Shown here piece after piece: positions 1 through 64,000 of a DNA stretch of 64,000 nucleotides (the stretch's first letter is position 1; every line of letters starts with the position of its first letter). Source of the DNA: Patescibacteria group bacterium (GTDB taxonomy: Bacteria > Patescibacteriota > Microgenomatia > UBA1400 > MFAQ01). The position numbers were made by a program, and so were the translations under genes. Below the pieces are notes generated by a model. The model was given only the letters and a program-made list of their open reading frames with translations. It made no database searches and had not been told where the DNA came from. The stretch covers positions 8,590 through 72,589 of the forward strand of contig CALRDV010000003.1 of NCBI GenBank assembly GCA_943355005.1, given 5' to 3'.

Positions 1-1351
1 CGCAGAGATAAACGATGTCAGTATCAATGGCTTCCAGACCGGCTAAAATTTGTTCGAACATGGCAAGATAGCCTCTTTCCAAATCCAGAATAATATTTTC
101 TCCAAAATCTGTAGGCGCAAGAGAAACACTCACAATTTTTTTACCTTCGGCCGCTTTTCTAAGTTGTCTTTGGCAAATGTTCATAAGAGCAGGCTCTATT
201 TGATTGTCGGTGTAGTAAACGATGCCGACAGTCGGTGGAGACTTAACTATTGATACTGAGGGGGTTTCAAGTGGGGGTTCGATTTCTTCTGTTTTTTCTG
301 AACGAACAGAAGTGGAGCTAGATGGTGGAAAAAGTTGTATAGATTCCGATTCTGTGCCGAGAATAGTGGAAGTAACACTGGGAGTGATAGTGTTACTGGG
401 AACGATGGAGGAAACAGAGTGGTCTTCGGCTTTTAATTTGTCTAAAGCTTCTTGAGTCCAGCCCGGGACCGGCATGAATTTTTCAACTAGCCAAGATAAA
501 GGTTTAATCTGTTTTTCCCAAGTGCCTTTGAAAAATAAATCACGGGCAGTTTTCTTGGCATTACTAACAGCACTGCCTGAAAGGGGATATGGAAAACCAA
601 AGTCTCCGCCTTGCGTGCGGAACATATGGCCATACCAAGTCTTGTGATTTACGACGACTCTTCCTCCGGATAGCCACGTTTTGACAGCTACTTCGATGCC
701 TTGCGACCCCCAACTTCCAAAGTTTTCATCACAAATATTTAGCTCCCAGTATTTATCTCGCGTCATCATAAAACAGGAACCTTGAAGTGACATCGTTTCT
801 GTGATGTCGCCGGTACCTTCAGGTCTTTTTTTGAATTCATTGAAATATTGGAAGTGAGGTTCCGGGTCAAAACAATATGAAGTACTTTGTGGATTATTTT
901 TGGCAATCCAAACGACATCTCTAGTGGTTTCTTTACCACATTGGGAACACACACCACTTGGTCCTTGATAGCGAGAATGGCCATCTGAACAAACCCAATT
1001 GAAAGCGTGCAGATTTCGCATCACGGGGACCATGGTCCAGTCGTCGTGCATTTCCTTGATCATCTTGACGTCAAACCCTTTGTCAAAAGCACAATGGGCA
1101 TCGGCCTTCATCACGTATTTGGCTTTGGAAAGACGACAAAGTTGATTGGTCATACCTCTCTGACCAATTGATTCAGTGACGTGGAAAATAGTAACTCTAG
1201 GATGATCTTTGATTACCGGCTCAGCCCAGGCGCCATCTAGTCCGATTATGACTTCCGTGTTCCCCTCAATATTATCTAAAATATCTTGGACTGTACGAGC
1301 AAGAAACATTTCGTTTCTGGCGGGAATAAGGATACTTAAGTCGTAGGTCAT
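1..1351 (-). CDS. GT-A fold glycosyltransferase (ppGalNAc-T/GT2-like) fused to a conserved C-terminal domain; C-terminus truncated by the window edge
   Basis: Translated by hand from the minus-strand ATG at 1351-1349 (ATGA overlap with the stop of the upstream gene); the frame stays open to position 1. It contains 'KADAHCAF' (DxH) and 'GSWGSQGIEVAVKTWLSGGR' (WGGEN-E-like) motifs. It is a paralog of 11035..12615. It is absent from the ORF track because it is truncated. Confidence 0.6.
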   Translation of the reverse strand, partial: MTYDLSILIPARNEMFLARTVQDILDNIEGNTEVIIGLDGAWAEPVIKDHPRVTIFHVTESIGQRGMTNQLCRLSKAKYVMKADAHCAFDKGFDVKMIKEMHDDWTMVPVMRNLHAFNWVCSDGHSRYQGPSGVCSQCGKETTRDVVWIAKNNPQSTSYCFDPEPHFQYFNEFKKRPEGTGDITETMSLQGSCFMMTRDKYWELNICDENFGSWGSQGIEVAVKTWLSGGRVVVNHKTWYGHMFRTQGGDFGFPYPLSGSAVSNAKKTARDLFFKGTWEKQIKPLSWLVEKFMPVPGWTQEALDKLKAEDHSVSSIVPSNTITPSVTSTILGTESESIQLFPPSSSTSVRSEKTEEIEPPLETPSVSIVKSPPTVGIVYYTDNQIEPALMNICQRQLRKAAEGKKIVSVSLAPTDFGENIILDLERGYLAMFEQILAGLEAIDTDIVYLC

Positions 1352-2307
1352 ATTTTTTTGTTTAAGTTTTGCTGCTTTTTTACTTTGGCAAGTAATTGTT
1401 TCGCGCGAGCAGAGGCAGTGTGATATTTATGTAACCAAGCGTGTCCAGCAAGCCGAATTTTATCAGTATATTCCGGATTAGACAAACAATACTTCAATTT
1501 TTCCATCATTTCTTCCGTAGTATCAAATAGGACAGCTGTTTTTCCATCTTCAAAAGCATGATCTAGCTTAATGGTGGTTCGTTGGGCAAGTAAAAGTGCT
1601 CCCATAGCGGGAACTTCGTAGTAGCGAACTGTATCTTGGCCGTAACCCCATAGAGATAAACCTATTTGAACACTTTTTAGGATTAGGCAGTATTGATCAT
1701 AACTTTTGTGGTAGTTATATGCATTTACTAAAGTGAGAAATGGTCTGCGGGTATCTGTCCATTTACCGGCCCAGAAGATTCTATTCTCTCTGGGTCCGGA
1801 AATATCTGAAGGACATAGAGAGTTTGAAAGTGAAAGTGATAATGGTTTGACAAAATCCGGATACTCGACATCGGGATGGTATTCTCTTTTGAAGTAAATT
1901 AATGGATTGGTAATGTCTATAGCTAGCTGTTCTAAATAAGTCATATCACAGCCGTCCACAAGAACGATGGGTGTGTTTTTTAGATTATTTTTGACGATGA
2001 TATCTAGTGCTTTGATGCTCGCTTCCAATGGATCTCGACGGACAGCATGGACTATGGCTCTGATAGGTCGAACCGCGGCAATGACGAGATCGTATTGACC
2101 GTTACGAAGAAGATCTAGTTTTTCGGCGTCGGTGCGGTTTACCGGGTATGTATAGCTAGATGGGTATCTCATCTCGATGTGTTCGTGAAGAAGAGGTTTG
2201 TGTGGGTAATCGTCGATATTTTCCGAACCTACAACTTGACACAAACCATCGAAAAGGGTATCGGTGTGGACATCTACAAAAGGTATCGTGTAAAAAAGTA
2301 TTTTCAC
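1348..2307 (-). CDS. CgeB-like GT-B glycosyltransferase (Glyco_trans_1_2-like)
   Basis: 319 aa. The C-terminus 'DTVRYYEVPAMGALLLAQ...FEDGKTAVLF' resembles the CgeB/GT1 C-terminal domain. Paralog of 9491..10420. Confidence 0.55.
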   Translation of the reverse strand: MKILFYTIPFVDVHTDTLFDGLCQVVGSENIDDYPHKPLLHEHIEMRYPSSYTYPVNRTDAEKLDLLRNGQYDLVIAAVRPIRAIVHAVRRDPLEASIKALDIIVKNNLKNTPIVLVDGCDMTYLEQLAIDITNPLIYFKREYHPDVEYPDFVKPLSLSLSNSLCPSDISGPRENRIFWAGKWTDTRRPFLTLVNAYNYHKSYDQYCLILKSVQIGLSLWGYGQDTVRYYEVPAMGALLLAQRTTIKLDHAFEDGKTAVLFDTTEEMMEKLKYCLSNPEYTDKIRLAGHAWLHKYHTASARAKQLLAKVKKQQNLNKKI

Positions 2308-2810
2308 TTGATGCTAAATAAAGGCTTAATATTGCTAACGACTGCGACACAGGGAAATATCTTATCGTAGTGGTACCGATATTTGAAGAGTGTCCAAATT
2401 TTGGAGTAACGAAAGTGACGTTCCCATTCCGGTGACGTATTGTTGATAACCATATAGTCGCATTTATCTTTCAATTTTTCAATTTCAACTATGCGATGGC
2501 TGTTCGGAGAATGATCAATGAAAATTACACCCCAATGTTTTTGGTCAAAATCGGCTTTATCCCAGTCCGGACAAAAAACTATATGGTGGTACTGACTCTC
2601 AAAACTTTTGGTTCGATTAAACCAGCGTTCGCTGTTTTCGTATGTATATAACTGACGCTTCATGATATGAGCGAGATGGTGTAGTAAGAAGGTAGAAAAA
2701 TGTCCTGAGCCAATTTCCAAGATATCTCCTTCGGAGATATCAACAATTCTCGTCAGAAGAGGCATATGGACAGCAAATAGATCGTTGTTTTCTGGGCGTA
2801 TTTGTTCCAT
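2304..2810 (-). CDS. Rossmann-like putative class I SAM-dependent methyltransferase (family MT-A)
   Basis: 168 aa with a 'DILEIGSGHFST' glycine-rich loop and a 'VIFIDHSP' motif. It has two further paralogs at 4777..5271 and 5268..5762. Confidence 0.45.
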   Translation of the reverse strand: MEQIRPENNDLFAVHMPLLTRIVDISEGDILEIGSGHFSTFLLHHLAHIMKRQLYTYENSERWFNRTKSFESQYHHIVFCPDWDKADFDQKHWGVIFIDHSPNSHRIVEIEKLKDKCDYMVINNTSPEWERHFRYSKIWTLFKYRYHYDKIFPCVAVVSNIKPLFSIK

Positions 2811-2822
2811 TTTATATATAAT

Positions 2823-3560
2823 TTAGGGTTTCAAAGGCTGAGTTTCTTGTGCCTGGCTGAGGTCATGGAATAATCCTTTGGGGTTGAAGTCTCCGGTGAC
2901 GTGATACCTAGCAATAGGGAACATGTATATAGCCGGCCCGACAGATATCTGAATACCGTTTTTGGCAGCGTAATGATTCCATTTTGAATTTAGATCGCTA
3001 TCCTCACCTTCGCGACTACCGGCATGACGGCCGAACAAACTTCTAGCTTCTAAGTTACCACCTAAGTCCCAGAAAGTAGATTTTTTCATGCAATATGTAT
3101 TGCCATGAACACTCGCATATAAACCTCTTCTGGTCTGAAGCCGTTCCATTTGCATACCGTATTCTTCTAGAATTTCTGGCTCTTGGGAAAGAGTGCCGTC
3201 TTCGAGTAGCACGGCAAAATAACGCGGGAATATCATCTTACTGCCCTCGTAATGGTAAGAGGCCATGATCGCTTCCTTGGACAAGATATGATCGATATCC
3301 GTACAAAGTATGTAGTCACCGGCGGCAAGCTTAACGCCGGCATTTCGGGCAATGCCCTGAGTCCAGGGACGTTTATCGTTGGTTTGGTGTAATTTTAAAT
3401 TCGGGAGATTGTAATCTTCTATCTTGTGAGGTGGGTTGCTACCATCATCAACAATTATAAATTCAATGTCGTCAGGTAAATCCATGGCTTTGAAATGCTT
3501 AACATTTCTGGCTACGGCACCGTGACTGTTGTAAACAGCAATGACGACAGATAATTTCAT
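2823..3560 (-). CDS. family 2 glycosyltransferase
   Basis: 245 aa. N-terminal 'LSVVIAVYNSHG...FIIVDDGS' and a 'CTDIDHIL' DxD-like motif. Confidence 0.7.
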   Translation of the reverse strand: MKLSVVIAVYNSHGAVARNVKHFKAMDLPDDIEFIIVDDGSNPPHKIEDYNLPNLKLHQTNDKRPWTQGIARNAGVKLAAGDYILCTDIDHILSKEAIMASYHYEGSKMIFPRYFAVLLEDGTLSQEPEILEEYGMQMERLQTRRGLYASVHGNTYCMKKSTFWDLGGNLEARSLFGRHAGSREGEDSDLNSKWNHYAAKNGIQISVGPAIYMFPIARYHVTGDFNPKGLFHDLSQAQETQPLKP

Positions 3561-4159
3561 AGTATTTTATCCATCCAGTAATGAGTTCTATTTAGTCCTC
3601 TTAATCGCCATTGGTCATATCTATCGACGGAATGAATTGGTATATGGAAAGCTTTTAATCTTTCGACGGTTTCAGCCTCTCTATATTGTTGAGAGACTAT
3701 TTTTCTGACATCGAAGTCTACCATGAGAGCGTCTACTTTCTCGAACTCTCCCGAGTCAATTAGGTCGTCCAAAATATCGCATTCGGAGCCTTCGCAGTTC
3801 ATTTTCATCACGATATAATCTGCTTTTTTCAGATTGTCTCTAAACCAGTCACTTGCTTTGACCATCTTGACACTTTTTTCGTTTACGTGATCGTCTATAA
3901 ACTTGTCTTTGTAGAGAGTGGCACCATCGGAATCACGGCCAACCTTCTTATTGGCATCGGTGTAAATGGAGGTGTTGCAAGTTTTGTTCCATAAGCCAAA
4001 TTCGCAAATTTCAATCTTGTTACTATTCAAAGCCTGGATGTCTTTACATAATTCTTTTTGGGGCTCAAAACAATAAATTTTGTCAAAGTGATGCTTGCTA
4101 GTAAGTACAGATTGAGCAGTGTCTCCTTTCCAAGCGCCAATATCTAAAAATATTTTCAT
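3557..4159 (-). CDS. FkbM-family methyltransferase
   Basis: 200 aa with 'IFLDIGAWKGDTA...IYCFEPQ', characteristic of Methyltransf_21/FkbM. Confidence 0.6.
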   Translation of the reverse strand: MKIFLDIGAWKGDTAQSVLTSKHHFDKIYCFEPQKELCKDIQALNSNKIEICEFGLWNKTCNTSIYTDANKKVGRDSDGATLYKDKFIDDHVNEKSVKMVKASDWFRDNLKKADYIVMKMNCEGSECDILDDLIDSGEFEKVDALMVDFDVRKIVSQQYREAETVERLKAFHIPIHSVDRYDQWRLRGLNRTHYWMDKIL

Positions 4160-4162
4160 ACT

Positions 4163-4783
4163 TTATTTTACCCACATCCAGCTTTGGTGATGGTCACCGC
4201 TAATTATGAACCAGATGTTTCTGCCTTTGGTGTAGGTGTAGGCGTGAATGACATCTTTTACATTTACTTGGCATTTGGATTTGAAGCCACCACGGCGGTA
4301 ATCATGGCCGGAAATAATGCCACCGGGCTTTACTTTTTTACTCCAGTAGTGAATATCTTCGGCGACATGAATAAACTCATGATTGCCATCAATATAGACA
4401 AAGTCGAGTGATTCATCTTCAAAGTCTTTGACCGCGTCCATGCTAAATTTTTTAATCAGAGTACAGTCGTAATCCTTGGTTCTCTGTTTGGCTTCTTCAT
4501 AAATTTCGTCGTAGTATTTCTGGCCTCCGCTGACATCGTAATAGTCGGGGTATTCGATCCAAGGATCGACACCATATAGTTTAAGCCCTGGAATAGATTG
4601 CAATAATATTTGGGTGTATTCTCCTTTGAGGACACCAATTTCGACGCCGGTTTTGACGTCGAGTTCTTTGAGTAGAGTAGCCAGCCCACCTTCACCACGA
4701 CCCCCTGGTATGACAAAAGCCGGTTTTTGGGTAAAGTCAAAATGATATTTGTTTCCGATGTATTCTTGGGCGTTATTTAGCAT
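4163..4783 (-). CDS. class I SAM-dependent methyltransferase (Methyltransf_24/CmcI-like; family MT-B)
   Basis: 206 aa with 'VEIGVLKGEYT', 'LDFVYIDGNHEF' and 'PGGIISGHDY'. Paralogs at 5771..6385 and 10417..11028. Confidence 0.6.
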   Translation of the reverse strand: MLNNAQEYIGNKYHFDFTQKPAFVIPGGRGEGGLATLLKELDVKTGVEIGVLKGEYTQILLQSIPGLKLYGVDPWIEYPDYYDVSGGQKYYDEIYEEAKQRTKDYDCTLIKKFSMDAVKDFEDESLDFVYIDGNHEFIHVAEDIHYWSKKVKPGGIISGHDYRRGGFKSKCQVNVKDVIHAYTYTKGRNIWFIISGDHHQSWMWVK

Positions 4784-5271
4784 TTGAATTTTTCTAATGA
4801 ATAAAAATTACTTAGGACAGTGGTCCAAGGAACTACTTTATCGTAATCGTAACGATACTTGAAAAGGGGGTAGATACTATTGTAATTATGAATGTTCTCG
4901 TGCTGAGGTTCTGAATCATGAATAATGACGTAATCGGCGTGATCTTTTAGTCTGCCGGCATCGACAGCTCTTTGGAGGGCAGGATCGTGATCGATAAAGG
5001 CGAGACCCCAATGTCGGTCCAGCAGGGGAATATCATCCCAGTTTTTGACAAAAATTATATCGTGATAATCGGACTGTTTTCTTTTGGCAATATTGTACCA
5101 ATGTTCGTTGGCTTCATAAGATACCAATTTGCGATCAAACACTGCGCAGAGCCAGTCCAGTAGGGTAGAAGAAAAATAGCCGGTACCGATTTCGACAACA
5201 TCACCTTTGGAAATGTCAAAGGCTCTGGTTAAGACCGTGAGATGGGTAGCCCACATGGCGATTTTTTTCAT
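4777..5271 (-). CDS. putative methyltransferase, family MT-A paralog
   Basis: 164 aa with 'DVVEIGTGYFSST' and 'AFIDHDP'. Tandem with 5268..5762. Confidence 0.45.
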   Translation of the reverse strand: MKKIAMWATHLTVLTRAFDISKGDVVEIGTGYFSSTLLDWLCAVFDRKLVSYEANEHWYNIAKRKQSDYHDIIFVKNWDDIPLLDRHWGLAFIDHDPALQRAVDAGRLKDHADYVIIHDSEPQHENIHNYNSIYPLFKYRYDYDKVVPWTTVLSNFYSLEKFKC

Positions 5272-5762
5272 GATTCAAATTTGCTAAGTTCGTGAAAGTT
5301 ACTAAGGACACTGGTCCAAGGCTCAACTTTTTTGTGATCAAAACGATATTTGAAAAGAGAATAAATGCGAGGATAGTCATAGCCTTTTTCGGAGCGGGGC
5401 TCAGTGTCGTGGACAATAATGTAATCAGCTTTGTCTTTGAGTCTTTCAATAGTCACAGCCCTTTCTTTGTGAGGATCATGATCGACGAAGGCTAGGCCCC
5501 AATGTTTTTGATCCAGTGGGATGTCGGCCCATTTTTCCACAAAAAAGATGTCGTGATAATCGGATTGCATACGTTTGGCTCTTTCGTACCATTTGGGAGA
5601 AGTTTCGTAGGAAACGAGCTTACGTCCGGAAAAGGAACAGACCCAGTCCAAAAAAGTGGTGGAGAAAAAACCGGTGCCGACTTCCAGAATATCTCCGGAA
5701 GATAAATCGAAAGCTCTCGACAGAAGGGGAATGTGAGTAGCCATTTTGGCGAGATTTTTCAT
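5268..5762 (-). CDS. putative methyltransferase, family MT-A paralog
   Basis: 164 aa with 'DILEVGTGFFSTT' and 'AFVDHDP'. Confidence 0.45.
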   Translation of the reverse strand: MKNLAKMATHIPLLSRAFDLSSGDILEVGTGFFSTTFLDWVCSFSGRKLVSYETSPKWYERAKRMQSDYHDIFFVEKWADIPLDQKHWGLAFVDHDPHKERAVTIERLKDKADYIIVHDTEPRSEKGYDYPRIYSLFKYRFDHKKVEPWTSVLSNFHELSKFES

Positions 5763-5770
5763 AAGTTAAT

Positions 5771-6385
5771 TTAATTTTTTACCCACATCCAGCCGGTATC
5801 GTGAGCACCTTCCGGACCGTTCAAAATAAACCAAGGGCTGATTTTGTGAGATTTAGTCCATGCATCCACTACATCCGTGACATGTACGAATTCGTGTCTT
5901 CTGACACCATAGTCGTGACCGGAAACGATGCCACCTTTGCGAACTTTCTTGCTCCACTGAGCTATGTCATTCGTTACGGCTTCAAAGCGATGATCGCCGT
6001 CGATAAAAACAAAATCGAGCGATTCGTCTTCAAAATCTTTAACGGCGTCTAAACTCCATTTGCGAATGATGGTGCTGTTAGGATATTTGCTTAATCTATT
6101 TTTGGCGTCCTCATAGATGGCGGGATAATGCTTTGGCTTTCGGAAATCTTTATAAACCGGATAGTATTCCCAGGCGTCTATGGAAAAAATTTGCATAGCA
6201 GGATTTGATTGACAAAGAACTTCGGAATATACCCCTCCGAGCACGCCAATCTCGGCTCCACTCGTAAAACCAAGTTCTTTAAATAAGTCCGGGAGATCGG
6301 TCAAACGATTGCATGTAATGTTGGCAGGAGTGCACTCTTTGGGGTCGACATGAAATTTTTCGAAAATGTGTTTGATAGTGTCCAT
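5771..6385 (-). CDS. class I SAM-dependent methyltransferase, family MT-B paralog
   Basis: 204 aa with 'AEIGVLGGVYS', 'LDFVFIDGDHRF' and 'GGIVSGHDY'. Confidence 0.6.
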   Translation of the reverse strand: MDTIKHIFEKFHVDPKECTPANITCNRLTDLPDLFKELGFTSGAEIGVLGGVYSEVLCQSNPAMQIFSIDAWEYYPVYKDFRKPKHYPAIYEDAKNRLSKYPNSTIIRKWSLDAVKDFEDESLDFVFIDGDHRFEAVTNDIAQWSKKVRKGGIVSGHDYGVRRHEFVHVTDVVDAWTKSHKISPWFILNGPEGAHDTGWMWVKN

Positions 6386-6429
6386 AAATAATTTTGGCTA
6401 AGTATATATTAGTTACTAATGACTGTCTA

Positions 6430-7389
6430 TTATGATTTTAGGCCGTAGTATTTGCGCATCCAGTCGAGAGTTTTTTGAACTCCTGTTTTTAAATCAACTG
6501 TGTTTGTGAGGTGAAGATCCCTGATAGCTTTAGAGGAATCGACTTTTTTAATTTTGGTAGTTAAGACCTCACTTTCTTTGTAGGTGATCAGGAAGGGGTC
6601 TGCTTGGGTAAGATTCCAAATAATTTGAACCAAGTCTTCCATGGTGTGTTCTTGATCGCTGCCGATATTGTAGACTTCGCCATCTTTAAAGTTTTCAATA
6701 ATGTTGGCGAGAGTTTGGCAGGTATCCACAATATATGAAGAAGTGCGGATGTGACCTTGATAAACGACAATCGGCAAGTGGTGAAGGGCGGAGTAACAAA
6801 ATTTGGAATTGACACTACGATAGGCGTGGTACCACTCACCCGGTCCGTAGGTATTAAATAGGCGAACAATGACAGATTTGGTGCCATGCATGTGACGTGA
6901 GTTTTCAATTTGCATTTCGTTGACCCATTTACTCATGGCGTAATCATTGAGCTGCTTAATCTCTACATACTTCATAACTTCTTCGGCCATGATTCCGGGG
7001 TAATCACCGTAAACTTCCGAGCTGGAAAAATGGATAAGTTTAAAACCGGCTTGCTCTTGAAGTCGCAAGAGATGTTTGGTGCCAATTACATTAGTTTTCC
7101 AAAGCTGTTCGTAGTAGTCTTCACCATTCCACCTGCCAAATTCGGCGGCAGTATTGTAAACAAAATCAAAAGGACCGAAGCGGTGAAAATATCTTTCCAG
7201 CTGTCTAAACTCAGAAATATCACAGCGGGCATAGCTGGTAGGGGAGAAAAACATCTGATGTTCCCAGCCTGATTCTCTTGGATCATGAAAAATATCCAAG
7301 CCAAAAACCTCATGACCTTTTTCAATTAAGATATTGGTTAGCCATTTACCGACGACACCTTTGCTGCCGGTGATTAGTATTTTTGACAT
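6430..7389 (-). CDS. NAD-dependent epimerase/dehydratase (SDR family, nucleotide-sugar modifying)
   Basis: 319 aa. N-terminal 'ILITGSKGVVGKWL' Rossmann motif, plus 'YAMSK' matching the YxxxK catalytic motif. Confidence 0.7.
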   Translation of the reverse strand: MSKILITGSKGVVGKWLTNILIEKGHEVFGLDIFHDPRESGWEHQMFFSPTSYARCDISEFRQLERYFHRFGPFDFVYNTAAEFGRWNGEDYYEQLWKTNVIGTKHLLRLQEQAGFKLIHFSSSEVYGDYPGIMAEEVMKYVEIKQLNDYAMSKWVNEMQIENSRHMHGTKSVIVRLFNTYGPGEWYHAYRSVNSKFCYSALHHLPIVVYQGHIRTSSYIVDTCQTLANIIENFKDGEVYNIGSDQEHTMEDLVQIIWNLTQADPFLITYKESEVLTTKIKKVDSSKAIRDLHLTNTVDLKTGVQKTLDWMRKYYGLKS

Positions 7390-7401
7390 ATAATCTGAAT
7401 C

Positions 7402-8121
7402 ATGAAAGAACTAAGCATTTGTATGACACATATTAACAGAAAAAGGCAATTATTAAATACCTTGCGAAGTATTCAAATTCAGGAAAACGCCAAAGAGTTA
7501 ACGGAAATAATAATCGTAGATGATGTGAGTAAAGTGCCGCTGAAAATGAGTGATTTTAAAAATATTGATTTGGATATAAAACTCATAACTATACAAACAA
7601 AAAATAAATGGTGGGTAAACCCTTGTGTGGGCTTTAATACGGCTTTCAATTTTATTCATGGTACTAAGGTCATTATTCAAAACGCCGAGTGTCTTCACGC
7701 TACCAACGTGATTGATTATGTAATCAAGAATTTAAAAGAGAAGGAGTATGTCGCCATGAGTGCACTTGGTTTATCGGAGAAAGCGACCAAAGCCATTAAG
7801 ACGTCGACTAAAATTGAAAAAATTTCTAAAGAAGGATCGGAATGGTTGTGTCACAACCGTTACCGGCCAAGAGCATTTAATTTTTGTGCGGCAATAAACG
7901 CCGAAGATTTGCGAATAATTGGTGGTTTTGATAATCGGCTAAGTGAAGGGGTTTACTACGATGATGACATCTTGCTTCAGTCGATAAGGAAAAACAACAT
8001 CGAGATAAGAATCGAGGATTCACAAGTGGTTTATCACCAGTGGCATGAAAAGATTTGGCAAAATTTGGAAGATTACAAGGGTTTACGGGCTAAAAACAAA
8101 CTTCTGGCCAGATCGATTTAG
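7402..8121 (+). CDS. GT-A fold glycosyltransferase (GT2-like)
   Basis: 239 aa with 'IIIVDDVS'. It is the only plus-strand gene in the cluster. Its stop overlaps the stop of the convergent gene 8118..8798. Confidence 0.5.
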   Translation: MKELSICMTHINRKRQLLNTLRSIQIQENAKELTEIIIVDDVSKVPLKMSDFKNIDLDIKLITIQTKNKWWVNPCVGFNTAFNFIHGTKVIIQNAECLHATNVIDYVIKNLKEKEYVAMSALGLSEKATKAIKTSTKIEKISKEGSEWLCHNRYRPRAFNFCAAINAEDLRIIGGFDNRLSEGVYYDDDILLQSIRKNNIEIRIEDSQVVYHQWHEKIWQNLEDYKGLRAKNKLLARSI

Positions 8122-8798
8122 TTATAAATATTTTTGATCATGTGGTCGGCTGTGCCCCAGAAGGGAATTTCGTAGGCGCGGAGTTCGCCCATACGTTTAC
8201 GATTTCCTTGGAAACCATAACCAAGGGCGTCAGGATGTGAGAAGACCACACATGGGGTGGTGGCGGTATATTGTACGGTTTTTCTGACAGTGACTCCCAA
8301 AGCGCCTTCATATTTACCCAGTTCACCAAAGTAGGGGAGAGGAATCTTAGATTCGTCGGGGTATCTGGCAAATCTTTCTTCAAGGGCTTCTATCAGGAGT
8401 TTTCTGGGAGCGATCATGGTGGAGTTACTTATGCGATATTTAAGTGAATAGGTAGGGGGAGTGGTCCAAGAAAAGATGGACCATCTGGCCATATCATAGG
8501 CAAATTCGTCGGGCTTTGGCCGAAAATTAAAATGTTCAGGACTATATAGGGTGTCATCTTCCGCCATGGCGACAAAATCGGTAGTGGCGGCTTTGGCTCC
8601 AAGTAATATTTGCCGATAGATACTGGGCACTCCGCGAGGATAATCAACCACAATATTTTCGCCATAGGTCATGGGTTGATGAGAAATTGAGATGAGGGGG
8701 TAGTCACCTTTAGATCGCCAAAGAATTTCCCGAGCGTTAGTGGCAAAGGGTTCTTTGAGAACGTTGGCGGTGTAATACAAAACGGTAAGATCGATCAT
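8118..8798 (-). CDS. conserved domain protein; standalone copy of the C-terminal domain found fused to the GT-A enzymes
   Basis: 226 aa. 'DLTVLYYTAN...AEDDTLY...PFWGTADHMIKNIYN' aligns to the C-termini of 11035..12615 and 1..1351. Confidence 0.5.
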   Translation of the reverse strand: MIDLTVLYYTANVLKEPFATNAREILWRSKGDYPLISISHQPMTYGENIVVDYPRGVPSIYRQILLGAKAATTDFVAMAEDDTLYSPEHFNFRPKPDEFAYDMARWSIFSWTTPPTYSLKYRISNSTMIAPRKLLIEALEERFARYPDESKIPLPYFGELGKYEGALGVTVRKTVQYTATTPCVVFSHPDALGYGFQGNRKRMGELRAYEIPFWGTADHMIKNIYN

Positions 8799-8807
8799 AA
8801 TAATTAT

Positions 8808-9494
8808 TTACGCTCCATAGATATTTTTGATCATGTCTTCGGCTTTACCCCAGTATGGAATGTCGTAGGCTTTAATTTCGCCTAAATTTTTGCGGCTACC
8901 TAGATATTCATAGCCAATGGCTTCGGGATGAGAGAAAACCACACAAGGGCAGGTAGAAGTATATTGAATTGTTTTTCGGACAGTGACACCTAGTCTGTTC
9001 TCGTATTTACCAAATTCACCCCAGGCACCCAGGGAAATTTTTGACTCATCCGGGTACCGGGCAAATCTCTCCTCAAGGGCTTCGATCAAGAGTTTTCTGG
9101 GGGCAATGAGGGTAGAGTTGCTTATGCGATATTTCATGGAATACATAGCCGGTCTAGTCCAAGAATATATGGACCATCTGGCCATATCATAGGCAAACGA
9201 GTCTGAAGGTGGGCGGTAAGCAAAATGATCTGGACAATATAAAGTATCGTCTTCGGCAAGGGCTACAAACTCGGTGGTGGCAGCTTTGGCACCCACTAAA
9301 ATTTGTTTGTAAATACTGAGATAGGCTCTAGGAAAATCTACCACAATATTTTGGCCATAATCCATAGGTTTTTGGGAAATAGAGATGAGTGGATATTCTT
9401 TTTTGGCTTTCCAAAGAATCTCTCTCGCATTGGAGGCAAAAGGTTCACGAAGGACATTGGCGGTATAGTAAAGAACTGTTAGGTCGATGATCAT
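8808..9494 (-). CDS. conserved domain protein; tandem paralog of 8118..8798
   Basis: 228 aa with the same motif set ('TVLYYTAN', 'AEDDTLY', 'PYWGKAEDMIKNIYG'). Confidence 0.5.
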   Translation of the reverse strand: MIIDLTVLYYTANVLREPFASNAREILWKAKKEYPLISISQKPMDYGQNIVVDFPRAYLSIYKQILVGAKAATTEFVALAEDDTLYCPDHFAYRPPSDSFAYDMARWSIYSWTRPAMYSMKYRISNSTLIAPRKLLIEALEERFARYPDESKISLGAWGEFGKYENRLGVTVRKTIQYTSTCPCVVFSHPEAIGYEYLGSRKNLGEIKAYDIPYWGKAEDMIKNIYGA

Positions 9495-10420
9495 GTTGTA
9501 GAAGTTATTTTAGCCATCATTTGACTGGCGCGTATTTTTGAGGTGTGGTATGTATGATACCAGTTGAGTCCGACTTTCCTGATTTTATCTACGTATGCTT
9601 GATGGCTTAAGCAAAAATCTAGTTTTTCTTTCATTTCTTCGGTATTTTCAAATATAACTGCAGTTTTGCCATCGACAAAAGCATTTTCGATTTCTATTTC
9701 CGGCTTTTGGCTAAAAAGAAGAGTGCCGTGGGCAGGAACTTCGTAATAGCGTACCGTATCATTGCCACGACCCATTAGGTTCAAACCGATACTATTTGAT
9801 AAAAGCATTTGATGATAATCATCGTGATAGTAGTTAGGGAAAGAGTACCCATAGGAATCTCTACAGATTTCCAAATACGGTTCTCTAGAGGGGCTAGAAG
9901 TGCCCGCCCAGAAAAGATTATTTTTTCTAGTGATACTTGTATCGTAGGGCGTGTAATTTAAAGAGAATGAAAAACTGAGAGGAACAACTTTTTTATTTGC
10001 ATTCTTATCGGGAAAGAACTCTCTTTTAAAATATAGTTGGGGGTTGAAATCTTTGATTAGTTTATCGTTAATTTCAAATTCATCACCTTGGTCGATTAGG
10101 AAGGTGGGTATCACTTTAGCCTTAACTTTTAGTAGGTCAAAGAATTCATTATTGGGAAAGTCGGTTATGTATCGACAGCCAATCAAGATACTATCAAATT
10201 CATTTTTTCTTAACTTTTCAGTGGTTAGAGCATCTGTAGAGACTATTGGGTGATTAAAGAAACAAGGATACCAATGAAATCTTCTCTGTTTATCTCCATG
10301 GAGAACTGGTTTTTGGGGATATTCTATAACATTTTCCGAACCAAGATGCTGGACTAATCCGTCGTAGAGAGTGTCGAGTCCGTAATCTAAGAACGTCGGT
10401 GTAATAAATAAAACCCTCAT
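9491..10420 (-). CDS. CgeB-like GT-B glycosyltransferase, paralog of 1348..2307
   Basis: 309 aa with 'DTVRYYEVPAHGTLLFSQ...FVDGKTAVIF'. Confidence 0.55.
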   Translation of the reverse strand: MRVLFITPTFLDYGLDTLYDGLVQHLGSENVIEYPQKPVLHGDKQRRFHWYPCFFNHPIVSTDALTTEKLRKNEFDSILIGCRYITDFPNNEFFDLLKVKAKVIPTFLIDQGDEFEINDKLIKDFNPQLYFKREFFPDKNANKKVVPLSFSFSLNYTPYDTSITRKNNLFWAGTSSPSREPYLEICRDSYGYSFPNYYHDDYHQMLLSNSIGLNLMGRGNDTVRYYEVPAHGTLLFSQKPEIEIENAFVDGKTAVIFENTEEMKEKLDFCLSHQAYVDKIRKVGLNWYHTYHTSKIRASQMMAKITSTT

Positions 10421-11028
10421 GGTTTTACATACATCCAGCTCGGATGTTTATCTTTGGCAATTACAAACCAAGGGTGAATTTGGTAAGAACTGCACCATCC
10501 GGTGACGGCGGGTACGACATGCATATAGCGACGTCGCCAATTGTAAGACCAGTCTTCGAAGTCATGTCCGTAGACTATGCCTCCCGGTCTAACTTTCTTT
10601 GACCAGTTAGAGATATCTTCGACCGTATGTTCGAAGTTGTGATTACCATCAATATAAACAAAGTCTAGACTATTGTCGGCAAATTGTTTGACCACTTCAT
10701 TACTCCAACCTTTAATCAAAGTACAGTCAAAATCTTTGGTACGCGACAAGGCCTCTTCATAGGCAGATTTGATGTCCTCGTTCGTGTAGTCCTTGTAGCC
10801 TGGATAGAGTTCCCAAAGATCAATACCGGAAAGTTTTAGTCCGGGAATACCTTTAAGTAAAGCTTCGGAGTAGGCTCCTCGATAGACTCCAATCTCTGCT
10901 CCGACTTTGAAACCAAGGTCTTTAAAAAGTTGGGGAATATCTGTTTCTCTACTAATCTGAAGCTTAAACGGAGATGGCTGACTAGAATCAATACCAAATT
11001 TTTCAACTAAATAGGCTAGGCTGTCCAT
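10417..11028 (-). CDS. class I SAM-dependent methyltransferase, family MT-B paralog
   Basis: 203 aa with 'AEIGVYRGAYS', 'LDFVYIDGNHNF' and 'GGIVYGHDF'. Confidence 0.6.
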   Translation of the reverse strand: MDSLAYLVEKFGIDSSQPSPFKLQISRETDIPQLFKDLGFKVGAEIGVYRGAYSEALLKGIPGLKLSGIDLWELYPGYKDYTNEDIKSAYEEALSRTKDFDCTLIKGWSNEVVKQFADNSLDFVYIDGNHNFEHTVEDISNWSKKVRPGGIVYGHDFEDWSYNWRRRYMHVVPAVTGWCSSYQIHPWFVIAKDKHPSWMYVKP

Positions 11029-11034
11029 TTTGGT

Positions 11035-12615
11035 TCAAGAATAAAGTTTGGTTATAAGGTCCTGAGCCATGCCCCAATAGGCCAGCATGCGACGAGGTAA
11101 AACATTTCTAAGAACGGTAGGGAATCGGCGGGCGCCATCTGTAGACTTGCAGTTGACGACCGGATTTTCGGAGGTCCAGGTGGTTTTATCTATGGAAGCG
11201 GACATAGTGAGAAGGATGGCTCCCGGTTCGTCTTTGTAGTTTTTGAGAACGGTTTTGATGGACTCAATCCAGTATTTTCGATTTGCCATTTGTGCACCAT
11301 CATAAGGAGCTTTTTGCCAGTATTTGCCACCAAGAGCCCAAACATTTGCATATTGGTAAAGATGATCGTCGGATGGTGGGGTAAAAGTAAAGTATTCCGG
11401 TGGATAAAGACAGTCGTCGTTAGCTATGACAGCGTAGGTAGTTTTGGATTCGGATAAACCTAGCAAGAGCATTTTTAAAGTTGTGGCAGGGCTTACAGGG
11501 GTCTTGGTATTTAGGGTAATGTTCTTGCCTAACTTTAAGGGTTTGACAGAAACAGAAACGAGTGGAAGATCTTTACTGTTTTCTTTTAAACTAGCAATGA
11601 TTTTTTTTTCAAAGTCAGGTTTTTCTGTATTGGAGGTGAGATAAATAACCGTAAGATCCTTATTTCTTTCTGGGGCTTTGAAGAGAGTGGCGGATTTAGT
11701 TGGTTGGTTGGATGTTTTGGGCATATCATTTATTGTATTACTAATTATAGTGGTCGTATTTTCGGGCCATAATCTTTTCTTCCAGTCGGAGGGCCAGCCG
11801 GGCATGAGAGGAAATTTTTCCACCAAGCTGATGAAAAAAACTTTATTCTCCACTAGCCACTTATTATATGAATAAGCATAGCTGCGACGGTTTTCATCCC
11901 TACTTAGATGATACATCCTTCCATAGACGGGTCCTTTGTGAAGATGAGCGTACCAGGTGTTTTTATTGGTGATTACTCGTCCACCGTGTTGCCAAGTAGT
12001 TAGAGAAATTTCTTCGGCTTCTTGGCCCCAACCGGTATAGCCTTCGACCTGCATAAAACCCATTTGTTGGAACCACTTCTTGGTCATAAACCAGCATGAA
12101 CCTTGAAACTGAATGGTGTTGTCTATTCGAACATTCCAATTTGAAAGTGTTCTTTCATCCCACTTGAAGCCGTGAATGGCATGGTCATTGGCTAGAGGAG
12201 GGAACATAATATATTCGTAATCGATGGGTGGGCGATTATCACTTTGGGGTTGAAGACTCCAATTTTCTGCATCTAGTCGATTTCGTCGGGGAATCTGTAC
12301 CCAGTTTGGTTGATGGTCTTTGGCCAGTTGAGTGTCGAAGCCTTTGGCCATCATACAGTGGGCGTCGAGTGACATGACGTATTCACCTTTAGCTTGAGAA
12401 ATAGCTAGATTGATACCATGACGTTTTTGAGAATAAGGCTGAGCAGGGAGATGGATATATCTAACTCTAGGGTCGGTAACAATTTCTTCCTTGGGTGGGT
12501 AATAACCGTCAACAATTGGAAGTATTTCGATATCACCCGTAGCTTTTTCGAGAACGTCCTGAATAGTTCTTTGAAGGAATCTTTCGGTCTTAGATGGAAT
12601 AACAACGGTAAGCAT
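11035..12615 (-). CDS. GT-A fold glycosyltransferase (ppGalNAc-T/GT2-like) fused to the conserved C-terminal domain
   Basis: 526 aa with 'LDAHCMMAKGF' (DxH) and 'GWGQEAEEISLTTWQHGGR'. The C-terminal approx. 200 aa are homologous to 8118..8798. Confidence 0.6.
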   Translation of the reverse strand: MLTVVIPSKTERFLQRTIQDVLEKATGDIEILPIVDGYYPPKEEIVTDPRVRYIHLPAQPYSQKRHGINLAISQAKGEYVMSLDAHCMMAKGFDTQLAKDHQPNWVQIPRRNRLDAENWSLQPQSDNRPPIDYEYIMFPPLANDHAIHGFKWDERTLSNWNVRIDNTIQFQGSCWFMTKKWFQQMGFMQVEGYTGWGQEAEEISLTTWQHGGRVITNKNTWYAHLHKGPVYGRMYHLSRDENRRSYAYSYNKWLVENKVFFISLVEKFPLMPGWPSDWKKRLWPENTTTIISNTINDMPKTSNQPTKSATLFKAPERNKDLTVIYLTSNTEKPDFEKKIIASLKENSKDLPLVSVSVKPLKLGKNITLNTKTPVSPATTLKMLLLGLSESKTTYAVIANDDCLYPPEYFTFTPPSDDHLYQYANVWALGGKYWQKAPYDGAQMANRKYWIESIKTVLKNYKDEPGAILLTMSASIDKTTWTSENPVVNCKSTDGARRFPTVLRNVLPRRMLAYWGMAQDLITKLYS

Positions 12616-12643
12616 TGCTCATATTTATACCACAAGTCTAATA

Positions 12644-13321
12644 TCAACTGAAGACGTGGTTGTAGTAGTCAAAGTGTAACTTATCCCGAACGTCCCAATT
12701 GGATTGATAATTGGAAGCGCCTTTGACGTAGCGGAAAGTGCCGGAGACGTTTTGCATGACGTACCAAGAACCATCTTTTTTGACAAAGCCATAGTAAGCG
12801 GGTGAATGTTCGTCGTCGATATCTGTAACGCTATAACCATCTGTGGGGTGCTCTTTGGAGGGGTCAATAATTTTACCTTCGGAGTCTTTGATACCAACAA
12901 CTTCAGTTACGCTATTGCCACCACCAAGGAAAGTATCCCTGGCCTTTTTGCTAAAGAGAGCCATGATAAGAAGAGAAATTCCGGTGGTACCAATGAGCTG
13001 CAAGAATAGTCTTTTGTTCTTATCGGCGACGTCCTTCGGGATATTTTGATCATCAGATTCAGTTACGGAGTTTGAAGCGGACACTGCTTCGTTTTTGGCT
13101 ATTACCGGTAAGGTGGGTAAGGAGCGTTTGGCAGGATTGGGATTGAGAAGGGCATTTTCAATGAGATATTCGAATAGTCTGGTACCAAAGTAAAAAACTA
13201 AGGGAAGATAAATGAAGCCGGCCAGAAGCTGATTGGTAGTTCTGGCGGTGAAAATACCAACAAGCATCAGGAAAAGACAAGCAAGGAAACTATAGATGAC
13301 CAGGGCTTTATCCGATTTCAT
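12644..13321 (-). CDS. hypothetical membrane protein
   Basis: 225 aa. It has an N-terminal TM segment, a second TM and a C-terminal soluble domain. Confidence 0.5.
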   Translation of the reverse strand: MKSDKALVIYSFLACLFLMLVGIFTARTTNQLLAGFIYLPLVFYFGTRLFEYLIENALLNPNPAKRSLPTLPVIAKNEAVSASNSVTESDDQNIPKDVADKNKRLFLQLIGTTGISLLIMALFSKKARDTFLGGGNSVTEVVGIKDSEGKIIDPSKEHPTDGYSVTDIDDEHSPAYYGFVKKDGSWYVMQNVSGTFRYVKGASNYQSNWDVRDKLHFDYYNHVFS

Positions 13322-13701
13322 TTAAGATTTTGCATACTAATGCGGAAAAGTATTAAAGCGATGGCAAAACAAAGGAGGATCAGATTTAAGAGAAAAGTGG
13401 GGTCAGATTGATTTATAAAAGAGGAGAGAGAAAAGTTACCGAAATAGAGGTGTTTCTGGTGGTCCAGATTGAGCAGACTGTGGAAGATTTTTTTAAAATA
13501 TGAAAAGATTTTGAGGGCAAAATAGGTGGCAACCGGAAGAAAAAGGATAAGTATCACAAGGCTGCTGGGACTATTTAGATTTAAAAAGGCAGATGTAATC
13601 ATGAAAAAAGTTACAATACTTCCGTAAAGGAAAAGACCGCTGTCAATAATTTGCAGCTGAGATTTTCTCATGATTTTTTCATTTTTTGACAAAGCCACCA
13701 T
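13318..13701 (-). CDS. hypothetical membrane protein
   Basis: 127 aa, multi-TM, with a 4-nt overlap to its neighbours. Confidence 0.4.
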   Translation of the reverse strand: MVALSKNEKIMRKSQLQIIDSGLFLYGSIVTFFMITSAFLNLNSPSSLVILILFLPVATYFALKIFSYFKKIFHSLLNLDHQKHLYFGNFSLSSFINQSDPTFLLNLILLCFAIALILFRISMQNLK

Positions 13702-14104
13702 ACTGATAAGAAATCAGAATTAGAATGGCAATCAAGATGACTCGCGCTAGCTGAGCAATAGCAGAAAAATTCTTAGTAAAGACGATGTCGGCGATGATGA
13801 TAATGAGGGAAAGGGTGATAAGGAATCTGGTAACTTTGGTAGCAAGGGTGGGGGAGGAAACCTCGATAATAGCTTCACCATCTTTGAGAATTGAAGTAGG
13901 TGTCTTTAAATTTTCATCCAGGACATCTTCAGAAATCTTGCTACCCAGAAAGTTTTCTAGGGCACTGGAGGTGATGATAAATGTGCCACGGATGTGACCT
14001 CTAGCGGCCTTGATACGACCTTCATTAAGGTATTTGTAAGTAGTGTTTGTAGACAGACCCAAGATCTTAGCAGCCTGCTTAACATTATAAATTTTGTTGG
14101 GCAT
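13679..14104 (-). CDS. HTH domain protein with C-terminal transmembrane segments
   Basis: 141 aa. The N-terminus 'VKQAAKILGLSTNTTYKYLNEGRIKA' resembles an excisionase/MerR-type HTH. The C-terminal half is hydrophobic. Confidence 0.5.
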   Translation of the reverse strand: MPNKIYNVKQAAKILGLSTNTTYKYLNEGRIKAARGHIRGTFIITSSALENFLGSKISEDVLDENLKTPTSILKDGEAIIEVSSPTLATKVTRFLITLSLIIIIADIVFTKNFSAIAQLARVILIAILILISYQYGGFVKK

Positions 14105-14141
14105 GTGTGATTACTAATCTTACCAAAGTTTACAAGGGAAT

Positions 14142-14312
14142 TTATTTCTTTTTACTCTCGGTATCGGAGGCTCCGGCATTAAATTCATTTCGAAACTCCT
14201 TAATGGAGTTTATTAAGCCGCGCGTAATCTCCGGTAGTCTTTTGCCGCCAAAAAGAAGAAAGAGGACGAGTCCTACTAGTAGTATTTCAGACGATCCAAG
14301 ATTGCCAAACAT
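14142..14312 (-). CDS. tatA: twin-arginine translocase TatA/E family protein (copy 1; below the ORF-track length cutoff)
   Basis: Hand translation gives MFGNLGSSEILLVGLVLFLLFGGKRLPEITRGLINSIKEFRNEFNAGASDTESKKK. This carries the TatA signature 'FGGKRLPE'. Confidence 0.7.
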   Translation of the reverse strand: MFGNLGSSEILLVGLVLFLLFGGKRLPEITRGLINSIKEFRNEFNAGASDTESKKK

Positions 14313-14379
14313 TTTTATTTAACTCCTTTCATATCTATAACATTACACTAAACCCCGCCAAAGCGGGGTATGCGTGCGA

Positions 14380-14544
14380 TTATTTCTCGGTGACGGCGTC
14401 TTTTAGGTCTTTGGTAGCGTCTTTTAGGTCTTTTCCGGACTCACCAAGATTTTTTCCGAGTTTGGGAAGAATCTTGCCTCCGAACAAAAGTACCAGGACG
14501 ACGACTATGACTAAAACTTCTGGCCATCCTATATTTTTGAACAT
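14380..14544 (-). CDS. tatA: TatA/E family protein (copy 2; below the ORF-track length cutoff)
   Basis: Hand translation gives MFKNIGWPEVLVIVVVLVLLFGGKILPKLGKNLGESGKDLKDATKDLKDAVTEK. Confidence 0.7.
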   Translation of the reverse strand: MFKNIGWPEVLVIVVVLVLLFGGKILPKLGKNLGESGKDLKDATKDLKDAVTEK

Positions 14545-14577
14545 ATTATTTACTTATAATAATTAATAACTATGATA

Positions 14578-14721
14578 TCACTTGTCTCCCTTGGACGCTT
14601 GGCGAAACTCTCTGATGGCTTTTGCGATTCCCTTGATAAAATTTGGGATAGCTTTGCTTCCAAAGAGGACCAGGATGACTATGGCGACGATTATTATTTC
14701 ATTTAATCCTATATTAGGCAT
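14578..14721 (-). CDS. tatA: TatA/E family protein (copy 3, divergent; below the ORF-track length cutoff)
   Basis: Hand translation gives MPNIGLNEIIIVAIVILVLFGSKAIPNFIKGIAKAIREFRQASKGDK. It lies antisense to the track ORF 14582..14770, which is judged spurious. Confidence 0.55.
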   Translation of the reverse strand: MPNIGLNEIIIVAIVILVLFGSKAIPNFIKGIAKAIREFRQASKGDK

Positions 14722-14947
14722 TACCGGTTTCACCCCCCTTCGATTTTTCTTCGGCAGATTCTCCGCTTAAAGCGTTTTCTCCTTTTAAGTCTGAAAGTGT
14801 GCCTTCGACTTCCTTTTTTATTTTACGGATTTCCTTGCTGGACTCACCTAAGCCACGAGCTAGTTCCGGGAGCTTCTTGCCACCAAAAAGAAAGATGAGA
14901 ACGATGACTACTACGATTACTTCTCCGGAACCAATGTTACTAAACAT
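14714..14947 (-). CDS. tatA: TatA/E family protein (copy 4)
   Basis: 77 aa, 'MFSNIGSGEVIVVVIVLIFLFGGKKLPELARGLGES...'. Confidence 0.75.
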   Translation of the reverse strand: MFSNIGSGEVIVVVIVLIFLFGGKKLPELARGLGESSKEIRKIKKEVEGTLSDLKGENALSGESAEEKSKGGETGNA

Positions 14948-14954
14948 GGTTTGA

Positions 14955-15713
14955 TTATATAGATTTATTTAATAGAAGACCGATCTCAAATAAAAGTATT
15001 GGAACTGATGTAAGGATTGCGAGAGAAATTACATCACCCGGAGGTAGCAGGGCAGCTAGTACCACTAATATGGCGTAAATAATTCTTCGGTTGCTAGCAA
15101 TGGTTTGTTTTTTGACAATTCTTAGTTTAATGAGGACAGTAATAAATATCGGAATCTCAAATAAAATGCCCAAGCATACTCCCATAATTATGGTTTGGGA
15201 GAAAAACTTGCTTATATCCCAGATATTGGTAATGTTGAAGTCGATAGCTGTCTTGGAGTACAAATTTATGACAAATTGCATGACCCAACCACCGAAAATA
15301 AATCCAAGAATGAAGAGAATGGTTGTAAAGGGGATAAGGCGAGATAATAGGGTGAATTCGTTACGCGCAAGGGCTGGTTTTAAAAAACCCATGACATAGT
15401 AAATAAATAGGGGAAAAGCAATAATAACTCCTGTAGCGATACCGGTATTGATGGCCAGGTCGATAAATTGATAGGGAGAAGAAAGAACAATAGTGATACC
15501 TTTAAGATTAAAAATGTTCATGGCGATCATGAGAATCTTCTGGTAGTAGAAGAAGCCAAAAATACCAGAAATAAGAACTACAGATAAAAGAATGAGAAGT
15601 TTTTTTTGAATTTCTTTAAGATAGGGGAGGTACTTAGATACAGTATCGTCAATTATCGAGCTTCCCGATGCAACAGGAGATATGGTAGCTGATTGATTGT
15701 TTTCTAAGGCCAC
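14955..15713 (-). CDS. tatC: twin-arginine translocase subunit TatC
   Basis: 252 aa, multi-TM, matching the TatC architecture. It sits immediately downstream of the tatA array. Confidence 0.7.
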   Translation of the reverse strand: MALENNQSATISPVASGSSIIDDTVSKYLPYLKEIQKKLLILLSVVLISGIFGFFYYQKILMIAMNIFNLKGITIVLSSPYQFIDLAINTGIATGVIIAFPLFIYYVMGFLKPALARNEFTLLSRLIPFTTILFILGFIFGGWVMQFVINLYSKTAIDFNITNIWDISKFFSQTIIMGVCLGILFEIPIFITVLIKLRIVKKQTIASNRRIIYAILVVLAALLPPGDVISLAILTSVPILLFEIGLLLNKSI

Positions 15714-15813
15714 AACTCAATATATCATGTTTGAAAAACTCAAACTTAAATACTCAAAATTGAATATATATTTTGTGGCAGGTTATTCCAAATAATGGAT
15801 TTTAAGCAGGACT

Positions 15814-16434
15814 TTATTTGGTGGTGCCGATGATGAGGCGAGCTTGGCTCGAGGACCCGGTAAGGACTCCGGCGTACGTGGCTTCGGGGAATGATTTAAT
15901 CAAGTCGGACATGACGATCTCTTTCTTGGATTCGATCTCTTTGGAAAGATAAACAGGTATTCCTTTGACTGTATCAGGGGAGTTTCCAAGTTTGTTTACT
16001 GTGTAGCCCATGGATTCCAGGGTTTTGCCGTATTTGGCTGCTAATCCTTTGGTGTCGGTAGAATTCAAAACATCAAAAGTGATTTCTGATTTTCTGAGAG
16101 GGACTGGTGTGGGGGTGTTTGAGACGGTTGGAGTGGCTGTCGGGGTAGGAGTGACTGCCATTTGTTGCTCGGCCGGCCGGCGGAAAAATATTACTCCTAG
16201 AACAATGGTGGAAATTATTACTAATACTCCTACTATTGAACCGAGGATGAAAAGAAACTTGTCTTTCTTTTCGGATGGTGGAATTTCCGGGACTATGGGA
16301 ACTACAGAATCTATTTTTAGTTCGGCATCTTTTTCGATGGAGGGGACAGTTGTCTCACTAGCGACTGCTACGGGGGTAACTTTCTCGGGTTCGGAAGAAA
16401 AACCTTCCGGTAGAGAGGAGTCTTTTTTCTTCAT
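15814..16434 (-). CDS. membrane-anchored LytR_C domain protein with a Pro/Thr-rich linker
   Basis: 206 aa with a TM segment and a 'TPTPTATPTVSNTPTPVP' linker. The C-terminus 'FDVLNSTDTKGLAAKYGKTLESMGYTV...' resembles LytR_C. Confidence 0.5.
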   Translation of the reverse strand: MKKKDSSLPEGFSSEPEKVTPVAVASETTVPSIEKDAELKIDSVVPIVPEIPPSEKKDKFLFILGSIVGVLVIISTIVLGVIFFRRPAEQQMAVTPTPTATPTVSNTPTPVPLRKSEITFDVLNSTDTKGLAAKYGKTLESMGYTVNKLGNSPDTVKGIPVYLSKEIESKKEIVMSDLIKSFPEATYAGVLTGSSSQARLIIGTTK

Positions 16435-16441
16435 CTTTTAA

Positions 16442-16840
16442 TTAAACTGCGGACGGAACATCGTTCCTGGTATAGCCCGCTAATATTTCTTTGACCATGT
16501 TTACAATTTGCTTTGGCTCAAACTCAGACTTTATGATGTACTTTACGGCGCCCTTGGTGAGGGCTGCTTCGGCATCCTGGGAGCCAGCTAGATTGGTTAG
16601 CATGATAACAGGTATGGCTTTGGTTTCCGGATCTTGTTTGACCTTTTCCAATACTTGTAAACCGTTCATCTTTGGCATCATAATATCCAAAAGTACGAGA
16701 GTTGGTTTGATGCTTCGAATTTTGTCCAAACCTTCTTCTCCATCAGCGGCGAGCTCGACATCGAATCCTTCAAATTTGAAGATTTTTTCGTACATCCTAC
16801 TCATTAGGGGATCGTCCTCGACTATTAAGATTTTCGTCAT
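16442..16840 (-). CDS. response regulator (receiver domain only)
   Basis: 132 aa with 'ILIVEDDPLM...LVLLDIMMPKMNG', a CheY-like receiver. There is no output domain. Confidence 0.8.
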   Translation of the reverse strand: MTKILIVEDDPLMSRMYEKIFKFEGFDVELAADGEEGLDKIRSIKPTLVLLDIMMPKMNGLQVLEKVKQDPETKAIPVIMLTNLAGSQDAEAALTKGAVKYIIKSEFEPKQIVNMVKEILAGYTRNDVPSAV

Positions 16841-16857
16841 ATATTAGCAGTTTACAG

Positions 16858-19254
16858 TTAGACCTTTGTATTGTCTACTTTAGTAACCTCGCCGGTATCG
16901 ATAGGCAGAGTAAAGGAGAAAACTGAACCCTGACCTTCGACAGAACTTTCAAGCTTTAGTTCTCCGTGCATACCTTCCGCCATAAGTTTAGAAATGTAAA
17001 GACCGAGTCCGGTGCCGCTAACGGTATCGCGGGTAAAAAGACTGGAACCGGCTTGTTGAAATTTGTGGAAGAGCAAACTTTGTTGTTTTAGAGGTATGCC
17101 ACGACCGGTATCGGAAACCAGGACTTTGACAAAGCCCTGCAGGACTTCAGTAGTTATTTTGATTCCGCCTTTGTCTGTAAACTTCAAAGCGTTACCTACT
17201 AAATTGATAATTATTTCTCGGACTTTGTCTGAGTCACAGATTACTTTTGGAAGATTGGGTAAAGGTGTGTACTCAAGTGAAATATTTTTGACCTCGGAAC
17301 CAGCCTTGTAGTCTGTGACTGTTTCGGTGATGAGAGTGTCTAGTTCTATGGGTTTCAAGTCGTAAATCATCTTTCCTTGCTCAAGGCGACTCACGTTTAA
17401 GAATTCATTGACGATGCGGATAAGACGGGTGCTCGATTTGTGAATGTCGTCAATCATCGTATTTAGCTCAGGGTCTTTGATGGCATCAGGATAGTAATCT
17501 TGAATCATAGAGATGTTGCCTCTAATGGCTGTGAGAGGGGTTCTTAGCTCGTGGCTGGCAATAGAGAAAAATTCGTCTTTGGAGCGTTCCAGTATTTTAG
17601 CTTCGGTAATGTCTTCAAAAAGTAAGATACTCCCGAGGTTACTTGCTTTTTCGTTTGATTGGGAAATAGGTAAGATGTTAGAGATGGGCACAAACGAAAT
17701 TTTTAAAGTCTTGGATCCATAATCAACTTCACCTTCGACTAAGACTGATTTATTTTCTTTGTGAAAAGCTTTATGAAGTTCGTGAAGGTTTGAATCTTTG
17801 GGAAATTTATTAAAGATATCCTCAGAACTGTTGATTTCGTTGGCCGTCATACCGAGAATGTCCAAGGATTTCTTGTTTAGGAATGATATGTGATGAGAAT
17901 CATCAACCATGACGAAACCGATAGGAAGACTGGAGATGGAAGCAGTTAGCTTAGTCTTCGCATTAGTGAGTTCCTCGGTTCGTTCGTCCACTTTTCTCTC
18001 GATATTTTCCTTTTCTGTTTTTAGCTGGTGTTCCAGATCTCTGGCGTCTTCAAGTAGATTTAGAACGGCGTAGTCTTTCTGTTCGAGTTTTTGATTGAGA
18101 GAGGACAGTTCGGTGATCTTTACGGATAGCTCGCTGGTTTTTTGTTTCACCTTTTCTTCCAAATCAGTATAAGATTCTTTCAGTCTTTGGCTCATGGAAT
18201 TGAAGGCTTGGGTCACTTCTCCAATTTCATCTCCGGAAACATCGAGTGGTTTGTCGCTGTAATTTCCGAGTTTAATTTTGTTCGCTTCGTTTCGCAATTC
18301 TTCTATGGGTTTCAGGATTAACTTGCTTAGGTAATATCCCAATGTTCCTACAACGATTGACAGTATCCCTATAGAGTAGGCTAGATTTTTAGCTAGTTGG
18401 TTTAGTGGGGCAAGAACTTCCGATAGGTCAATTTTGGTTACAAGACAAGATTTGAGTTCTGGTACCCATTTCCAGAACCCGAGAGCTTTGTCTCCGTGGT
18501 AGTCTATTACTTCGTCACTGATGGACGCTCCTGCTAGACACTCTTTGACTTGAGGGCGAAAGATTACTTTCTTTAGCTCTAATCCTGGCTCTTTTAGTAG
18601 TTCTGTGACTGTGACAGATGATGAGTTTATCAAAAACGTCTCTCCTGTATTACCGAAGCCTGAGCGTTCCATCATCAGTTTATTGATTTCGGAGATGTCA
18701 ATGTTGCCGACTAATAAACTTGACAATGAACCGTTGACGTTCTTAATAGGGCTGGTAATGGTGAGAATCGTGATGCCTGTGCTTGAATCGTAGCTAAAAT
18801 ACTGAGTTTCTGTTTGGGCTTGTGTTTGAGGGTTCAAAAAATATTCTTCACTGGTTTTAATTTTGCCCTCATCTTTCTCTTCGGTGGAAATAACCACTTG
18901 TCCGGCTTGGTCTAATATATAGAGGCTTGAAAATAAGGTTCTTTGGCTTAATATCTCGAGCAGCTCTGTCTTGATTAGTTCTTTGTCTACTTCCTTTTTG
19001 TTTAGTAAGTAACGTTGCACAATTTCTTTGTTTGTACTGTTGGTAGCCAAAAAATTTAGTTGGCTTTTTGCTCTGTTTAGAAAAGAGAGGATGCTTTGTT
19101 CTTTTAAAGTGGAGATGCTTTGAGTCTGAGATCTGGTTTGATTTAGAAGAGTTTCCCTTACTGTTCTAAACGCAATAAAACCACCGATGCAACTGATTAA
19201 TATAACTACGACTTCTATGGAAATAACTAATTTTTGGGTCAACCTTAGTTTCAT
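16858..19254 (-). CDS. sensor histidine kinase (extracytoplasmic sensor, HAMP, coiled coil, PAS, HisKA, HATPase_c)
   Basis: 798 aa with the H-box 'SHELRTPLTAIRGN', ATP-binding 'GTGLGLYISK', and two TM segments flanking a periplasmic domain. Confidence 0.85.
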   Translation of the reverse strand: MKLRLTQKLVISIEVVVILISCIGGFIAFRTVRETLLNQTRSQTQSISTLKEQSILSFLNRAKSQLNFLATNSTNKEIVQRYLLNKKEVDKELIKTELLEILSQRTLFSSLYILDQAGQVVISTEEKDEGKIKTSEEYFLNPQTQAQTETQYFSYDSSTGITILTITSPIKNVNGSLSSLLVGNIDISEINKLMMERSGFGNTGETFLINSSSVTVTELLKEPGLELKKVIFRPQVKECLAGASISDEVIDYHGDKALGFWKWVPELKSCLVTKIDLSEVLAPLNQLAKNLAYSIGILSIVVGTLGYYLSKLILKPIEELRNEANKIKLGNYSDKPLDVSGDEIGEVTQAFNSMSQRLKESYTDLEEKVKQKTSELSVKITELSSLNQKLEQKDYAVLNLLEDARDLEHQLKTEKENIERKVDERTEELTNAKTKLTASISSLPIGFVMVDDSHHISFLNKKSLDILGMTANEINSSEDIFNKFPKDSNLHELHKAFHKENKSVLVEGEVDYGSKTLKISFVPISNILPISQSNEKASNLGSILLFEDITEAKILERSKDEFFSIASHELRTPLTAIRGNISMIQDYYPDAIKDPELNTMIDDIHKSSTRLIRIVNEFLNVSRLEQGKMIYDLKPIELDTLITETVTDYKAGSEVKNISLEYTPLPNLPKVICDSDKVREIIINLVGNALKFTDKGGIKITTEVLQGFVKVLVSDTGRGIPLKQQSLLFHKFQQAGSSLFTRDTVSGTGLGLYISKLMAEGMHGELKLESSVEGQGSVFSFTLPIDTGEVTKVDNTKV

Positions 19255-19260
19255 GAGGGG

Positions 19261-20268
19261 TTATTTCAGGTAAATAGCTTCTAAAAATTGGAGGTCGTAG
19301 ATGTCTTTGATCTGGATTGGCTTATCTAGAATATTTTGTTCCAGCAAGATTTTTTGGGCTTGTTCCCATTTTTCTTTTTCCATCATGCCTATCGGTAGTC
19401 TTCCCGTCAAGATTAGTGGAACTGAGGATTCCAACATGTATTTTTCGTGAGAAGCACTGCTTTTGGGGGCATATTTTAGGGTAATATCAACTGCTTCATC
19501 TATGTTTTCTATGGCGTACTGCCAGCCCTTAAGAGTAGCCTTGAGAAAGCTGAGGACTTGTTCCGGTTTTGAGGCTATAGTTTCTTCTGAGGTAATAACA
19601 ATGTCGGCATACATATTTACTCCGTAATCAGAAGCCAGTATGGTGTTTACTTTCTGGCCGGCTTCCAAGACCATGTGAGGTTCATTGATGATGTAGCCGG
19701 TAGACACATCAGACGTTCCGTTTAGAAGTTCGGTGGCGTCATGACCAATTGGAATCTCCTTGATTTTACTTCGGTCTATATTTAATTTCTTCATCATGGC
19801 TAGATATAGATACTCTACGTTTTGGCCCATCTGAATGCCCACTGTTTTTCCGATAAAATCTTGTGGTTTGGTAATACCACTTTTTTTCAGTGAGTAGGCG
19901 GTAACCGGGTTTGTTTTGTATATCACGGCAATGGCGCGAACAGGAACTCCCTTGGCTCTGGCCAGAATAAGTTCGTCGGCTCCGGTAATGCCATACTGAG
20001 CTTTTCCGGAAACTACAAGATCAATAGATGATTGTCCTTTGATGACAAAGGGGAGTAAGTTCACATCCAAGGCTTCATCGCGGTAAAAGCCTTTTTCTAC
20101 GGCTACGTAGTTGCCGGCGAACTGGGCCTGGTGAAGCCATTTAAGGGCAACATTAATTTTTTCTGTCGGTCTAGCAAGGTTTTTCTTGCTTTGAATCGTG
20201 TATGGCGTAAAAATGAAAGCTGCAACGGCTATGAAAGCTAGTAAGGAGAGAAGCACTACTTTTTTCAT
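19261..20268 (-). CDS. NMT1/THI5-like (SsuA/TauA-type) periplasmic substrate-binding protein
   Basis: 335 aa with a signal peptide. 'INVALKWLHQAQFAGNYVAVEKGFY' is typical of NMT1-like binding proteins. Confidence 0.6.
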   Translation of the reverse strand: MKKVVLLSLLAFIAVAAFIFTPYTIQSKKNLARPTEKINVALKWLHQAQFAGNYVAVEKGFYRDEALDVNLLPFVIKGQSSIDLVVSGKAQYGITGADELILARAKGVPVRAIAVIYKTNPVTAYSLKKSGITKPQDFIGKTVGIQMGQNVEYLYLAMMKKLNIDRSKIKEIPIGHDATELLNGTSDVSTGYIINEPHMVLEAGQKVNTILASDYGVNMYADIVITSEETIASKPEQVLSFLKATLKGWQYAIENIDEAVDITLKYAPKSSASHEKYMLESSVPLILTGRLPIGMMEKEKWEQAQKILLEQNILDKPIQIKDIYDLQFLEAIYLK

Positions 20269-21800
20269 TTATTCTCCGAGGTTGTTTTTAATGACTCAAT
20301 CTCTTTTTTTAGTTCGGCCATCTTTAGTTCTCGACCTACCATTAGGGAGTTGAGTTTTTCTAGTTTTTCTAGATTTTCGTTTAGCACCAGGTCTGATTTC
20401 TTTTTCTCAGTGATGTCGTCTTCGATAGCGACATAGCCCTTGAGAATGCCGGTGTAGTCGATGATGGGGGAGATGGTGGCCATGGCAGTATAAAGCTCTC
20501 CACTTTGACGTTTGTTGGTCACTTCACCTTTAAATACTTGTTTCCTGGTTTTGATTGTGTCCCAAAGAGATACATAAAATTCGGGGGTCATTTGCCTGCC
20601 CCAGAGTCTGGGTGTCTTGCCTGCCATTTCAGAGAAACTGAAGCCGGTCATGATTTCGGCCGCGTGATTGGCGTAAAGTATCTTGCCGTCCGGGTCGGTG
20701 ATGATAATGTGACTGTTTGAGCTATCGACTGCCATCTGGATGGTCTGTAGGGAATCAAGCATTTCGTTTATCTTGTTTCTAAGATTGTCGACTTCATCAT
20801 TTCCTGTGGTAGATGTAAGTCTTTTGTTCGATTTTGCTGAGCCGGCGATGGACTCGACTTCTTTGGAAAGTGTAAAGACTTTACTGATGATAAATTTCCC
20901 GAGTACAAAATTGAGTAAGGCTACCAAAAGTAAACTAGCGACTCCAAAGATGGTGAGCAAAAGGACGGTGGTGTTGTGTCCTTGAATAGTGATATCTCTT
21001 TGGATGTCGGTTCTTACTATGGCCTGGGGCTGTCCATATACATCTTTGATAATGTAGTACCCGGAAATAATGTCTTTGTTAAGAGCATTTACGAATTGTT
21101 GATTTCCCTTTTTTAAATAGGCATTTTTGGCTTCTAGGTAGTCCGGGGTCATCTTTGGGTCATCCCACAAATAAGTGGAGGCTTCAAATTGGGTTAGTTC
21201 TCTTAAGGAGTCAATTACCCCTTCGTCGAAATACTTAGCAAATACAATACTGCCTTTGGGGGTACCTTTGCCATTGGTTAAATAGACATCTCTGATGACA
21301 AATAAAATAAGACCATCTTCTGTTCTGATGAAGCCTTGGTTGTTTTTGGTTTCGGTATTGATGTTTAAAAGTGCACTGCCGGTGGCAAAGTGCTTATACA
21401 GATCTTCGGGAAAATTAGTTTCATTGGTTATTTTAGATTTTGGCCCTTTTACCATAGCACTGGTGACAAGAACGCCGCTTTTGTCTACAAAAAGTACTTC
21501 ATCTACATTAGTTGGTATTAAGGCGTCCTGACTAAGATTTGCAGAGACATATTGTGGGTTTCTGTCCTCTAAAAAATTATAAGAATCATCCCAGATAGAC
21601 CAAGCTAAAAGACTGGAGTCGATTTTGGCCAAACTGTTCTTGATTACAGCGTCGACTCTTTGAATGTTATACTCGGTTCTTTGATTTTCAATTTCTTGGA
21701 ACCTATTGACTATGAATGGGTAAAAGAAGGCTGAAATCAGAGAGGTAAAGCCTATTGCCAAAATTACGGAAGTGATAGCTGTCTTTTTTTGTAGTGTCAT
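20265..21800 (-). CDS. membrane sensor protein with a periplasmic domain, a PAS domain and a C-terminal coiled coil (no output domain)
   Basis: 511 aa with an N-terminal TM, a second TM near aa 290, and the PAS-like 'IIITDPDGKILYANHAAEIMTGFSFSEMAGK'. Confidence 0.55.
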   Translation of the reverse strand: MTLQKKTAITSVILAIGFTSLISAFFYPFIVNRFQEIENQRTEYNIQRVDAVIKNSLAKIDSSLLAWSIWDDSYNFLEDRNPQYVSANLSQDALIPTNVDEVLFVDKSGVLVTSAMVKGPKSKITNETNFPEDLYKHFATGSALLNINTETKNNQGFIRTEDGLILFVIRDVYLTNGKGTPKGSIVFAKYFDEGVIDSLRELTQFEASTYLWDDPKMTPDYLEAKNAYLKKGNQQFVNALNKDIISGYYIIKDVYGQPQAIVRTDIQRDITIQGHNTTVLLLTIFGVASLLLVALLNFVLGKFIISKVFTLSKEVESIAGSAKSNKRLTSTTGNDEVDNLRNKINEMLDSLQTIQMAVDSSNSHIIITDPDGKILYANHAAEIMTGFSFSEMAGKTPRLWGRQMTPEFYVSLWDTIKTRKQVFKGEVTNKRQSGELYTAMATISPIIDYTGILKGYVAIEDDITEKKKSDLVLNENLEKLEKLNSLMVGRELKMAELKKEIESLKTTSENK

Positions 21801-21801
21801 A

Positions 21802-23367
21802 TTATTTTAATTGAGAACTAATATAGCGGGCAATAAGGTAGGAGGGGAGAAAGGAAAATATAATTAGAATGACGGTGATCAAGAAGGTAATCTCAATGGA
21901 TTTGCCTGCTGTGGCAAAGATGCTGGCAGATGGTCTACCGGCAAAGATCATACCCACGGTTTCATTGTTGGAGTCTTTAAGTGGGTGATATGCGGCGAAG
22001 TAGGAAGTGTTAAGTAGGTTTATTTGACCTGAATAATTTTTTCCTTGTAGTAGGACGAGGTTGGAAATATTCTTGTTGGTATTTTTGATACCAATTGGAC
22101 GGCTTAAATTTTTGGTGTCGTTAATGGTAGTCGCAGAAAGTGTTTCTCCGCCATAAAGACCGATTTCTAGACCTGTGGCTTTTTGGATACCATCAAGGAA
22201 GTTGTTGTCAAGGGTTTGTGAGGAGAAGATAACGCCGATGACCTTTCCGTCCAGTTTGATGGGAGTGGCTGACCTAACGGCGACGATAGGTGAGATGGCA
22301 GAATCTGTCGTGCTAATAGAAGAAATACTTTCGCCAATCATGGCTCGCTTAAAGAGTGAGTCTCCGGAAAGAGAATCTCCCACACGTTCGCGGTCTTCGC
22401 CTCTGGCCAAGACTTGGCCATACTCATTTGCGATAATAAGACTGCTTAATTTCTGAGAGATAAGAATACTTTCTGCAGCCGGAGCCAGAATTTTTTTATC
22501 ACTACTGCCGATGGCCGTGATGATGTTGGAATTTTGGGCCAAAATCGAAGCCGAGGCCAGAGTTTCGGATTTTTTGGCATCCAGAGCATAGGAAAGCACA
22601 GAAACGTCAGTAGAGAGTCTGGCTAGAGTTTCTTCTGAAATATTTTTCAGCAGTAGGAAGGTGAAAGAAACAGTAGTCAAAAGAAATATCGCTAGGGTGG
22701 TGGTGGTGAAAATTATAAATAGCTGAGTGTTTATGCGCTTAAGTAAGTAGAAGAAGGCCCACTTGATAAGTATCGCCGAGCCGAGAAGAAGAACGAGGTG
22801 GGCTGCAATCCAGATGGGTCCAAGAGGGGCTACCAGATGAAAAATATCGATATTTGTACTTTTACTAAAAAGATCGGGAATACAAAGGAGTTCAAAAAAT
22901 GCAGTTAAGAAAAAGGCGTACGAGACATTCTTGGTATGATCTTCGAGACCAATAGTAGCCCGACGGAGATAAAGCCAGGCTGCGGTGACAGCCAAAATGG
23001 GAGCCGTAAGGTGGGGAATGGCTATGTTAAAAATGGCAACGGCTGCTAGCTTTGGCTTGTCGATAAGAGGGTCGGAGATAAGTCCGGCAAGCAGAAATAA
23101 ATAGCCAAGATTGCGTAAGATAAGCGAAATCTTCTCACTTAGATCGCCTCCGAGATTAACAGAGGTAAGTCCGGGGGATTCGATGAGTACAGCATGAGCC
23201 AAGAAAGAAAGGGAGATTAAGAGGAAGCCGGTAATCTTGAGACCCTCTTTGAAGGTTCTTCTTTCCTGCCAGGCGTCTAGATAAAGCCAAAAAATAGAAA
23301 AAAATGCCAAGGCCGCAAAAATACTTGTGGCAAAGTGAAAGTTCTCGAGTAAGAATTGAGAAAACAT
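21802..23367 (-). CDS. integral membrane protein (N-terminal multi-TM bundle plus extracytoplasmic domain plus C-terminal TM); putative sensor module
   Basis: 521 aa. Hydrophobicity pattern only; no catalytic motifs were seen. Confidence 0.4.
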   Translation of the reverse strand: MFSQFLLENFHFATSIFAALAFFSIFWLYLDAWQERRTFKEGLKITGFLLISLSFLAHAVLIESPGLTSVNLGGDLSEKISLILRNLGYLFLLAGLISDPLIDKPKLAAVAIFNIAIPHLTAPILAVTAAWLYLRRATIGLEDHTKNVSYAFFLTAFFELLCIPDLFSKSTNIDIFHLVAPLGPIWIAAHLVLLLGSAILIKWAFFYLLKRINTQLFIIFTTTTLAIFLLTTVSFTFLLLKNISEETLARLSTDVSVLSYALDAKKSETLASASILAQNSNIITAIGSSDKKILAPAAESILISQKLSSLIIANEYGQVLARGEDRERVGDSLSGDSLFKRAMIGESISSISTTDSAISPIVAVRSATPIKLDGKVIGVIFSSQTLDNNFLDGIQKATGLEIGLYGGETLSATTINDTKNLSRPIGIKNTNKNISNLVLLQGKNYSGQINLLNTSYFAAYHPLKDSNNETVGMIFAGRPSASIFATAGKSIEITFLITVILIIFSFLPSYLIARYISSQLK

Positions 23368-25512
23368 TTAATTTAAGATTTTTTTAAGTAAATTTGTTTG
23401 GTCGAGATATCCAACGATCACTTCTTTAATAATACCTTTTCTGTCGACAATTAGGTGGGTAGGTAAAGTTTCCAATGAGAGTGGGGCTACCAGAATTCCG
23501 TCAGGATCGGCTATGAGTGGGACACTGTTGCCGCCTAGTTTTTGGAAAATATCGGTTTTGGAGACGGATTCTTGGATGGTGACGGCGAAAACATTTACCC
23601 CGGTGTTCGATATGTGGAATCTATCGAGAGCCAGAAGCTGATCTGAAGTGGACGGTTCCCAGCTGGTGATAAAAGAAATTACCGATGGTTTCCCCAGTAG
23701 GGAAGTGTTGCTAAATGAATAGTTTGGAGAGCTTAAATCAAAGTCGGGAAGTGGTTTGCCTATCAGTGTGTTCGTGGTACTGGTGGGTGAAGCGGAAGGG
23801 CTCAAATAAGAGACCGTTTTGGACAACCATCTACCCCAAAATCCGGCAGGGGTAAGAGAAAAAGATTGATTTATTATTGTGGGGGAGTTGGTTTCGAAAA
23901 TTTCTGTCCTTTGTTTCTGTTTGCTGTTTGATTCGACTTCGAGATAATATTTTCCGGCAGGTAGAATCAATTTGTATGTTCCGTCTTTGTCGGTATGTTG
24001 CGGATTTTGCTGAAGATAGGGCTCTCCGTCCCACAAGATATAGTCGTTAAGATTTTTTTCGTAGGCAAATACTTTAATTTTGGCCTGAGGGATAGTGGTA
24101 GTATCTTTGGCTGTGATTTTCCCCGGAGAGTTTACGATGATGGTGCTTAAGTATCTGTCTGTGTTGTTTTTGGCGCCATCGACAGAATGGGTCTTTAGTT
24201 TGAAACTTCCGGCTTCATTGATTACCAACGTTCCGGACCACAGACCACTTTCGGGATTTTTTGTCAGAGAAGTTTTCGTAGTGTCAAAAAATAAATCAAG
24301 ACTTGTAGGACCTCCAACGGCTGAGAGAACTATTTTTAGTGGGAGGCCGGCCAGAGTGTAGATGTTTCCGGCTTGATCGGGTCTTAAGATCATGGGTCCG
24401 ATGGCAAAGAAGGCTCCGCCGACTTGTGGTGGAAGCCGATCGATAATCATGGTGTGGTTTTTGGTGCTACTCGTGTTGCCGGAAAGATCTTTGACGCGAA
24501 CCTTGACTAAATAGTTTCCATCGTCCAGTTTGCCAGGGGTAAACTCATAAGTGCCGGTTTTTTTGCCTATACCTACAGCGAAGTCCACGGGTAACCAGTT
24601 CTTTCCTCCATCTAGGGAATAATCTATTTGAGAGATGCCGGCATTTACAGAACCTTCGTCAGAAACTTTACCCGTAATAATTGGAGCTTCGGTGAATATT
24701 TTTGAGAGGTCTGTTCCGAGTGTAATTTTGGGAGAATTAGTATCTTTTAAAATTATTGGAGGTGGGGCTGCGGTGGTTACCGTCACAGTTGTGGTCGTTA
24801 CTGTGGTGACACTGGCGGCTGAGGTGGTAAAGGTAGTGTTCACGGTGGAAGTAGTTCCTCCACTGCCAACTACAGTAATCAGATAGTGATATAAAGTGCT
24901 TGCGGACAAACCTGAAAGAGTAGTACTGTGAGAAGTTCCCGAAGATGTGGTGGTTGTAGAACCATAACTTGTGGTTTGGCCATAACTTACGGTACCGATG
25001 GAGGCGTAATTGGTAGTCCAAGAAAGACTTGCGGAACTATTCCCAATAGATAGCCTGATATCGCTGATAGTTGGCGCGACTTCGTTAACCGCTGTTAGTC
25101 TGATAGTGCATGAATCCGGTGAGTCCCCGGTAGAGTTTTCGGCCGTTTGCCAAGTCCAGTCCACCGGTCCCTCTTCGGCTCCAAGTAGAGCTCCGGAGGA
25201 ATCAAGATGCACTTCTTCATTGGGATTTAAAGTGCCTAGGGAATAGGTGTAGTAATCGTATTCTGTAGACTGAGTCCAGCCAGCCTCCACAATAGTTTGG
25301 GGGATGAGGTCTAGTATGGGTGAGAAATTTGTGGGGATCTTGATCCAGGAAATCGGGTTTGAGCCGGTATTTTTTAAATTAACGATGAAACCGCCGCTGT
25401 TTGGGAAAATTGAACTGGTGCTTGAGGTAATTTCGCAAGTAGCATAAACTCTGCCGGATGATAAGAATATAAACAGTAGGAATAGTAGTAGGGCTCTTGT
25501 GAAACGGGGCAT
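23368..25512 (-). CDS. large secreted/surface protein with a Thr/Ser-rich tract, Ig/FN3-like and CarboxypepD_reg-like domains, and a C-terminal Cys-less redoxin-like domain
   Basis: 714 aa with the signal peptide 'MPRFTRALLLFLLFIFLSSGRVYA' and runs such as 'TTTTSSGTSHSTT...TVTTVTTTTVTVTTAAPPP'. The C-terminus resembles TlpA/AhpC, but SWEPS replaces the usual WCGPC motif. Confidence 0.5.
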   Translation of the reverse strand: MPRFTRALLLFLLFIFLSSGRVYATCEITSSTSSIFPNSGGFIVNLKNTGSNPISWIKIPTNFSPILDLIPQTIVEAGWTQSTEYDYYTYSLGTLNPNEEVHLDSSGALLGAEEGPVDWTWQTAENSTGDSPDSCTIRLTAVNEVAPTISDIRLSIGNSSASLSWTTNYASIGTVSYGQTTSYGSTTTTSSGTSHSTTLSGLSASTLYHYLITVVGSGGTTSTVNTTFTTSAASVTTVTTTTVTVTTAAPPPIILKDTNSPKITLGTDLSKIFTEAPIITGKVSDEGSVNAGISQIDYSLDGGKNWLPVDFAVGIGKKTGTYEFTPGKLDDGNYLVKVRVKDLSGNTSSTKNHTMIIDRLPPQVGGAFFAIGPMILRPDQAGNIYTLAGLPLKIVLSAVGGPTSLDLFFDTTKTSLTKNPESGLWSGTLVINEAGSFKLKTHSVDGAKNNTDRYLSTIIVNSPGKITAKDTTTIPQAKIKVFAYEKNLNDYILWDGEPYLQQNPQHTDKDGTYKLILPAGKYYLEVESNSKQKQRTEIFETNSPTIINQSFSLTPAGFWGRWLSKTVSYLSPSASPTSTTNTLIGKPLPDFDLSSPNYSFSNTSLLGKPSVISFITSWEPSTSDQLLALDRFHISNTGVNVFAVTIQESVSKTDIFQKLGGNSVPLIADPDGILVAPLSLETLPTHLIVDRKGIIKEVIVGYLDQTNLLKKILN

Positions 25513-25572
25513 TGATTAATAATAGTACAAAGTGGGTAAAAATTGCGGATTTCTAAGGTAAAATATACGTAC

Positions 25573-25648
25573 GCCGGGATAGCTCAGTTGGTAGAGCGCA
25601 TGTTTTGTAAACATGATGTCGTGGGTTCGATTCCCGCTCCCGGCTCCA
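25573..25648 (+). tRNA. tRNA-Thr (anticodon TGT), CCA encoded
   Basis: Cloverleaf drawn by hand. Acceptor GCCGGGA/TCCCGGC, D arm GCTC-AGTTGGTA-GAGC, anticodon stem CATGT/ACATG with loop TTTGTAA, T arm GTGGG-TTCGATT-CCCGC. Confidence 0.85.
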
Positions 25649-25649
25649 A

Positions 25650-26078
25650 ATGGACTGTAAACAATGCGGCTGTTCAATAAAAAAGTACGCTTTTAAATAT
25701 TGCTCCAATCAGTGTCAGAGAAATTTCGAATATGGTGTGTTTGTAACTGATTGGAAATCAGGGGTTGTTACTGGCTCTGTCGGTTTAACAGCTAAAAATA
25801 TCTCTGGATATCTAAAAAGATATTTAGATGAAAAGTATGGGTTTAAATGCAGTTTGTGTGGATGGGATAAAGTGAACTCAGTAACAAATAGGGTACCTCT
25901 TGAAATAGATCATATTAATGGTGATTCTGAAGATAACAGCGAGATTAATCTTAGGGTTGTTTGTCCGAATTGTCACTCGCTTAGTTCTAATTATAAAAAC
26001 TTGAATCGTGGAAAAGGGAGAGTTTGGAGAAAGGATAAGTACATAAAAAATCCCCGTACGGGTGCACGGGGAGAGTGA
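25650..26078 (+). CDS. HNH endonuclease
   Basis: 142 aa with the N-terminal Zn ribbon 'CKQCGCSIKKY...CSNQC' and the HNH core 'EIDHINGDSEDNSEINLRVVCPNCHS'. Its start codon is 2 nt after the tRNA CCA. Confidence 0.7.
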   Translation: MDCKQCGCSIKKYAFKYCSNQCQRNFEYGVFVTDWKSGVVTGSVGLTAKNISGYLKRYLDEKYGFKCSLCGWDKVNSVTNRVPLEIDHINGDSEDNSEINLRVVCPNCHSLSSNYKNLNRGKGRVWRKDKYIKNPRTGARGE

Positions 26079-26534
26079 TTAACGAAAATCGCTTACAAGT
26101 TTGGCTTTGAAACTAATAATGTCGCCTTCCATATCCGGGATCCCAATACAAATGTCCATAAGGTCGATGCTATTTCTGTCTACCTCATAAAGACCTTTAC
26201 GGTATCTGATCTTGACGGTTTTGTATGGTTCCGGTTTCTTGGTACAGGAAGCGCTTCCTAAAATGTTTAATTGCTGCCTGTGTTCATAAAGAGCCCCTTC
26301 TTCTACATAGCCGATTTGATTTTCCCTCATGTCGGATACTTTGGTTTCTTTGTTTTGATTTGAAACCGGTTTCTTTTCCGACTTTTCCTTTTTGCCTGCT
26401 TTGTGCTTTTCGAAGGGTTTAACCGGATTCACCTGTCGGTGTTCTGTACAGAATATTTGGTTTGGGCTAATAGAAATCCCGCATTCTAAGCATTTGTATT
26501 TTTCGTAGACAAATGGAGGAATAGGGTTGTCCAT
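26079..26534 (-). CDS. Zn-ribbon protein, paralog family member C (with 28557..28949 and 28952..29365)
   Basis: 151 aa with 'YKCLECGISISPNQIFCTEH' and a shared C-terminal core 'YKTVKIRYRKGLYEVDRNSIDLMDI'. Confidence 0.5.
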   Translation of the reverse strand: MDNPIPPFVYEKYKCLECGISISPNQIFCTEHRQVNPVKPFEKHKAGKKEKSEKKPVSNQNKETKVSDMRENQIGYVEEGALYEHRQQLNILGSASCTKKPEPYKTVKIRYRKGLYEVDRNSIDLMDICIGIPDMEGDIISFKAKLVSDFR

Positions 26535-26576
26535 GGGGACCTCCTTATATTTTAAATTTGCGATACTCTGGTGAGA

Positions 26577-28508
26577 TTATACCGCCAAAATTTGGTCTTC
26601 AATCATTTGCGAGTATATTTTTTCGAAGATGTCTCGAATTATGTCCATGTTTAGCGTTTTGTTTCTGGCGATAAACGCCTGAAGGTCAGGCATTAGAAGG
26701 TCTACTCCTTCTTTATTGAAGTGATGATTACTGGTAGGGGATTCTTTCACAATTCCTCCAAGATAGGCCATTTTGCTTCCGGATAGACCCCAGCGTTTGG
26801 CTAGCTGTCTCATGATGTTTGGCTTTAGAGTCTTGTCTTTGCCTCCAATATATATAGCTACATTTCTATAAAAGTTACCCCAATCTTCAGGGTCTACATT
26901 TGAGATATCCCTGAAAGGGGGTGTCATTCTTTCCAAGTTTTTGGAGTCTTGATTCATAGCTGTGCCATTGTTCAGGATTTCGTCCTCTGTTCCTGCAATT
27001 AGTTCTTCGAAATACTCGGCATCATGACCAATATGTTTCTTGAGTTTTGCAATCAAAATGGGTGTCAGTTTAACTGTTTTTATGATCATCCTTCTTAGCT
27101 TATTTAGTCCCATCTCTTGAAGAATGTTTGGCGCTTTGATGAGAACGTTGTCGATACCTTGATTAATAGTGTTGGACTTTACAGCAGTTTTTGGAGAAGC
27201 ATCCTTGTTTTTTCGAAGATAAAACAGCCAAGGATATTCTTTTTTTAGCTCTTCTACATCGTTTTTGTCTCCGACCACGACGGGTGTTAGTGCCACATTC
27301 ATACAAAAAGGGGAGTTGTCTCGGGTGCTGTCGGAGAAGAAGCGACTGGTTTCCTCTCTTTCCGCTACAGTTTTTACCAACTCTTCGTAGAACCTTGAGA
27401 TCTCTGGGTTGATTATTTGAGAAGTAAAAGCGTACCTCATTAGTTTGATGCCCTTTTTCCAATTCTTGGCTGTTTCTTCGGCTTCTACTCGCCAGTTTTT
27501 TCTGTATAGGACCGCTTCAGGTCGATCAAGTAAATTCTCTGCGACTGCGATTTCCAGGGATCGAAGTCCACCCATGGAGTGCCCCAGAGAGATTGCTAGA
27601 GATTTTTGCCACCACGTACCGTTTTCAAGTGATTGGACTTGTTGGAGGTATTTGATGAAGTTTAGAAGCTTAGCTTCGTTGACAGTTGAAAGATAGAAAT
27701 CTTTTTTGAGTGCGAAAAATAGATTTGGTAGCTCGTCCTTCTGGAATTGCACCCAGTTTTCAGCGTGTCTTAGTAGTGTGTTGGTTTTGATGTTTTCTAC
27801 TTGAAGTCCAATTCTGTCGACGGCCTCTAACCACTGGGAAGCAATCTGATCTTGAGTAAACTGGTTTGCGTTTTCATTGTCCATGCTATTGTTGCTACCC
27901 ATGACATCGAGGTTTATGACGAGTGTTTTGGAGAGATCATCTTTTGTGAGAGTCACTCTGTTACCTTGCTTATCTAGGGCTTCAGCCCCTTCAATTTCAC
28001 CATTTAGAAGTTTCATGGCATAGCGCTCGAAGTTCTTACCTTTACCGCCCCAGCCGTGACCCATGATTACAAAGTACTCGGCGTTAGGGATAATTTCATC
28101 TCTGAAAAATTCTTGTCTTTCTTTTTGGTTTTTTTTCTTAGATATACTTTCCAGATACTGCGGATGGGCATAGATAGTATTTGGAGTATCTTTTATCCCT
28201 GGAACATCCGATTCAGTAAGACCTATTCCGGCAACGACCTTGTAGATTGATCCGTCAGCTTCTTTGGCTGTTCTGATAAATACTTCATTCGCGAGCACAT
28301 CGTTTGGCAAGTATTTTAGTTCGGGAGAAAGTTCTCTATTTTGACCCTTTAATCTTATTTGTTCTACAGTTTCGCGGTGAAGAGTGACTCTCGTTTCAGC
28401 ATCAAGAGGGTTATTTGGGTCTAGCTCATCCATCGGATGTGAATACTCCGGTGCTTTGAGAGTTTCCTTTTTGTATTCTTCTTGGTATATAGACAATCCT
28501 TCCGGCAT
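26577..28508 (-). CDS. large hypothetical protein with an alpha/beta-hydrolase (lipase/esterase-like) nucleophile-elbow motif
   Basis: 643 aa with 'ISLGHSMGGLRS' (GxSxG). No signal peptide is evident. Confidence 0.45.
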   Translation of the reverse strand: MPEGLSIYQEEYKKETLKAPEYSHPMDELDPNNPLDAETRVTLHRETVEQIRLKGQNRELSPELKYLPNDVLANEVFIRTAKEADGSIYKVVAGIGLTESDVPGIKDTPNTIYAHPQYLESISKKKNQKERQEFFRDEIIPNAEYFVIMGHGWGGKGKNFERYAMKLLNGEIEGAEALDKQGNRVTLTKDDLSKTLVINLDVMGSNNSMDNENANQFTQDQIASQWLEAVDRIGLQVENIKTNTLLRHAENWVQFQKDELPNLFFALKKDFYLSTVNEAKLLNFIKYLQQVQSLENGTWWQKSLAISLGHSMGGLRSLEIAVAENLLDRPEAVLYRKNWRVEAEETAKNWKKGIKLMRYAFTSQIINPEISRFYEELVKTVAEREETSRFFSDSTRDNSPFCMNVALTPVVVGDKNDVEELKKEYPWLFYLRKNKDASPKTAVKSNTINQGIDNVLIKAPNILQEMGLNKLRRMIIKTVKLTPILIAKLKKHIGHDAEYFEELIAGTEDEILNNGTAMNQDSKNLERMTPPFRDISNVDPEDWGNFYRNVAIYIGGKDKTLKPNIMRQLAKRWGLSGSKMAYLGGIVKESPTSNHHFNKEGVDLLMPDLQAFIARNKTLNMDIIRDIFEKIYSQMIEDQILAV

Positions 28509-28556
28509 AAGAATATTTTACCCCATAGACCGCAAAAATGCCCCCTAAGAAGGGGG

Positions 28557-28949
28557 CTAGGTATCGGAGAGGTGGACAAGGAAGCAGGGGGTATTTTCAT
28601 CATAATCGGGCCAACCGAAGTAAATATCGTCTCTGTCGATACTGTGGCTATCGAGTTTGATAGCACCTTTATATTTTCGAATCTTAGCCGTGTAGTATCT
28701 GTCTTTGTGAGGGCTAAGAATAGCTTTCGATAGAATCCAAAGTAAGCCATCTGCCTCAAAGATACTACCAGGGGAGGCATAAAAAGTTTTATCTTCAGAC
28801 ATACTGGAAACTGTGGTTGTATCGTCTGGAAAGTAAGGAGCACATTCTTTGCAGAAAATGCCTTTGGTGATGGGGGAGTCACAGTTAAGACAAATCCCTC
28901 TTTTATTCATGAACGAAACACCAATTAGGGGGTTAAATTTTTGATACAT
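28557..28949 (-). CDS. Zn-ribbon protein, paralog family member B
   Basis: 130 aa with 'CLNCDSPITKGIFCKEC' and the core 'YYTAKIRKYKGAIKLDSHSIDRDDIYF'. The overlapping track ORF 28421..28882 in another frame is judged spurious. Confidence 0.5.
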   Translation of the reverse strand: MYQKFNPLIGVSFMNKRGICLNCDSPITKGIFCKECAPYFPDDTTTVSSMSEDKTFYASPGSIFEADGLLWILSKAILSPHKDRYYTAKIRKYKGAIKLDSHSIDRDDIYFGWPDYDENTPCFLVHLSDT

Positions 28950-28951
28950 AT

Positions 28952-29365
28952 TTAACTCTTCATCCGAGTTAGAACCGCCATAAAATAATTTGTTTCAGTT
29001 TCATCCGTAAGCGTGTCTTGAAATACAAGGTCGGAACTGAGAGTGTTGTAGTCTACTTCAATAATGGAGGTAAGACTTTTTCGTATCCGTACACAGTATT
29101 TTTCATTTGTATATGGAGTTACTTGAGCGGTTCTCAAAATCCATATATTACCGATCTCTTCCATAAAGGCATCAGGGGTTGTGTAGCCTTCTTCCAAAAA
29201 GTCCATCTCTAAAATTGTTTTAATTTTGCTTATTGTCTCGTCGTCTGCTGGACTGTCCAGGAAACATGACGAACACAGAATGCCGGAGGTGATGGGGTGG
29301 TCGCAGTTAAGGCACTGCCCTGAACTAAAAACTGGATTGGACATAATTTCTCCTTGGAATTTCAA
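28952..29365 (-). CDS. Zn-ribbon protein, paralog family member A
   Basis: 137 aa with 'CLNCDHPITSGILCSSC' and the core 'YCVRIRKSLTSIIEVDYNTLSSDLVF'. Confidence 0.5.
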   Translation of the reverse strand: MKFQGEIMSNPVFSSGQCLNCDHPITSGILCSSCFLDSPADDETISKIKTILEMDFLEEGYTTPDAFMEEIGNIWILRTAQVTPYTNEKYCVRIRKSLTSIIEVDYNTLSSDLVFQDTLTDETETNYFMAVLTRMKS

Positions 29366-29455
29366 AGTAGTTTCTTCGTATTATAGCTTGCTTTACTAAA
29401 TATTTTTTTGGGTTAGGTAAATGAGGGTAAATAATGTAAAATACTATGTGTGTTT

Positions 29456-29528
29456 GCCGTCGTAGCTCAGCTGGCAGAGCGCGTTCTTGGTAAGAACGAG
29501 GTGTTGGGTTCGACCCCCAACGACGGCT
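29456..29528 (+). tRNA. tRNA-Thr (anticodon GGT), CCA not encoded
   Basis: Acceptor GCCGTCG/CGACGGC, anticodon stem CGTTC/GAACG with loop TTGGTAA, T arm TTGGG-TTCGACC-CCCAA. Confidence 0.8.
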
Positions 29529-29545
29529 CCCTGACTCAGCCTTAT

Positions 29546-29631
29546 GCCGAGGTGGTAGAGTGGTCAAATACTCGGGTCTGTAAAACCCGCGGCGCAAGCC
29601 TACACAGGTTCGAACCCTGTCCTCGGCACCA
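29546..29631 (+). tRNA. tRNA-Tyr (anticodon GTA), class II with long variable arm, CCA encoded
   Basis: Acceptor GCCGAGG/CCTCGGC, anticodon stem CGGGT/ACCCG with loop CTGTAAA, long variable arm, T arm ACAGG-TTCGAAC-CCTGT, 3' ACCA. Confidence 0.8.
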
Positions 29632-29636
29632 TAAAA

Positions 29637-29668
29637 GAATTTCCCCTTTACGGAGAAATTTTTTTATG
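29637..29668 (+). terminator. intrinsic terminator after the tRNA pair
   Basis: Hairpin tttcccc/ggagaaa followed by a T7 run. Confidence 0.5.
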
Positions 29669-29838
29669 GACCTCGTACAGGGTTCTTCTCACCCCCTCAT
29701 GTAACTATCTGCTGATAGTTCATTCGGACCTGGCTCGGTGTCGTCACGCCTCCGCCTCTCTTCATATTTGCTCTTGATCCTCAAAATCTCCTCAAGGGAT
29801 ATTTTTAGGGAGCAACTATTCAGAGCCTCGGCACTAAA

Positions 29839-29876
29839 TAAATATCCTCCCCTCGCGGGAGGATATTTTATTTTGT
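29839..29876 (+). terminator. strong hairpin plus T-tract (terminator-like)
   Basis: Perfect 12-bp stem aaatatcctccc/gggaggatattt with loop ctcgc, followed by 'tattttgt'. Confidence 0.4.
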
Positions 29877-29998
29877 AATTAGACAGGGTTCGAACATGCC
29901 GGAGCAGAACCCGTAACGGTTTTTGCGAGGCGGGGTGAGGCGAAGCTAATGCTGAGACCGAACCTCGAACCCCCAATCAATTCGGTATTAATCTATAT

Positions 29999-30024
29999 AG
30001 ATTCCCGCCTTCGCGGGAATGACA
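29999..30024. repeat. REP-like element, subtype 1 variant
   Basis: agattcccgccttcgcgggaatgaca. Confidence 0.45.
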
Positions 30025-30049
30025 AGAATGGATTTGCTATTATTAATGC

Positions 30050-30334
30050 ATGAACAAGTTACAATCCATGACGATTGGAGGAATATTACTAAGTGGTGTA
30101 TTGCTAGGTGGATGTGGTCCGGTTGCTGAGACGACGGAGGTGGTCGTGGAAAGTCCAACTCAAACTTTTACGGGAACAGTGTCCGGCACAGGTCCAAATT
30201 ACGCTATAACTGTAAACGGTAAAATGACGGAAATTACCAGCCGTAAAGTAGATTTGAGTAAGTATGTCGGAAAGACAGCTACAGTAACAGGGGAGTTTAG
30301 TGGAACAACTTTGTATGTAGACGAAGCGAAGTAA
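30050..30334 (+). CDS. small lipoprotein
   Basis: 94 aa with signal peptide and lipobox 'LLGGC'. Followed by the terminator aaaaaacccgcttatggcgggtttttt at 30354..30381. Confidence 0.6.
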   Translation: MNKLQSMTIGGILLSGVLLGGCGPVAETTEVVVESPTQTFTGTVSGTGPNYAITVNGKMTEITSRKVDLSKYVGKTATVTGEFSGTTLYVDEAK

Positions 30335-30387
30335 TTTCTAAGATTACCTAATAAAAAACCCGCTTATGGCGGGTTTTTTGTGATTGA

Positions 30388-31641
30388 TTAAAAGCCGGGG
30401 GATTTGTACAGGACCTCTTTGGTAGTGGCGTTCATCTGGATGATGAGGACGTCCTTGGTGTCACCGGCGGGATCGTAGGCCAGTTGCCAGATAGAGTTGA
30501 GGCCTGACTTGATGTATTGAGCTTTAACCGTAGCCGTACTGCATAGGCCACTGGTACACAGTGGGTTGGCAATCTTGAAGGCTTCGTCCAGATCCATACC
30601 TAGCGTGCTGCCAACCACCATGTCGTTGAGTGAAGGGATATTGTTGTCTGGGGTAACGTAGATGGCTTTGTCTATTACTTCAGGCTCCTTTCCTCCTGCA
30701 ATTAAGACATAGAAATATTTCTTGGTTGTGAGGTCCTGTCTGAAAAAGTATTTGGTAGATGCCAAAATTGGATTTGAAGCGTTTTCGGTTTTGACTAAAA
30801 TTAATTGAGCATTTGGTAGATGATTTATTGCAACCTTTAGAGCTCTTGAGGCATCAGCTAATGGCATTATAGTAGAGGTAGCCGAGAGAGTAGCAATAGA
30901 AGGTGTAGGTGTTAAAAAGATATTCGGAGTTGGAGTAGCACTGGGGGTGGCACTTTCGGTGGCTTCCATTGAAGGAGTAGGAGTAGTGAATTCAATGACG
31001 GAAGAGGTGGGAGTGGGAGTAACGGTAGTGTTTTGACTGTTTAATGTTTGAGTTATCTCACCAAGCTGTTGTTTTAGCTGACTGGATTGTGAAAGAAGAA
31101 AAACAACTCCGGCAATAGAAATGCCGGCGATCAAGAGAAGAACTATGGTAATGAGAGAACCAAAAGATGAACCACCTTTGGGGACTATCGTAGCAGGAAC
31201 TTCTATGGGCGCTGGAGGTATAGCTGGGGCTTGGTACACGGGCTGAGAAACGGGAGTCGGTGCATCGTAAGTGTCAGGAGCGGGGGTGTTGCTGGATGTA
31301 AAAGCAGAGGAGGAATAATCAGGTGCAGCTTCGGCCGCTGAGGTAGGAGTCGGTTCTGTCATTGGGTCCGGAATAGATTCGATTGCCGGTGTGGCAGATA
31401 TCATGGATGGAATTTCATCCGGAGTTTCTTCAAAAGATGGAGCTTGTTTAATGGGTTCGGGATTGGAAAGAGTATCGTTTGGCGTGGAAACAATTGGCTC
31501 ATCGGAAATCTTGTCAGGAATGGGAGCGTTAATATCCTCGAGGATAGATGTTTCGTTAGGAGTTGTGGTTGTATTAGGTGCTGTAGTGTCTGTGCTTGGT
31601 ACTACAGGTGTAGGAAATTGGCCGAGGTCGTCGTTTGGCAT
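30388..31641 (-). CDS. Pro/Thr-rich membrane-anchored protein
   Basis: 417 aa. The N-terminal approx. 140 aa are P/T/S-rich. It has one TM ('LITIVLLLIAGISIAGVVFLL'), a second T-rich tract and a C-terminal globular domain. Confidence 0.5.
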   Translation of the reverse strand: MPNDDLGQFPTPVVPSTDTTAPNTTTTPNETSILEDINAPIPDKISDEPIVSTPNDTLSNPEPIKQAPSFEETPDEIPSMISATPAIESIPDPMTEPTPTSAAEAAPDYSSSAFTSSNTPAPDTYDAPTPVSQPVYQAPAIPPAPIEVPATIVPKGGSSFGSLITIVLLLIAGISIAGVVFLLSQSSQLKQQLGEITQTLNSQNTTVTPTPTSSVIEFTTPTPSMEATESATPSATPTPNIFLTPTPSIATLSATSTIMPLADASRALKVAINHLPNAQLILVKTENASNPILASTKYFFRQDLTTKKYFYVLIAGGKEPEVIDKAIYVTPDNNIPSLNDMVVGSTLGMDLDEAFKIANPLCTSGLCSTATVKAQYIKSGLNSIWQLAYDPAGDTKDVLIIQMNATTKEVLYKSPGF

Positions 31642-31700
31642 GGTGAATTCAGTATGGCAAAAAAGAATGGTGGTGTCAACTTATCTGTACATTTTGAATC

Positions 31701-32057
31701 TTATTCGTTCCAAAATATTTCATCTTCGGAATTAGAAATTCCTATTTTGGGTTTAGTGGCGCCTTCCCAAATATCTTCAAGAGTGTAATTGCAATGGAGA
31801 CGATCTTTGTAGCTCGATTGCTGTGACATTTGTAAGAGGGTTTCTGCATAGAGTTTATCTTCTAAATCCCAATTTTTGTGATCTGGTGCAAGATTGGCAA
31901 TGTAACCCTTTTTCTTACCCACATTTCCGAACCCTGGGGCGTATAGATCAGCACCGGCGGCTAATATGCCATTTGGAGAGCTTACAACTTCCCAGTGTGT
32001 AACTTCTGGTGGTTTAATTCTCCTGGGCTCTCTTTCTCTGTTTCCAAATAATGGCAT
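31701..32057 (-). CDS. hypothetical protein
   Basis: 118-aa ORF with no recognisable motifs. Confidence 0.35.
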   Translation of the reverse strand: MPLFGNREREPRRIKPPEVTHWEVVSSPNGILAAGADLYAPGFGNVGKKKGYIANLAPDHKNWDLEDKLYAETLLQMSQQSSYKDRLHCNYTLEDIWEGATKPKIGISNSEDEIFWNE

Positions 32058-32111
32058 AATGGCAAAATTATACCATTATGGGTTTTTGATGGCTGTTTTT
32101 AGGAGGCTTCT

Positions 32112-33023
32112 CTAGAATTTTACAGATACAATCTTCTCACCAGTTGGATTTTGGTTAGTTGGTTTGTTGAGTCTGGAAATCGTGATTTGATTTTTGCCTA
32201 AAGGTGTAAAGGTCGCTCCTTGGTCCATGGGGTGGAAGATCTCGATATTTGGTGAGTTGTATACAATCTTAGGAACCAGGTCTCTTTCGCTTACGGCAGA
32301 TATCTGATAACTAATATAACCAGGATACAGCCGTCCATTTACCTCGGTTTGCTTTTGAGTGATAATCAAGTAAGTGTCGTTAAACGGGTCGAATATGATT
32401 TTTGTAAGGGTGTAATCGCCGTTTATAATTTTGTCTAAATTTATTTCGGACATAACTGTTTCGTCGCTATTAGATATGTAGTATTTGTTGGCTTGATTAT
32501 CTGCAAATAGGAAGTTGGAGAGGTCTCCAGAGTGGGTGTAGAGGACGAGATTGCTGTTCTTGGGCTGATACTTATAAACATGATCCGTATTCAAGTCGTA
32601 GGAAACGATTTCCATTTTTTTATACTCGTTTAGTCTATAAATACTAAGAATAGAATCACCTATCCAGCCACGGACGTCACTTTCTCGAAAACCCATGGAA
32701 GAGGAACAGTTTACTTCCGAAAAACCCAAGATAGACTCGGTATCTACGGGAGTGTCGTTTTTGAATATGTTCAATAGACATTTATCTGATGTGGCAACCG
32801 ACGTGAGCAAATAGACGTATTTTTTGTCGTGAGAAGTTGACAATTCCGGTGTATATCCAAAGGTATTATCTTCAATTTGTGGGTCTTTGGTGTCTTCAGT
32901 AGATGTTTGAGATTTTATGGGTTCGGCACAAAATGAACAAAGAAGATTAAACTTAACTAAAAGGAGAAATATCAAGCCTGCTGAAACTAAAAATAAGAGG
33001 ATGTTCCTAATTTTTTTTGCCAT
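32112..33023 (-). CDS. hypothetical membrane-anchored protein
   Basis: 303 aa with an N-terminal TM. Confidence 0.45.
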   Translation of the reverse strand: MAKKIRNILLFLVSAGLIFLLLVKFNLLCSFCAEPIKSQTSTEDTKDPQIEDNTFGYTPELSTSHDKKYVYLLTSVATSDKCLLNIFKNDTPVDTESILGFSEVNCSSSMGFRESDVRGWIGDSILSIYRLNEYKKMEIVSYDLNTDHVYKYQPKNSNLVLYTHSGDLSNFLFADNQANKYYISNSDETVMSEINLDKIINGDYTLTKIIFDPFNDTYLIITQKQTEVNGRLYPGYISYQISAVSERDLVPKIVYNSPNIEIFHPMDQGATFTPLGKNQITISRLNKPTNQNPTGEKIVSVKF

Positions 33024-33048
33024 ATTTTGATTATAGACGGCAGTATTG

Positions 33049-33702
33049 TTAGGTGTGAACTAAATAGTTTCTGGAGGATTTGTCGACGATTAGATTCAGT
33101 CCTGCCTCACGAAGGAGGTCTTGCAGGTAGGGTTTGGTGTGCGCAAAGTGGAATCGGGGTTTGTTTTGAAAAGGGATGTAGAGATGTTTAAGGTTTTTTG
33201 TTTTAAGTTTTAAGTTCAGGCTTTGGGTATTAAAGTGGTGTTTGAGTAGTTTAGGTTGCCAGAGGTTCCAGGCGGTGATTAAACATTTTCCTCCAGGTTT
33301 GAGGTGAATTTTAATTTGTTTGAGTACAAAAAGCTGGTCTTTTCTGGTTTCCAAATGATGAATGACGGCTATACAGAATATGTAATCAAATTGGGTGAGG
33401 TGTTTCCAAACAACTGGTTTAGTAATATCGGTTTCCAGAAAACGTGCTTTTGGGTGGGTTTCCACAGCTCTCTCAAGAAGTACTGTAGAGAAATCGATGC
33501 CGGTGTAATTAATTTCTTTGGGAAGCCCCAAGAGAAGGCGACCATTGCCGCAGCCAACGTCTAGGACGCTGGCGTTTTCTTTTACTTCCATTAGAAATGG
33601 TTTCATATCCGGCCAGATATAGCCACGAGAGGCGGAAAAGTTGACTCCTATATCGTTGTAGGTATCCTTAAGAGAATCGCTTTCAGATTTTTGGGCAGAC
33701 AT
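33049..33702 (-). CDS. class I SAM-dependent methyltransferase
   Basis: 217 aa with 'VLDVGCGNGRLLLGL' (motif I). Confidence 0.7.
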   Translation of the reverse strand: MSAQKSESDSLKDTYNDIGVNFSASRGYIWPDMKPFLMEVKENASVLDVGCGNGRLLLGLPKEINYTGIDFSTVLLERAVETHPKARFLETDITKPVVWKHLTQFDYIFCIAVIHHLETRKDQLFVLKQIKIHLKPGGKCLITAWNLWQPKLLKHHFNTQSLNLKLKTKNLKHLYIPFQNKPRFHFAHTKPYLQDLLREAGLNLIVDKSSRNYLVHT

Positions 33703-33801
33703 GGGTTTATTTTACACCCGTCCTATAGCTTGATGTATTGAATGTTTTGAGGTATTATTCCCCCAAGGAAAGAAGTAACTTGAAAAATAATTGGAGGTAG
33801 T

Positions 33802-34407
33802 ATGGCACTGATCAGATGTGACGATTTGAACGCAATAATTTTGGTAATTAGAAAGTCTGTTCATCAAGTCAGCAGTGTTTTGGGAGTTGAGATTGATCCT
33901 GATTCAGTGGATTATATAGCCTCAGCAGCCAAAGCGATGGAAGGGGAAATTTCATTTGAAGGTAATGATTGTGATGCAGATGATGAGCATAAGCAGGCGA
34001 TTAGATTTGTTTTGTCGGCTGTTGATTTTTGTGGTGTACCAATCGTCGATGAATTGATACTGGAAATGCTAGAAAATAAGGACAGATGTTCGTTTACGGG
34101 TTTCTCTGAACAAGATTTGTCAAAAATCGGACGTGAGCAAATAGTTCACAATTCGGCAATGGTAGTAAGTCCTAAGCAATTGAAGAAGGATTACACCTAC
34201 TTTCGCTTTGTAGATGAGAAGCCAGCTTCGTTACTTGTGGTGGTGGAGGTGAAGAACAGGTCTCTTGTTTTTTATGACCCGTTAGATATATTTAAATTAC
34301 GTCAAGAGCTCTCACTTTCTTCAGTTGGAATAATGCCATACCCAAATGGTACGTGGAATGTTTGGAACTGGCTTGAAGAAGCTTATCTGTCAACTGAAAT
34401 TGAATAA
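33802..34407 (+). CDS. hypothetical protein
   Basis: 201 aa, acidic. Followed by a hairpin/T-tract terminator at 34421..34450. Confidence 0.45.
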   Translation: MALIRCDDLNAIILVIRKSVHQVSSVLGVEIDPDSVDYIASAAKAMEGEISFEGNDCDADDEHKQAIRFVLSAVDFCGVPIVDELILEMLENKDRCSFTGFSEQDLSKIGREQIVHNSAMVVSPKQLKKDYTYFRFVDEKPASLLVVVEVKNRSLVFYDPLDIFKLRQELSLSSVGIMPYPNGTWNVWNWLEEAYLSTEIE

Positions 34408-34446
34408 AACATAAATCAAAAGGACCCCTAGTTGGGGCCCTTTTTT

Positions 34447-34866
34447 TTATTGGTAAGGTGTACTACTTTTTGAGTATGCAACGTAGTTGGTTACGGTTCC
34501 CGATCTTTTTGTAATTGAACCTAACAAGAAGATCATTCCGATTCCTGGTAAGAAACCATGTAAGTATCCTTCGAGAAATGTTGTTTCAAAGCGGTAACTT
34601 TCGATGAGTCCGTTTACTATTCCAACCAGGACATTAAATAGGGCAATTTGCCATCCATAAAGGGTGGATTGACCTATTGTCAATTCCCAGCTAAATAGGA
34701 CGAACTGTCCTATGGTAAGAAGAATTAACGCTCCAGTTTTAACTCCGTCAAAGAAGGGGTAATCAAAGAACCACTTGCCTGCCAGCCCGAAGGCTATAAG
34801 CAAAAAAAATATTGTGGCTACAATGAGATCCATCTTGTTTATTGCTTCAACAATTATTGGGCCCAT
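34447..34866 (-). CDS. hypothetical membrane protein
   Basis: 139 aa with 4 predicted TM segments. Confidence 0.45.
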   Translation of the reverse strand: MGPIIVEAINKMDLIVATIFFLLIAFGLAGKWFFDYPFFDGVKTGALILLTIGQFVLFSWELTIGQSTLYGWQIALFNVLVGIVNGLIESYRFETTFLEGYLHGFLPGIGMIFLLGSITKRSGTVTNYVAYSKSSTPYQ

Positions 34867-35009
34867 TTTGCCCTCCTTATTTTGTTTAGATTTTAGGCTT
34901 ACGCAATTGTTGGTATTTTAACACAAATATGCCTAATTGTCAAGTTATAGGGTGATATTTAGGCACAAAAAGCCCCGCCGAGAGGCGGGGTGGTTAGGTG
35001 AAACAGAGG

Positions 35010-35717
35010 CTATTTGACGAGGGTGCCGACTTTTTCACCCCGAAGGATTCTTTCGATATTCTCAAGGTCGTCGACATCAAACACAATGATTGGAATTTGC
35101 ATCCTTTTGCAGATTGCAAAGGCAGTGTCATCCATTACCATTAGGCCTTTTATAAGTGCTTCCTGGTATCCCAGCTCCTGGAACATGGTGGCATTTGGAT
35201 TCTTTTTTGGATCCGAGTCATACACGCCTTTTACGTTGCTTCCTTTAAGTAAGACGTCACAGTCGAGCTCGGCAGCCATGCGGGCGGCGGTGGTATCTGT
35301 TGTGAAAAATGGGATGCCTGAGCCGCCGGCAAGAATGGTGATGATGCCTCGGTCTAAGTGCTGTATAGCCTTGAGTCGAATGTAGGGTTCACAAGCTTGG
35401 TCGGTATGGAGTGATGACATGACTCTGGATGGCACACCGATAGCTTTCAACTTACCTTGAAGAGCTAAACCATTCATGATGGTTCCCAGCATACCAATGG
35501 TATCTGCTTGGGCTCGATCAAAGTTTGGGTCCGATAAGTTTATTCCTCGAAAAAGATTTCCTCCTCCAACAACTATTGCTAGTTCAATTTCGTAGTTGTT
35601 CTTAAGGTGTTTGAGATAGTTGGCAACCCGCTGAACCCTTAGGAAATCGATTCCTAATTGGCCTGGTGTACCCAAAAGTTCTCCGGTCAACTTCAATAAG
35701 ACGCGTCTGTAAATCAT
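35010..35717 (-). CDS. pyrH: UMP kinase
   Basis: 235 aa with 'LLKLTGELL' and 'AIVVGGGNLFRG', characteristic of PyrH. Confidence 0.85.
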   Translation of the reverse strand: MIYRRVLLKLTGELLGTPGQLGIDFLRVQRVANYLKHLKNNYEIELAIVVGGGNLFRGINLSDPNFDRAQADTIGMLGTIMNGLALQGKLKAIGVPSRVMSSLHTDQACEPYIRLKAIQHLDRGIITILAGGSGIPFFTTDTTAARMAAELDCDVLLKGSNVKGVYDSDPKKNPNATMFQELGYQEALIKGLMVMDDTAFAICKRMQIPIIVFDVDDLENIERILRGEKVGTLVK

Positions 35718-35783
35718 TCATGCCTCCTAAACTTTAAAGTGCTTCTCGTTCACTATAAATTATACATAGGGTAAAATTGCTAA

Positions 35784-37346
35784 GTGAAAATCGAAGAATT
35801 AGTACGAAGAGACGCGGAAAAAGTCACTCCTGAGAATTTGGAGGAGTATCGCCGCGCCTGGGCAAAGGTAATTGGCCGGATGCCGAAGAACTCAGAAATT
35901 TGGCCCTTTATTGACGATGATGAGATAAAAGAGCTTTACAAGACCCGCAGTGTACGGACTGAGTCCGGGGTAGCTCCGTTTGCGGTCATGATGAAACCTC
36001 ATTATTGTCCCGGCAACTGTGTTTACTGTCCACTGGAAGAAGGAATGCCGAAATCTTATTTATCGGATGAGCCGGCGGCTCAGAGAGCCAAGAAATTGAA
36101 GTTTGATCCGTATTTGCAAGTAGAGATGAGAATTAAACAGATGGAAGAGACTGGGCACATCACTGACAAAATAGATTTGATAGTGATTGGGGGAACTTTT
36201 TCTGCTTATCCGGATGATTACAAGCTGGAATTTTTTAAGGGTATGTTTGATGGGGTAAATGGATTTGTTTCCGATACTTTGGAAGAAGCCCAAAAATATA
36301 ATGAGACGGGGAAAAGAAGAATCGTGGGAATTTCGGTAGAAACAAGACCTGACTGGGTGACAGAACAGGAGATAATTTTATGGCGAAAAATGGGTGTGAC
36401 CAAGGTACAGCTCGGAGTCCAAGCATTCGATGAAGAAATTTTGAAGAAAATTAATAGGGGACATAGTCTGGATGAAGTGGCCGAAGCGACCAGGATGTGT
36501 AGAAATGCGGGGGTGAAGATTTGCTATCACTTCATGCCAAACTTGCCGGGGAGCACACCGGAAAAAGATATTGAGATGGCGAAAATAATGTTTAATGATC
36601 CTAGATTTGAGCCTGATTATCTCAAAGTTTATCCGGCGATGGTAATTCCGACGACTGAGCTGCATAAGATGTGGGAAAGAGGCGAGTATCAGAGCTATGC
36701 CGATGAGGATTTGAAAAGAGTATTGAAAGAAGTAAAAAGATTGACCCCGCGATGGTGCCGGATAGATAGATTGGTCCGTGATATCAGTAAACAGTGGGTG
36801 AGTTCGGGAACCCTGAGAACCAACTTAAGACAAATTCTACAGGCCGAATTAAAGAAAGAGGGTAAAAAATGTCTGTGTATCCGGTGCAGAGAAGTCCGAG
36901 CGGGTGTCTATGATGCTGAAGTAAAACTACTGATAGATGAGAGAGAAACTTTGGGGGGACAAGAGCTTTTCTTGTCTTTTGAAAGTGAAGACAATTTATT
37001 TTCGATGTTGCGACTGCGACTTCCGGAGAAAGATGAAAAGATGCTATTTAAGGAGCTTGAGGGGGCAGCGATAGTGCGGGAAGTACATACGTATGGTCAA
37101 GTAAAAGGAATTACTGCTATGGATTCCGGGTCGGAGCCCGGAATGACAGACCTTCAAGGAGACTCCTTGAAGGGGGAAGAAAGTCAACATAGGGGACTAG
37201 GGAAGAGACTTTTGGTAAAGGCTGAAGAGATCGCCAAAGACAGAGGCTATAAAAAAATGGCGGTAATATCGGCAATAGGCACGAGAGAGTACTACAAGAA
37301 GCTGGGATACGAGCTGGAGGGGGAGTATGTGGTGAAGATGTTGTAG
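35784..37346 (+). CDS. Elp3-family radical SAM plus GNAT protein (putative tRNA uridine-34 modification enzyme)
   Basis: 520 aa with the radical-SAM cysteine triad 'CPGNCVYCP' and a C-terminal GNAT 'RGLGKRLLVKAEEIAKDRGYKKMAVISAIGTREYYKKLGY'. Confidence 0.7.
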   Translation: MKIEELVRRDAEKVTPENLEEYRRAWAKVIGRMPKNSEIWPFIDDDEIKELYKTRSVRTESGVAPFAVMMKPHYCPGNCVYCPLEEGMPKSYLSDEPAAQRAKKLKFDPYLQVEMRIKQMEETGHITDKIDLIVIGGTFSAYPDDYKLEFFKGMFDGVNGFVSDTLEEAQKYNETGKRRIVGISVETRPDWVTEQEIILWRKMGVTKVQLGVQAFDEEILKKINRGHSLDEVAEATRMCRNAGVKICYHFMPNLPGSTPEKDIEMAKIMFNDPRFEPDYLKVYPAMVIPTTELHKMWERGEYQSYADEDLKRVLKEVKRLTPRWCRIDRLVRDISKQWVSSGTLRTNLRQILQAELKKEGKKCLCIRCREVRAGVYDAEVKLLIDERETLGGQELFLSFESEDNLFSMLRLRLPEKDEKMLFKELEGAAIVREVHTYGQVKGITAMDSGSEPGMTDLQGDSLKGEESQHRGLGKRLLVKAEEIAKDRGYKKMAVISAIGTREYYKKLGYELEGEYVVKML

Positions 37347-37392
37347 AATGTGGAAGTAGATTTGTAAATTTACATGTCAAAGAGGAGGTAGA

Positions 37393-37716
37393 ATGGGATT
37401 CACTTTTACTGATTCGGAATTGCACAAGTTAGCACAGAAGCCCTTTAGCTTTGAAAATTGGAATGCGTTTGAAGAGGCTTTCTCAAAGCACTCTGAATTT
37501 CCTGTCTGTTATAAATTGGCAATATTTGAACCTGGAACTGTGTATATATTGTCTGCTCCGCTGAAAATGATGTTGGATTTGCTCAATCGTGGTCTCGAGG
37601 GAGACGCTTTAGCAATTGAAAGAGTACTAAATCTTGTGAAAGCTGCGGCGAGCAGGCGTGGAATGGTTTCGATTTACGAATTTATCGAGGCTTTCCCGGG
37701 TTCGATTTTGGCTTAG
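37393..37716 (+). CDS. hypothetical protein
   Basis: 107 aa. Followed by a terminator at 37727..37762. Confidence 0.35.
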   Translation: MGFTFTDSELHKLAQKPFSFENWNAFEEAFSKHSEFPVCYKLAIFEPGTVYILSAPLKMMLDLLNRGLEGDALAIERVLNLVKAAASRRGMVSIYEFIEAFPGSILA

Positions 37717-37841
37717 TTTGTTTGCCAGGTGATATGCCTGGCTTTTTTGTGCCTAGAAGTGGTAATTTAGGTTGACATATAACCTATATTATGATATTAT
37801 TCGAAATAATACGTTGATAATTTAATAATGACTAGGAGGGC

Positions 37842-38261
37842 ATGATGCCTTACGATCCCAAGATAGTGGAAGAAGTAAAGCGATTATTCCCGAATTGCTT
37901 TATCTGTGGAATTCCGTTTGAAGACAATGAATTTTCAGCTGTGCATTCGGGCACCGGGTACCATTTTGTATTAGTGCCGTCAGATGATCCTGGCGAAAAA
38001 TATCGGTATAAAACTACCTGCCCGCCTGATGGTCATCCGGAAATGATGGGAGTAACTTTTGCAATTGGAGAGTTTAAGCAATTTGGTTTTCGGTATTTTG
38101 CCGACGCTGTCAGAGTTCATCATCATTGTCATAAAAGAATACACGCGTTGGCACTTCAGCTTTGTAAGGAGAACATACCCGGCTTTAAAGGAAATGGAGT
38201 AACTGCTCATTTGCTGGCAGAGGCAACATTTAACTTCAAGTTCTATCGCAAAGTTAAATAG
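37842..38261 (+). CDS. hypothetical Cys/His-cluster protein (possible HNH-like metal site)
   Basis: 139 aa with 'CFICG...HSGTGYHF...VHHHCHKRIH'. The assignment is weak. Confidence 0.35.
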   Translation: MMPYDPKIVEEVKRLFPNCFICGIPFEDNEFSAVHSGTGYHFVLVPSDDPGEKYRYKTTCPPDGHPEMMGVTFAIGEFKQFGFRYFADAVRVHHHCHKRIHALALQLCKENIPGFKGNGVTAHLLAEATFNFKFYRKVK

Positions 38262-38348
38262 TTTTATATACCGGGGGTATTACGCCTCCGGTTTTTTTGT
38301 GGGGTAAAATACTTACAAAGCACGTTTATACTTAGAAGGAGTTGAGAA

Positions 38349-38747
38349 ATGTTACAAAATATCTTTATTTATTTCAGAAATGCATTTCTGCTGGTATTTG
38401 TCTTGGGAGTTCTGATATCAATTTCTAATAATTTCTACACCCCTCCGTATTTCTTGGCAACTATTGTTCCCGTCTTTACTCTTTTTCTTCTGTACCTTCT
38501 TTTGGTTGCAGCTTCAGGTTTAGTTCTGAGTGTTGTTGTCGAAAATTGGAGTGAAATTGAGTTTGATTCTATATTGATGTTTTTGGTGATTTTAATTTTG
38601 AGCTGGTTGATAGGGATCATATTCCTTTCCATAATGGCATTTTTCCATTTGGTAGCACCAAATTTGGTATTTCCGGCATCCGTGGTAGTTACCTTGGTGT
38701 TTGTAGGAGTCTTATCCTTGTTGCCGTTAGAAAGGTTTTTGATTTAG
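38349..38747 (+). CDS. hypothetical membrane protein
   Basis: 132 aa with 4 TM segments. Confidence 0.45.
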   Translation: MLQNIFIYFRNAFLLVFVLGVLISISNNFYTPPYFLATIVPVFTLFLLYLLLVAASGLVLSVVVENWSEIEFDSILMFLVILILSWLIGIIFLSIMAFFHLVAPNLVFPASVVVTLVFVGVLSLLPLERFLI

Positions 38748-38786
38748 TGCTCATGCCGGGGGTTTTGACCTCCGGTTTTTTGTGGT

Positions 38787-39434
38787 TTGATTTTGTTGTA
38801 TCATCTATATAGTATGAAAAAGAATATATTTGGTGGTGTAATCTCGGCAATTTTGTTCGGCATGGTTTTCTTCTTTCCAAAATCAGCTTCCGCTAATGAA
38901 GGTGTTGTGAATTTACGTGGCACGGGCACTTCTGGCTCTTGTTTTGCAGCTTCAGTTTTTATTGATGGAACATACAAAATTCTTATGACTTGCCGTGAAT
39001 TGAAGATTGCGTTATCTCCCGAGAAGAATAGATATGTTGCTTGGGTAGAGGACGATGGAGGTAAGCAAAAGAGGTTGGGTGAGATTGTAAACGGTAAGCT
39101 TTCTTCGATTACCGATATTAAGTTTGTAAGAATTTTTGTGACCGTAGAGACAGATAACTATGGCAACACACCTTCCGAAGATGTTCTTCTGACCGGTTTT
39201 GCCGAGCCAATTAACTTCGGTGCTGGAGTTGCTTCAGCTCCAATTGTGACTCCTACACCTACCCCAACTAGAGCCGGTGAGACGACTCCGACAATTACGG
39301 GGACTACCACGCAAGGTCAGTCAGGTTTGGGTAGTGCACTTTCTACGATTTTCAAGATTGCTTTACTTGGATTTGGAGTCTTACTACTTGTGGTTGGCGT
39401 GTTTAGTTTTATATCCAGACGCAGAAGCTTGTAA
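38787..39434 (+). CDS. secreted protein with a C-terminal membrane anchor and a Thr/Pro linker
   Basis: 215 aa with a signal peptide, 'TPTPTPTRAGETTPTITGTTTQ', then a TM plus 'RRRSL'. Confidence 0.5.
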   Translation: MILLYHLYSMKKNIFGGVISAILFGMVFFFPKSASANEGVVNLRGTGTSGSCFAASVFIDGTYKILMTCRELKIALSPEKNRYVAWVEDDGGKQKRLGEIVNGKLSSITDIKFVRIFVTVETDNYGNTPSEDVLLTGFAEPINFGAGVASAPIVTPTPTPTRAGETTPTITGTTTQGQSGLGSALSTIFKIALLGFGVLLLVVGVFSFISRRRSL

Positions 39435-39441
39435 AATTAGA

Positions 39442-40773
39442 ATGACACAAGATGTCTTAGAAATGCCCGGGATGGGTTTTGTCCACGAACCAATAAATGA
39501 AAAAGTTACAGTGTTCGATTCAGGAGGATATTTAATCGAAATCCCAAATAATTTTAAAGTAACTAAGATAGAAAATAGAAAATACTTAGTCGAAAACACT
39601 GAAAAGCATAGAGAATTTGATGTAGAGCTATCTCATTCTGATATGTGGATTGCGGGTGAAAATACTCCGGATGATGGCAATCCTGAGGCAGCTAAAATGA
39701 TAAACGAAGCAAGAAGAATCTTTGAGGACACAGTTAGGGATAGGTTGGCCGCCTCTCTGTTTTTAAGAATGAAGAAGTCTATTAAGGCCGCAAGTGAATA
39801 TGACATGGTTCTCGCTACCGATATAAATTTAAGGAATCCGGTTGATGGGATGGAAGATGAAATGGACTCTGAGCTTTGGCTTGATTCGTATGCAGAAGCA
39901 GATGGGTATTTCAAAGTTCTTCAAACAAAGAAAATACCCCTTAAACTGAATCAATACCAAATTGATGGGAAGCAAATCGTTAGTGTTTTTAGTGTAGGGG
40001 AGATAGATCTGGTCCCAGTAGGGATGGCGATTCAAATTATGGAGGAATATCAAGATCTTTTTGGCGTTGCTTTACCCGATCATTTAAAATTGATTAATTT
40101 TTATGATTTTGAAGAAAAATTAAAAATCGAAAGAAAATTGCCTTATTCTTTAGCAAGTTGTGCAAGAGAAATTTTGGGAATTAACGGAGAAGCAAATCAA
40201 AAAAAGGGAATTATCATGTTTGCACCATTAGGTCAAACTTCTGTAGAAAACGGTAAACCTATTTTGAGTAAAACATATTTATATCGAAATATGCGTCATG
40301 AAATGGCACATATTTTGGATATGTGCAGAAAAAATGCTAGCTTAAGTCAAGTTGAGGGTTTTGCGTGTATGTGTGAGTTGAGATTCAATTTTGAAAACGC
40401 AAAAAAATATTTAAGATCCGAAAGGGGGTACACAAATACTGTTACTGAAAATTTGCTTTTAGCTATTTTAAATGATCCAGGTACAGATAAATCAGAGAGT
40501 AAAATTGCGGAGAACTATGGAGTATCGGGAAGTTTTTTTTGCCATTTGTTTGAGAAGTTTGGCTCCGAAAAATTTTTGGATTTTTATGGACTAATTACCG
40601 GTACATTGGCCTTTAATGGCGAAAAACTTATTAATTATGATGATTCTCTTAGAAAGGTTGATTTAGATTTAACCAAAAATAATACGATTGAATCTCTAAA
40701 CTTTGTCTGCAAAGGTACCACCTTTGACTCTCAAAAATTAATTGAAGAGTTCTTGGCCAGGATTAACAATTAA
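39442..40773 (+). CDS. hypothetical protein with an HExxH motif (possible Zn-metallopeptidase)
   Basis: The track ORF starts at 39277, overlapping the previous gene. The first non-overlapping ATG at 39442 ('MTQDVLEMPG') is preferred. The motif is 'MRHEMAHILD'. Confidence 0.4.
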   Translation: MTQDVLEMPGMGFVHEPINEKVTVFDSGGYLIEIPNNFKVTKIENRKYLVENTEKHREFDVELSHSDMWIAGENTPDDGNPEAAKMINEARRIFEDTVRDRLAASLFLRMKKSIKAASEYDMVLATDINLRNPVDGMEDEMDSELWLDSYAEADGYFKVLQTKKIPLKLNQYQIDGKQIVSVFSVGEIDLVPVGMAIQIMEEYQDLFGVALPDHLKLINFYDFEEKLKIERKLPYSLASCAREILGINGEANQKKGIIMFAPLGQTSVENGKPILSKTYLYRNMRHEMAHILDMCRKNASLSQVEGFACMCELRFNFENAKKYLRSERGYTNTVTENLLLAILNDPGTDKSESKIAENYGVSGSFFCHLFEKFGSEKFLDFYGLITGTLAFNGEKLINYDDSLRKVDLDLTKNNTIESLNFVCKGTTFDSQKLIEEFLARINN

Positions 40774-40775
40774 GA

Positions 40776-41462
40776 TTAGGGGATGAGGATGCCTGCTAGG
40801 AAGCGGATGGGTGGGGTAATGATGGACATGATGGGAGCTTCACCGCCAAAGAAGGGGAATATTAAGAATAAGAGAATCAGCATGCCATAGCGATTCATAA
40901 TAGCTTGGAATTCGTAGGCTAAATCTCTGGGAAGGAGGCCGAAAATGATTTTTTGACCATCGAGAGGTCCGACAGGGATGAGATTGAAGATAGCTAGGCC
41001 GATATTCGTCAGGATTAGAGGGGTCAGAAAAACAGCAAACACGTATGGCGTGAATCGAATAAGAATAGAAACGGCGATGGCTAAGAGAAGGTTGCTGATC
41101 GGCCCGGCAATGGAGATGATGGCTGAGTCGCGTCTGGGGTTTTTGAGATTGTAGGGGTCAAAAGGAGTCGGTTTGCCCCAGCCATAGGCAAAACTGCCAC
41201 CGGACAACAAGAGAAGTCCGAGGGGGAGTAGGATGGTACCGACTGGGTCAATGTGGGCAATGGGATTTAGGGTCAGTCTGCCGGCAACTCTCGCGGTGGG
41301 GTCTCCCAGGCGGTCGGCGGCGAAAGCGTGGGCAAATTCATGGATACTGATGGCCACTACCAGGTAGATAACGTTTAATAGAAAGACAAAGAAAAGCATT
41401 GGTTTATTATACATATTTTGAGGTAGGCAAGGTAGGCTCATATGTGGTAAAATTTCAATCAT
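40776..41462 (-). CDS. M50 family (site-2 protease-like) metallopeptidase
   Basis: 228 aa with 'HEFAHAFAADRLGD' and 'LNPIAHIDPVG'. Confidence 0.75.
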   Translation of the reverse strand: MIEILPHMSLPCLPQNMYNKPMLFFVFLLNVIYLVVAISIHEFAHAFAADRLGDPTARVAGRLTLNPIAHIDPVGTILLPLGLLLLSGGSFAYGWGKPTPFDPYNLKNPRRDSAIISIAGPISNLLLAIAVSILIRFTPYVFAVFLTPLILTNIGLAIFNLIPVGPLDGQKIIFGLLPRDLAYEFQAIMNRYGMLILLFLIFPFFGGEAPIMSIITPPIRFLAGILIP

Positions 41463-41685
41463 GGAAAAAGATAAATATGGCTGTGTAATTTGTGGTAAGG
41501 GTATTCAGCATGCCCATTTGGTTAGTTTCTCGAAACGTAAGATCAATCATATCCGCAGACCCAACCTTCACACACATCACTTGGTAATTGATTCTCAAAG
41601 GGTCAAGATTAAGGTTTGTACCACTTGCAAGAGATCTCTTAGGGTAGATGAGCGTGCAGCTCAATCAGCCTCAACGAATGCCTAA
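41461..41685 (+). CDS. rpmB: 50S ribosomal protein L28
   Basis: 74 aa with 'KRKINHIRRPNLHTHHLVIDSQRVKIKVCTTC', which resembles the L28 core. Confidence 0.6.
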   Translation: MEKDKYGCVICGKGIQHAHLVSFSKRKINHIRRPNLHTHHLVIDSQRVKIKVCTTCKRSLRVDERAAQSASTNA

Positions 41686-42334
41686 TCCAGTCGAATGGTC
41701 TAGAAATTGGTCTCCTAAGTTAAGTAATTTTTCTGGTGGAACAAGTTCTGCTGAGTCAAGTCGTGGTGGTAGTGTAGTCATTTCACGGTTTGGTGAATTT
41801 TCTTGTGACATTGGAAGCAGAGATGAGCTTATGGCAACATTCCCGGAAGAAGGACTTATATGTAGCTATACTGAGGATTGTAAATTAGCTTTCGTCTTGA
41901 TTGATTTAGCAATCTATTTTGAGAATTTTAGCGAAAAAGATTTCGATTTTATGGCTAAAAATGGAGCCGAGCTTGCCGGTGTAGTTCAGAGAGTGAGAGA
42001 TCTAAATCAAAATTTATATATGACAGTTTTTCCAGCATTGCAAATTGTAAGGACCGAGCTATGGCAAAAGAAAAAAATCATTAAGTATACTGAGTTTACC
42101 GATGATGCATTTAACGGTAGACTGCGCTTATTGAAGCTGGACGAATTCGAGTTGGCTTTTCGAGTAATTAAAAGTGGAGACGAGATGACGATAGGTTTGG
42201 GAGAAATTGAAGGTAAAAATGCGACTCTAATCCCGATATCGGTCAGTAACAAAGTGGATTATGTGTCGGAAATAACTTCAGGAGATACCCACAGATTTTC
42301 TAACTTAGCGGATAAAATCATACTTAATAGGTAG
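41648..42334 (+). CDS. hypothetical protein
   Basis: 228-aa ORF. Confidence 0.4.
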   Translation: MSVQLNQPQRMPNPVEWSRNWSPKLSNFSGGTSSAESSRGGSVVISRFGEFSCDIGSRDELMATFPEEGLICSYTEDCKLAFVLIDLAIYFENFSEKDFDFMAKNGAELAGVVQRVRDLNQNLYMTVFPALQIVRTELWQKKKIIKYTEFTDDAFNGRLRLLKLDEFELAFRVIKSGDEMTIGLGEIEGKNATLIPISVSNKVDYVSEITSGDTHRFSNLADKIILNR

Positions 42335-42337
42335 CTT

Positions 42338-43228
42338 TTAGATTTTGTGGCCGGAGAGGAATTGTTTCCAGGTAGTTGGGTTCTTGCCGGGGATTTGAAC
42401 GGTGTCGATTATTAACTTATCGGAAACGAGAGAAGTTTTCAAAATTTTTATTTGTATAGCCCCGCCTTGGCGGGGGACAATTGTCGTCCAGGCGCCCGGT
42501 TCCGGATTGAGGGAGCGGATGAGAGCATGAACTTCTTTGGCATCAACTCCCTTAAGGGCGTTAAAAGTTTTCACGGAGGGGACCAGGGCAGAAGCGTGAG
42601 AAATTGTTTTGTGGCTTGGAGTAAAAGTGGCGAGGGATTCGTCTTGAGGCATAGAAGTGTAATTTTGAGCACAGATTTCGGGTAATTTATCTGTCAGAAG
42701 TTCTTCTGCAGCCTGAGTAAGTTTTGTGGTCAATTTTAGGACATCATCATTCATGTCGATAGTGACTTTTGCTTGAGAGATTATATTACCGTGGTCCAGT
42801 TTTTCATCCATTTCCATCAGTGTGACTCCGGTTTCTATGTCCATGTTTTTGATGGCTTCGGAGATACAAAGAGCGCCTCGATATTTGGGAAGTAAAGAAA
42901 AATGAATATTGAAAGTGCCTAGTGCGGGGGATTCGAGCCAAGTCTTGGGAACTATTTTGCCAAAAGAGACGAATAAGAAGATATCGGGTTTGAGGAGTCT
43001 GAGGTGAGCCAGATTGGCTTCATCCAGCTTATTGGGTTTGTAAATTGGTAAGTCGTAGTTACCGGCCATTTCAGAGACAGGGGAAGGAGTTAGGACTTGT
43101 TTGCGGCCTTGAGGTTTGTCCGGGGTGGTGACTACGCCAACCACATTTACCAATTTGGATTGTATGATTTTTTCCAGAATTTGGGCTGAGAAGTCGGGTG
43201 AGCCGAAGTAAATAAGATTTTTGAGCAT
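42338..43228 (-). CDS. fmt: methionyl-tRNA formyltransferase
   Basis: 296 aa with 'LIYFGSPDFSAQILEKII...VVGVVTTPDKPQGRK'. Confidence 0.8.
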   Translation of the reverse strand: MLKNLIYFGSPDFSAQILEKIIQSKLVNVVGVVTTPDKPQGRKQVLTPSPVSEMAGNYDLPIYKPNKLDEANLAHLRLLKPDIFLFVSFGKIVPKTWLESPALGTFNIHFSLLPKYRGALCISEAIKNMDIETGVTLMEMDEKLDHGNIISQAKVTIDMNDDVLKLTTKLTQAAEELLTDKLPEICAQNYTSMPQDESLATFTPSHKTISHASALVPSVKTFNALKGVDAKEVHALIRSLNPEPGAWTTIVPRQGGAIQIKILKTSLVSDKLIIDTVQIPGKNPTTWKQFLSGHKI

Positions 43229-43248
43229 GGATATATTATATTTCGGAT

Positions 43249-43275
43249 GGATTCCCGATCAGGTCGGGAATGACA
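43249..43275. repeat. REP/MITE-like palindromic element, subtype 1 (GGATTCCCGA-TCAGG-TCGGGAATGACA)
   Basis: 8-bp inverted repeat ATTCCCGA/TCGGGAAT in the fmt-def intergenic region. Other copies: 29999..30024 (variant), 45129..45156 (inside a CDS), 47780..47806, 50523..50548 and 63619..63675 (expanded loop). Confidence 0.6.
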
Positions 43276-43286
43276 TTTGTGTGTGT

Positions 43287-43823
43287 TTATATTTGGTCTA
43301 TGGGGGTGAGGCCGTCTTTGGTGTCTTTGAGAATTTGGCCTCCCTGTCTGAGAATGTGGTCGGTGAACAAGATTCCGTCCAAATGATCGTTCTCGTGCTG
43401 GACATAGGCAGACTCGGCGTCTTCGAATTTGCGATGACGTTTGACTAGTTCGCCGTTTTCAGGGGTGAGGTAATCCATCTCAATAGAGTAGGGTCTATCG
43501 ACGACGCCCCAGATACCAGGGAGAGATAAACAGCCTTCAAGCCAGCGGTCCTTTTTCTTGGTGTGAACTGTCGAGAACATCGCCTCGGATGCCTTTGTGA
43601 TGACTGGGTTGATAAAGATTTCCGGCTTACCATTAAGTAAGACGATAAAGAGACGGCGGTCTATGCCTACCTGGGTGGCTGCTAGGCCTACACCTTCAGG
43701 GTCTCTGGAAGCTTTGAGAGTCGAAATCATTTCACTAATCTGCTTTTCCAGCTTTTTGTCGAGCTTGAGCACAGGCTTAGCCACAAGGCGGAGGAATGGG
43801 TCGTGCGTAACGAGGATTTTCAT
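43287..43823 (-). CDS. def: peptide deformylase
   Basis: 178 aa with 'GVGLAATQVG', 'EGCLSLPG' and 'HENDHLDG'. Confidence 0.85.
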   Translation of the reverse strand: MKILVTHDPFLRLVAKPVLKLDKKLEKQISEMISTLKASRDPEGVGLAATQVGIDRRLFIVLLNGKPEIFINPVITKASEAMFSTVHTKKKDRWLEGCLSLPGIWGVVDRPYSIEMDYLTPENGELVKRHRKFEDAESAYVQHENDHLDGILFTDHILRQGGQILKDTKDGLTPIDQI

Positions 43824-43896
43824 AAAGTCTATTTTACCATATGTAATTGACTTATAGTAATGCGTGTTTTATAATTTGAGTTGAACGTAAATTTAA

Positions 43897-44280
43897 ATGA
43901 GAAAGGTTGGTATCCAAATGCTAAGAGGATTTGTGCTCTACATGTACTACGCTCTTTCCTTAATTGGGGCGTTGTTGGTGAGTAGTTTTGCTGATGCCAC
44001 TAAACTGTACCCTTGGATGTTTTTGGCGGGTTTGGTTTGGCAAATATTGCCTGAAGTTCCGGTGATACTTAAGTTGGGGCGGTGGGTTACTTGGGATGAC
44101 AAATTTGTTTTGCAGGGGGCGGTTTTACTTAATCTGGTCACTTACTCCACAATTGGGGTTCTGTTTTACGTCTTGAAGATGTGGCCCGAACCTCTCGCGT
44201 CCCTGGGAATCTTGATTCCTTTTTTGTTTTGCTTTCAGGGAGCGTTCCGAAAAAGCTTTTTGGTTCCATATGTAGATTGA
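43897..44280 (+). CDS. hypothetical membrane protein
   Basis: 127 aa with 4 TM segments. Confidence 0.4.
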   Translation: MRKVGIQMLRGFVLYMYYALSLIGALLVSSFADATKLYPWMFLAGLVWQILPEVPVILKLGRWVTWDDKFVLQGAVLLNLVTYSTIGVLFYVLKMWPEPLASLGILIPFLFCFQGAFRKSFLVPYVD

Positions 44281-44318
44281 TACTTCCCACCTTAAAGGTG
44301 GGAAATTTTTTGCAAAAA

Positions 44319-46346
44319 TTATTTGGTGATCTGATTTAGGCGGTCTTTGGCGGCTTCGTAGTCTGGCTTAAGTTCGATGGCTTTTTGGAAGGCAAGCTTG
44401 GCCGCTTCCAGTGTAGATTTTGCGTCGGTGCTGGCTCCGAGGACTTTGGACTCCGACATGGATTGGGCTAAGCTAGCGTAAAGAATACCAATGTTGTAAT
44501 AATTGGTCGCTTCGGTGGGAGAGAGCTCGGTAATTTTTAGTAGCGTGTTAATTGCGTCCAAATTATATTTTGGATCTAAAGTTGCCAGAGATAGTTCGGT
44601 ACGGGCTTTGGTCTTTAGTAGATTTAAATTGTATTTATTCATCTCTACCGCTTTCGCAATATTTGTAACTGAATCACTCATGTATTGATTAAGATAGTCT
44701 TGGCCTCTTTTCTTTAAATCGGCGGAAGTGGAGGCAGTAAAGTCTTTCATCTGAGGTGCAATAATTTGGACGGCAACTAGCGCTTGGACATTTCCGAGCT
44801 GGGCATAATAAATCGGCTCGCGTGGATTTAAATCGATTGCCTTGAGATCTTCCGAGAGATTGTTCCTGCCGGCAGTGTAAGCCAGATCGGCGACCCACAG
44901 CCGTCGTACTCCAAGAAGTAGCCAAATGGCTAAGATAATGATAAGAGTTTTGCCAACCGTCTCGTTTAGATTATTTTTTTGAGAAATAATTTTGGCTTGT
45001 TCGGTCGCGGAAATATAAATGGCGGGGAAGAGGAAAAAGAAAATGGCAACGTTTACGACAGAGAAGCCGAAGTAGTTGGTGATGAGAATACTGATGAAGC
45101 CGAGGAGGAGAGGGAGGGATAGGGAACTGGATTCCGGATCAGGTCCGGAATGACGAGATATAAAAATACAAATAATTGAAACAATGAGGAAAAGATAGGC
45201 TGCGAGACCGACGAAGCCGGTATTGGCCAAGAAATTTAAATATTCGTTGTGAGCTTTGTTGTAAAGAAAATCAGACTCGGAAGTGAGATTGTGAGCTGCG
45301 GGCCTTACCCAGTAATAAGTGTAGCCAAAAGTTTCGACTCCGGTACCAAAGAGGGGATACTTCTTACCTAGTTCGATGGCGCCTGTCCAGACGACGCGAC
45401 GGATAGTCATGGAGTCTGAGCCACCAACGCGGGTTTTGTTTTCTTCGTTGATGATGGATTCGGTATTGGAATAGAGAGGATTAATCTTGTTTAAAGAGGA
45501 AAGAGTTCGAGAAACCGAACTGCCTTTAAAAAATATTACTAAAGCAAGAAGTATTCCTAAGCCATAAAGAATTTTGGGTTGCTTTTTTTGAAGAGAAATT
45601 ATGATGACAAAAGCGGTTAGGATTACGGCTGTGGCGCCAATGCCGGATTGAGAGCGGGTAAAGAGAATAGAAATCAGAAAGAGTCCGGACAAAAAGACGT
45701 GGGCAAAGCGGGAATTAATATTTTTGGTGTTTACCGCGGTAAAAAGGGAAATGGGAAGTAGAGCAATTAAATATGCAGAGAGCCAGTTTGGCTGACCCAA
45801 AGTGGAGAAGACGCGATTCTGGACATCTTGCACCCAGACATTTTTATCAATACCCATTTTTTCCAAGACAGCGTAACCGGCTGTAATCGCCGCGGTAGTT
45901 AGGATGGCGTAGAAAAGATTTTTTATGGCTTTAGCTTGTCCCAAAAAATGGGTGACGAGAGCGTAAAAAAGAATGACGTAGCAAATGGTGGACATCAAGC
46001 CACCATGGAAGCGGGAGTAATAGCCCCAAAGACTTGTGTGCCGGTCGATGGAAATATAGGTGGAAATGATTTGTGATGTGAGGAAAACTAAAATGGGGAG
46101 GTCCAGAGGTGTTTTGGCAATCTCAAATTTCTTGATTTCGAAGGACCGCCAAAGCCAACCGGCAGAAATAATAATCGTCATGGCATAGACGAACATCATC
46201 TTGTTGAATTCGAAAACTTCGGAAGTGAAAGGCCAGAGTAAAAGAGGGGTGATGAAGAAAAGGGTGTAGAAACAATAGTGAATAAAAGTGGCCGGTTTTT
46301 GGAAAATTATTTTTGGAGGAAATATCTTTTTCGACGCAGATGACAT
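44319..46346 (-). CDS. O-antigen ligase-like (Wzy_C) polytopic membrane protein with C-terminal TPR repeats
   Basis: 675 aa, many TMs, with 'HNEYLNFLANTGFVGL' (Wzy_C-like) and a TPR-like C-terminus. It contains an in-frame REP-like element at 45129..45156. Confidence 0.6.
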   Translation of the reverse strand: MSSASKKIFPPKIIFQKPATFIHYCFYTLFFITPLLLWPFTSEVFEFNKMMFVYAMTIIISAGWLWRSFEIKKFEIAKTPLDLPILVFLTSQIISTYISIDRHTSLWGYYSRFHGGLMSTICYVILFYALVTHFLGQAKAIKNLFYAILTTAAITAGYAVLEKMGIDKNVWVQDVQNRVFSTLGQPNWLSAYLIALLPISLFTAVNTKNINSRFAHVFLSGLFLISILFTRSQSGIGATAVILTAFVIIISLQKKQPKILYGLGILLALVIFFKGSSVSRTLSSLNKINPLYSNTESIINEENKTRVGGSDSMTIRRVVWTGAIELGKKYPLFGTGVETFGYTYYWVRPAAHNLTSESDFLYNKAHNEYLNFLANTGFVGLAAYLFLIVSIICIFISRHSGPDPESSSLSLPLLLGFISILITNYFGFSVVNVAIFFFLFPAIYISATEQAKIISQKNNLNETVGKTLIIILAIWLLLGVRRLWVADLAYTAGRNNLSEDLKAIDLNPREPIYYAQLGNVQALVAVQIIAPQMKDFTASTSADLKKRGQDYLNQYMSDSVTNIAKAVEMNKYNLNLLKTKARTELSLATLDPKYNLDAINTLLKITELSPTEATNYYNIGILYASLAQSMSESKVLGASTDAKSTLEAAKLAFQKAIELKPDYEAAKDRLNQITK

Positions 46347-46481
46347 GGGTATAGTTTAGCAGAGAAAAGCAAAAGTCCTCCGAAAATATCGGAGGACTTT
46401 AATGGTTGAGATCGCCCAGAGAGTAGCCAAAGCCGTGTCGGAGGTGCACCCCCAACCAACTCCACTGTTTCTCTGGGCTTG

Positions 46482-46555
46482 TGCCCTTGGCGCGACTCGA
46501 ACACGCGACCCTTTGCTCCGCAAGCAAATGCTCTAATCCACTGAGCTACAAGGGC
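46482..46555 (-). tRNA. tRNA-Arg (anticodon GCG as read), CCA not encoded
   Basis: Minus strand reads GCCCTTG-TA-GCTC-AGTGGATTA-GAGC-A-TTTGC-TTGCGGA-GCAAA-GGGTC-GCGTG-TTCGAGT-CGCGC-CAAGGGC-A. There is an upstream TTGACT-N17-TATATT promoter. Confidence 0.7.
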
Positions 46556-46692
46556 TGGGTCAAACTTAAATTTTCATACTACGTGCGCGGATTTCCTATA
46601 ATATATCACGAAGGTCTCAATAAGTCAAGTATTAAGCCTGGTTTTATCAATAAAAAGTCCCGTCTGAATCAGACGGGACTTTACTTCAATGC

Positions 46693-47514
46693 TTAAGGTT
46701 GAGCTGGTTGCAGGCGGGGAAGATTGCCATATTTCTGGCAGAGGTCCATCCCCGTAGTCCAGGTCTGGCCAGGTTTTCGGTCTGAAGGACCGTCTTCGAA
46801 AGTACCCTTACCTGAGTCATTCTTTGGGTAGGCGCCACCCCAGGGTGTGCCTCCGGTCTTCGCCCAATACCAGGCGATTGCATCGCCGTTCGTGACACTG
46901 TCGTAGAATAGGTACGCCACTTTTAAAATGGCGCCTGTTGCATCATCCGACAAAGTGCCACAGTTTTTGAACGGAGGCATATCTCCCGGCTTTGCTTTAG
47001 AAACTACCTCGAGCAACTTACTTATTATGTCTCGAGCGCGAGAGCCGTTGATGGTGGGGCTGTTTTGCTTTGAGGTGTGGTGTTGATACGCCAGACTTTC
47101 ACCAATCGCATTACCAGCGGCAGCAGCCACAAGAACGTAAGCCGTATTTTTGATCATGACAAGAGCGTAGACTATCGCATTATCGCCATTTCCTGGTGTA
47201 AGGCGAGAAACGCTCATTGTGGGAACGAGAACCATGTCTAAATTGTCCAATTCTCCCTTTCCACACTGCCAGATAAGTGCATCTTCGCCGAACAAATCGG
47301 TATCAACTGACATTGGCGAAATGTTGGGCACGTTGTTCACACAGGCATCGTACTCCTGTGTGTAGGTGAGAGTGTTGTCTACGGCCACATTTTGGCCGGC
47401 GACGTAGTTCGGGTCGGTGGGTGGCAGATCTTGGTGTGCCACACCTGATCCGACACAGGCTGATAACACAAGACTAAAAACGGTGAGTATCGCGAATACG
47501 AAATATTTTTTCAT
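46693..47514 (-). CDS. lipoprotein, hypothetical
   Basis: 273 aa with signal peptide and lipobox 'LSAC'. There is a downstream terminator hairpin at 46655..46684. Confidence 0.5.
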   Translation of the reverse strand: MKKYFVFAILTVFSLVLSACVGSGVAHQDLPPTDPNYVAGQNVAVDNTLTYTQEYDACVNNVPNISPMSVDTDLFGEDALIWQCGKGELDNLDMVLVPTMSVSRLTPGNGDNAIVYALVMIKNTAYVLVAAAAGNAIGESLAYQHHTSKQNSPTINGSRARDIISKLLEVVSKAKPGDMPPFKNCGTLSDDATGAILKVAYLFYDSVTNGDAIAWYWAKTGGTPWGGAYPKNDSGKGTFEDGPSDRKPGQTWTTGMDLCQKYGNLPRLQPAQP

Positions 47515-47779
47515 TTTGGGGTCCTTTCTGAACCACTTATAGAAAAACTTGAGTCTCGTCCGAATGGAAGAGTACGCTTGGTCCCGCTTATGGCGGGACG
47601 CTTGGAAAAAACAATTTCAGAGAGCGAGATCTACTTACTTTTTACTCTCGTAAGTTGGAGCATTATAGCACCACTGAGGCTATTTGTCAAGTTATAGGCC
47701 TTTAAGTAGTCTCCTTGAAGGCTGATATTGAGGCTGGGTGGTGTGAGTCCCGCCTAGGCGGGAGACGTTGCTGTTGCCT

Positions 47780-47806
47780 GGATTCCGGATCAAGTCCGGA
47801 ATGACA
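47780..47806. repeat. REP-like element, subtype 1
   Basis: ggattccggatcaagtccggaatgaca. Confidence 0.6.
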
Positions 47807-47814
47807 AATATCCT

Positions 47815-47852
47815 GGATTGCCACGGTTCGGAGTACCGAAACTCGCAATGAC
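47815..47852. repeat. REP-like element, subtype 2 (GGATTGCCAC...TCGCAATGAC)
   Basis: ggattgccacggttcggagtaccgaaactcgcaatgac, a nested hairpin. It sits 8 nt after the subtype-1 copy. Other copies: 52156..52194 and 63688..63726 (variant inner stem). Confidence 0.55.
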
Positions 47853-47921
47853 GGTGTTAGTCTCGCTTTAGTGGCTATACTTTGATATTATTTAGGGGCA
47901 TTATGACTACTTTAAATTATC

Positions 47922-48986
47922 ATGTTTGAGAAACTCTGGAGATTGGCGACACTAGATGTAGGCATAGATCTAGGCACGGCCAATGTGGTAGTTCATGTCA
48001 GAGGCAAGGGAGTAGTCATTCGTCAGCCGTCTGTGGTAGCGAGGAACATGAAGACGAAAGAAATTTTGGCGATGGGGGATGAGGCTAAGAAGATGCTTGG
48101 GAAGAATCCGGCGAATATCGAGGTGGTAAGGCCACTGAGAGACGGAGTTATCGCTGATTTTGATGCAGCCGAGGCGATGCTCAAGCACTATATTGTGGAA
48201 GTTCATGAGTTATATAAAGGCTTAGGCTTCAAAATCCCGAGACCAAGAGTGTGTATTGGAATTCCAAGTGGAGTAACTGAGGTGGAAAGAAGAGCTGTCC
48301 AGGAGGCTGCACTTGAAGCCGGAGCACGTGCCGTGTTCTTGGTGGAGGAACCGATGGCGGCTGCAATCGGGTCAGGACTGCCGGTGGAGAAAGCAGAAGG
48401 TCAGCTCATCTGTGATATCGGTGGGGGCACAAGTGAGATTGGTGTTATATCTCTAGGTGGATTAGTGTTGAATCGAAGTTTGCGGGTGGCAGGGGACGAA
48501 TTGACCGAATCGATACAAAATTTTGTTCGATTGAAATACAATCTTTTGCTGGGTGAAAGTACGGCCGAGGAAGTAAAAATCGCAGTCGGGTCAGCTTACC
48601 CGATGAAAAGAGAGAAAGAGGGGAATCCCTTACAGATTGTGGTTCGGGGTAGAAGTTTGGAGGATGGCCTACCAAAGTCTCTGAAGCTTGATAGTGTAGA
48701 GATTCGGGAGTCCTTGATGCCGATAGTCAATCAGATATTGGGAGAGATTGCTTTGATTATCGAGGAAACACCACCTGACCTAGTTGCCGATATTCTGGAA
48801 AAAGGGATGGTGATGGCTGGGGGAGGCAGTTTGATTCGAGGGATAGATAAACTCATTAGTGAGCAGATAGGTATGCCTGTATGGGTGACGGATACACCGC
48901 TTGAGGCGGTGGTTCGAGGCTGTGCTAAGGTGCTAGAGAGTGATAAACTACTTGGGAAAGTAAAAGTCGTGGGTGGGTTGAGGTAA
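47922..48986 (+). CDS. mreB: rod shape-determining protein MreB
   Basis: 354 aa with 'GIDLGTANVVVHV' and the actin-fold motifs. Confidence 0.9.
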   Translation: MFEKLWRLATLDVGIDLGTANVVVHVRGKGVVIRQPSVVARNMKTKEILAMGDEAKKMLGKNPANIEVVRPLRDGVIADFDAAEAMLKHYIVEVHELYKGLGFKIPRPRVCIGIPSGVTEVERRAVQEAALEAGARAVFLVEEPMAAAIGSGLPVEKAEGQLICDIGGGTSEIGVISLGGLVLNRSLRVAGDELTESIQNFVRLKYNLLLGESTAEEVKIAVGSAYPMKREKEGNPLQIVVRGRSLEDGLPKSLKLDSVEIRESLMPIVNQILGEIALIIEETPPDLVADILEKGMVMAGGGSLIRGIDKLISEQIGMPVWVTDTPLEAVVRGCAKVLESDKLLGKVKVVGGLR

Positions 48987-49010
48987 TAAGACTTGATATA
49001 AAATACATTC

Positions 49011-49310
49011 ATGATAGCTAATTCGAAGAAATTTAGTTTAAGAGAAGTAATTGACATGGGTGAGTATCATCCTGACTTTTTAGCCGCTTTTCCTGAGTGG
49101 GAGACTTTGAGTAAACCCATACAATGGGAGTTAATTAAAAAAGCTTTGGATATACGAGAGCGTCAGCTGGTACAGCAATGGGCGGAGATAAACAACATCT
49201 TGGATTTTCGTTTAAAACCAGAGTTGAAAGTCGCCCTAAAAAATATTGAAGAATCAAGACATGAAGTGATGAGAGATAGGGAGATGCTGATAATGGTGTA
49301 TTTTGGATAA
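49011..49310 (+). CDS. hypothetical protein
   Basis: 99-aa ORF. Confidence 0.35.
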   Translation: MIANSKKFSLREVIDMGEYHPDFLAAFPEWETLSKPIQWELIKKALDIRERQLVQQWAEINNILDFRLKPELKVALKNIEESRHEVMRDREMLIMVYFG

Positions 49311-49312
49311 GT

Positions 49313-50110
49313 CTATGGTGAAGTAATGATGGCGAGGTTGTTGGGGTTGGCGTTTAGAGAATCGTAAAGAGAAATTTCGGCTTTTTGCAAAGGCTCTTGA
49401 CTGATGGTGAGAAGTTTGGTAATTTTGCCAATAATTAAATTGCCTGGGAAAAGTTCACCGGGTTCCGTAAAAATAAAATCTCCGAGAATGATAGGGTACT
49501 GGCTGGGGACTTCACCGATTTGAGAAGTGTTCCCTGCATAATGATAAAAACCTTTTTGTCCGGAAGCGGTACGGATGGGGAAGGAGGGAGACTTTTCACT
49601 TTCGAGTGGGGTAATCGTGATGGCGGTGCCTTTGACTTCCAGAACTGTGCCAAGAAGTACATTGCCGGAAACAAGAGGCTGTCCGGGTAGTACTTTATCC
49701 AGCGGGGCGGTGGAAGAAACGATAAATTTTCCCGATGAGCCGGATAGACGGACAGGAATAATGGCCTTAAAAGAATTTTTTAAATTGTCGGTGATTTTTT
49801 TGTCTATCAAGGTTTGTTTTAGGAACTCATTTTCCGAAAGCAAGGACGCAATGTGAGTTTTTTGTTCGCGATTTTGTTTCTCCAAACCGGAGATATTTTT
49901 GAGATAGGTAAATTTATTTTCGACGGTTAGTTTTAGCTTGGCAACAGGTAGTGTGGCCGGAGCAAAAATGATATTAAATATATTGTCTACACTTTTGCCC
50001 ACCTTGAGTTTTCCTGTGGTAGCAAGTAGTATTGACAGCAGAAATGGAAGTAATAGTAGATTTATTTTTATAGAAGTATTCATGATAGATAAGCAAACCA
50101 AGAATATCAT
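49313..50110 (-). CDS. mreC: rod shape-determining protein MreC (inverted relative to mreB, mreD and mrdA)
   Basis: 265 aa with an N-terminal TM, a coiled coil and a C-terminal 'PIILGDFIFTEPGELFPGNLIIGKITKL' matching the MreC beta-domain pattern. The minus-strand reading was confirmed by hand. Confidence 0.6.
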   Translation of the reverse strand: MIFLVCLSIMNTSIKINLLLLPFLLSILLATTGKLKVGKSVDNIFNIIFAPATLPVAKLKLTVENKFTYLKNISGLEKQNREQKTHIASLLSENEFLKQTLIDKKITDNLKNSFKAIIPVRLSGSSGKFIVSSTAPLDKVLPGQPLVSGNVLLGTVLEVKGTAITITPLESEKSPSFPIRTASGQKGFYHYAGNTSQIGEVPSQYPIILGDFIFTEPGELFPGNLIIGKITKLLTISQEPLQKAEISLYDSLNANPNNLAIITSP

Positions 50111-50504
50111 AAAAGCTGCCGTGGCGGTGATATTTTGTGTGCTATTTGGTGAAGGTGTTTTTGGCTTGGGAATTTTTTGGCCTTTTCTTTTGATACTGTT
50201 GGATTGGAGTTGGATTTATTGGTTTTCTTTTGTGATTGGTCTTCTGATAGCTTCGATTTACCGGATACCGGTCGGTCCGCCGGCTTTGTTTCTGGTAATT
50301 GTGACCGGGGGATTATCTTTTGTTTTTAATTCCAGAAAAGAAACCGGCTGGGTGATGCTGGTGATTTCCTTACTTGCTAGTTTTGTTTTTGATAAAGTGT
50401 TTGGAGTTACTTGGAGTATGTGGGATTTTTTCTCGATTGTGGTGGCGTGGATGATTGCTTCCAGGTGGTTTGAAAGGTCGGAAACTATTAAACTGAATTA
50501 TTAA
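50082..50504 (+). CDS. mreD: MreD-like membrane protein
   Basis: The track ORF 49938..50504 was trimmed to the internal ATG at 50082 ('MIDKQTKNII...'), leaving 140 aa with about 5 TMs. Confidence 0.45.
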   Translation: MIDKQTKNIIKAAVAVIFCVLFGEGVFGLGIFWPFLLILLDWSWIYWFSFVIGLLIASIYRIPVGPPALFLVIVTGGLSFVFNSRKETGWVMLVISLLASFVFDKVFGVTWSMWDFFSIVVAWMIASRWFERSETIKLNY

Positions 50505-50522
50505 TTAAGAGTTATTTTTATA

Positions 50523-50548
50523 GATTCCCGATCAGGTCGGGAATGACA
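50523..50548. repeat. REP-like element, subtype 1
   Basis: gattcccgatcaggtcgggaatgaca, between mreD and mrdA. Confidence 0.6.
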
Positions 50549-50552
50549 CTAA

Positions 50553-52088
50553 ATGGGGAAAAAGGAAATATATACCTGGACGAAGATGATTTTGGTGCTA
50601 GTGATGGCCATGGTTTTTTCGCGCGTCTTTTTCTTGACTACTGTCATGGGTGATCATTTTGGGGATTTGGCTCACGGTAATATGATTCGGAAAGAAAAAT
50701 TGGATCCTATCCGTGGCGTGATTACTGACAGATTTGGAAAACCGCTGGCGATGAATATTGATTATTTGGGTAGGACGATTAGGTATTATCCCGGAGGAGA
50801 AACGATTTCGGCTATTGTGGGGTATTTGGGAAAGCCAAGTCAAGGTGACTTGAAAGATTGTGCTCAATGTAATCCGGTGATGACACTTGGAAAAGCAGGA
50901 CTGGAGAAAAGTTATCAGAATGATTTGGTGGGATTTCCGGGCGAAGCCGTAATTCAAGAAACTGCCGACGGGAAGACTAGAAAAGTTATTACTCAGATTG
51001 AGTCTGCTCCCGGGAAAAATCTTAAAACAAATATTGATTTGGAGTTACAGAAGCAGGTTTTTTTGGCCCTGAAAAATAAATATAAAGAAGAGGGGAAAAG
51101 TGGGGCGATGATAGTGGCAAAAGTGAATGGGGAAGTGCTGGCTTTGGCTAGTGTACCGTCCTTTGACCCAAATTTGTTTATTGCGAATGGTAAGCGAAGT
51201 GATTTTGGTGGAGATTATAAGGATATAGAAAGTTTGCTGATAGACGAAAAAGGAAAACCTTTGTTTAATAGGGCAATTTCCGGAGATTTTGCTCCTGGGT
51301 CTGTCTACAAACTTGTGCCAGCGATGGGAGCACTCGAAGAAGGGAAGATAAATCGAGAAACAGAAATTTTGGATACGGGAGAAATAAAAATAGGGTTGTA
51401 TCGCTTTGGGAATTGGTATTTGGATCAGTTTGGAAAGACCGAGGGTGAGGTGAATGTGATAAAAGCGATTTCCAGAAGTAATGATATCTTCTTTTATAAA
51501 ATGGGGGAGGCGCTAGGCGCCGATTCGCTGATTTCATGGACTAAGAGATTTGGTTTGGGAGAAAAAACCGGCATTGATTTGCCTGGTGAGTCTGGAGGTT
51601 TTGTGCCAACGCCTTACTGGAGGGAAAAGACTCTGGGAGAAAAATGGTTTTTGGGGAATACTTATCATATGGCAATTGGTCAGGGAGATCTTATGACGAC
51701 GCCAATACAGATAAATAGAATGACGGCCCAAGCCGTGAGCGGCATGAGCTGTGACCCTATGATTGTCGGAAGTGTGGCGTGTGGAGACCAGAAATTTAAT
51801 CCAAAGAATATTGCGACAATATTGGAAGGGATGAAGGGAGCTTGTAGCCCAGGGGGGACTGCTCCTGCTTTGTTTGAATATGCAGGGAGAATTTACTGCA
51901 AGACTGGTACGGCTCAAGTGGGTTCAAAAGAGACTCTTTCAAACGCTTGGATTAGTGTGGTAATTCCTAAAGGGCAAGATGTTAGAGAGTGGATTGTGAT
52001 TACGGTCCTAGTGGAAGAGGGAGGTCAGGGGAGTGCGGTGGCTGCGCCTGTAGCGAAGGAGATTATGCCGTATTTGATGAAAATTTAG
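50553..52088 (+). CDS. mrdA: penicillin-binding protein 2 (class B transpeptidase)
   Basis: 511 aa with 'APGSVYK' (SxxK), 'SRSND' (SxN) and 'KTGTA' (KTG). Confidence 0.85.
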   Translation: MGKKEIYTWTKMILVLVMAMVFSRVFFLTTVMGDHFGDLAHGNMIRKEKLDPIRGVITDRFGKPLAMNIDYLGRTIRYYPGGETISAIVGYLGKPSQGDLKDCAQCNPVMTLGKAGLEKSYQNDLVGFPGEAVIQETADGKTRKVITQIESAPGKNLKTNIDLELQKQVFLALKNKYKEEGKSGAMIVAKVNGEVLALASVPSFDPNLFIANGKRSDFGGDYKDIESLLIDEKGKPLFNRAISGDFAPGSVYKLVPAMGALEEGKINRETEILDTGEIKIGLYRFGNWYLDQFGKTEGEVNVIKAISRSNDIFFYKMGEALGADSLISWTKRFGLGEKTGIDLPGESGGFVPTPYWREKTLGEKWFLGNTYHMAIGQGDLMTTPIQINRMTAQAVSGMSCDPMIVGSVACGDQKFNPKNIATILEGMKGACSPGGTAPALFEYAGRIYCKTGTAQVGSKETLSNAWISVVIPKGQDVREWIVITVLVEEGGQGSAVAAPVAKEIMPYLMKI

Positions 52089-52155
52089 GTTCGTCATCAC
52101 GAGGAGCGAAAGCGACGTGGTGATCCAGGCTAATGAAAATTCAAAAAGTGGTCCT

Positions 52156-52194
52156 GGATTGCCACAGCTCGGAATACCGAGATTCGCAATGACA
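52156..52194. repeat. REP-like element, subtype 2
   Basis: ggattgccacagctcggaataccgagattcgcaatgaca, just upstream of promoter P1. Confidence 0.55.
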
Positions 52195-52203
52195 AAGAGG
52201 GTC

Positions 52204-52232
52204 TTGACAAATCTCGTGTTATGGGGTATTAT
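52204..52232 (+). promoter_or_regulatory. sigma70-like promoter P1 (TTGACA-N17-TATTAT)
   Basis: The -35 TTGACA is at 52204-52209, the 17-nt spacer ends in TGGGG, and the -10 TATTAT is at 52227-52232. Confidence 0.6.
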
Positions 52233-52239
52233 ATACGTA

Positions 52240-52780
52240 TTCTAGAAATAGAAGTTTACTTTTAAATCTAATGGTTGGCCGCTATGAAATGGAAGTTAAG
52301 GCTTTTGTTTCGTAACGGCCAAAGCCGATACCTGTAATCTAGCAAAGGACCGCCTAGGTTAAACCAGCGCCTTATGATTACAGGGTTCTCGTATAAGTCC
52401 TTCCCCCCTGCAGCGTAGCCTCCGCCGATGTAGGAGCTGATTCCGCATCATTGGTTGACGCATTTCAGGGTATGGAAGCACAATAGGGCGTGATGGCCCT
52501 GTACGAGCGATACGAACCGCCCTTAGCAGGGCATGGCGCCGAGCTTAATGGTTCGGACGTATTGTGAGAGTGTCTCGTCGGAGGTTCACCTGCTATGGTG
52601 ATACCACGCTATCCGGCTGCCAGAGAGCTCTCAGACCAAGATCCTGCCAAGAAGAGGCGCATAAAAACTTCTTGGCGGGATCGTCCGCAAAATGATGTGG
52701 GCCGGCGGACCGCGCCGGCCCCCATCAATCTTTCTTGAAAATAGTAGCCGTCATAATTGTGACGGCTATTTGCTTTTTTG
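52240..52780 (+). ncRNA. candidate structured ncRNA 1 (approx. 540 nt, GC-rich, class unknown)
   Basis: Bounded by P1 and an intrinsic terminator (hairpin 52746..52768 plus T6). It has no long ORF and is GC-rich relative to its surroundings. Confidence 0.5.
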
Positions 52781-52808
52781 AGGCTTGAGGCTGATAGACC
52801 CATAACAC

Positions 52809-52837
52809 TTGACAAAAGGGGAAAGTGGTGGTAGAAT
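52809..52837 (+). promoter_or_regulatory. sigma70-like promoter P2 (TTGACA-N17-TAGAAT)
   Basis: -35 at 52809-52814 and -10 at 52832-52837. Confidence 0.55.
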
Positions 52838-52843
52838 AACTGT

Positions 52844-53400
52844 ATTCTCGAAAGAGATTGTTCCTTAATTCATAAATGAATTTGGACTGCGAAGTTGGTC
52901 ACCAAGCTGGAATTCTAAATATTTGGATTTCGAGCTTGGTGGCCGACAACGCAACGGCGCCATGACGTCCCTTGATGTGAGTACTCCATTTTTTTATCAT
53001 TCAGGAGACTCTATTCTAAACGTATGTATCGTTGTGCACAAAGTTGCGGGGATTCACTGCCTGCTTTGTGTAGTCGCGTTGCTTTCCCTAAGTGCCCCTC
53101 GCAAAGGCAACCTTTCTCAAGACGAGAAGGTGGAAACCGGAGGCAGTCCGGCAGAGAGATTGGGAGATGGTTGCTCAACCGTCTTCACTCTCTGATGGTG
53201 ACTTCCTGAATGAGCCCCTCTTCACATTGGACCCCGGGGTCTATTTGTGTCGAAGCGCGGAAGTCATCCAGTCCTCAGGAGCTGAAAGCAGTGATATGGC
53301 CTTTTTCGGTCTATGCACAAATGCTAGCTCCTGGGGACAAATTCATTTATCTTATTTCATCTCTGAGACCGGCCATGCGCCGGTCTCATTTGCGTTTTTG
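52844..53400 (+). ncRNA. candidate structured ncRNA 2 (approx. 555 nt, GC-rich, class unknown; paralogous 5' region to ncRNA 1)
   Basis: Bounded by P2 and the terminator gagaccggc-catgc-gccggtctc plus T-run (53365..53399). Its 5' motif 'GTATTCTCGAAAGAGA' matches 'GTATTCTAGAAATAGA' of ncRNA 1. It contains only short mutually overlapping ORFs. Confidence 0.5.
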
Positions 53401-53510
53401 GGACTTGTAGTACAATTCCCGTTTGTGTTTGCCCGAGAAAGTTGGGCGCTTAACGTGTATATTTTAAAGAAGGCATGCGGGCGGGTCACGCCCCGCCCCT
53501 ACAAAAAATT

Positions 53511-55583
53511 ATGAAATTGGTAATCGTAGAATCACCCACCAAGACAAAAAGTCTCTCAAAATATTTGGGAGGTGATTTTGAGATCTTGGCAAGTATGGGA
53601 CATGTGCGGGATTTGCCGAAAAGTAAATTTGGAATTGAAATAAAAGATAACGGGGATGATAAATTTAGCTTCGAACCGACTTACGCCATCATGGATAAGA
53701 AGGAAGATACAGTGAAGAGACTCAAAGTCGAGGCAGCCAGAGCCGACGAAGTAATACTTGCTTCCGATCCTGACCGCGAAGGAGAAGCAATCGCCTGGCA
53801 TGTAGAACAAATTTTGAAAGATGCCCTAAAAGGCAAGAAGAAACAGCCAATTTTTAAGAGAGTGGCTTACAACTCTATCACCAAGGAAGCGATTCTTGAA
53901 GCTATGGAGAACCCTCGTGAAATTGATATGAACATGGTGAACTCTCAGCAAGCCAGAAGGTTTCTGGATCGTTTGGTGGGATATAAACTGTCGCCAATTT
54001 TATGGAAAAAAGTTCGACGTGGATTGTCTGCCGGCCGGGTGCAGAGTGTGGCAGTCCGATTAATTGTAGACAGGGAAAGAGAGATTGAAAAATTTATCCC
54101 TGTCGAGTATTGGCAAATTAGGGCTTTGGTAAAAACCGAAAAAGGAGATGAATTTTGGGTAGAGCTGGCCCGCCTACGCAGTGCTACGGCGAGGCAAGCT
54201 AAATTAGAAATAAGAAATGGAGTAGAAGCCAAAGAAATATTGGATGTATTGGAAACAGTTGACTATTTAATTGAAGACATTAAGAAGTCCGAGAGGAAGA
54301 CGCAACCCCATGCGCCGTTCAAGACATCTACTTTACAGCAAGCTGCGGCAAACGTTTTGGGCTGGTCCGCTAAGAAAACGATGAATGTGGCACAAAAACT
54401 TTACGAGCAGGGAGATATTACTTACCACAGAACTGATTCATTTAATTTAGCTCCTGTCGCCATTGATGCGACCAGGAAATTTATTCTTGAGGAATATGGT
54501 GAAAAGTATTTGCCAAAAGTGCCGAGAATGTACAAGACTTCAGGTAAAGTGGTAGCACAAGAAGCCCATGAAGCCGTCCGACCAACACATATCGAAGTCA
54601 CACCGGAAAAATATACAGGCCAAGAAATGCCGATTGATGAGAAGAAACTTTATTCACTGATTTGGCGAAGAACGGTAGCGTGTCAGATGGCCGAAGCAAT
54701 TTTTGATGATACAAAAGTAGTGGTGAAGGCAGGAACTTGTGAACTGACAGCCAATGGAATTGTAGTGAAGTTTGATGGCTGGAAAAAACTGTTTGCCAAA
54801 GACCCCACTTCGCCAGGGCTTCGAGGGGCAAGTAATGAACCTGTGGCTTTGCCGGAAATGAAAGTGGGGGAGAAGCTGACGAAAAAGAAGATTGAAAGTT
54901 TGCAGAAATTCACCCAGCCGCCGGCTAGGTTTAATGATGCATCGCTTATCAAGGAGCTGGAGAAGAAGGGGATTGGACGACCTTCGACTTACGCGGCAAT
55001 TATCTCGACAATCATTGATCGAAGATATGTAGAGCAGAAAGATAAAAAGTTTTTCCCGACATCGATTGGGAAAGCGGTAGTAGATTTCCTCATGGAAAAC
55101 TTCCCTAGAGAGATGGAATATGAGTTTACGGCGAAGATGGAAGATTCTTTGGATGATATTGCGAGTGGAAAAGTGAAGTGGATGGAGATGCTAAGTAAGT
55201 TTTGGGGTGATTTTTCCAGAAAATTATTTAAGGTGGATAAAGACAGTGCTAGAGTCGGAGTTCCCACTGAGAGTACCGGCCAGAAGTGTCCGGAGTGCAA
55301 AGAGGGGGAGATAGTGATTCGTGATGGTAAATTTGGAAAGTTCCTAAGCTGTAATAGATATCCGGAGTGTAAATATAAGGCGCCTTATATTCTGTATGTA
55401 GATGGTGTGGTGTGTGAGAAATGTGGCAAAAGAGTGGTGATGAAGAAAACTAAAACTAACCGAGATTTTTACGGCTGTGAGGACTACCCGAACTGTACCT
55501 GGGCCAGCTGGAAGAAGCCTCTCACCAAGGAAGAGGAGAAACAGGCTGAGGTAAAAGATACGGGAGAGGAAGTGGAGGAGTAG
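53511..55583 (+). CDS. topA: DNA topoisomerase I
   Basis: The start was moved to ATG 53511 ('MKLVIVESPTKTKSL'). It has the TOPRIM motif 'ASDPDREGE', the active-site region 'ITYHRTDS' and C-terminal Zn ribbons. Confidence 0.9.
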   Translation: MKLVIVESPTKTKSLSKYLGGDFEILASMGHVRDLPKSKFGIEIKDNGDDKFSFEPTYAIMDKKEDTVKRLKVEAARADEVILASDPDREGEAIAWHVEQILKDALKGKKKQPIFKRVAYNSITKEAILEAMENPREIDMNMVNSQQARRFLDRLVGYKLSPILWKKVRRGLSAGRVQSVAVRLIVDREREIEKFIPVEYWQIRALVKTEKGDEFWVELARLRSATARQAKLEIRNGVEAKEILDVLETVDYLIEDIKKSERKTQPHAPFKTSTLQQAAANVLGWSAKKTMNVAQKLYEQGDITYHRTDSFNLAPVAIDATRKFILEEYGEKYLPKVPRMYKTSGKVVAQEAHEAVRPTHIEVTPEKYTGQEMPIDEKKLYSLIWRRTVACQMAEAIFDDTKVVVKAGTCELTANGIVVKFDGWKKLFAKDPTSPGLRGASNEPVALPEMKVGEKLTKKKIESLQKFTQPPARFNDASLIKELEKKGIGRPSTYAAIISTIIDRRYVEQKDKKFFPTSIGKAVVDFLMENFPREMEYEFTAKMEDSLDDIASGKVKWMEMLSKFWGDFSRKLFKVDKDSARVGVPTESTGQKCPECKEGEIVIRDGKFGKFLSCNRYPECKYKAPYILYVDGVVCEKCGKRVVMKKTKTNRDFYGCEDYPNCTWASWKKPLTKEEEKQAEVKDTGEEVEE

Positions 55584-55624
55584 ATTTTTAGTATAAAAAA
55601 GACCCCACAAGGGAGTCTTTTGAT

Positions 55625-56056
55625 TTATGATGCGGTATAGGAGACTTCGGCTTTTTCGCTGGGGTGATCCGGAACAATTCGGATATCGACATTCTTGTCC
55701 GCACTTTGTTCGCCACAGTCGGTACGGAACCTGATATTAAAGGCTCCGGTGACTATTACTGTTCGGACAACTGGCTCACCACTATTACTTACCGGCGTAA
55801 CCCCGTGCTGAATGGTTCGGTTGCCTTCTTTGGATGAGTAGATTTGTGCCTTGCCATCAGAGACACTGACCTCCGCCCGGTAACCGTTTTGCGCGAACTT
55901 GATAGTTATCTTCATTCCATCGTAGACATATCCTGTCATGTTCAGTGTGTCGCCAAAAGTTGCCTTGGTGACTTGTAATCCTGCAATATCGAGGGAGTGA
56001 TAATCGTTTAGATGACCAACAGTCAAGGTCTTTCCTGGTTCAAGTGATTTTTCCAT
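55625..56056 (-). CDS. hypothetical protein (GC-elevated)
   Basis: 143-aa ORF. Confidence 0.4.
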   Translation of the reverse strand: MEKSLEPGKTLTVGHLNDYHSLDIAGLQVTKATFGDTLNMTGYVYDGMKITIKFAQNGYRAEVSVSDGKAQIYSSKEGNRTIQHGVTPVSNSGEPVVRTVIVTGAFNIRFRTDCGEQSADKNVDIRIVPDHPSEKAEVSYTAS

Positions 56057-56202
56057 TTAAAGTTCTCCTTTGTAACGTGCCTGGGGTGAGTTTTTAGATA
56101 CCCTATATAGTACCACAGATGAGGCTGGAATGTCAAGTTCTAGGTAAAAGTGATATAATATGGGTTGAAAGTTCGCTAACAAAAATTTGAGAGGAGCAGA
56201 CA

Positions 56203-56772
56203 ATGGATATTTCAGTTTCAAGTATTAAGTTTTCTAATAGAAGTATTATCAAAGCGTCATTGCCCGAAGGATATCAGACGAGTAACGGGGATAAAACCGA
56301 CCACATCGTCGCAATTTGCAACGGAACCACAATGGTGGGTACCGCCCAGGTCGAGGGTCTTCATGTACATTTCGAATTTGAAAAGGATGTACACGGTGTG
56401 ATCACCGAGAAGGCGCAAGCTTTCAAAAAGGCGCTATACAAGAAGTTTCCGGAACTGGATCCTGAACGGATCGTCTGGAATATCTTCTACCTCTGGGGCA
56501 CAGAGTATACGTATCATGGGCAGGGCTACACCAATCCCGTCAGCGCCTTGAATGAATTTGAACCGATGATGGCACGGAATGGGGCATGGCTTTGCTCGTT
56601 TCGGGCGAAGCATGCAATGGAATTGGAGTTCGATACTCTTGCTTCATTTCCCATCTACGCTGCTGAGGGTTTGAGTTTTGATTCGTTTTCTGATGTGGGG
56701 TCAATTCATATCATGATCACAAACGATGAAAAAGCCAGCTTGAACATCACGAATACTCTCGCGCTGGAATAG
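56203..56772 (+). CDS. hypothetical protein (GC-elevated; strong SD and -10)
   Basis: 189 aa. Upstream are TGTCAA-N17-TATAAT and the RBS 'GAGAGGAG'. Downstream is a terminator at 56781..56812. Confidence 0.5.
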   Translation: MDISVSSIKFSNRSIIKASLPEGYQTSNGDKTDHIVAICNGTTMVGTAQVEGLHVHFEFEKDVHGVITEKAQAFKKALYKKFPELDPERIVWNIFYLWGTEYTYHGQGYTNPVSALNEFEPMMARNGAWLCSFRAKHAMELEFDTLASFPIYAAEGLSFDSFSDVGSIHIMITNDEKASLNITNTLALE

Positions 56773-56837
56773 TTTCTATAATGCGACTCGCAAATGCGGG
56801 TCGCTTTTTTTATAAAAAAACCCAGTTATATCTGGGT

Positions 56838-57278
56838 TTATTTGCTTTGAAGTGAATAGAGTAATCTCAGGCCGTGAACTGATATTAGGGGGGCTATGGT
56901 GAGAGTTACGATTACCGGGATGTTTTCTTTAGTGACAGATTCCCAGGATAGCAGATAAGTTTCGGGGGCGGTCAGGATGACTCCCGGCTTAAGATTTTTG
57001 CGAGAGAGACCGGAGTGCTTATAGGAGAAATTTAATGGTCTAGTAATGTCCGATGCGTTCTCGATGGAGAAGCGACCCATGAGGCCTTTACCGACATTCA
57101 CTTTTAGAATATGTCCCACATTGACAAGGTCAGGGATGAGAATTGAATGGACGAGATTTTGTTTTCTCTCTGTACCACCATAAATGTGAAAGACGCCAAA
57201 GTCTGGACAAGTGCGATTGGTAAATACTTCTTTAGGGATATTTTGAACAAGTGAAATGACGACATCATTCATGTGCAT
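56838..57278 (-). CDS. hypothetical protein
   Basis: 146-aa ORF. Confidence 0.4.
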   Translation of the reverse strand: MHMNDVVISLVQNIPKEVFTNRTCPDFGVFHIYGGTERKQNLVHSILIPDLVNVGHILKVNVGKGLMGRFSIENASDITRPLNFSYKHSGLSRKNLKPGVILTAPETYLLSWESVTKENIPVIVTLTIAPLISVHGLRLLYSLQSK

Positions 57279-57314
57279 GGTTATCTCCTTTTTTCAATGG
57301 GCAAAGATGAGTAA

Positions 57315-58610
57315 TTGTACTATCATTTAATTATGGCTATTTTTGCCCGAATAAAGAAATTGTTGAAGTCGGTCGGTCCCGGGTTTATTACCGGGGCGGC
57401 GGATGATGATCCGAGTGGAGTAGCGACGTACTCTATTGCCGGAGCACAGTTTGGCTATGGCATGCTTTGGATGAGTTTGTTTCTGCTGCCGGCGATGATT
57501 TCTATTCAGGAAATGTGCGGACGAATCGGCATGGTGTCCGGACGAGGTTTGGCCGGGGTGATTAAAAAATATTATTCTAAGAAGCTGTTGTGGTTTGCTG
57601 TCTCACTTCTTTTTGTAGCTAATGTGATTAATATTGGCGCCGATTTGGGTATTATGGCTGCCTCATTACAAATGCTTTTGGGACTGCCATATTATTTTTG
57701 GCTGGTAGTGACATCTGCACTTATTATATGGATGGAGATTGCTGTTTCTTACAAAAAATATTCCAAATATCTTAAGTGGTTGGGCCTTTCATTGCTAGTT
57801 TATGTCATCACCGCTTTTATGGTGAAGCAAGAACTGAAGGAAATTGTGATGTCTACTTTGGTGCCCAGTATCCAATTTAATCTGGGTTATTTGATGACTT
57901 TGGTGGGTTTTCTAGGAACCACGATTTCTCCATATTTATTTTTCTGGCAAGCTTCGGAAGAAGTTGAGGAGGAAATTTCTGATGCTAGATTTCCGATATC
58001 AGACTTCGATCAAAAAGCGGCGGTCAGCAAGAAAAGAGTGGCTGTAATGAGAGCGGATACTAATGTGGGAATGCTTTTTTCCAATCTGATGACTTTCTTT
58101 ATCATTCTAACCACGGCTGCGACTTTAAATAAAAATGGAATTTTCAGTATCAATACACCCCAAGAAGCGGCACTCGCACTTAAACCGCTGGCAGGGGATT
58201 TTGCCTATATTTTGTTTGCTGTAGGAATTATCGGAATTGGTTTGCAGTCTATTCCTGTCTTGGCCGGCTCGGTCGCTTATGCTGTATCTGAGGCCTTAGG
58301 GATAAAAGAAGGTTTGTCTAAAAAATTTGGTGAGGCCAAGGGGTTTTATCTCGTGATTTTTGTAGCGACAATTATGGGTATGCTCATGAATATGTTTGGC
58401 GTAAATACGATTCAAGCTCTTTATTATAGTGCGATTGTAAATGGGGTAATTGCCGTACCTCTTATTTTTATCATCATTAAACTGGCGGATGACGAAAGAG
58501 TAGTGGATGGTTTCAAGACCAAAAAGTGGGCTAAAGTCTTCGCTTGGGCTACCTTTGTTTTTATGGCTTTGGCGGTGGTACTGATGGTGATGGCGACACT
58601 ATTGAAATGA
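57315..58610 (+). CDS. NRAMP-family divalent metal cation transporter (MntH-like)
   Basis: 431 aa with 'GPGFITGAADDDPSG' (NRAMP N-terminal signature) and about 11 TMs. Confidence 0.7.
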   Translation: MYYHLIMAIFARIKKLLKSVGPGFITGAADDDPSGVATYSIAGAQFGYGMLWMSLFLLPAMISIQEMCGRIGMVSGRGLAGVIKKYYSKKLLWFAVSLLFVANVINIGADLGIMAASLQMLLGLPYYFWLVVTSALIIWMEIAVSYKKYSKYLKWLGLSLLVYVITAFMVKQELKEIVMSTLVPSIQFNLGYLMTLVGFLGTTISPYLFFWQASEEVEEEISDARFPISDFDQKAAVSKKRVAVMRADTNVGMLFSNLMTFFIILTTAATLNKNGIFSINTPQEAALALKPLAGDFAYILFAVGIIGIGLQSIPVLAGSVAYAVSEALGIKEGLSKKFGEAKGFYLVIFVATIMGMLMNMFGVNTIQALYYSAIVNGVIAVPLIFIIIKLADDERVVDGFKTKKWAKVFAWATFVFMALAVVLMVMATLLK

Positions 58611-58646
58611 CCCTAGACAGGTCGATAAATTTAGAATAAGTTAGAG

Positions 58647-58874
58647 GTGATGACGGAAAAATTTGATAGTAAATTTCATAAATGGTATGTCGGTGGAGAT
58701 GGTGAAGTAGTTGAGCGACCACTTCCAAGCCCCACTTTTGAGGTAGTAGGGATGACCTATGAGGAAGTGTTGGATGAGTACCGTATTTATATGGGAGATC
58801 CTTTGGCTGAATTTCCTCAAGCAATAATCGACCAATTAAAAATGGCCGGAAAGGTACCTGAAGAAAATGGGTAG
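58647..58874 (+). CDS. small hypothetical protein
   Basis: 75 aa. Its end overlaps the start of the next gene by 8 nt. Confidence 0.3.
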   Translation: MMTEKFDSKFHKWYVGGDGEVVERPLPSPTFEVVGMTYEEVLDEYRIYMGDPLAEFPQAIIDQLKMAGKVPEENG

Positions 58875-59445
58875 ATTTATTGTTTTGTACGGGTCCAATA
58901 ATCTCGGAAAATCGAAGCAGTTGGAACTTTTGGAACAGACCTATCTGGAAGCTGGATTACCGTATACTAGAATAAAATATCCCATCTACGATTCGCCGAC
59001 AGGTGAAATCATTAATAGAGTTTTGAGGCCGGATGAAAATGGAAATAAGCTGGAAATGTCCGATGACGATTTACAGTGCCTGTATGCCGAAAACAGGAGG
59101 CAGTATGAACTGGCTTTGTTGGCTTTACTTGAGCAAGGCGACGTAATCGCAGAGGATTATGTGGGTACAGGTTTGGCTTGGGGACTGACTAAGGGTGTGG
59201 ATAGGGGGCTCTTGGATGAATTTAATAGGGGACTACTAAGACCTGATTTTGAGATACTGTTGGATGGACAAAGGTTTGGTGGAAGTATCGAAAAAGGCCA
59301 CCGACACGAAGCGGCCGGTCAAGAGGTTTGGGAGAGAAGTCGGGAGGTTCACTTGGGTTTGGCTCGGGAAATGGGGTGGAGGATAGTAAACGCCAATGAA
59401 AGTGTGGAAAGGGTGCATGAGAGCATTATGGAGATTTTGAGCTAG
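58867..59445 (+). CDS. P-loop nucleoside-monophosphate kinase, thymidylate-kinase-like
   Basis: 192 aa with P-loop 'LYGSNNLGKS' and 'IAEDYVGTGLAWG', which resembles the Tmk DRY/substrate-binding region. Confidence 0.45.
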   Translation: MGRFIVLYGSNNLGKSKQLELLEQTYLEAGLPYTRIKYPIYDSPTGEIINRVLRPDENGNKLEMSDDDLQCLYAENRRQYELALLALLEQGDVIAEDYVGTGLAWGLTKGVDRGLLDEFNRGLLRPDFEILLDGQRFGGSIEKGHRHEAAGQEVWERSREVHLGLAREMGWRIVNANESVERVHESIMEILS

Positions 59446-59461
59446 AGAATTACCGGGGGTC

Positions 59462-59490
59462 TTGACAAATTGACTGTTATGGGGTATACT
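59462..59490 (+). promoter_or_regulatory. sigma70-like promoter P3 (TTGACA-N17-TATACT), near-duplicate of P1
   Basis: cTTGACAAATtgacTGTTATGGGGTATAct versus P1 cTTGACAAATctcgTGTTATGGGGTATtat. Confidence 0.55.
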
Positions 59491-59591
59491 TCCCACTATT
59501 GTGCTGTGCCTGATGCATAGCTAATCCTAGAAGTTGCGGCTCGGCCGTGACTCAGGACCTTGATAACTGAATGAAAGGAAAGGAGCGAGAC

Positions 59592-61052
59592 ATGGAAAAA
59601 TTTATCCTAGGGGCAGAAATTTTCTTATTTGCCTCGATTGTATTGTTCGCTGTTAAGGCGATACTGGATGTTACCAACTCGGACTACGAAGTGACCTGGA
59701 ATGAATACATTGTCGTCACGATAGTTGTTGGTCTGGTTCTCTCTTTTGGAGGGGTTCAGATCGGTTGGGCGCAAGCTCGTAATTCACAGAAAAGCTTTAA
59801 TGAGATTTGGGGTGGCTGGGAGAATGGAGCATGGCCTGTTGATTTTGGCTGTACCAAGGACGGTCCTTGTATACACGAGTATCCTTGTGATCACTACATT
59901 ACATATACGACTGAGTGTAATGGGTATGACAAAGATGGTAAATGCACAGGTACTCACCAAGAACCACATGATAATTGGCATGCTTGCCCGGTTTATACCA
60001 AGGAAACCAGCTATCTGATGTCGACTAACCTCGATCAAGAATTTGAGTTCGGTAATCACTGTGTCGATCTAAATCCTGTTCGTTGGGGAATTGGATCTTC
60101 CGATTATGAAGCTGGACAAACTGCCGTCAACGCATGTGTGGGCATTCCGCCTGCCTGGGAAGCGGTGAACTATCGTGTAAACGTGATTCATCAGCCTGGT
60201 CCTGCTTTCAAAAAGAATACATACGAAAACCTCGTAATCGCAGCGGATGAGGAAATGTTCAAGAAGTATGATGGATATGTTCAGGAATTTTTGGCGGCCG
60301 GGATTCTTCCTATGGTGGTCAGTCCTGAAGCAATTCACGATTACTATTTGACTGAGCCGATATATGCTGTTGGGTGGGCGCCTCAAAACCCTGCACAATG
60401 GCAGGAATACATCCGCTATCTCGATGGTGCAGTTGGTGAAGAACTGCATGGTACTACCCATGTCGTAATCATCCAAAGCCCAATTGCTGATAGGAATCCT
60501 CAGCGCTATATTACTACTCTCAAAGCTTATTGGCAGGATCCTAAGTTCTGCGGTGACAACTGTTTTCCCAAAAATGGAATTTTGATCGTTGTTGGGACGA
60601 CGGATGGATCAACAGTGGCTTGGGCGCGAGCTGAGACAGGTATGCCTGTAGGCAACCGAGACCTGATCAACCATGCTGAGATCGATCTAGTAGGTGTTGC
60701 CTTAACACCTGATGCTTTGATCGGACGAATCATCCCTGAGCCTTATGTCCGTGACGATGGCAAGAATAAAGTGCGGGCATTACACCCGAATCCAGGTGCA
60801 ATCGAAACACTAGTCTGGGGCTTAAAATTCCCTGAGACCAAGTTCGTGCGTATCTCGATGAAGGCGAAGGATGCGGATGATGTGGGAACTGGGTTTAATT
60901 GGTTGGAAGAAATGATTCGTCCAACAAAAACTCAGCAAAGATGGATCGTATTTTGGTGTTCTTTGTTGTCACTTATCCCGATCGGGATTGTGGCGGCTAA
61001 TGGCGAACGACCACGCCGGCGCAGTCGCTCCTCATCGAGCTACTTCCGGTAG
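59592..61052 (+). CDS. Cys-rich membrane protein, hypothetical
   Basis: The track ORF 59571..61052 was trimmed to 'MEKFILGAEIF'. It has 2 N-terminal TMs, a Cys-rich ectodomain ('CIHEYPCDHY...CNGYDKDGKC'), a C-terminal TM and an Arg/Ser tail. Confidence 0.45.
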   Translation: MEKFILGAEIFLFASIVLFAVKAILDVTNSDYEVTWNEYIVVTIVVGLVLSFGGVQIGWAQARNSQKSFNEIWGGWENGAWPVDFGCTKDGPCIHEYPCDHYITYTTECNGYDKDGKCTGTHQEPHDNWHACPVYTKETSYLMSTNLDQEFEFGNHCVDLNPVRWGIGSSDYEAGQTAVNACVGIPPAWEAVNYRVNVIHQPGPAFKKNTYENLVIAADEEMFKKYDGYVQEFLAAGILPMVVSPEAIHDYYLTEPIYAVGWAPQNPAQWQEYIRYLDGAVGEELHGTTHVVIIQSPIADRNPQRYITTLKAYWQDPKFCGDNCFPKNGILIVVGTTDGSTVAWARAETGMPVGNRDLINHAEIDLVGVALTPDALIGRIIPEPYVRDDGKNKVRALHPNPGAIETLVWGLKFPETKFVRISMKAKDADDVGTGFNWLEEMIRPTKTQQRWIVFWCSLLSLIPIGIVAANGERPRRRSRSSSSYFR

Positions 61053-61087
61053 TCGTTTATAAAACTATTGTTCAAGGAGAAATAAAA

Positions 61088-61753
61088 ATGGATCCGATTC
61101 AAATTTTGAAGAAATACGGTTGGTTGGTGGTTGTGGGCGTGATTTTGCTCAGCATCATCAGCGCTGTGAGTAATACCAAGACGCAAAACCGGTTCTACGA
61201 GAACCAGGCGAATGCGATCTATGCATCGTGCCAGACCGAATTGTCGACCTACATGGTCGCCTTCAACGACAAGTTCAGCATTATGAACTTCAATGCCGCG
61301 ACGGTTCATTCCGTCATCACGGACGCTGTTACCGGGCGTTATGATCAGCTTGGCAACGATGGTCTGCCGACAGGAAGTATCGACGCTGGACTGCTGGTGA
61401 ATGCCATTATGGTCAGTGAGGCTTACCCTGACACCAGCGCTTTGACTGCGTTCGCGCAAGAATTTTCAATTTGGGATGCTTCCCGGCGCGAGGATTTTGG
61501 GAATTGCCAAAAATCACTTATCAGCAATTTCCAGTCCTGGGACACCTTCAACAGTGGTCTGGTTCAGGAACCGTTGTCTGCTGCGATGGGATTCCCCGAT
61601 GAAAAACTGACGACTGGTGGAAAGAATCCGCTTTTTGGTCAGGCTGCCCGCGAGAAGATGCTCGAATTGGTCCTGTACAAGGGCGCGCGCGATGCGTATG
61701 AGTCCGGTGATCTTTTGGACAACCCAATCCCGACCCCGATGATTCAGCCTTAA
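61088..61753 (+). CDS. membrane-anchored hypothetical protein
   Basis: 221 aa with an N-terminal TM. Followed by a terminator at 61785..61810. Confidence 0.45.
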   Translation: MDPIQILKKYGWLVVVGVILLSIISAVSNTKTQNRFYENQANAIYASCQTELSTYMVAFNDKFSIMNFNAATVHSVITDAVTGRYDQLGNDGLPTGSIDAGLLVNAIMVSEAYPDTSALTAFAQEFSIWDASRREDFGNCQKSLISNFQSWDTFNSGLVQEPLSAAMGFPDEKLTTGGKNPLFGQAAREKMLELVLYKGARDAYESGDLLDNPIPTPMIQP

Positions 61754-61980
61754 TCATCGATCCATTCAGTATCATAATATTAGTCTCCCCAGTACGGGGA
61801 GACTTTTTTGTGGCTTAAGTGGTAATTGCAATGGGTAATAACCATGCCTCTGGGGGGTCCTGTAGTGCTCCTAAATCCTGATATTAACGTAATATCCTAT
61901 ATGAATGGCTCCAGGATAGTCACGTACTGCCTTTAGCCAATAAAAAGCCTCTCCCGTTGGGAGAGGCTTTCTTTGTTTCT

Positions 61981-62775
61981 TCATCGAAGATAGAATGTCA
62001 AGAATTTCAAACCCGCCACGGCGCTATTGTGAGCGGCCGCGTCGTAGGTGGATTCGACTTTAACGCCATCAGCATCGTTACTAATCGAGCTAAAGACGAT
62101 GAATGGAACGTTGTTGTGTTTTTTGGCGATAACGGCGAGGTTATAAGACTCCATGTCTACAATACTCGCACCAGTTGCTTTGAACACATCGGGGCCGTTA
62201 GTCACGTACTCTTTGGCAGTGACGCCTGAGCTGGTGACTATCGCCAGTTGGTTGTCTTTTACGATTTGGATGAGGTTGTTTTCGATTTTAACTGAGTTTC
62301 CTGTGTGTTGTTCCGACCAGAATTCAGGCACAACCACACTAAGTATTTCGAGGTTTGAGTCTAAACCACCTGAAATTCCGACGTAGATAACAATCTGTAC
62401 ATCGAGGAAGTTGTTCAGGACATAATCCAGATCCTTTTCGGCACCCGGTCCAAAACCAGTCAAGTCGAAATAATTGAACTCAACACCGTAATACGATGCT
62501 CTGTAGACAGTGACATCGCCTGAGAGGCAGGTGGCAATCGGTGTGGCTGAATCTGAAATGGCTGCTAGTTCACGGCCAAGAGCTGTTACTACGAGGGGCA
62601 TTGATTCAAGGTAGAACTCTGAAGTGCAAGCTGTGATTTCCTGTGCAGGAGGCGCTTTAGGAGCGCAACCGGTAAAGAGAATCAAAAAAGCAATGATCAA
62701 GATAATCGTTTTGTGATTCATGTTAATGTCCATTTCTGAGGCATAGCCTCCTGATGTGAGATACGAGAATCCCAT
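61981..62775 (-). CDS. lipoprotein with a PNP_UDP_1 (nucleoside phosphorylase/MTA-SAH nucleosidase-like) domain
   Basis: 'IVDMESYNLAVIAKKHNNVPFIVFSSISNDADG' resembles the MtnN/PNP family. A likely internal start is 'MNHKTIILIIAFLILFTGC' (lipobox). Confidence 0.5.
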   Translation of the reverse strand: MGFSYLTSGGYASEMDINMNHKTIILIIAFLILFTGCAPKAPPAQEITACTSEFYLESMPLVVTALGRELAAISDSATPIATCLSGDVTVYRASYYGVEFNYFDLTGFGPGAEKDLDYVLNNFLDVQIVIYVGISGGLDSNLEILSVVVPEFWSEQHTGNSVKIENNLIQIVKDNQLAIVTSSGVTAKEYVTNGPDVFKATGASIVDMESYNLAVIAKKHNNVPFIVFSSISNDADGVKVESTYDAAAHNSAVAGLKFLTFYLR

Positions 62776-62845
62776 AGTATATCATAATTGAGGCTGTTTG
62801 TCAAGAAAATATGCGTAAATTGTGGGGTTTGGGGTAGAATAAAGC

Positions 62846-63607
62846 ATGGCAAAAGCAATATTTGATGGTAAAAAAGAGGCAGAACGAATGGCTGTATTTC
62901 TCGAGGAGTCGGAAAGACTCCTGGGGAAAAGTCTGGTGATATTTCAGTGCGATGGGCGTACGGATGAGAGTGCGTATGTGCGGCTCAAGCACGAGATGGG
63001 GGAGAGACTTGGGGTGATGGTGTCAGTCATATATGCTCAGGATAAGGAAGAGCTGAAGGAAATGCTTGCGTCTGCAAACGAGGATGATACAGTGGATGGT
63101 ATTTTGATACAGTTGCCGGTAGTTGGAACGGATAAGGCTGAATTGGAGAGTATTGTGGCTTCAATTAAGCCAAGTAAAGATGTTGATGGGTTAAACCCCA
63201 AAAGCAGATTTGTACCCGCAGTAATCAGAGCTGTGGAAAGGGTCGTGGAGATATTTAAGATTAGTGAAGATGATCGGGTGGCTGTGGTGGGTGCGAAAGG
63301 AGCGATTGGAAGCCGGCTTATGACTAGACTCCACGATCTGAATATTGAGCCTGAAGGGTTTGATAAAGGGGATGATCTTAAGAATCTTAAGGACTTTGAT
63401 GTAGTTATAAGCTGTACCGGTACGGTTGGGGTGATTACCGGAGAAATGGTAATGGATGGCTTCGTGGGCATAGACCTAGGCTATCCTAAGGGGGATATTT
63501 CGCCTGAGGCGGTCGAAAAGGCGTCTTTGATCACCCCTGTGCCTGGTGGCGTGGGCCCCATGACTGTAGTGGCTCTCTTTGAGAATCTCGCGGATACGGA
63601 GTATTAA
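62846..63607 (+). CDS. folD: bifunctional methylenetetrahydrofolate dehydrogenase/cyclohydrolase
   Basis: 253 aa with 'PVPGGVGPMTVVAL' and a Rossmann 'VAVVGAKGAIGSRL'. Confidence 0.75.
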   Translation: MAKAIFDGKKEAERMAVFLEESERLLGKSLVIFQCDGRTDESAYVRLKHEMGERLGVMVSVIYAQDKEELKEMLASANEDDTVDGILIQLPVVGTDKAELESIVASIKPSKDVDGLNPKSRFVPAVIRAVERVVEIFKISEDDRVAVVGAKGAIGSRLMTRLHDLNIEPEGFDKGDDLKNLKDFDVVISCTGTVGVITGEMVMDGFVGIDLGYPKGDISPEAVEKASLITPVPGGVGPMTVVALFENLADTEY

Positions 63608-63618
63608 AAAGTAAGACT

Positions 63619-63726
63619 GGATTCCGGGTCAAGCTCGCCTCGCTGAAGCCGAGTCGAAGCGGGCCCGGAATGACAGGTGGACAGGTTGATTGCCACGGCC
63701 GACCTAAAGTCGAGCCTCGCAATGAC
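63619..63726. repeat. compound REP-like locus: subtype 1 with a 30-nt loop insertion followed by subtype 2
   Basis: ggattccgggtcaag[ctcgcctcgctgaagccgagtcgaagcgg]gcccggaatgaca, followed by gattgccacggccgacctaaagtcgagcctcgcaatgac. Confidence 0.5.
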
Positions 63727-63774
63727 CAGGTATTAAAAAACTCCCCATCGCTTGACAGGGAGTTTTTGAGTGCG

Positions 63775-64000
63775 TTATCGTATTTGCAGGTACTCATCCT
63801 TCTTGCCTTCAGGCACGAAGTAGATGATGTGTTGATTGTTCAGCTTATCTTTATACAGCTGATAACAAGGTGAAATTTTATCCGTTTCCATGACTGTATG
63901 GGAGGCGAAGAAACCCAAGGCATCGCTGACAACACCGTTCTCGGTCTCAGAAGTTCTGTAGAAGATATTTTTGGCAACCACAGAACCTTCGTTTGCCGGA
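63775..64000 (-). CDS. hypothetical protein, N-terminus outside the window
   Basis: The minus-strand frame stays open to the window edge. The track's M at 63981 is a GTG. Confidence 0.3.
   Translation of the reverse strand, partial: PANEGSVVAKNIFYRTSETENGVVSDALGFFASHTVMETDKISPCYQLYKDKLNNQHIIYFVPEGKKDEYLQIR

Follow-up and report, generated by a model that had tools for sequence, protein, structure and literature searches.

An SRM/NTS-type hairpin repeat translated in-frame within a Wzy_C/WaaL-like gene of an uncultured Collierbacteria bacterium

Host gene and hairpin element

The analysed stretch of DNA (64 kb, hereafter the window) belongs to an uncultured Collierbacteria bacterium (Patescibacteria) and carries on its minus strand, at 44319–46346, an intact ORF for a 675-aa membrane protein of the Wzy_C/WaaL fold with a C-terminal TPR domain. 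The product matched the Pfam family Wzy_C (E = 1.1e-19) as well as TPR, and its closest solved structure was that of WaaL (7TPG, E = 7.6e-6). Within this gene, a hairpin element of 29 nt is found at 45127–45155, reading 5'-CGTCATTCCGGACCTGATCCGGAATCCAG-3' on the minus strand, i.e., the sense strand of the host gene, with the layout 5'-CGTC-ATTCCGGA-CCTGA-TCCGGAAT-CCAG-3' (plus strand of 45129–45155: ggattccggatcaggtccggaatgacg). Its core (45131–45151, not assigned to a strand) is a perfect 8-bp stem, in which ATTCCGGA (45131–45138) pairs with TCCGGAAT (45144–45151), closed by a 5-nt loop (TCAGG). The palindrome that the original prediction had placed at 45129–45156 is real, but its end coordinate overshot by one base; the hairpin itself lies at 45131–45151.

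The element was also predicted to lie in-frame in an uninterrupted O-antigen-ligase-like CDS, which was borne out by the complete ORF with its Wzy_C and TPR domains. Translation proceeds across the element as ...FISRHSGPDPESSSLSLPLLLGF... without a break, and the element-derived peptide, R398–S406 (RHSGPDPES), was located by ORF translation and orthologue alignment to the minus-strand codons at 45129–45155. Stop codons are absent from four of the six frames of the element. In the AlphaFold2 model, the insert occupies the sole non-helical, low-confidence stretch between helices 368–396 and 404–425, with coil at 397–403 and pLDDT values below 50 at 400–406. Together with the variable length of this linker among orthologues, the low-confidence coil agrees with the expectation of a tolerated insertion in a loop.

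Matches to the hairpin pattern with up to two mismatches were found four times in the window, against 0.05 expected, and none of 100 shuffles reached this number; the 27-mer with up to three mismatches was matched three times (0.00 expected). Folding of the element as single-stranded DNA was predicted at -7.6 kcal/mol (z = -2.9), and the hairpin in the mRNA at about -10 kcal/mol. A chance palindrome or an artefact of assembly or sequencing, for which nothing beyond the shortness of the element speaks, has next to no probability: chance is excluded by the shuffle statistics, the database protein of the same genome (P0001) is identical to the host-gene product across the element region, and an element is present at the same codon position in independent assemblies of relatives (L008, L007, and L001). 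A frameshift hidden by a sequencing error, named beforehand as a finding that would overturn the prediction, is likewise contradicted by these independent assemblies, by the intact ORF, and by the orthologue alignment, in which the host gene retains every family-invariant residue.

Copies in the window and their orientation

At least ten family members, four of them close copies, were identified in the window, with approximately zero expected by chance for the specific patterns based on shuffles. This count is limited to copies with G+C-rich stems, because a generic census using GTCATT...AAT[CG] alone was too noisy (40 matches vs 26 in shuffled DNA). All further copies are likewise on the minus strand, and most are intergenic. 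The copy TGTCATTCCCGCGAAGGCGGGAATCTAT at 29997–30024 fits the published search pattern for Ssn-related motifs (SRM) without a mismatch, includes the dRS3 motif ATTCCC-N8-GGGAAT, and is two positions off the Neisseria Transformation Sequence (NTS). Three others were recovered as hairpin matches, namely 43248–43275, between an fmt-like ORF (42338–43228) and a def-like ORF (43287–43823) and with a compensatory stem change (CCCGA/TCGGG for CCGGA/TCCGG); 47778–47806, the first of a tandem pair upstream of mreB; and 50521–50548, between the ORFs 49938–50504 and 50553–52088. Pattern matches identified the second copy of the tandem pair, which is of the longer GTCATTGCGAG...GGCAATCC subtype (47813–47853), a GTCATTGCGA...GGCAATCC copy just downstream of the ORF 50553–52088 (52154–52194), a long-stem copy GTCATTCCGGGCCC...GACCCGGAATCCAG (63617–63675), and a copy of the GTCATTGCGAGG...GGCAATC subtype (63685–63727).

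A second in-frame copy (37120–37148, minus strand; plus strand TGGATTCCGGGTCGGAGCCCGGAATGACA) resides inside an Elp3-like gene with radical SAM and GNAT domains, an ORF on the plus strand at 35784–37346. The copy is translated as (A)MDSGSEPGMT and belongs to a 33-nt insertion (37116–37148) that lengthens a GNAT loop by 11 residues and is missing in orthologues at 76–86% identity. In other orthologues, the same Elp3 loop is filled by other SRM types.

Orientation is identical in 10 of 10 copies, while the adjacent genes lie on both strands; under a 50:50 null, this uniformity has a two-sided probability of about 0.002. The GC skew is positive over the entire window.

Relationship to known repeat families

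Classical REPs have the head GT[AG]G and are extragenic by definition, and RAYT transposases are related to IS200/IS605. The label "REP-like" of the original prediction stands insofar as the element is a dispersed hairpin repeat; as a classical REP it does not, since its head is (T/C)GTCA and its flanks match those of NTS/SRM repeats. Mobilisation of a classical REP by a RAYT or IS200/IS605-type tyrosine transposase acting on ssDNA hairpins, with one copy landing in the gene, would account for hairpins that are short, dispersed, and oriented and share a conserved 5' head, for a strand-orientation bias as expected of ssDNA transposition, and for the convergent BIME-like pairs seen among metagenome copies. 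The family indeed resembles REP/BIME in consisting of short oriented hairpins that are often paired, presumed to be active as ssDNA, and tied to one repeat-flanked small enzyme gene. We nevertheless regard this origin as quite improbable, because the head is GTCA instead of GTAG, the flanks follow NTS/SRM nearly base for base, and the only enzyme gene found between repeats, which adjoins the hairpins, encodes a GIY-YIG nuclease and not a Y1 transposase. A literature search for papers joining REP with CPR or Patescibacteria returned none.

The nuclease SsnA, a single-strand-specific enzyme of the GIY-YIG type, has NTS/SRM repeats as its targets (Nat Commun 2025, PMC11893778), and the Neisseria NTS has the sequence CGTCATTCCCGCGMAVGCGGGAATCYRG (PMC11893778). 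Like the NTS, the window element is about 28–29 nt long, present in multiple copies, and built on an 8-bp stem of the form ATTCC...GGAAT; its flanks, CGTC upstream and C-CAG (C-Y-R-G) downstream, are also those of the NTS, whereas it departs from the NTS in the inner stem and loop (CCGGA-CCTGA-TCCGG instead of CCCGCG-MAV-GCGGG). It carries a dRS3-type hairpin core (about 20–50 nt, ATTCC.../...GGAAT) within oriented (H)GTC and C-Y-R-G flanks, the GTCATT and AATC segments are kept in 10 of 10 window copies, and the ten members in 64 kb are well above chance. The three nucleotides upstream and the C that immediately follows the palindrome, which were reported to be critical for SsnA binding and cleavage (PMC11893778), are conserved in the window copies; among metagenome copies with enough flank (n = 123), position -1 is T or C in 95%, and the downstream C-A-G is kept in 69, 77, and 58%, respectively.

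The published degenerate SRM search pattern, HGTCWYN(0-2)YYVSBRHN(0-5)WNVSBRGN(0-2)RNCYNB (PMC11893778), misses the 45127–45155 element by one substitution, because its inner stem and loop differ from the NTS. Allowing one mismatch captures the element at the cost of specificity (about 4 matches, 0–8, per shuffled window), and the strict pattern has a single exact match in the window, 29997–30024, against 0.06 expected. At gathering thresholds, Rfam searches of the whole window returned four tRNAs only, with no match at any element, and two intergenic regions rich in hairpins, scanned permissively, yielded noise only. By its sequence, the element belongs to the family, and the NTS/SRM-type hairpins, which are associated with an Ssn nuclease of the GIY-YIG type, are a better class for it than the REPs. 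It differs from most NTS in N. meningitidis, of which 2% lie within genes (PMC11893778), in being intragenic and translated, and its host belongs to the Patescibacteria (CPR), a group without mention in PMC11893778.

The in-frame position has a parallel in the Rickettsia palindromic elements (RPEs), palindromic selfish repeats found in-frame in unrelated housekeeping genes and translated at fold-compatible positions (Ogata et al. 2000, as reported in PMC10969869). Both are inserted in-frame in conserved genes and read as an added segment, a likeness of arrangement. Compared with the RPEs, which measure about 100–150 bp and specify a conserved 30–50-aa peptide according to the account in PMC10969869, the window element is a 29-nt unit that adds 9 aa, so that the size and the peptide module of an RPE are lacking, and the same loop is taken repeatedly by differing subtypes. 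The element extends two kinds already described, the SRM repeats and the RPE-like in-frame insertions.

MITEs have terminal inverted repeats and are bounded by target-site duplications. The sequence around 45127–45155 shows no direct repeat, and duplicated k-mers were not enriched in 114 copies, whichever boundary offset was used, so that the target-site duplication of a MITE was not recovered. In common with intragenic ERIC and other bacterial MITEs, which give in-frame fusions (Delihas 2007, as cited in PMC10969869), the family consists of small non-autonomous repeats that lie at times within ORFs without disrupting them.

GIY-YIG genes and distribution in metagenomes

No GIY-YIG gene was detected in the 64-kb window by tblastn, and homologues of the Ssn-type nuclease are named in Patescibacteria genomes. 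The Collierbacteria relative L012 carries a 96-aa GIY-YIG ORF (Pfam E = 1.2e-16) that is preceded by two elements and followed by an inverted one. GIY-YIG genes of the metagenome contigs L081 and L160 have the exact subtype-1 hairpin CTGGATTCCCGATCAGGTCGGGAATGAC 12–20 nt downstream and an SRM upstream. These three contigs share the layout of SRMs converging on a small single-domain GIY-YIG gene that is known for NTS/SRM. Including L168, the hairpin-flanked GIY-YIG ORFs are 87–96 aa long (Pfam E about 1e-16) and are assigned here at the level of Pfam GIY-YIG, the Ssn subfamily being cd10448. An NCBIfam search of these ORFs gave no specific family, and a PDB sequence search for a solved Ssn structure gave spurious WD40 matches only. 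A putative strand-specific cleavage of the element as ssDNA by an Ssn nuclease in the Collierbacteria host would agree with the single orientation of the copies under a constant GC skew.

The same hairpin core was found in at least 120 metagenome contigs, where most copies are intergenic and three are clearly in-frame (two in membrane proteins, one in a MiaB-like enzyme; about 3 of 83 copies). The earlier view that intragenic copies are uncommon is correct for the family as a whole, but within the Collierbacteria lineage they recur at the same loops.

Comparison of orthologues

Orthologues of the window gene (WIN) were compared at 55–74% identity. Their alignment, proposed as a check in the original prediction, revealed the segment of about 9 aa, relative to orthologues lacking the element, as an indel in a linker that joins two transmembrane helices and varies in length; a short linker without a palindrome is present in L002, L023, L005, L006, L010, L011, L013, L014, L016-18, and L021. 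The peptide was not kept anywhere without the element, as its sole near-identical counterpart (RHSGLDPES in L008) is also encoded by a hairpin. The length difference to the empty loop of L023 is +18 nt, which is unequal to the element length, and no clean empty-site junction could be defined against the orthologues with empty loops.

The CGTCATTCC... element is located at an identical codon and in an identical frame in four orthologues (WIN, L008, L001, and L007), and at least nine Collierbacteria orthologues have differing elements in the linker. Filled and empty sites are interspersed in the gene tree (neighbour-joining, one gene only): L015 (filled) and L016 (empty) form a sister pair with 99% bootstrap support, and L004 (filled) falls among taxa with empty sites in a clade supported at 100%. 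This distribution would correspond to at least about five separate element events at the linker.

The loop haplotypes pair WIN with L008 and L001 with L007, whereas the gene tree pairs WIN with L001 (91%) and L007 with L008 (87%) and gives WIN+L008 0% support. The element as a recombination breakpoint was considered and rejected, since trees of the N-terminal and of the C-terminal half both place WIN with L001 (50/60 and 47/60 bootstraps, respectively) and in no case with L008; the two halves share one history, and the conflict is confined to the loop. Between genomes, the element is identical at 25–26 of 29 positions (86–90%), while synonymous sites are only 39–46% identical, and WIN and L008 differ in the stem by a compensatory change (A:T to G:C).

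A single ancient insertion in the ancestor of the Collierbacteria clade, inherited vertically and by now a drifting, occasionally deleted neutral relic, would explain the codon and frame shared by WIN, L008, L001, and L007. Decay would also produce the one stem mismatch of the L001 element, the degenerate appearance of the L019 element, and the L003-type loops, which are of equal length but devoid of the palindrome. We consider such a history unlikely in view of an element identity far above that of synonymous sites, of stems that are still perfect and carry a compensatory change, of loop haplotypes that clash with a well-supported gene tree, and of the differing subtypes in other lineages and the filled and empty sisters L015 and L016. 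Judged from these comparisons, the element does not appear to be a decaying relic.

The perfect stems with compensatory changes in several orthologues, the predicted mRNA hairpin, and the position, which is always at a helix-loop boundary, could alternatively reflect a benefit to the host gene, e.g., an mRNA structure that slows translation between transmembrane helices or a regulatory site. Many highly conserved orthologues, however, have no hairpin there, the same sequence occurs between genes, beside genes of both directions, and in at least 120 unrelated contigs, and its orientation tracks the chromosome strand and not the direction of the gene, which makes retention for such a benefit very unlikely.

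Proposed origin and implications

Taken as a whole, the observations are probably best explained by a copy of an SRM/NTS-type repeat that sits in a permissive linker, is translated as a passenger, and may have moved via an ssDNA- and Ssn-linked process. The palindrome is one copy of a dispersed, oriented hairpin family of the form 5'-(T/C)GTC-ATT[stem-loop-stem]AAT-C(C/T)A(G/T)-3' and would have entered, or been copied into, the DNA for a short unstructured linker between two WaaL/Wzy_C-like transmembrane helices. Its translation as RHSGPDPES would follow from a linker that tolerates additional residues, from the four stop-free frames, and from a net length change that preserves the frame. The element presumably contributes nothing to protein function and would be passenger DNA under a selective filter, and this filtering may be why the same permissive loops, the WaaL/Wzy_C-like linker and the Elp3 GNAT loop, are occupied repeatedly in related genomes.

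As for the movement of the element, we infer that the 5'-GTCATT...AATC-3' strand forms the hairpin when single-stranded and that this hairpin may serve as the binding and cleavage site of a single-domain Ssn-type GIY-YIG nuclease of about 90 aa encoded elsewhere in the genome. Copies would spread by a strand-specific ssDNA process and/or by short-patch conversion between copies, either of which could give rise to the uniform orientation relative to the replication strand and to the exchange of one hairpin core for another at a given site.

A farther-reaching proposal, which we put forward tentatively and hold to be doubtful, is that SRM hairpins in Patescibacteria are repeatedly re-inserted or exchanged at the same coding sites by a strand-specific ssDNA mechanism that depends on an Ssn-type GIY-YIG nuclease. 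If so, certain protein linkers would act as landing pads, with a faster turnover of the hairpin core than of the gene around it, and the repeats would supply variation in loop length and sequence to envelope and tRNA-modification proteins. The two recurrently filled loops, the turnover at odds with the gene tree, and the strict orientation offer testable handles on how such repeats move.

The link between NTS/SRM repeats and a nuclease dates only from 2025, and their occurrence in Patescibacteria, again in a gene-flanking layout, carries the system into a distant lineage with small genomes. SRM repeats can also reside in essential coding sequence, a situation parallel to that of the RPEs, the textbook example of intragenic selfish DNA. 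When proteins of uncultured bacteria are annotated, segments such as RHS(G/R)PD(P/R)ES, VIA(S/R)E..KQS, and ...GMTD are to be read as translated repeats and not as conserved motifs.

The hairpin element and its host gene

The element occupies positions 45127-45155 (plus strand CTGGATTCCGGATCAGGTCCGGAATGACG) and forms a perfect hairpin with a stem of 8 bp (45131-45138/45144-45151) and a loop of 5 nt. The original prediction had placed it at 45129-45156, which was accurate except for the end, given one base too long. Its host (44319..46346, minus strand), the sole long ORF of the region, encodes 675 aa, and the element is read within it as R398-H-S-G-P-D-P-E-S406 without stop or frameshift, i.e., the in-gene hairpin is real and the frame uninterrupted, as had been claimed. 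The protein matched Wzy_C (E=1.1e-19) and TPR in Pfam, and its AlphaFold2 model (mean pLDDT 78) had the WaaL O-antigen ligase 7TPG as best solved-structure match (E=7.6e-6). Its nearest homologues belong to Candidatus Collierbacteria (Microgenomates, Patescibacteria/CPR), the top match outside its own genome having 74% identity. The identical public protein (P0001) is annotated with 620 aa, its start being placed 55 codons after the first ATG (window 46182-46346); since orthologues align from residue 1-22 on, the 675-aa reading is probably right.

An in-frame indel in a length-variable linker

Homologues of the Wzy_C protein (n = 41) were aligned, and the DNA of 80 orthologous loci was then retrieved. 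The segment RHSGPDPES sits in a linker of ~4 to ~40 residues that has a conserved hydrophobic helix on either side, and many Collierbacteria orthologues (L002, L005, L006, L010, L011, L013, L014, L016-18, L021, L023) have a short linker without the palindrome, which is the indel that the original prediction had anticipated. In the AlphaFold2 model, the insert is placed in the inter-helix linker (helices 368-396 and 404-425, coil 397-403, pLDDT <50 at 400-406). The host gene retains all family-invariant columns of the alignment, and the insertion can be regarded as tolerated in a loop, as proposed; most likely, the nine added residues contribute nothing to the enzyme. The same peptide without a hairpin, which would have pointed to coincidence, was not found among the aligned orthologues: the only one with a nearly identical peptide (L008, RHSGLDPES) carries the element at the DNA level (CGTCATTCCGGGCTTGACCCGGAATCCAG), with stem pairing preserved via an A:T to G:C double change.

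Recurrence at the same loops

Further elements were found in the same linker of other relatives, i.e., CGTCATTCCCGACCTGATC(G/A)GGAATCTATA in L007 and L001, a convergent pair in L004 (GTCATTGCGAGG...GGCAATC and inverted CTGGATCGCC...GCGATGACGG), and additional GTCATTGCG... types in L009, L012, L015, and L019. Gene trees were calculated by neighbour-joining with bootstrapping, leaving out the loop. The filled L015 was sister to the empty L016 (99% bootstrap), and the filled L004 was nested in a 100% clade whose remaining members are without the element. While the gene tree paired the window's copy with L001 (91%) and L007 with L008 (87%), the loop sequences paired the window's copy with L008 and L001 with L007, for which gene-tree support was 0%. 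Gene halves on either side of the loop yielded the same tree; hence, the loop alone is in conflict. Additionally, the 29-nt element was 25-26/29 identical between genomes whose synonymous sites were just 39-46% identical, so copies are preserved far better than neutral sites. One old insertion drifting neutrally is excluded by the filled/empty sister pairs, the conflict between loop and gene tree, and the element's identity relative to synonymous sites taken together. The data instead point to at least ~5 events at the linker, or to other copies having replaced the hairpin.

A second in-frame copy (37120-37148) lies inside a 520-aa Elp3-like gene (radical SAM and GNAT). Orthologues at 76-86% identity are without the 11 residues AMDSGSEPGMT, whose 33 nt match the element including its termini. 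The same GNAT loop holds other family elements in relatives (two head to head in L001, one each in L012 and L015), i.e., the same loops have been struck repeatedly. Directly after this copy, a second perfect palindrome was observed (37151-37173, CCTTCAAGGAG-a-CTCCTTGAAGG), translated LQGDSLKG; several orthologues encode LQG(D/L/Q)(S/A)L(K/Q), and the variant in L024 is fully compensated (CTGCAAGGCC-a-GGCCTTGCAG). It may represent another hairpin family in coding sequence.

Repeat family and orientation in the window

The hairpin pattern (≤2 mismatches) occurred four times in the window versus 0.05 expected, with 0 shuffles reaching four, and the 27-mer (≤3 mismatches) three times versus 0.00 expected. 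A search for shared termini yielded ten family members at ~30.0, 37.1, 43.25, 45.13, 47.78, 47.82, 50.52, 52.16, 63.62, and 63.69 kb, eight of them intergenic and two within long ORFs. They span 29997-63727, the first 30 kb of the window holding none. Stem changes among these copies are compensatory (e.g., CCGGA/TCCGG versus CCCGA/TCGGG), and their single-stranded DNA folds ranged from -7.6 to -8.9 kcal/mol (z = -2.6 to -4.2).

All ten copies read GGATT...AATGAC on the plus strand with neighbouring genes on both strands, and the two in-frame copies share the same absolute orientation with host genes on opposite strands. GC skew was positive in each 4-kb block of the window. Leading strands are usually G-rich, which together with the skew places the window on one replichore, the predicted cleavable GTCATT strand always being C-rich. 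Orientation hence tracks the chromosome strand and not gene direction, consistent with biology acting on one DNA strand; the direction in which copies insert or a need to avoid self-cleavage at the fork could account for it. In the relatives' loci, nearly all copies with a G+C-rich stem were oriented as the sense strand of the Wzy-like gene.

Relation to Neisseria repeats and the GIY-YIG nuclease

The Neisseria Transformation Sequence (NTS, CGTCATTCCCGCGMAVGCGGGAATCYRG) embeds dRS3 (ATTCCC-N8-GGGAAT) and is one of the wider Ssn-related motifs (SRM; 2025, PMC11893778). These hairpins flank, and are cut by, the 94-aa single-domain GIY-YIG nuclease SsnA, which acts on single-stranded DNA only and on one strand only, the C directly after the palindrome being critical for binding and the three bases upstream for cleavage (PMC11893778). 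On the minus strand, the element reads CGTC-ATTCCGGA-CCTGA-TCCGGAAT-CCAG; flanks and stem ends are the same as in the NTS, and the inner stem and loop alone differ. The sibling at 29997-30024 fits the published degenerate SRM pattern exactly (0.06 expected), and the in-gene copy deviates by one position. The element is thus an NTS/SRM-type hairpin repeat, and in the host gene it represents an in-frame indel of the disordered linker between the two helices.

In the Collierbacteria relative L012, a 96-aa GIY-YIG ORF (16106-16396, Pfam E=1.2e-16) lies within 15995-16430 with two CGTCATTGCGAG...GGCAATCTCAC elements upstream and one inverted copy downstream, a layout that matches the Neisseria NTS-ssnA-NTS arrangement and resembles an insertion sequence. 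On two metagenome contigs (L081, L160), an exact hairpin of the element's own subtype 1 follows a GIY-YIG gene by 12-20 nt, an SRM also lying upstream of the gene, and genomes of Patescibacteria include annotated small GIY-YIG proteins that are homologous. The 64-kb window contains no GIY-YIG gene, and the nuclease partner is therefore putative for this organism; with somewhat better than even odds, the element is recognised by an Ssn-type nuclease whose gene lies elsewhere in the genome. Classical REPs (repetitive extragenic palindromes) have a GTAG head and a tyrosine transposase as enzyme. The element is consequently not a classical REP, as it has a GTCA head and is linked to an enzyme other than a tyrosine transposase.

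Metagenome copies and in-frame frequency

Scanning public metagenomes with GTCATTCCSGACYTGATCSGGAATC yielded at least 120 contigs (L081-L200) from many very different habitats (G+C 33% to 62%), all sharing an identical 25-nt hairpin core. Conservation around the core extended only from about -2 to +4 among the matches listed, and no target-site duplication was detectable in 114 copies. That unrelated hosts share such a conserved core suggests horizontal spread or tight nuclease constraint. Among the matches listed, an inverted partner within 120 nt was present on the AATC side of 40/114 copies (35%), compared with 6 copies for the opposite side and 7 for controls, the same geometry as in the repeats around the nuclease gene.

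The majority of copies among the matches listed were located in short open stretches. In 80 loci examined, 3 of 83 copies were clearly within long ORFs, each read through as 9-10 residues: two in large multi-pass membrane proteins (L100, EIPDQVRNDR; L137, RFRIRSGMT) and one in a MiaB-like radical-SAM enzyme (L118, RFPIKSGMT). This rate is near the 2% of NTS located in genes in N. meningitidis (PMC11893778) and well below the window's 2/10.

Copies may arrive or be replaced via a single-stranded-DNA process or short-patch conversion, and selection would spare only those in permissive loops that keep an open frame and change length by a multiple of three. Two phenomena that are each known, SRM/NTS repeats and palindromes inserted in frame as in the Rickettsia palindromic elements (RPE), come together in the element, neither of which was found reported for this lineage in the literature searched.

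Other hairpins in the window

Upstream of mreB, a 407-nt intergenic region (47515-47921) carries two tandem SRM copies. It also contains other G+C-rich hairpins (GGTCCCGCTTATGGCGGGAC around 47579, GAGTCCCGCCTAGGCGGGAGAC around 47747) and gave no match in Rfam with permissive settings. The ~830-nt stretch 52089-52922 has no ORF of at least 60 aa and holds one SRM (52154-52194) along with several long inverted repeats (52640-52727, 52888-52953), Rfam returning sub-threshold noise only. A tRNA gene (46482-46555) is flanked by two similar hairpins (46372-46400 and 46654-46682; AAAGTCCTCCGA...TCGGAGGACTTT and AAAGTCCCGTCTGA.TCAGACGGGACTTT), which resemble terminators or members of a further family of small repeats.
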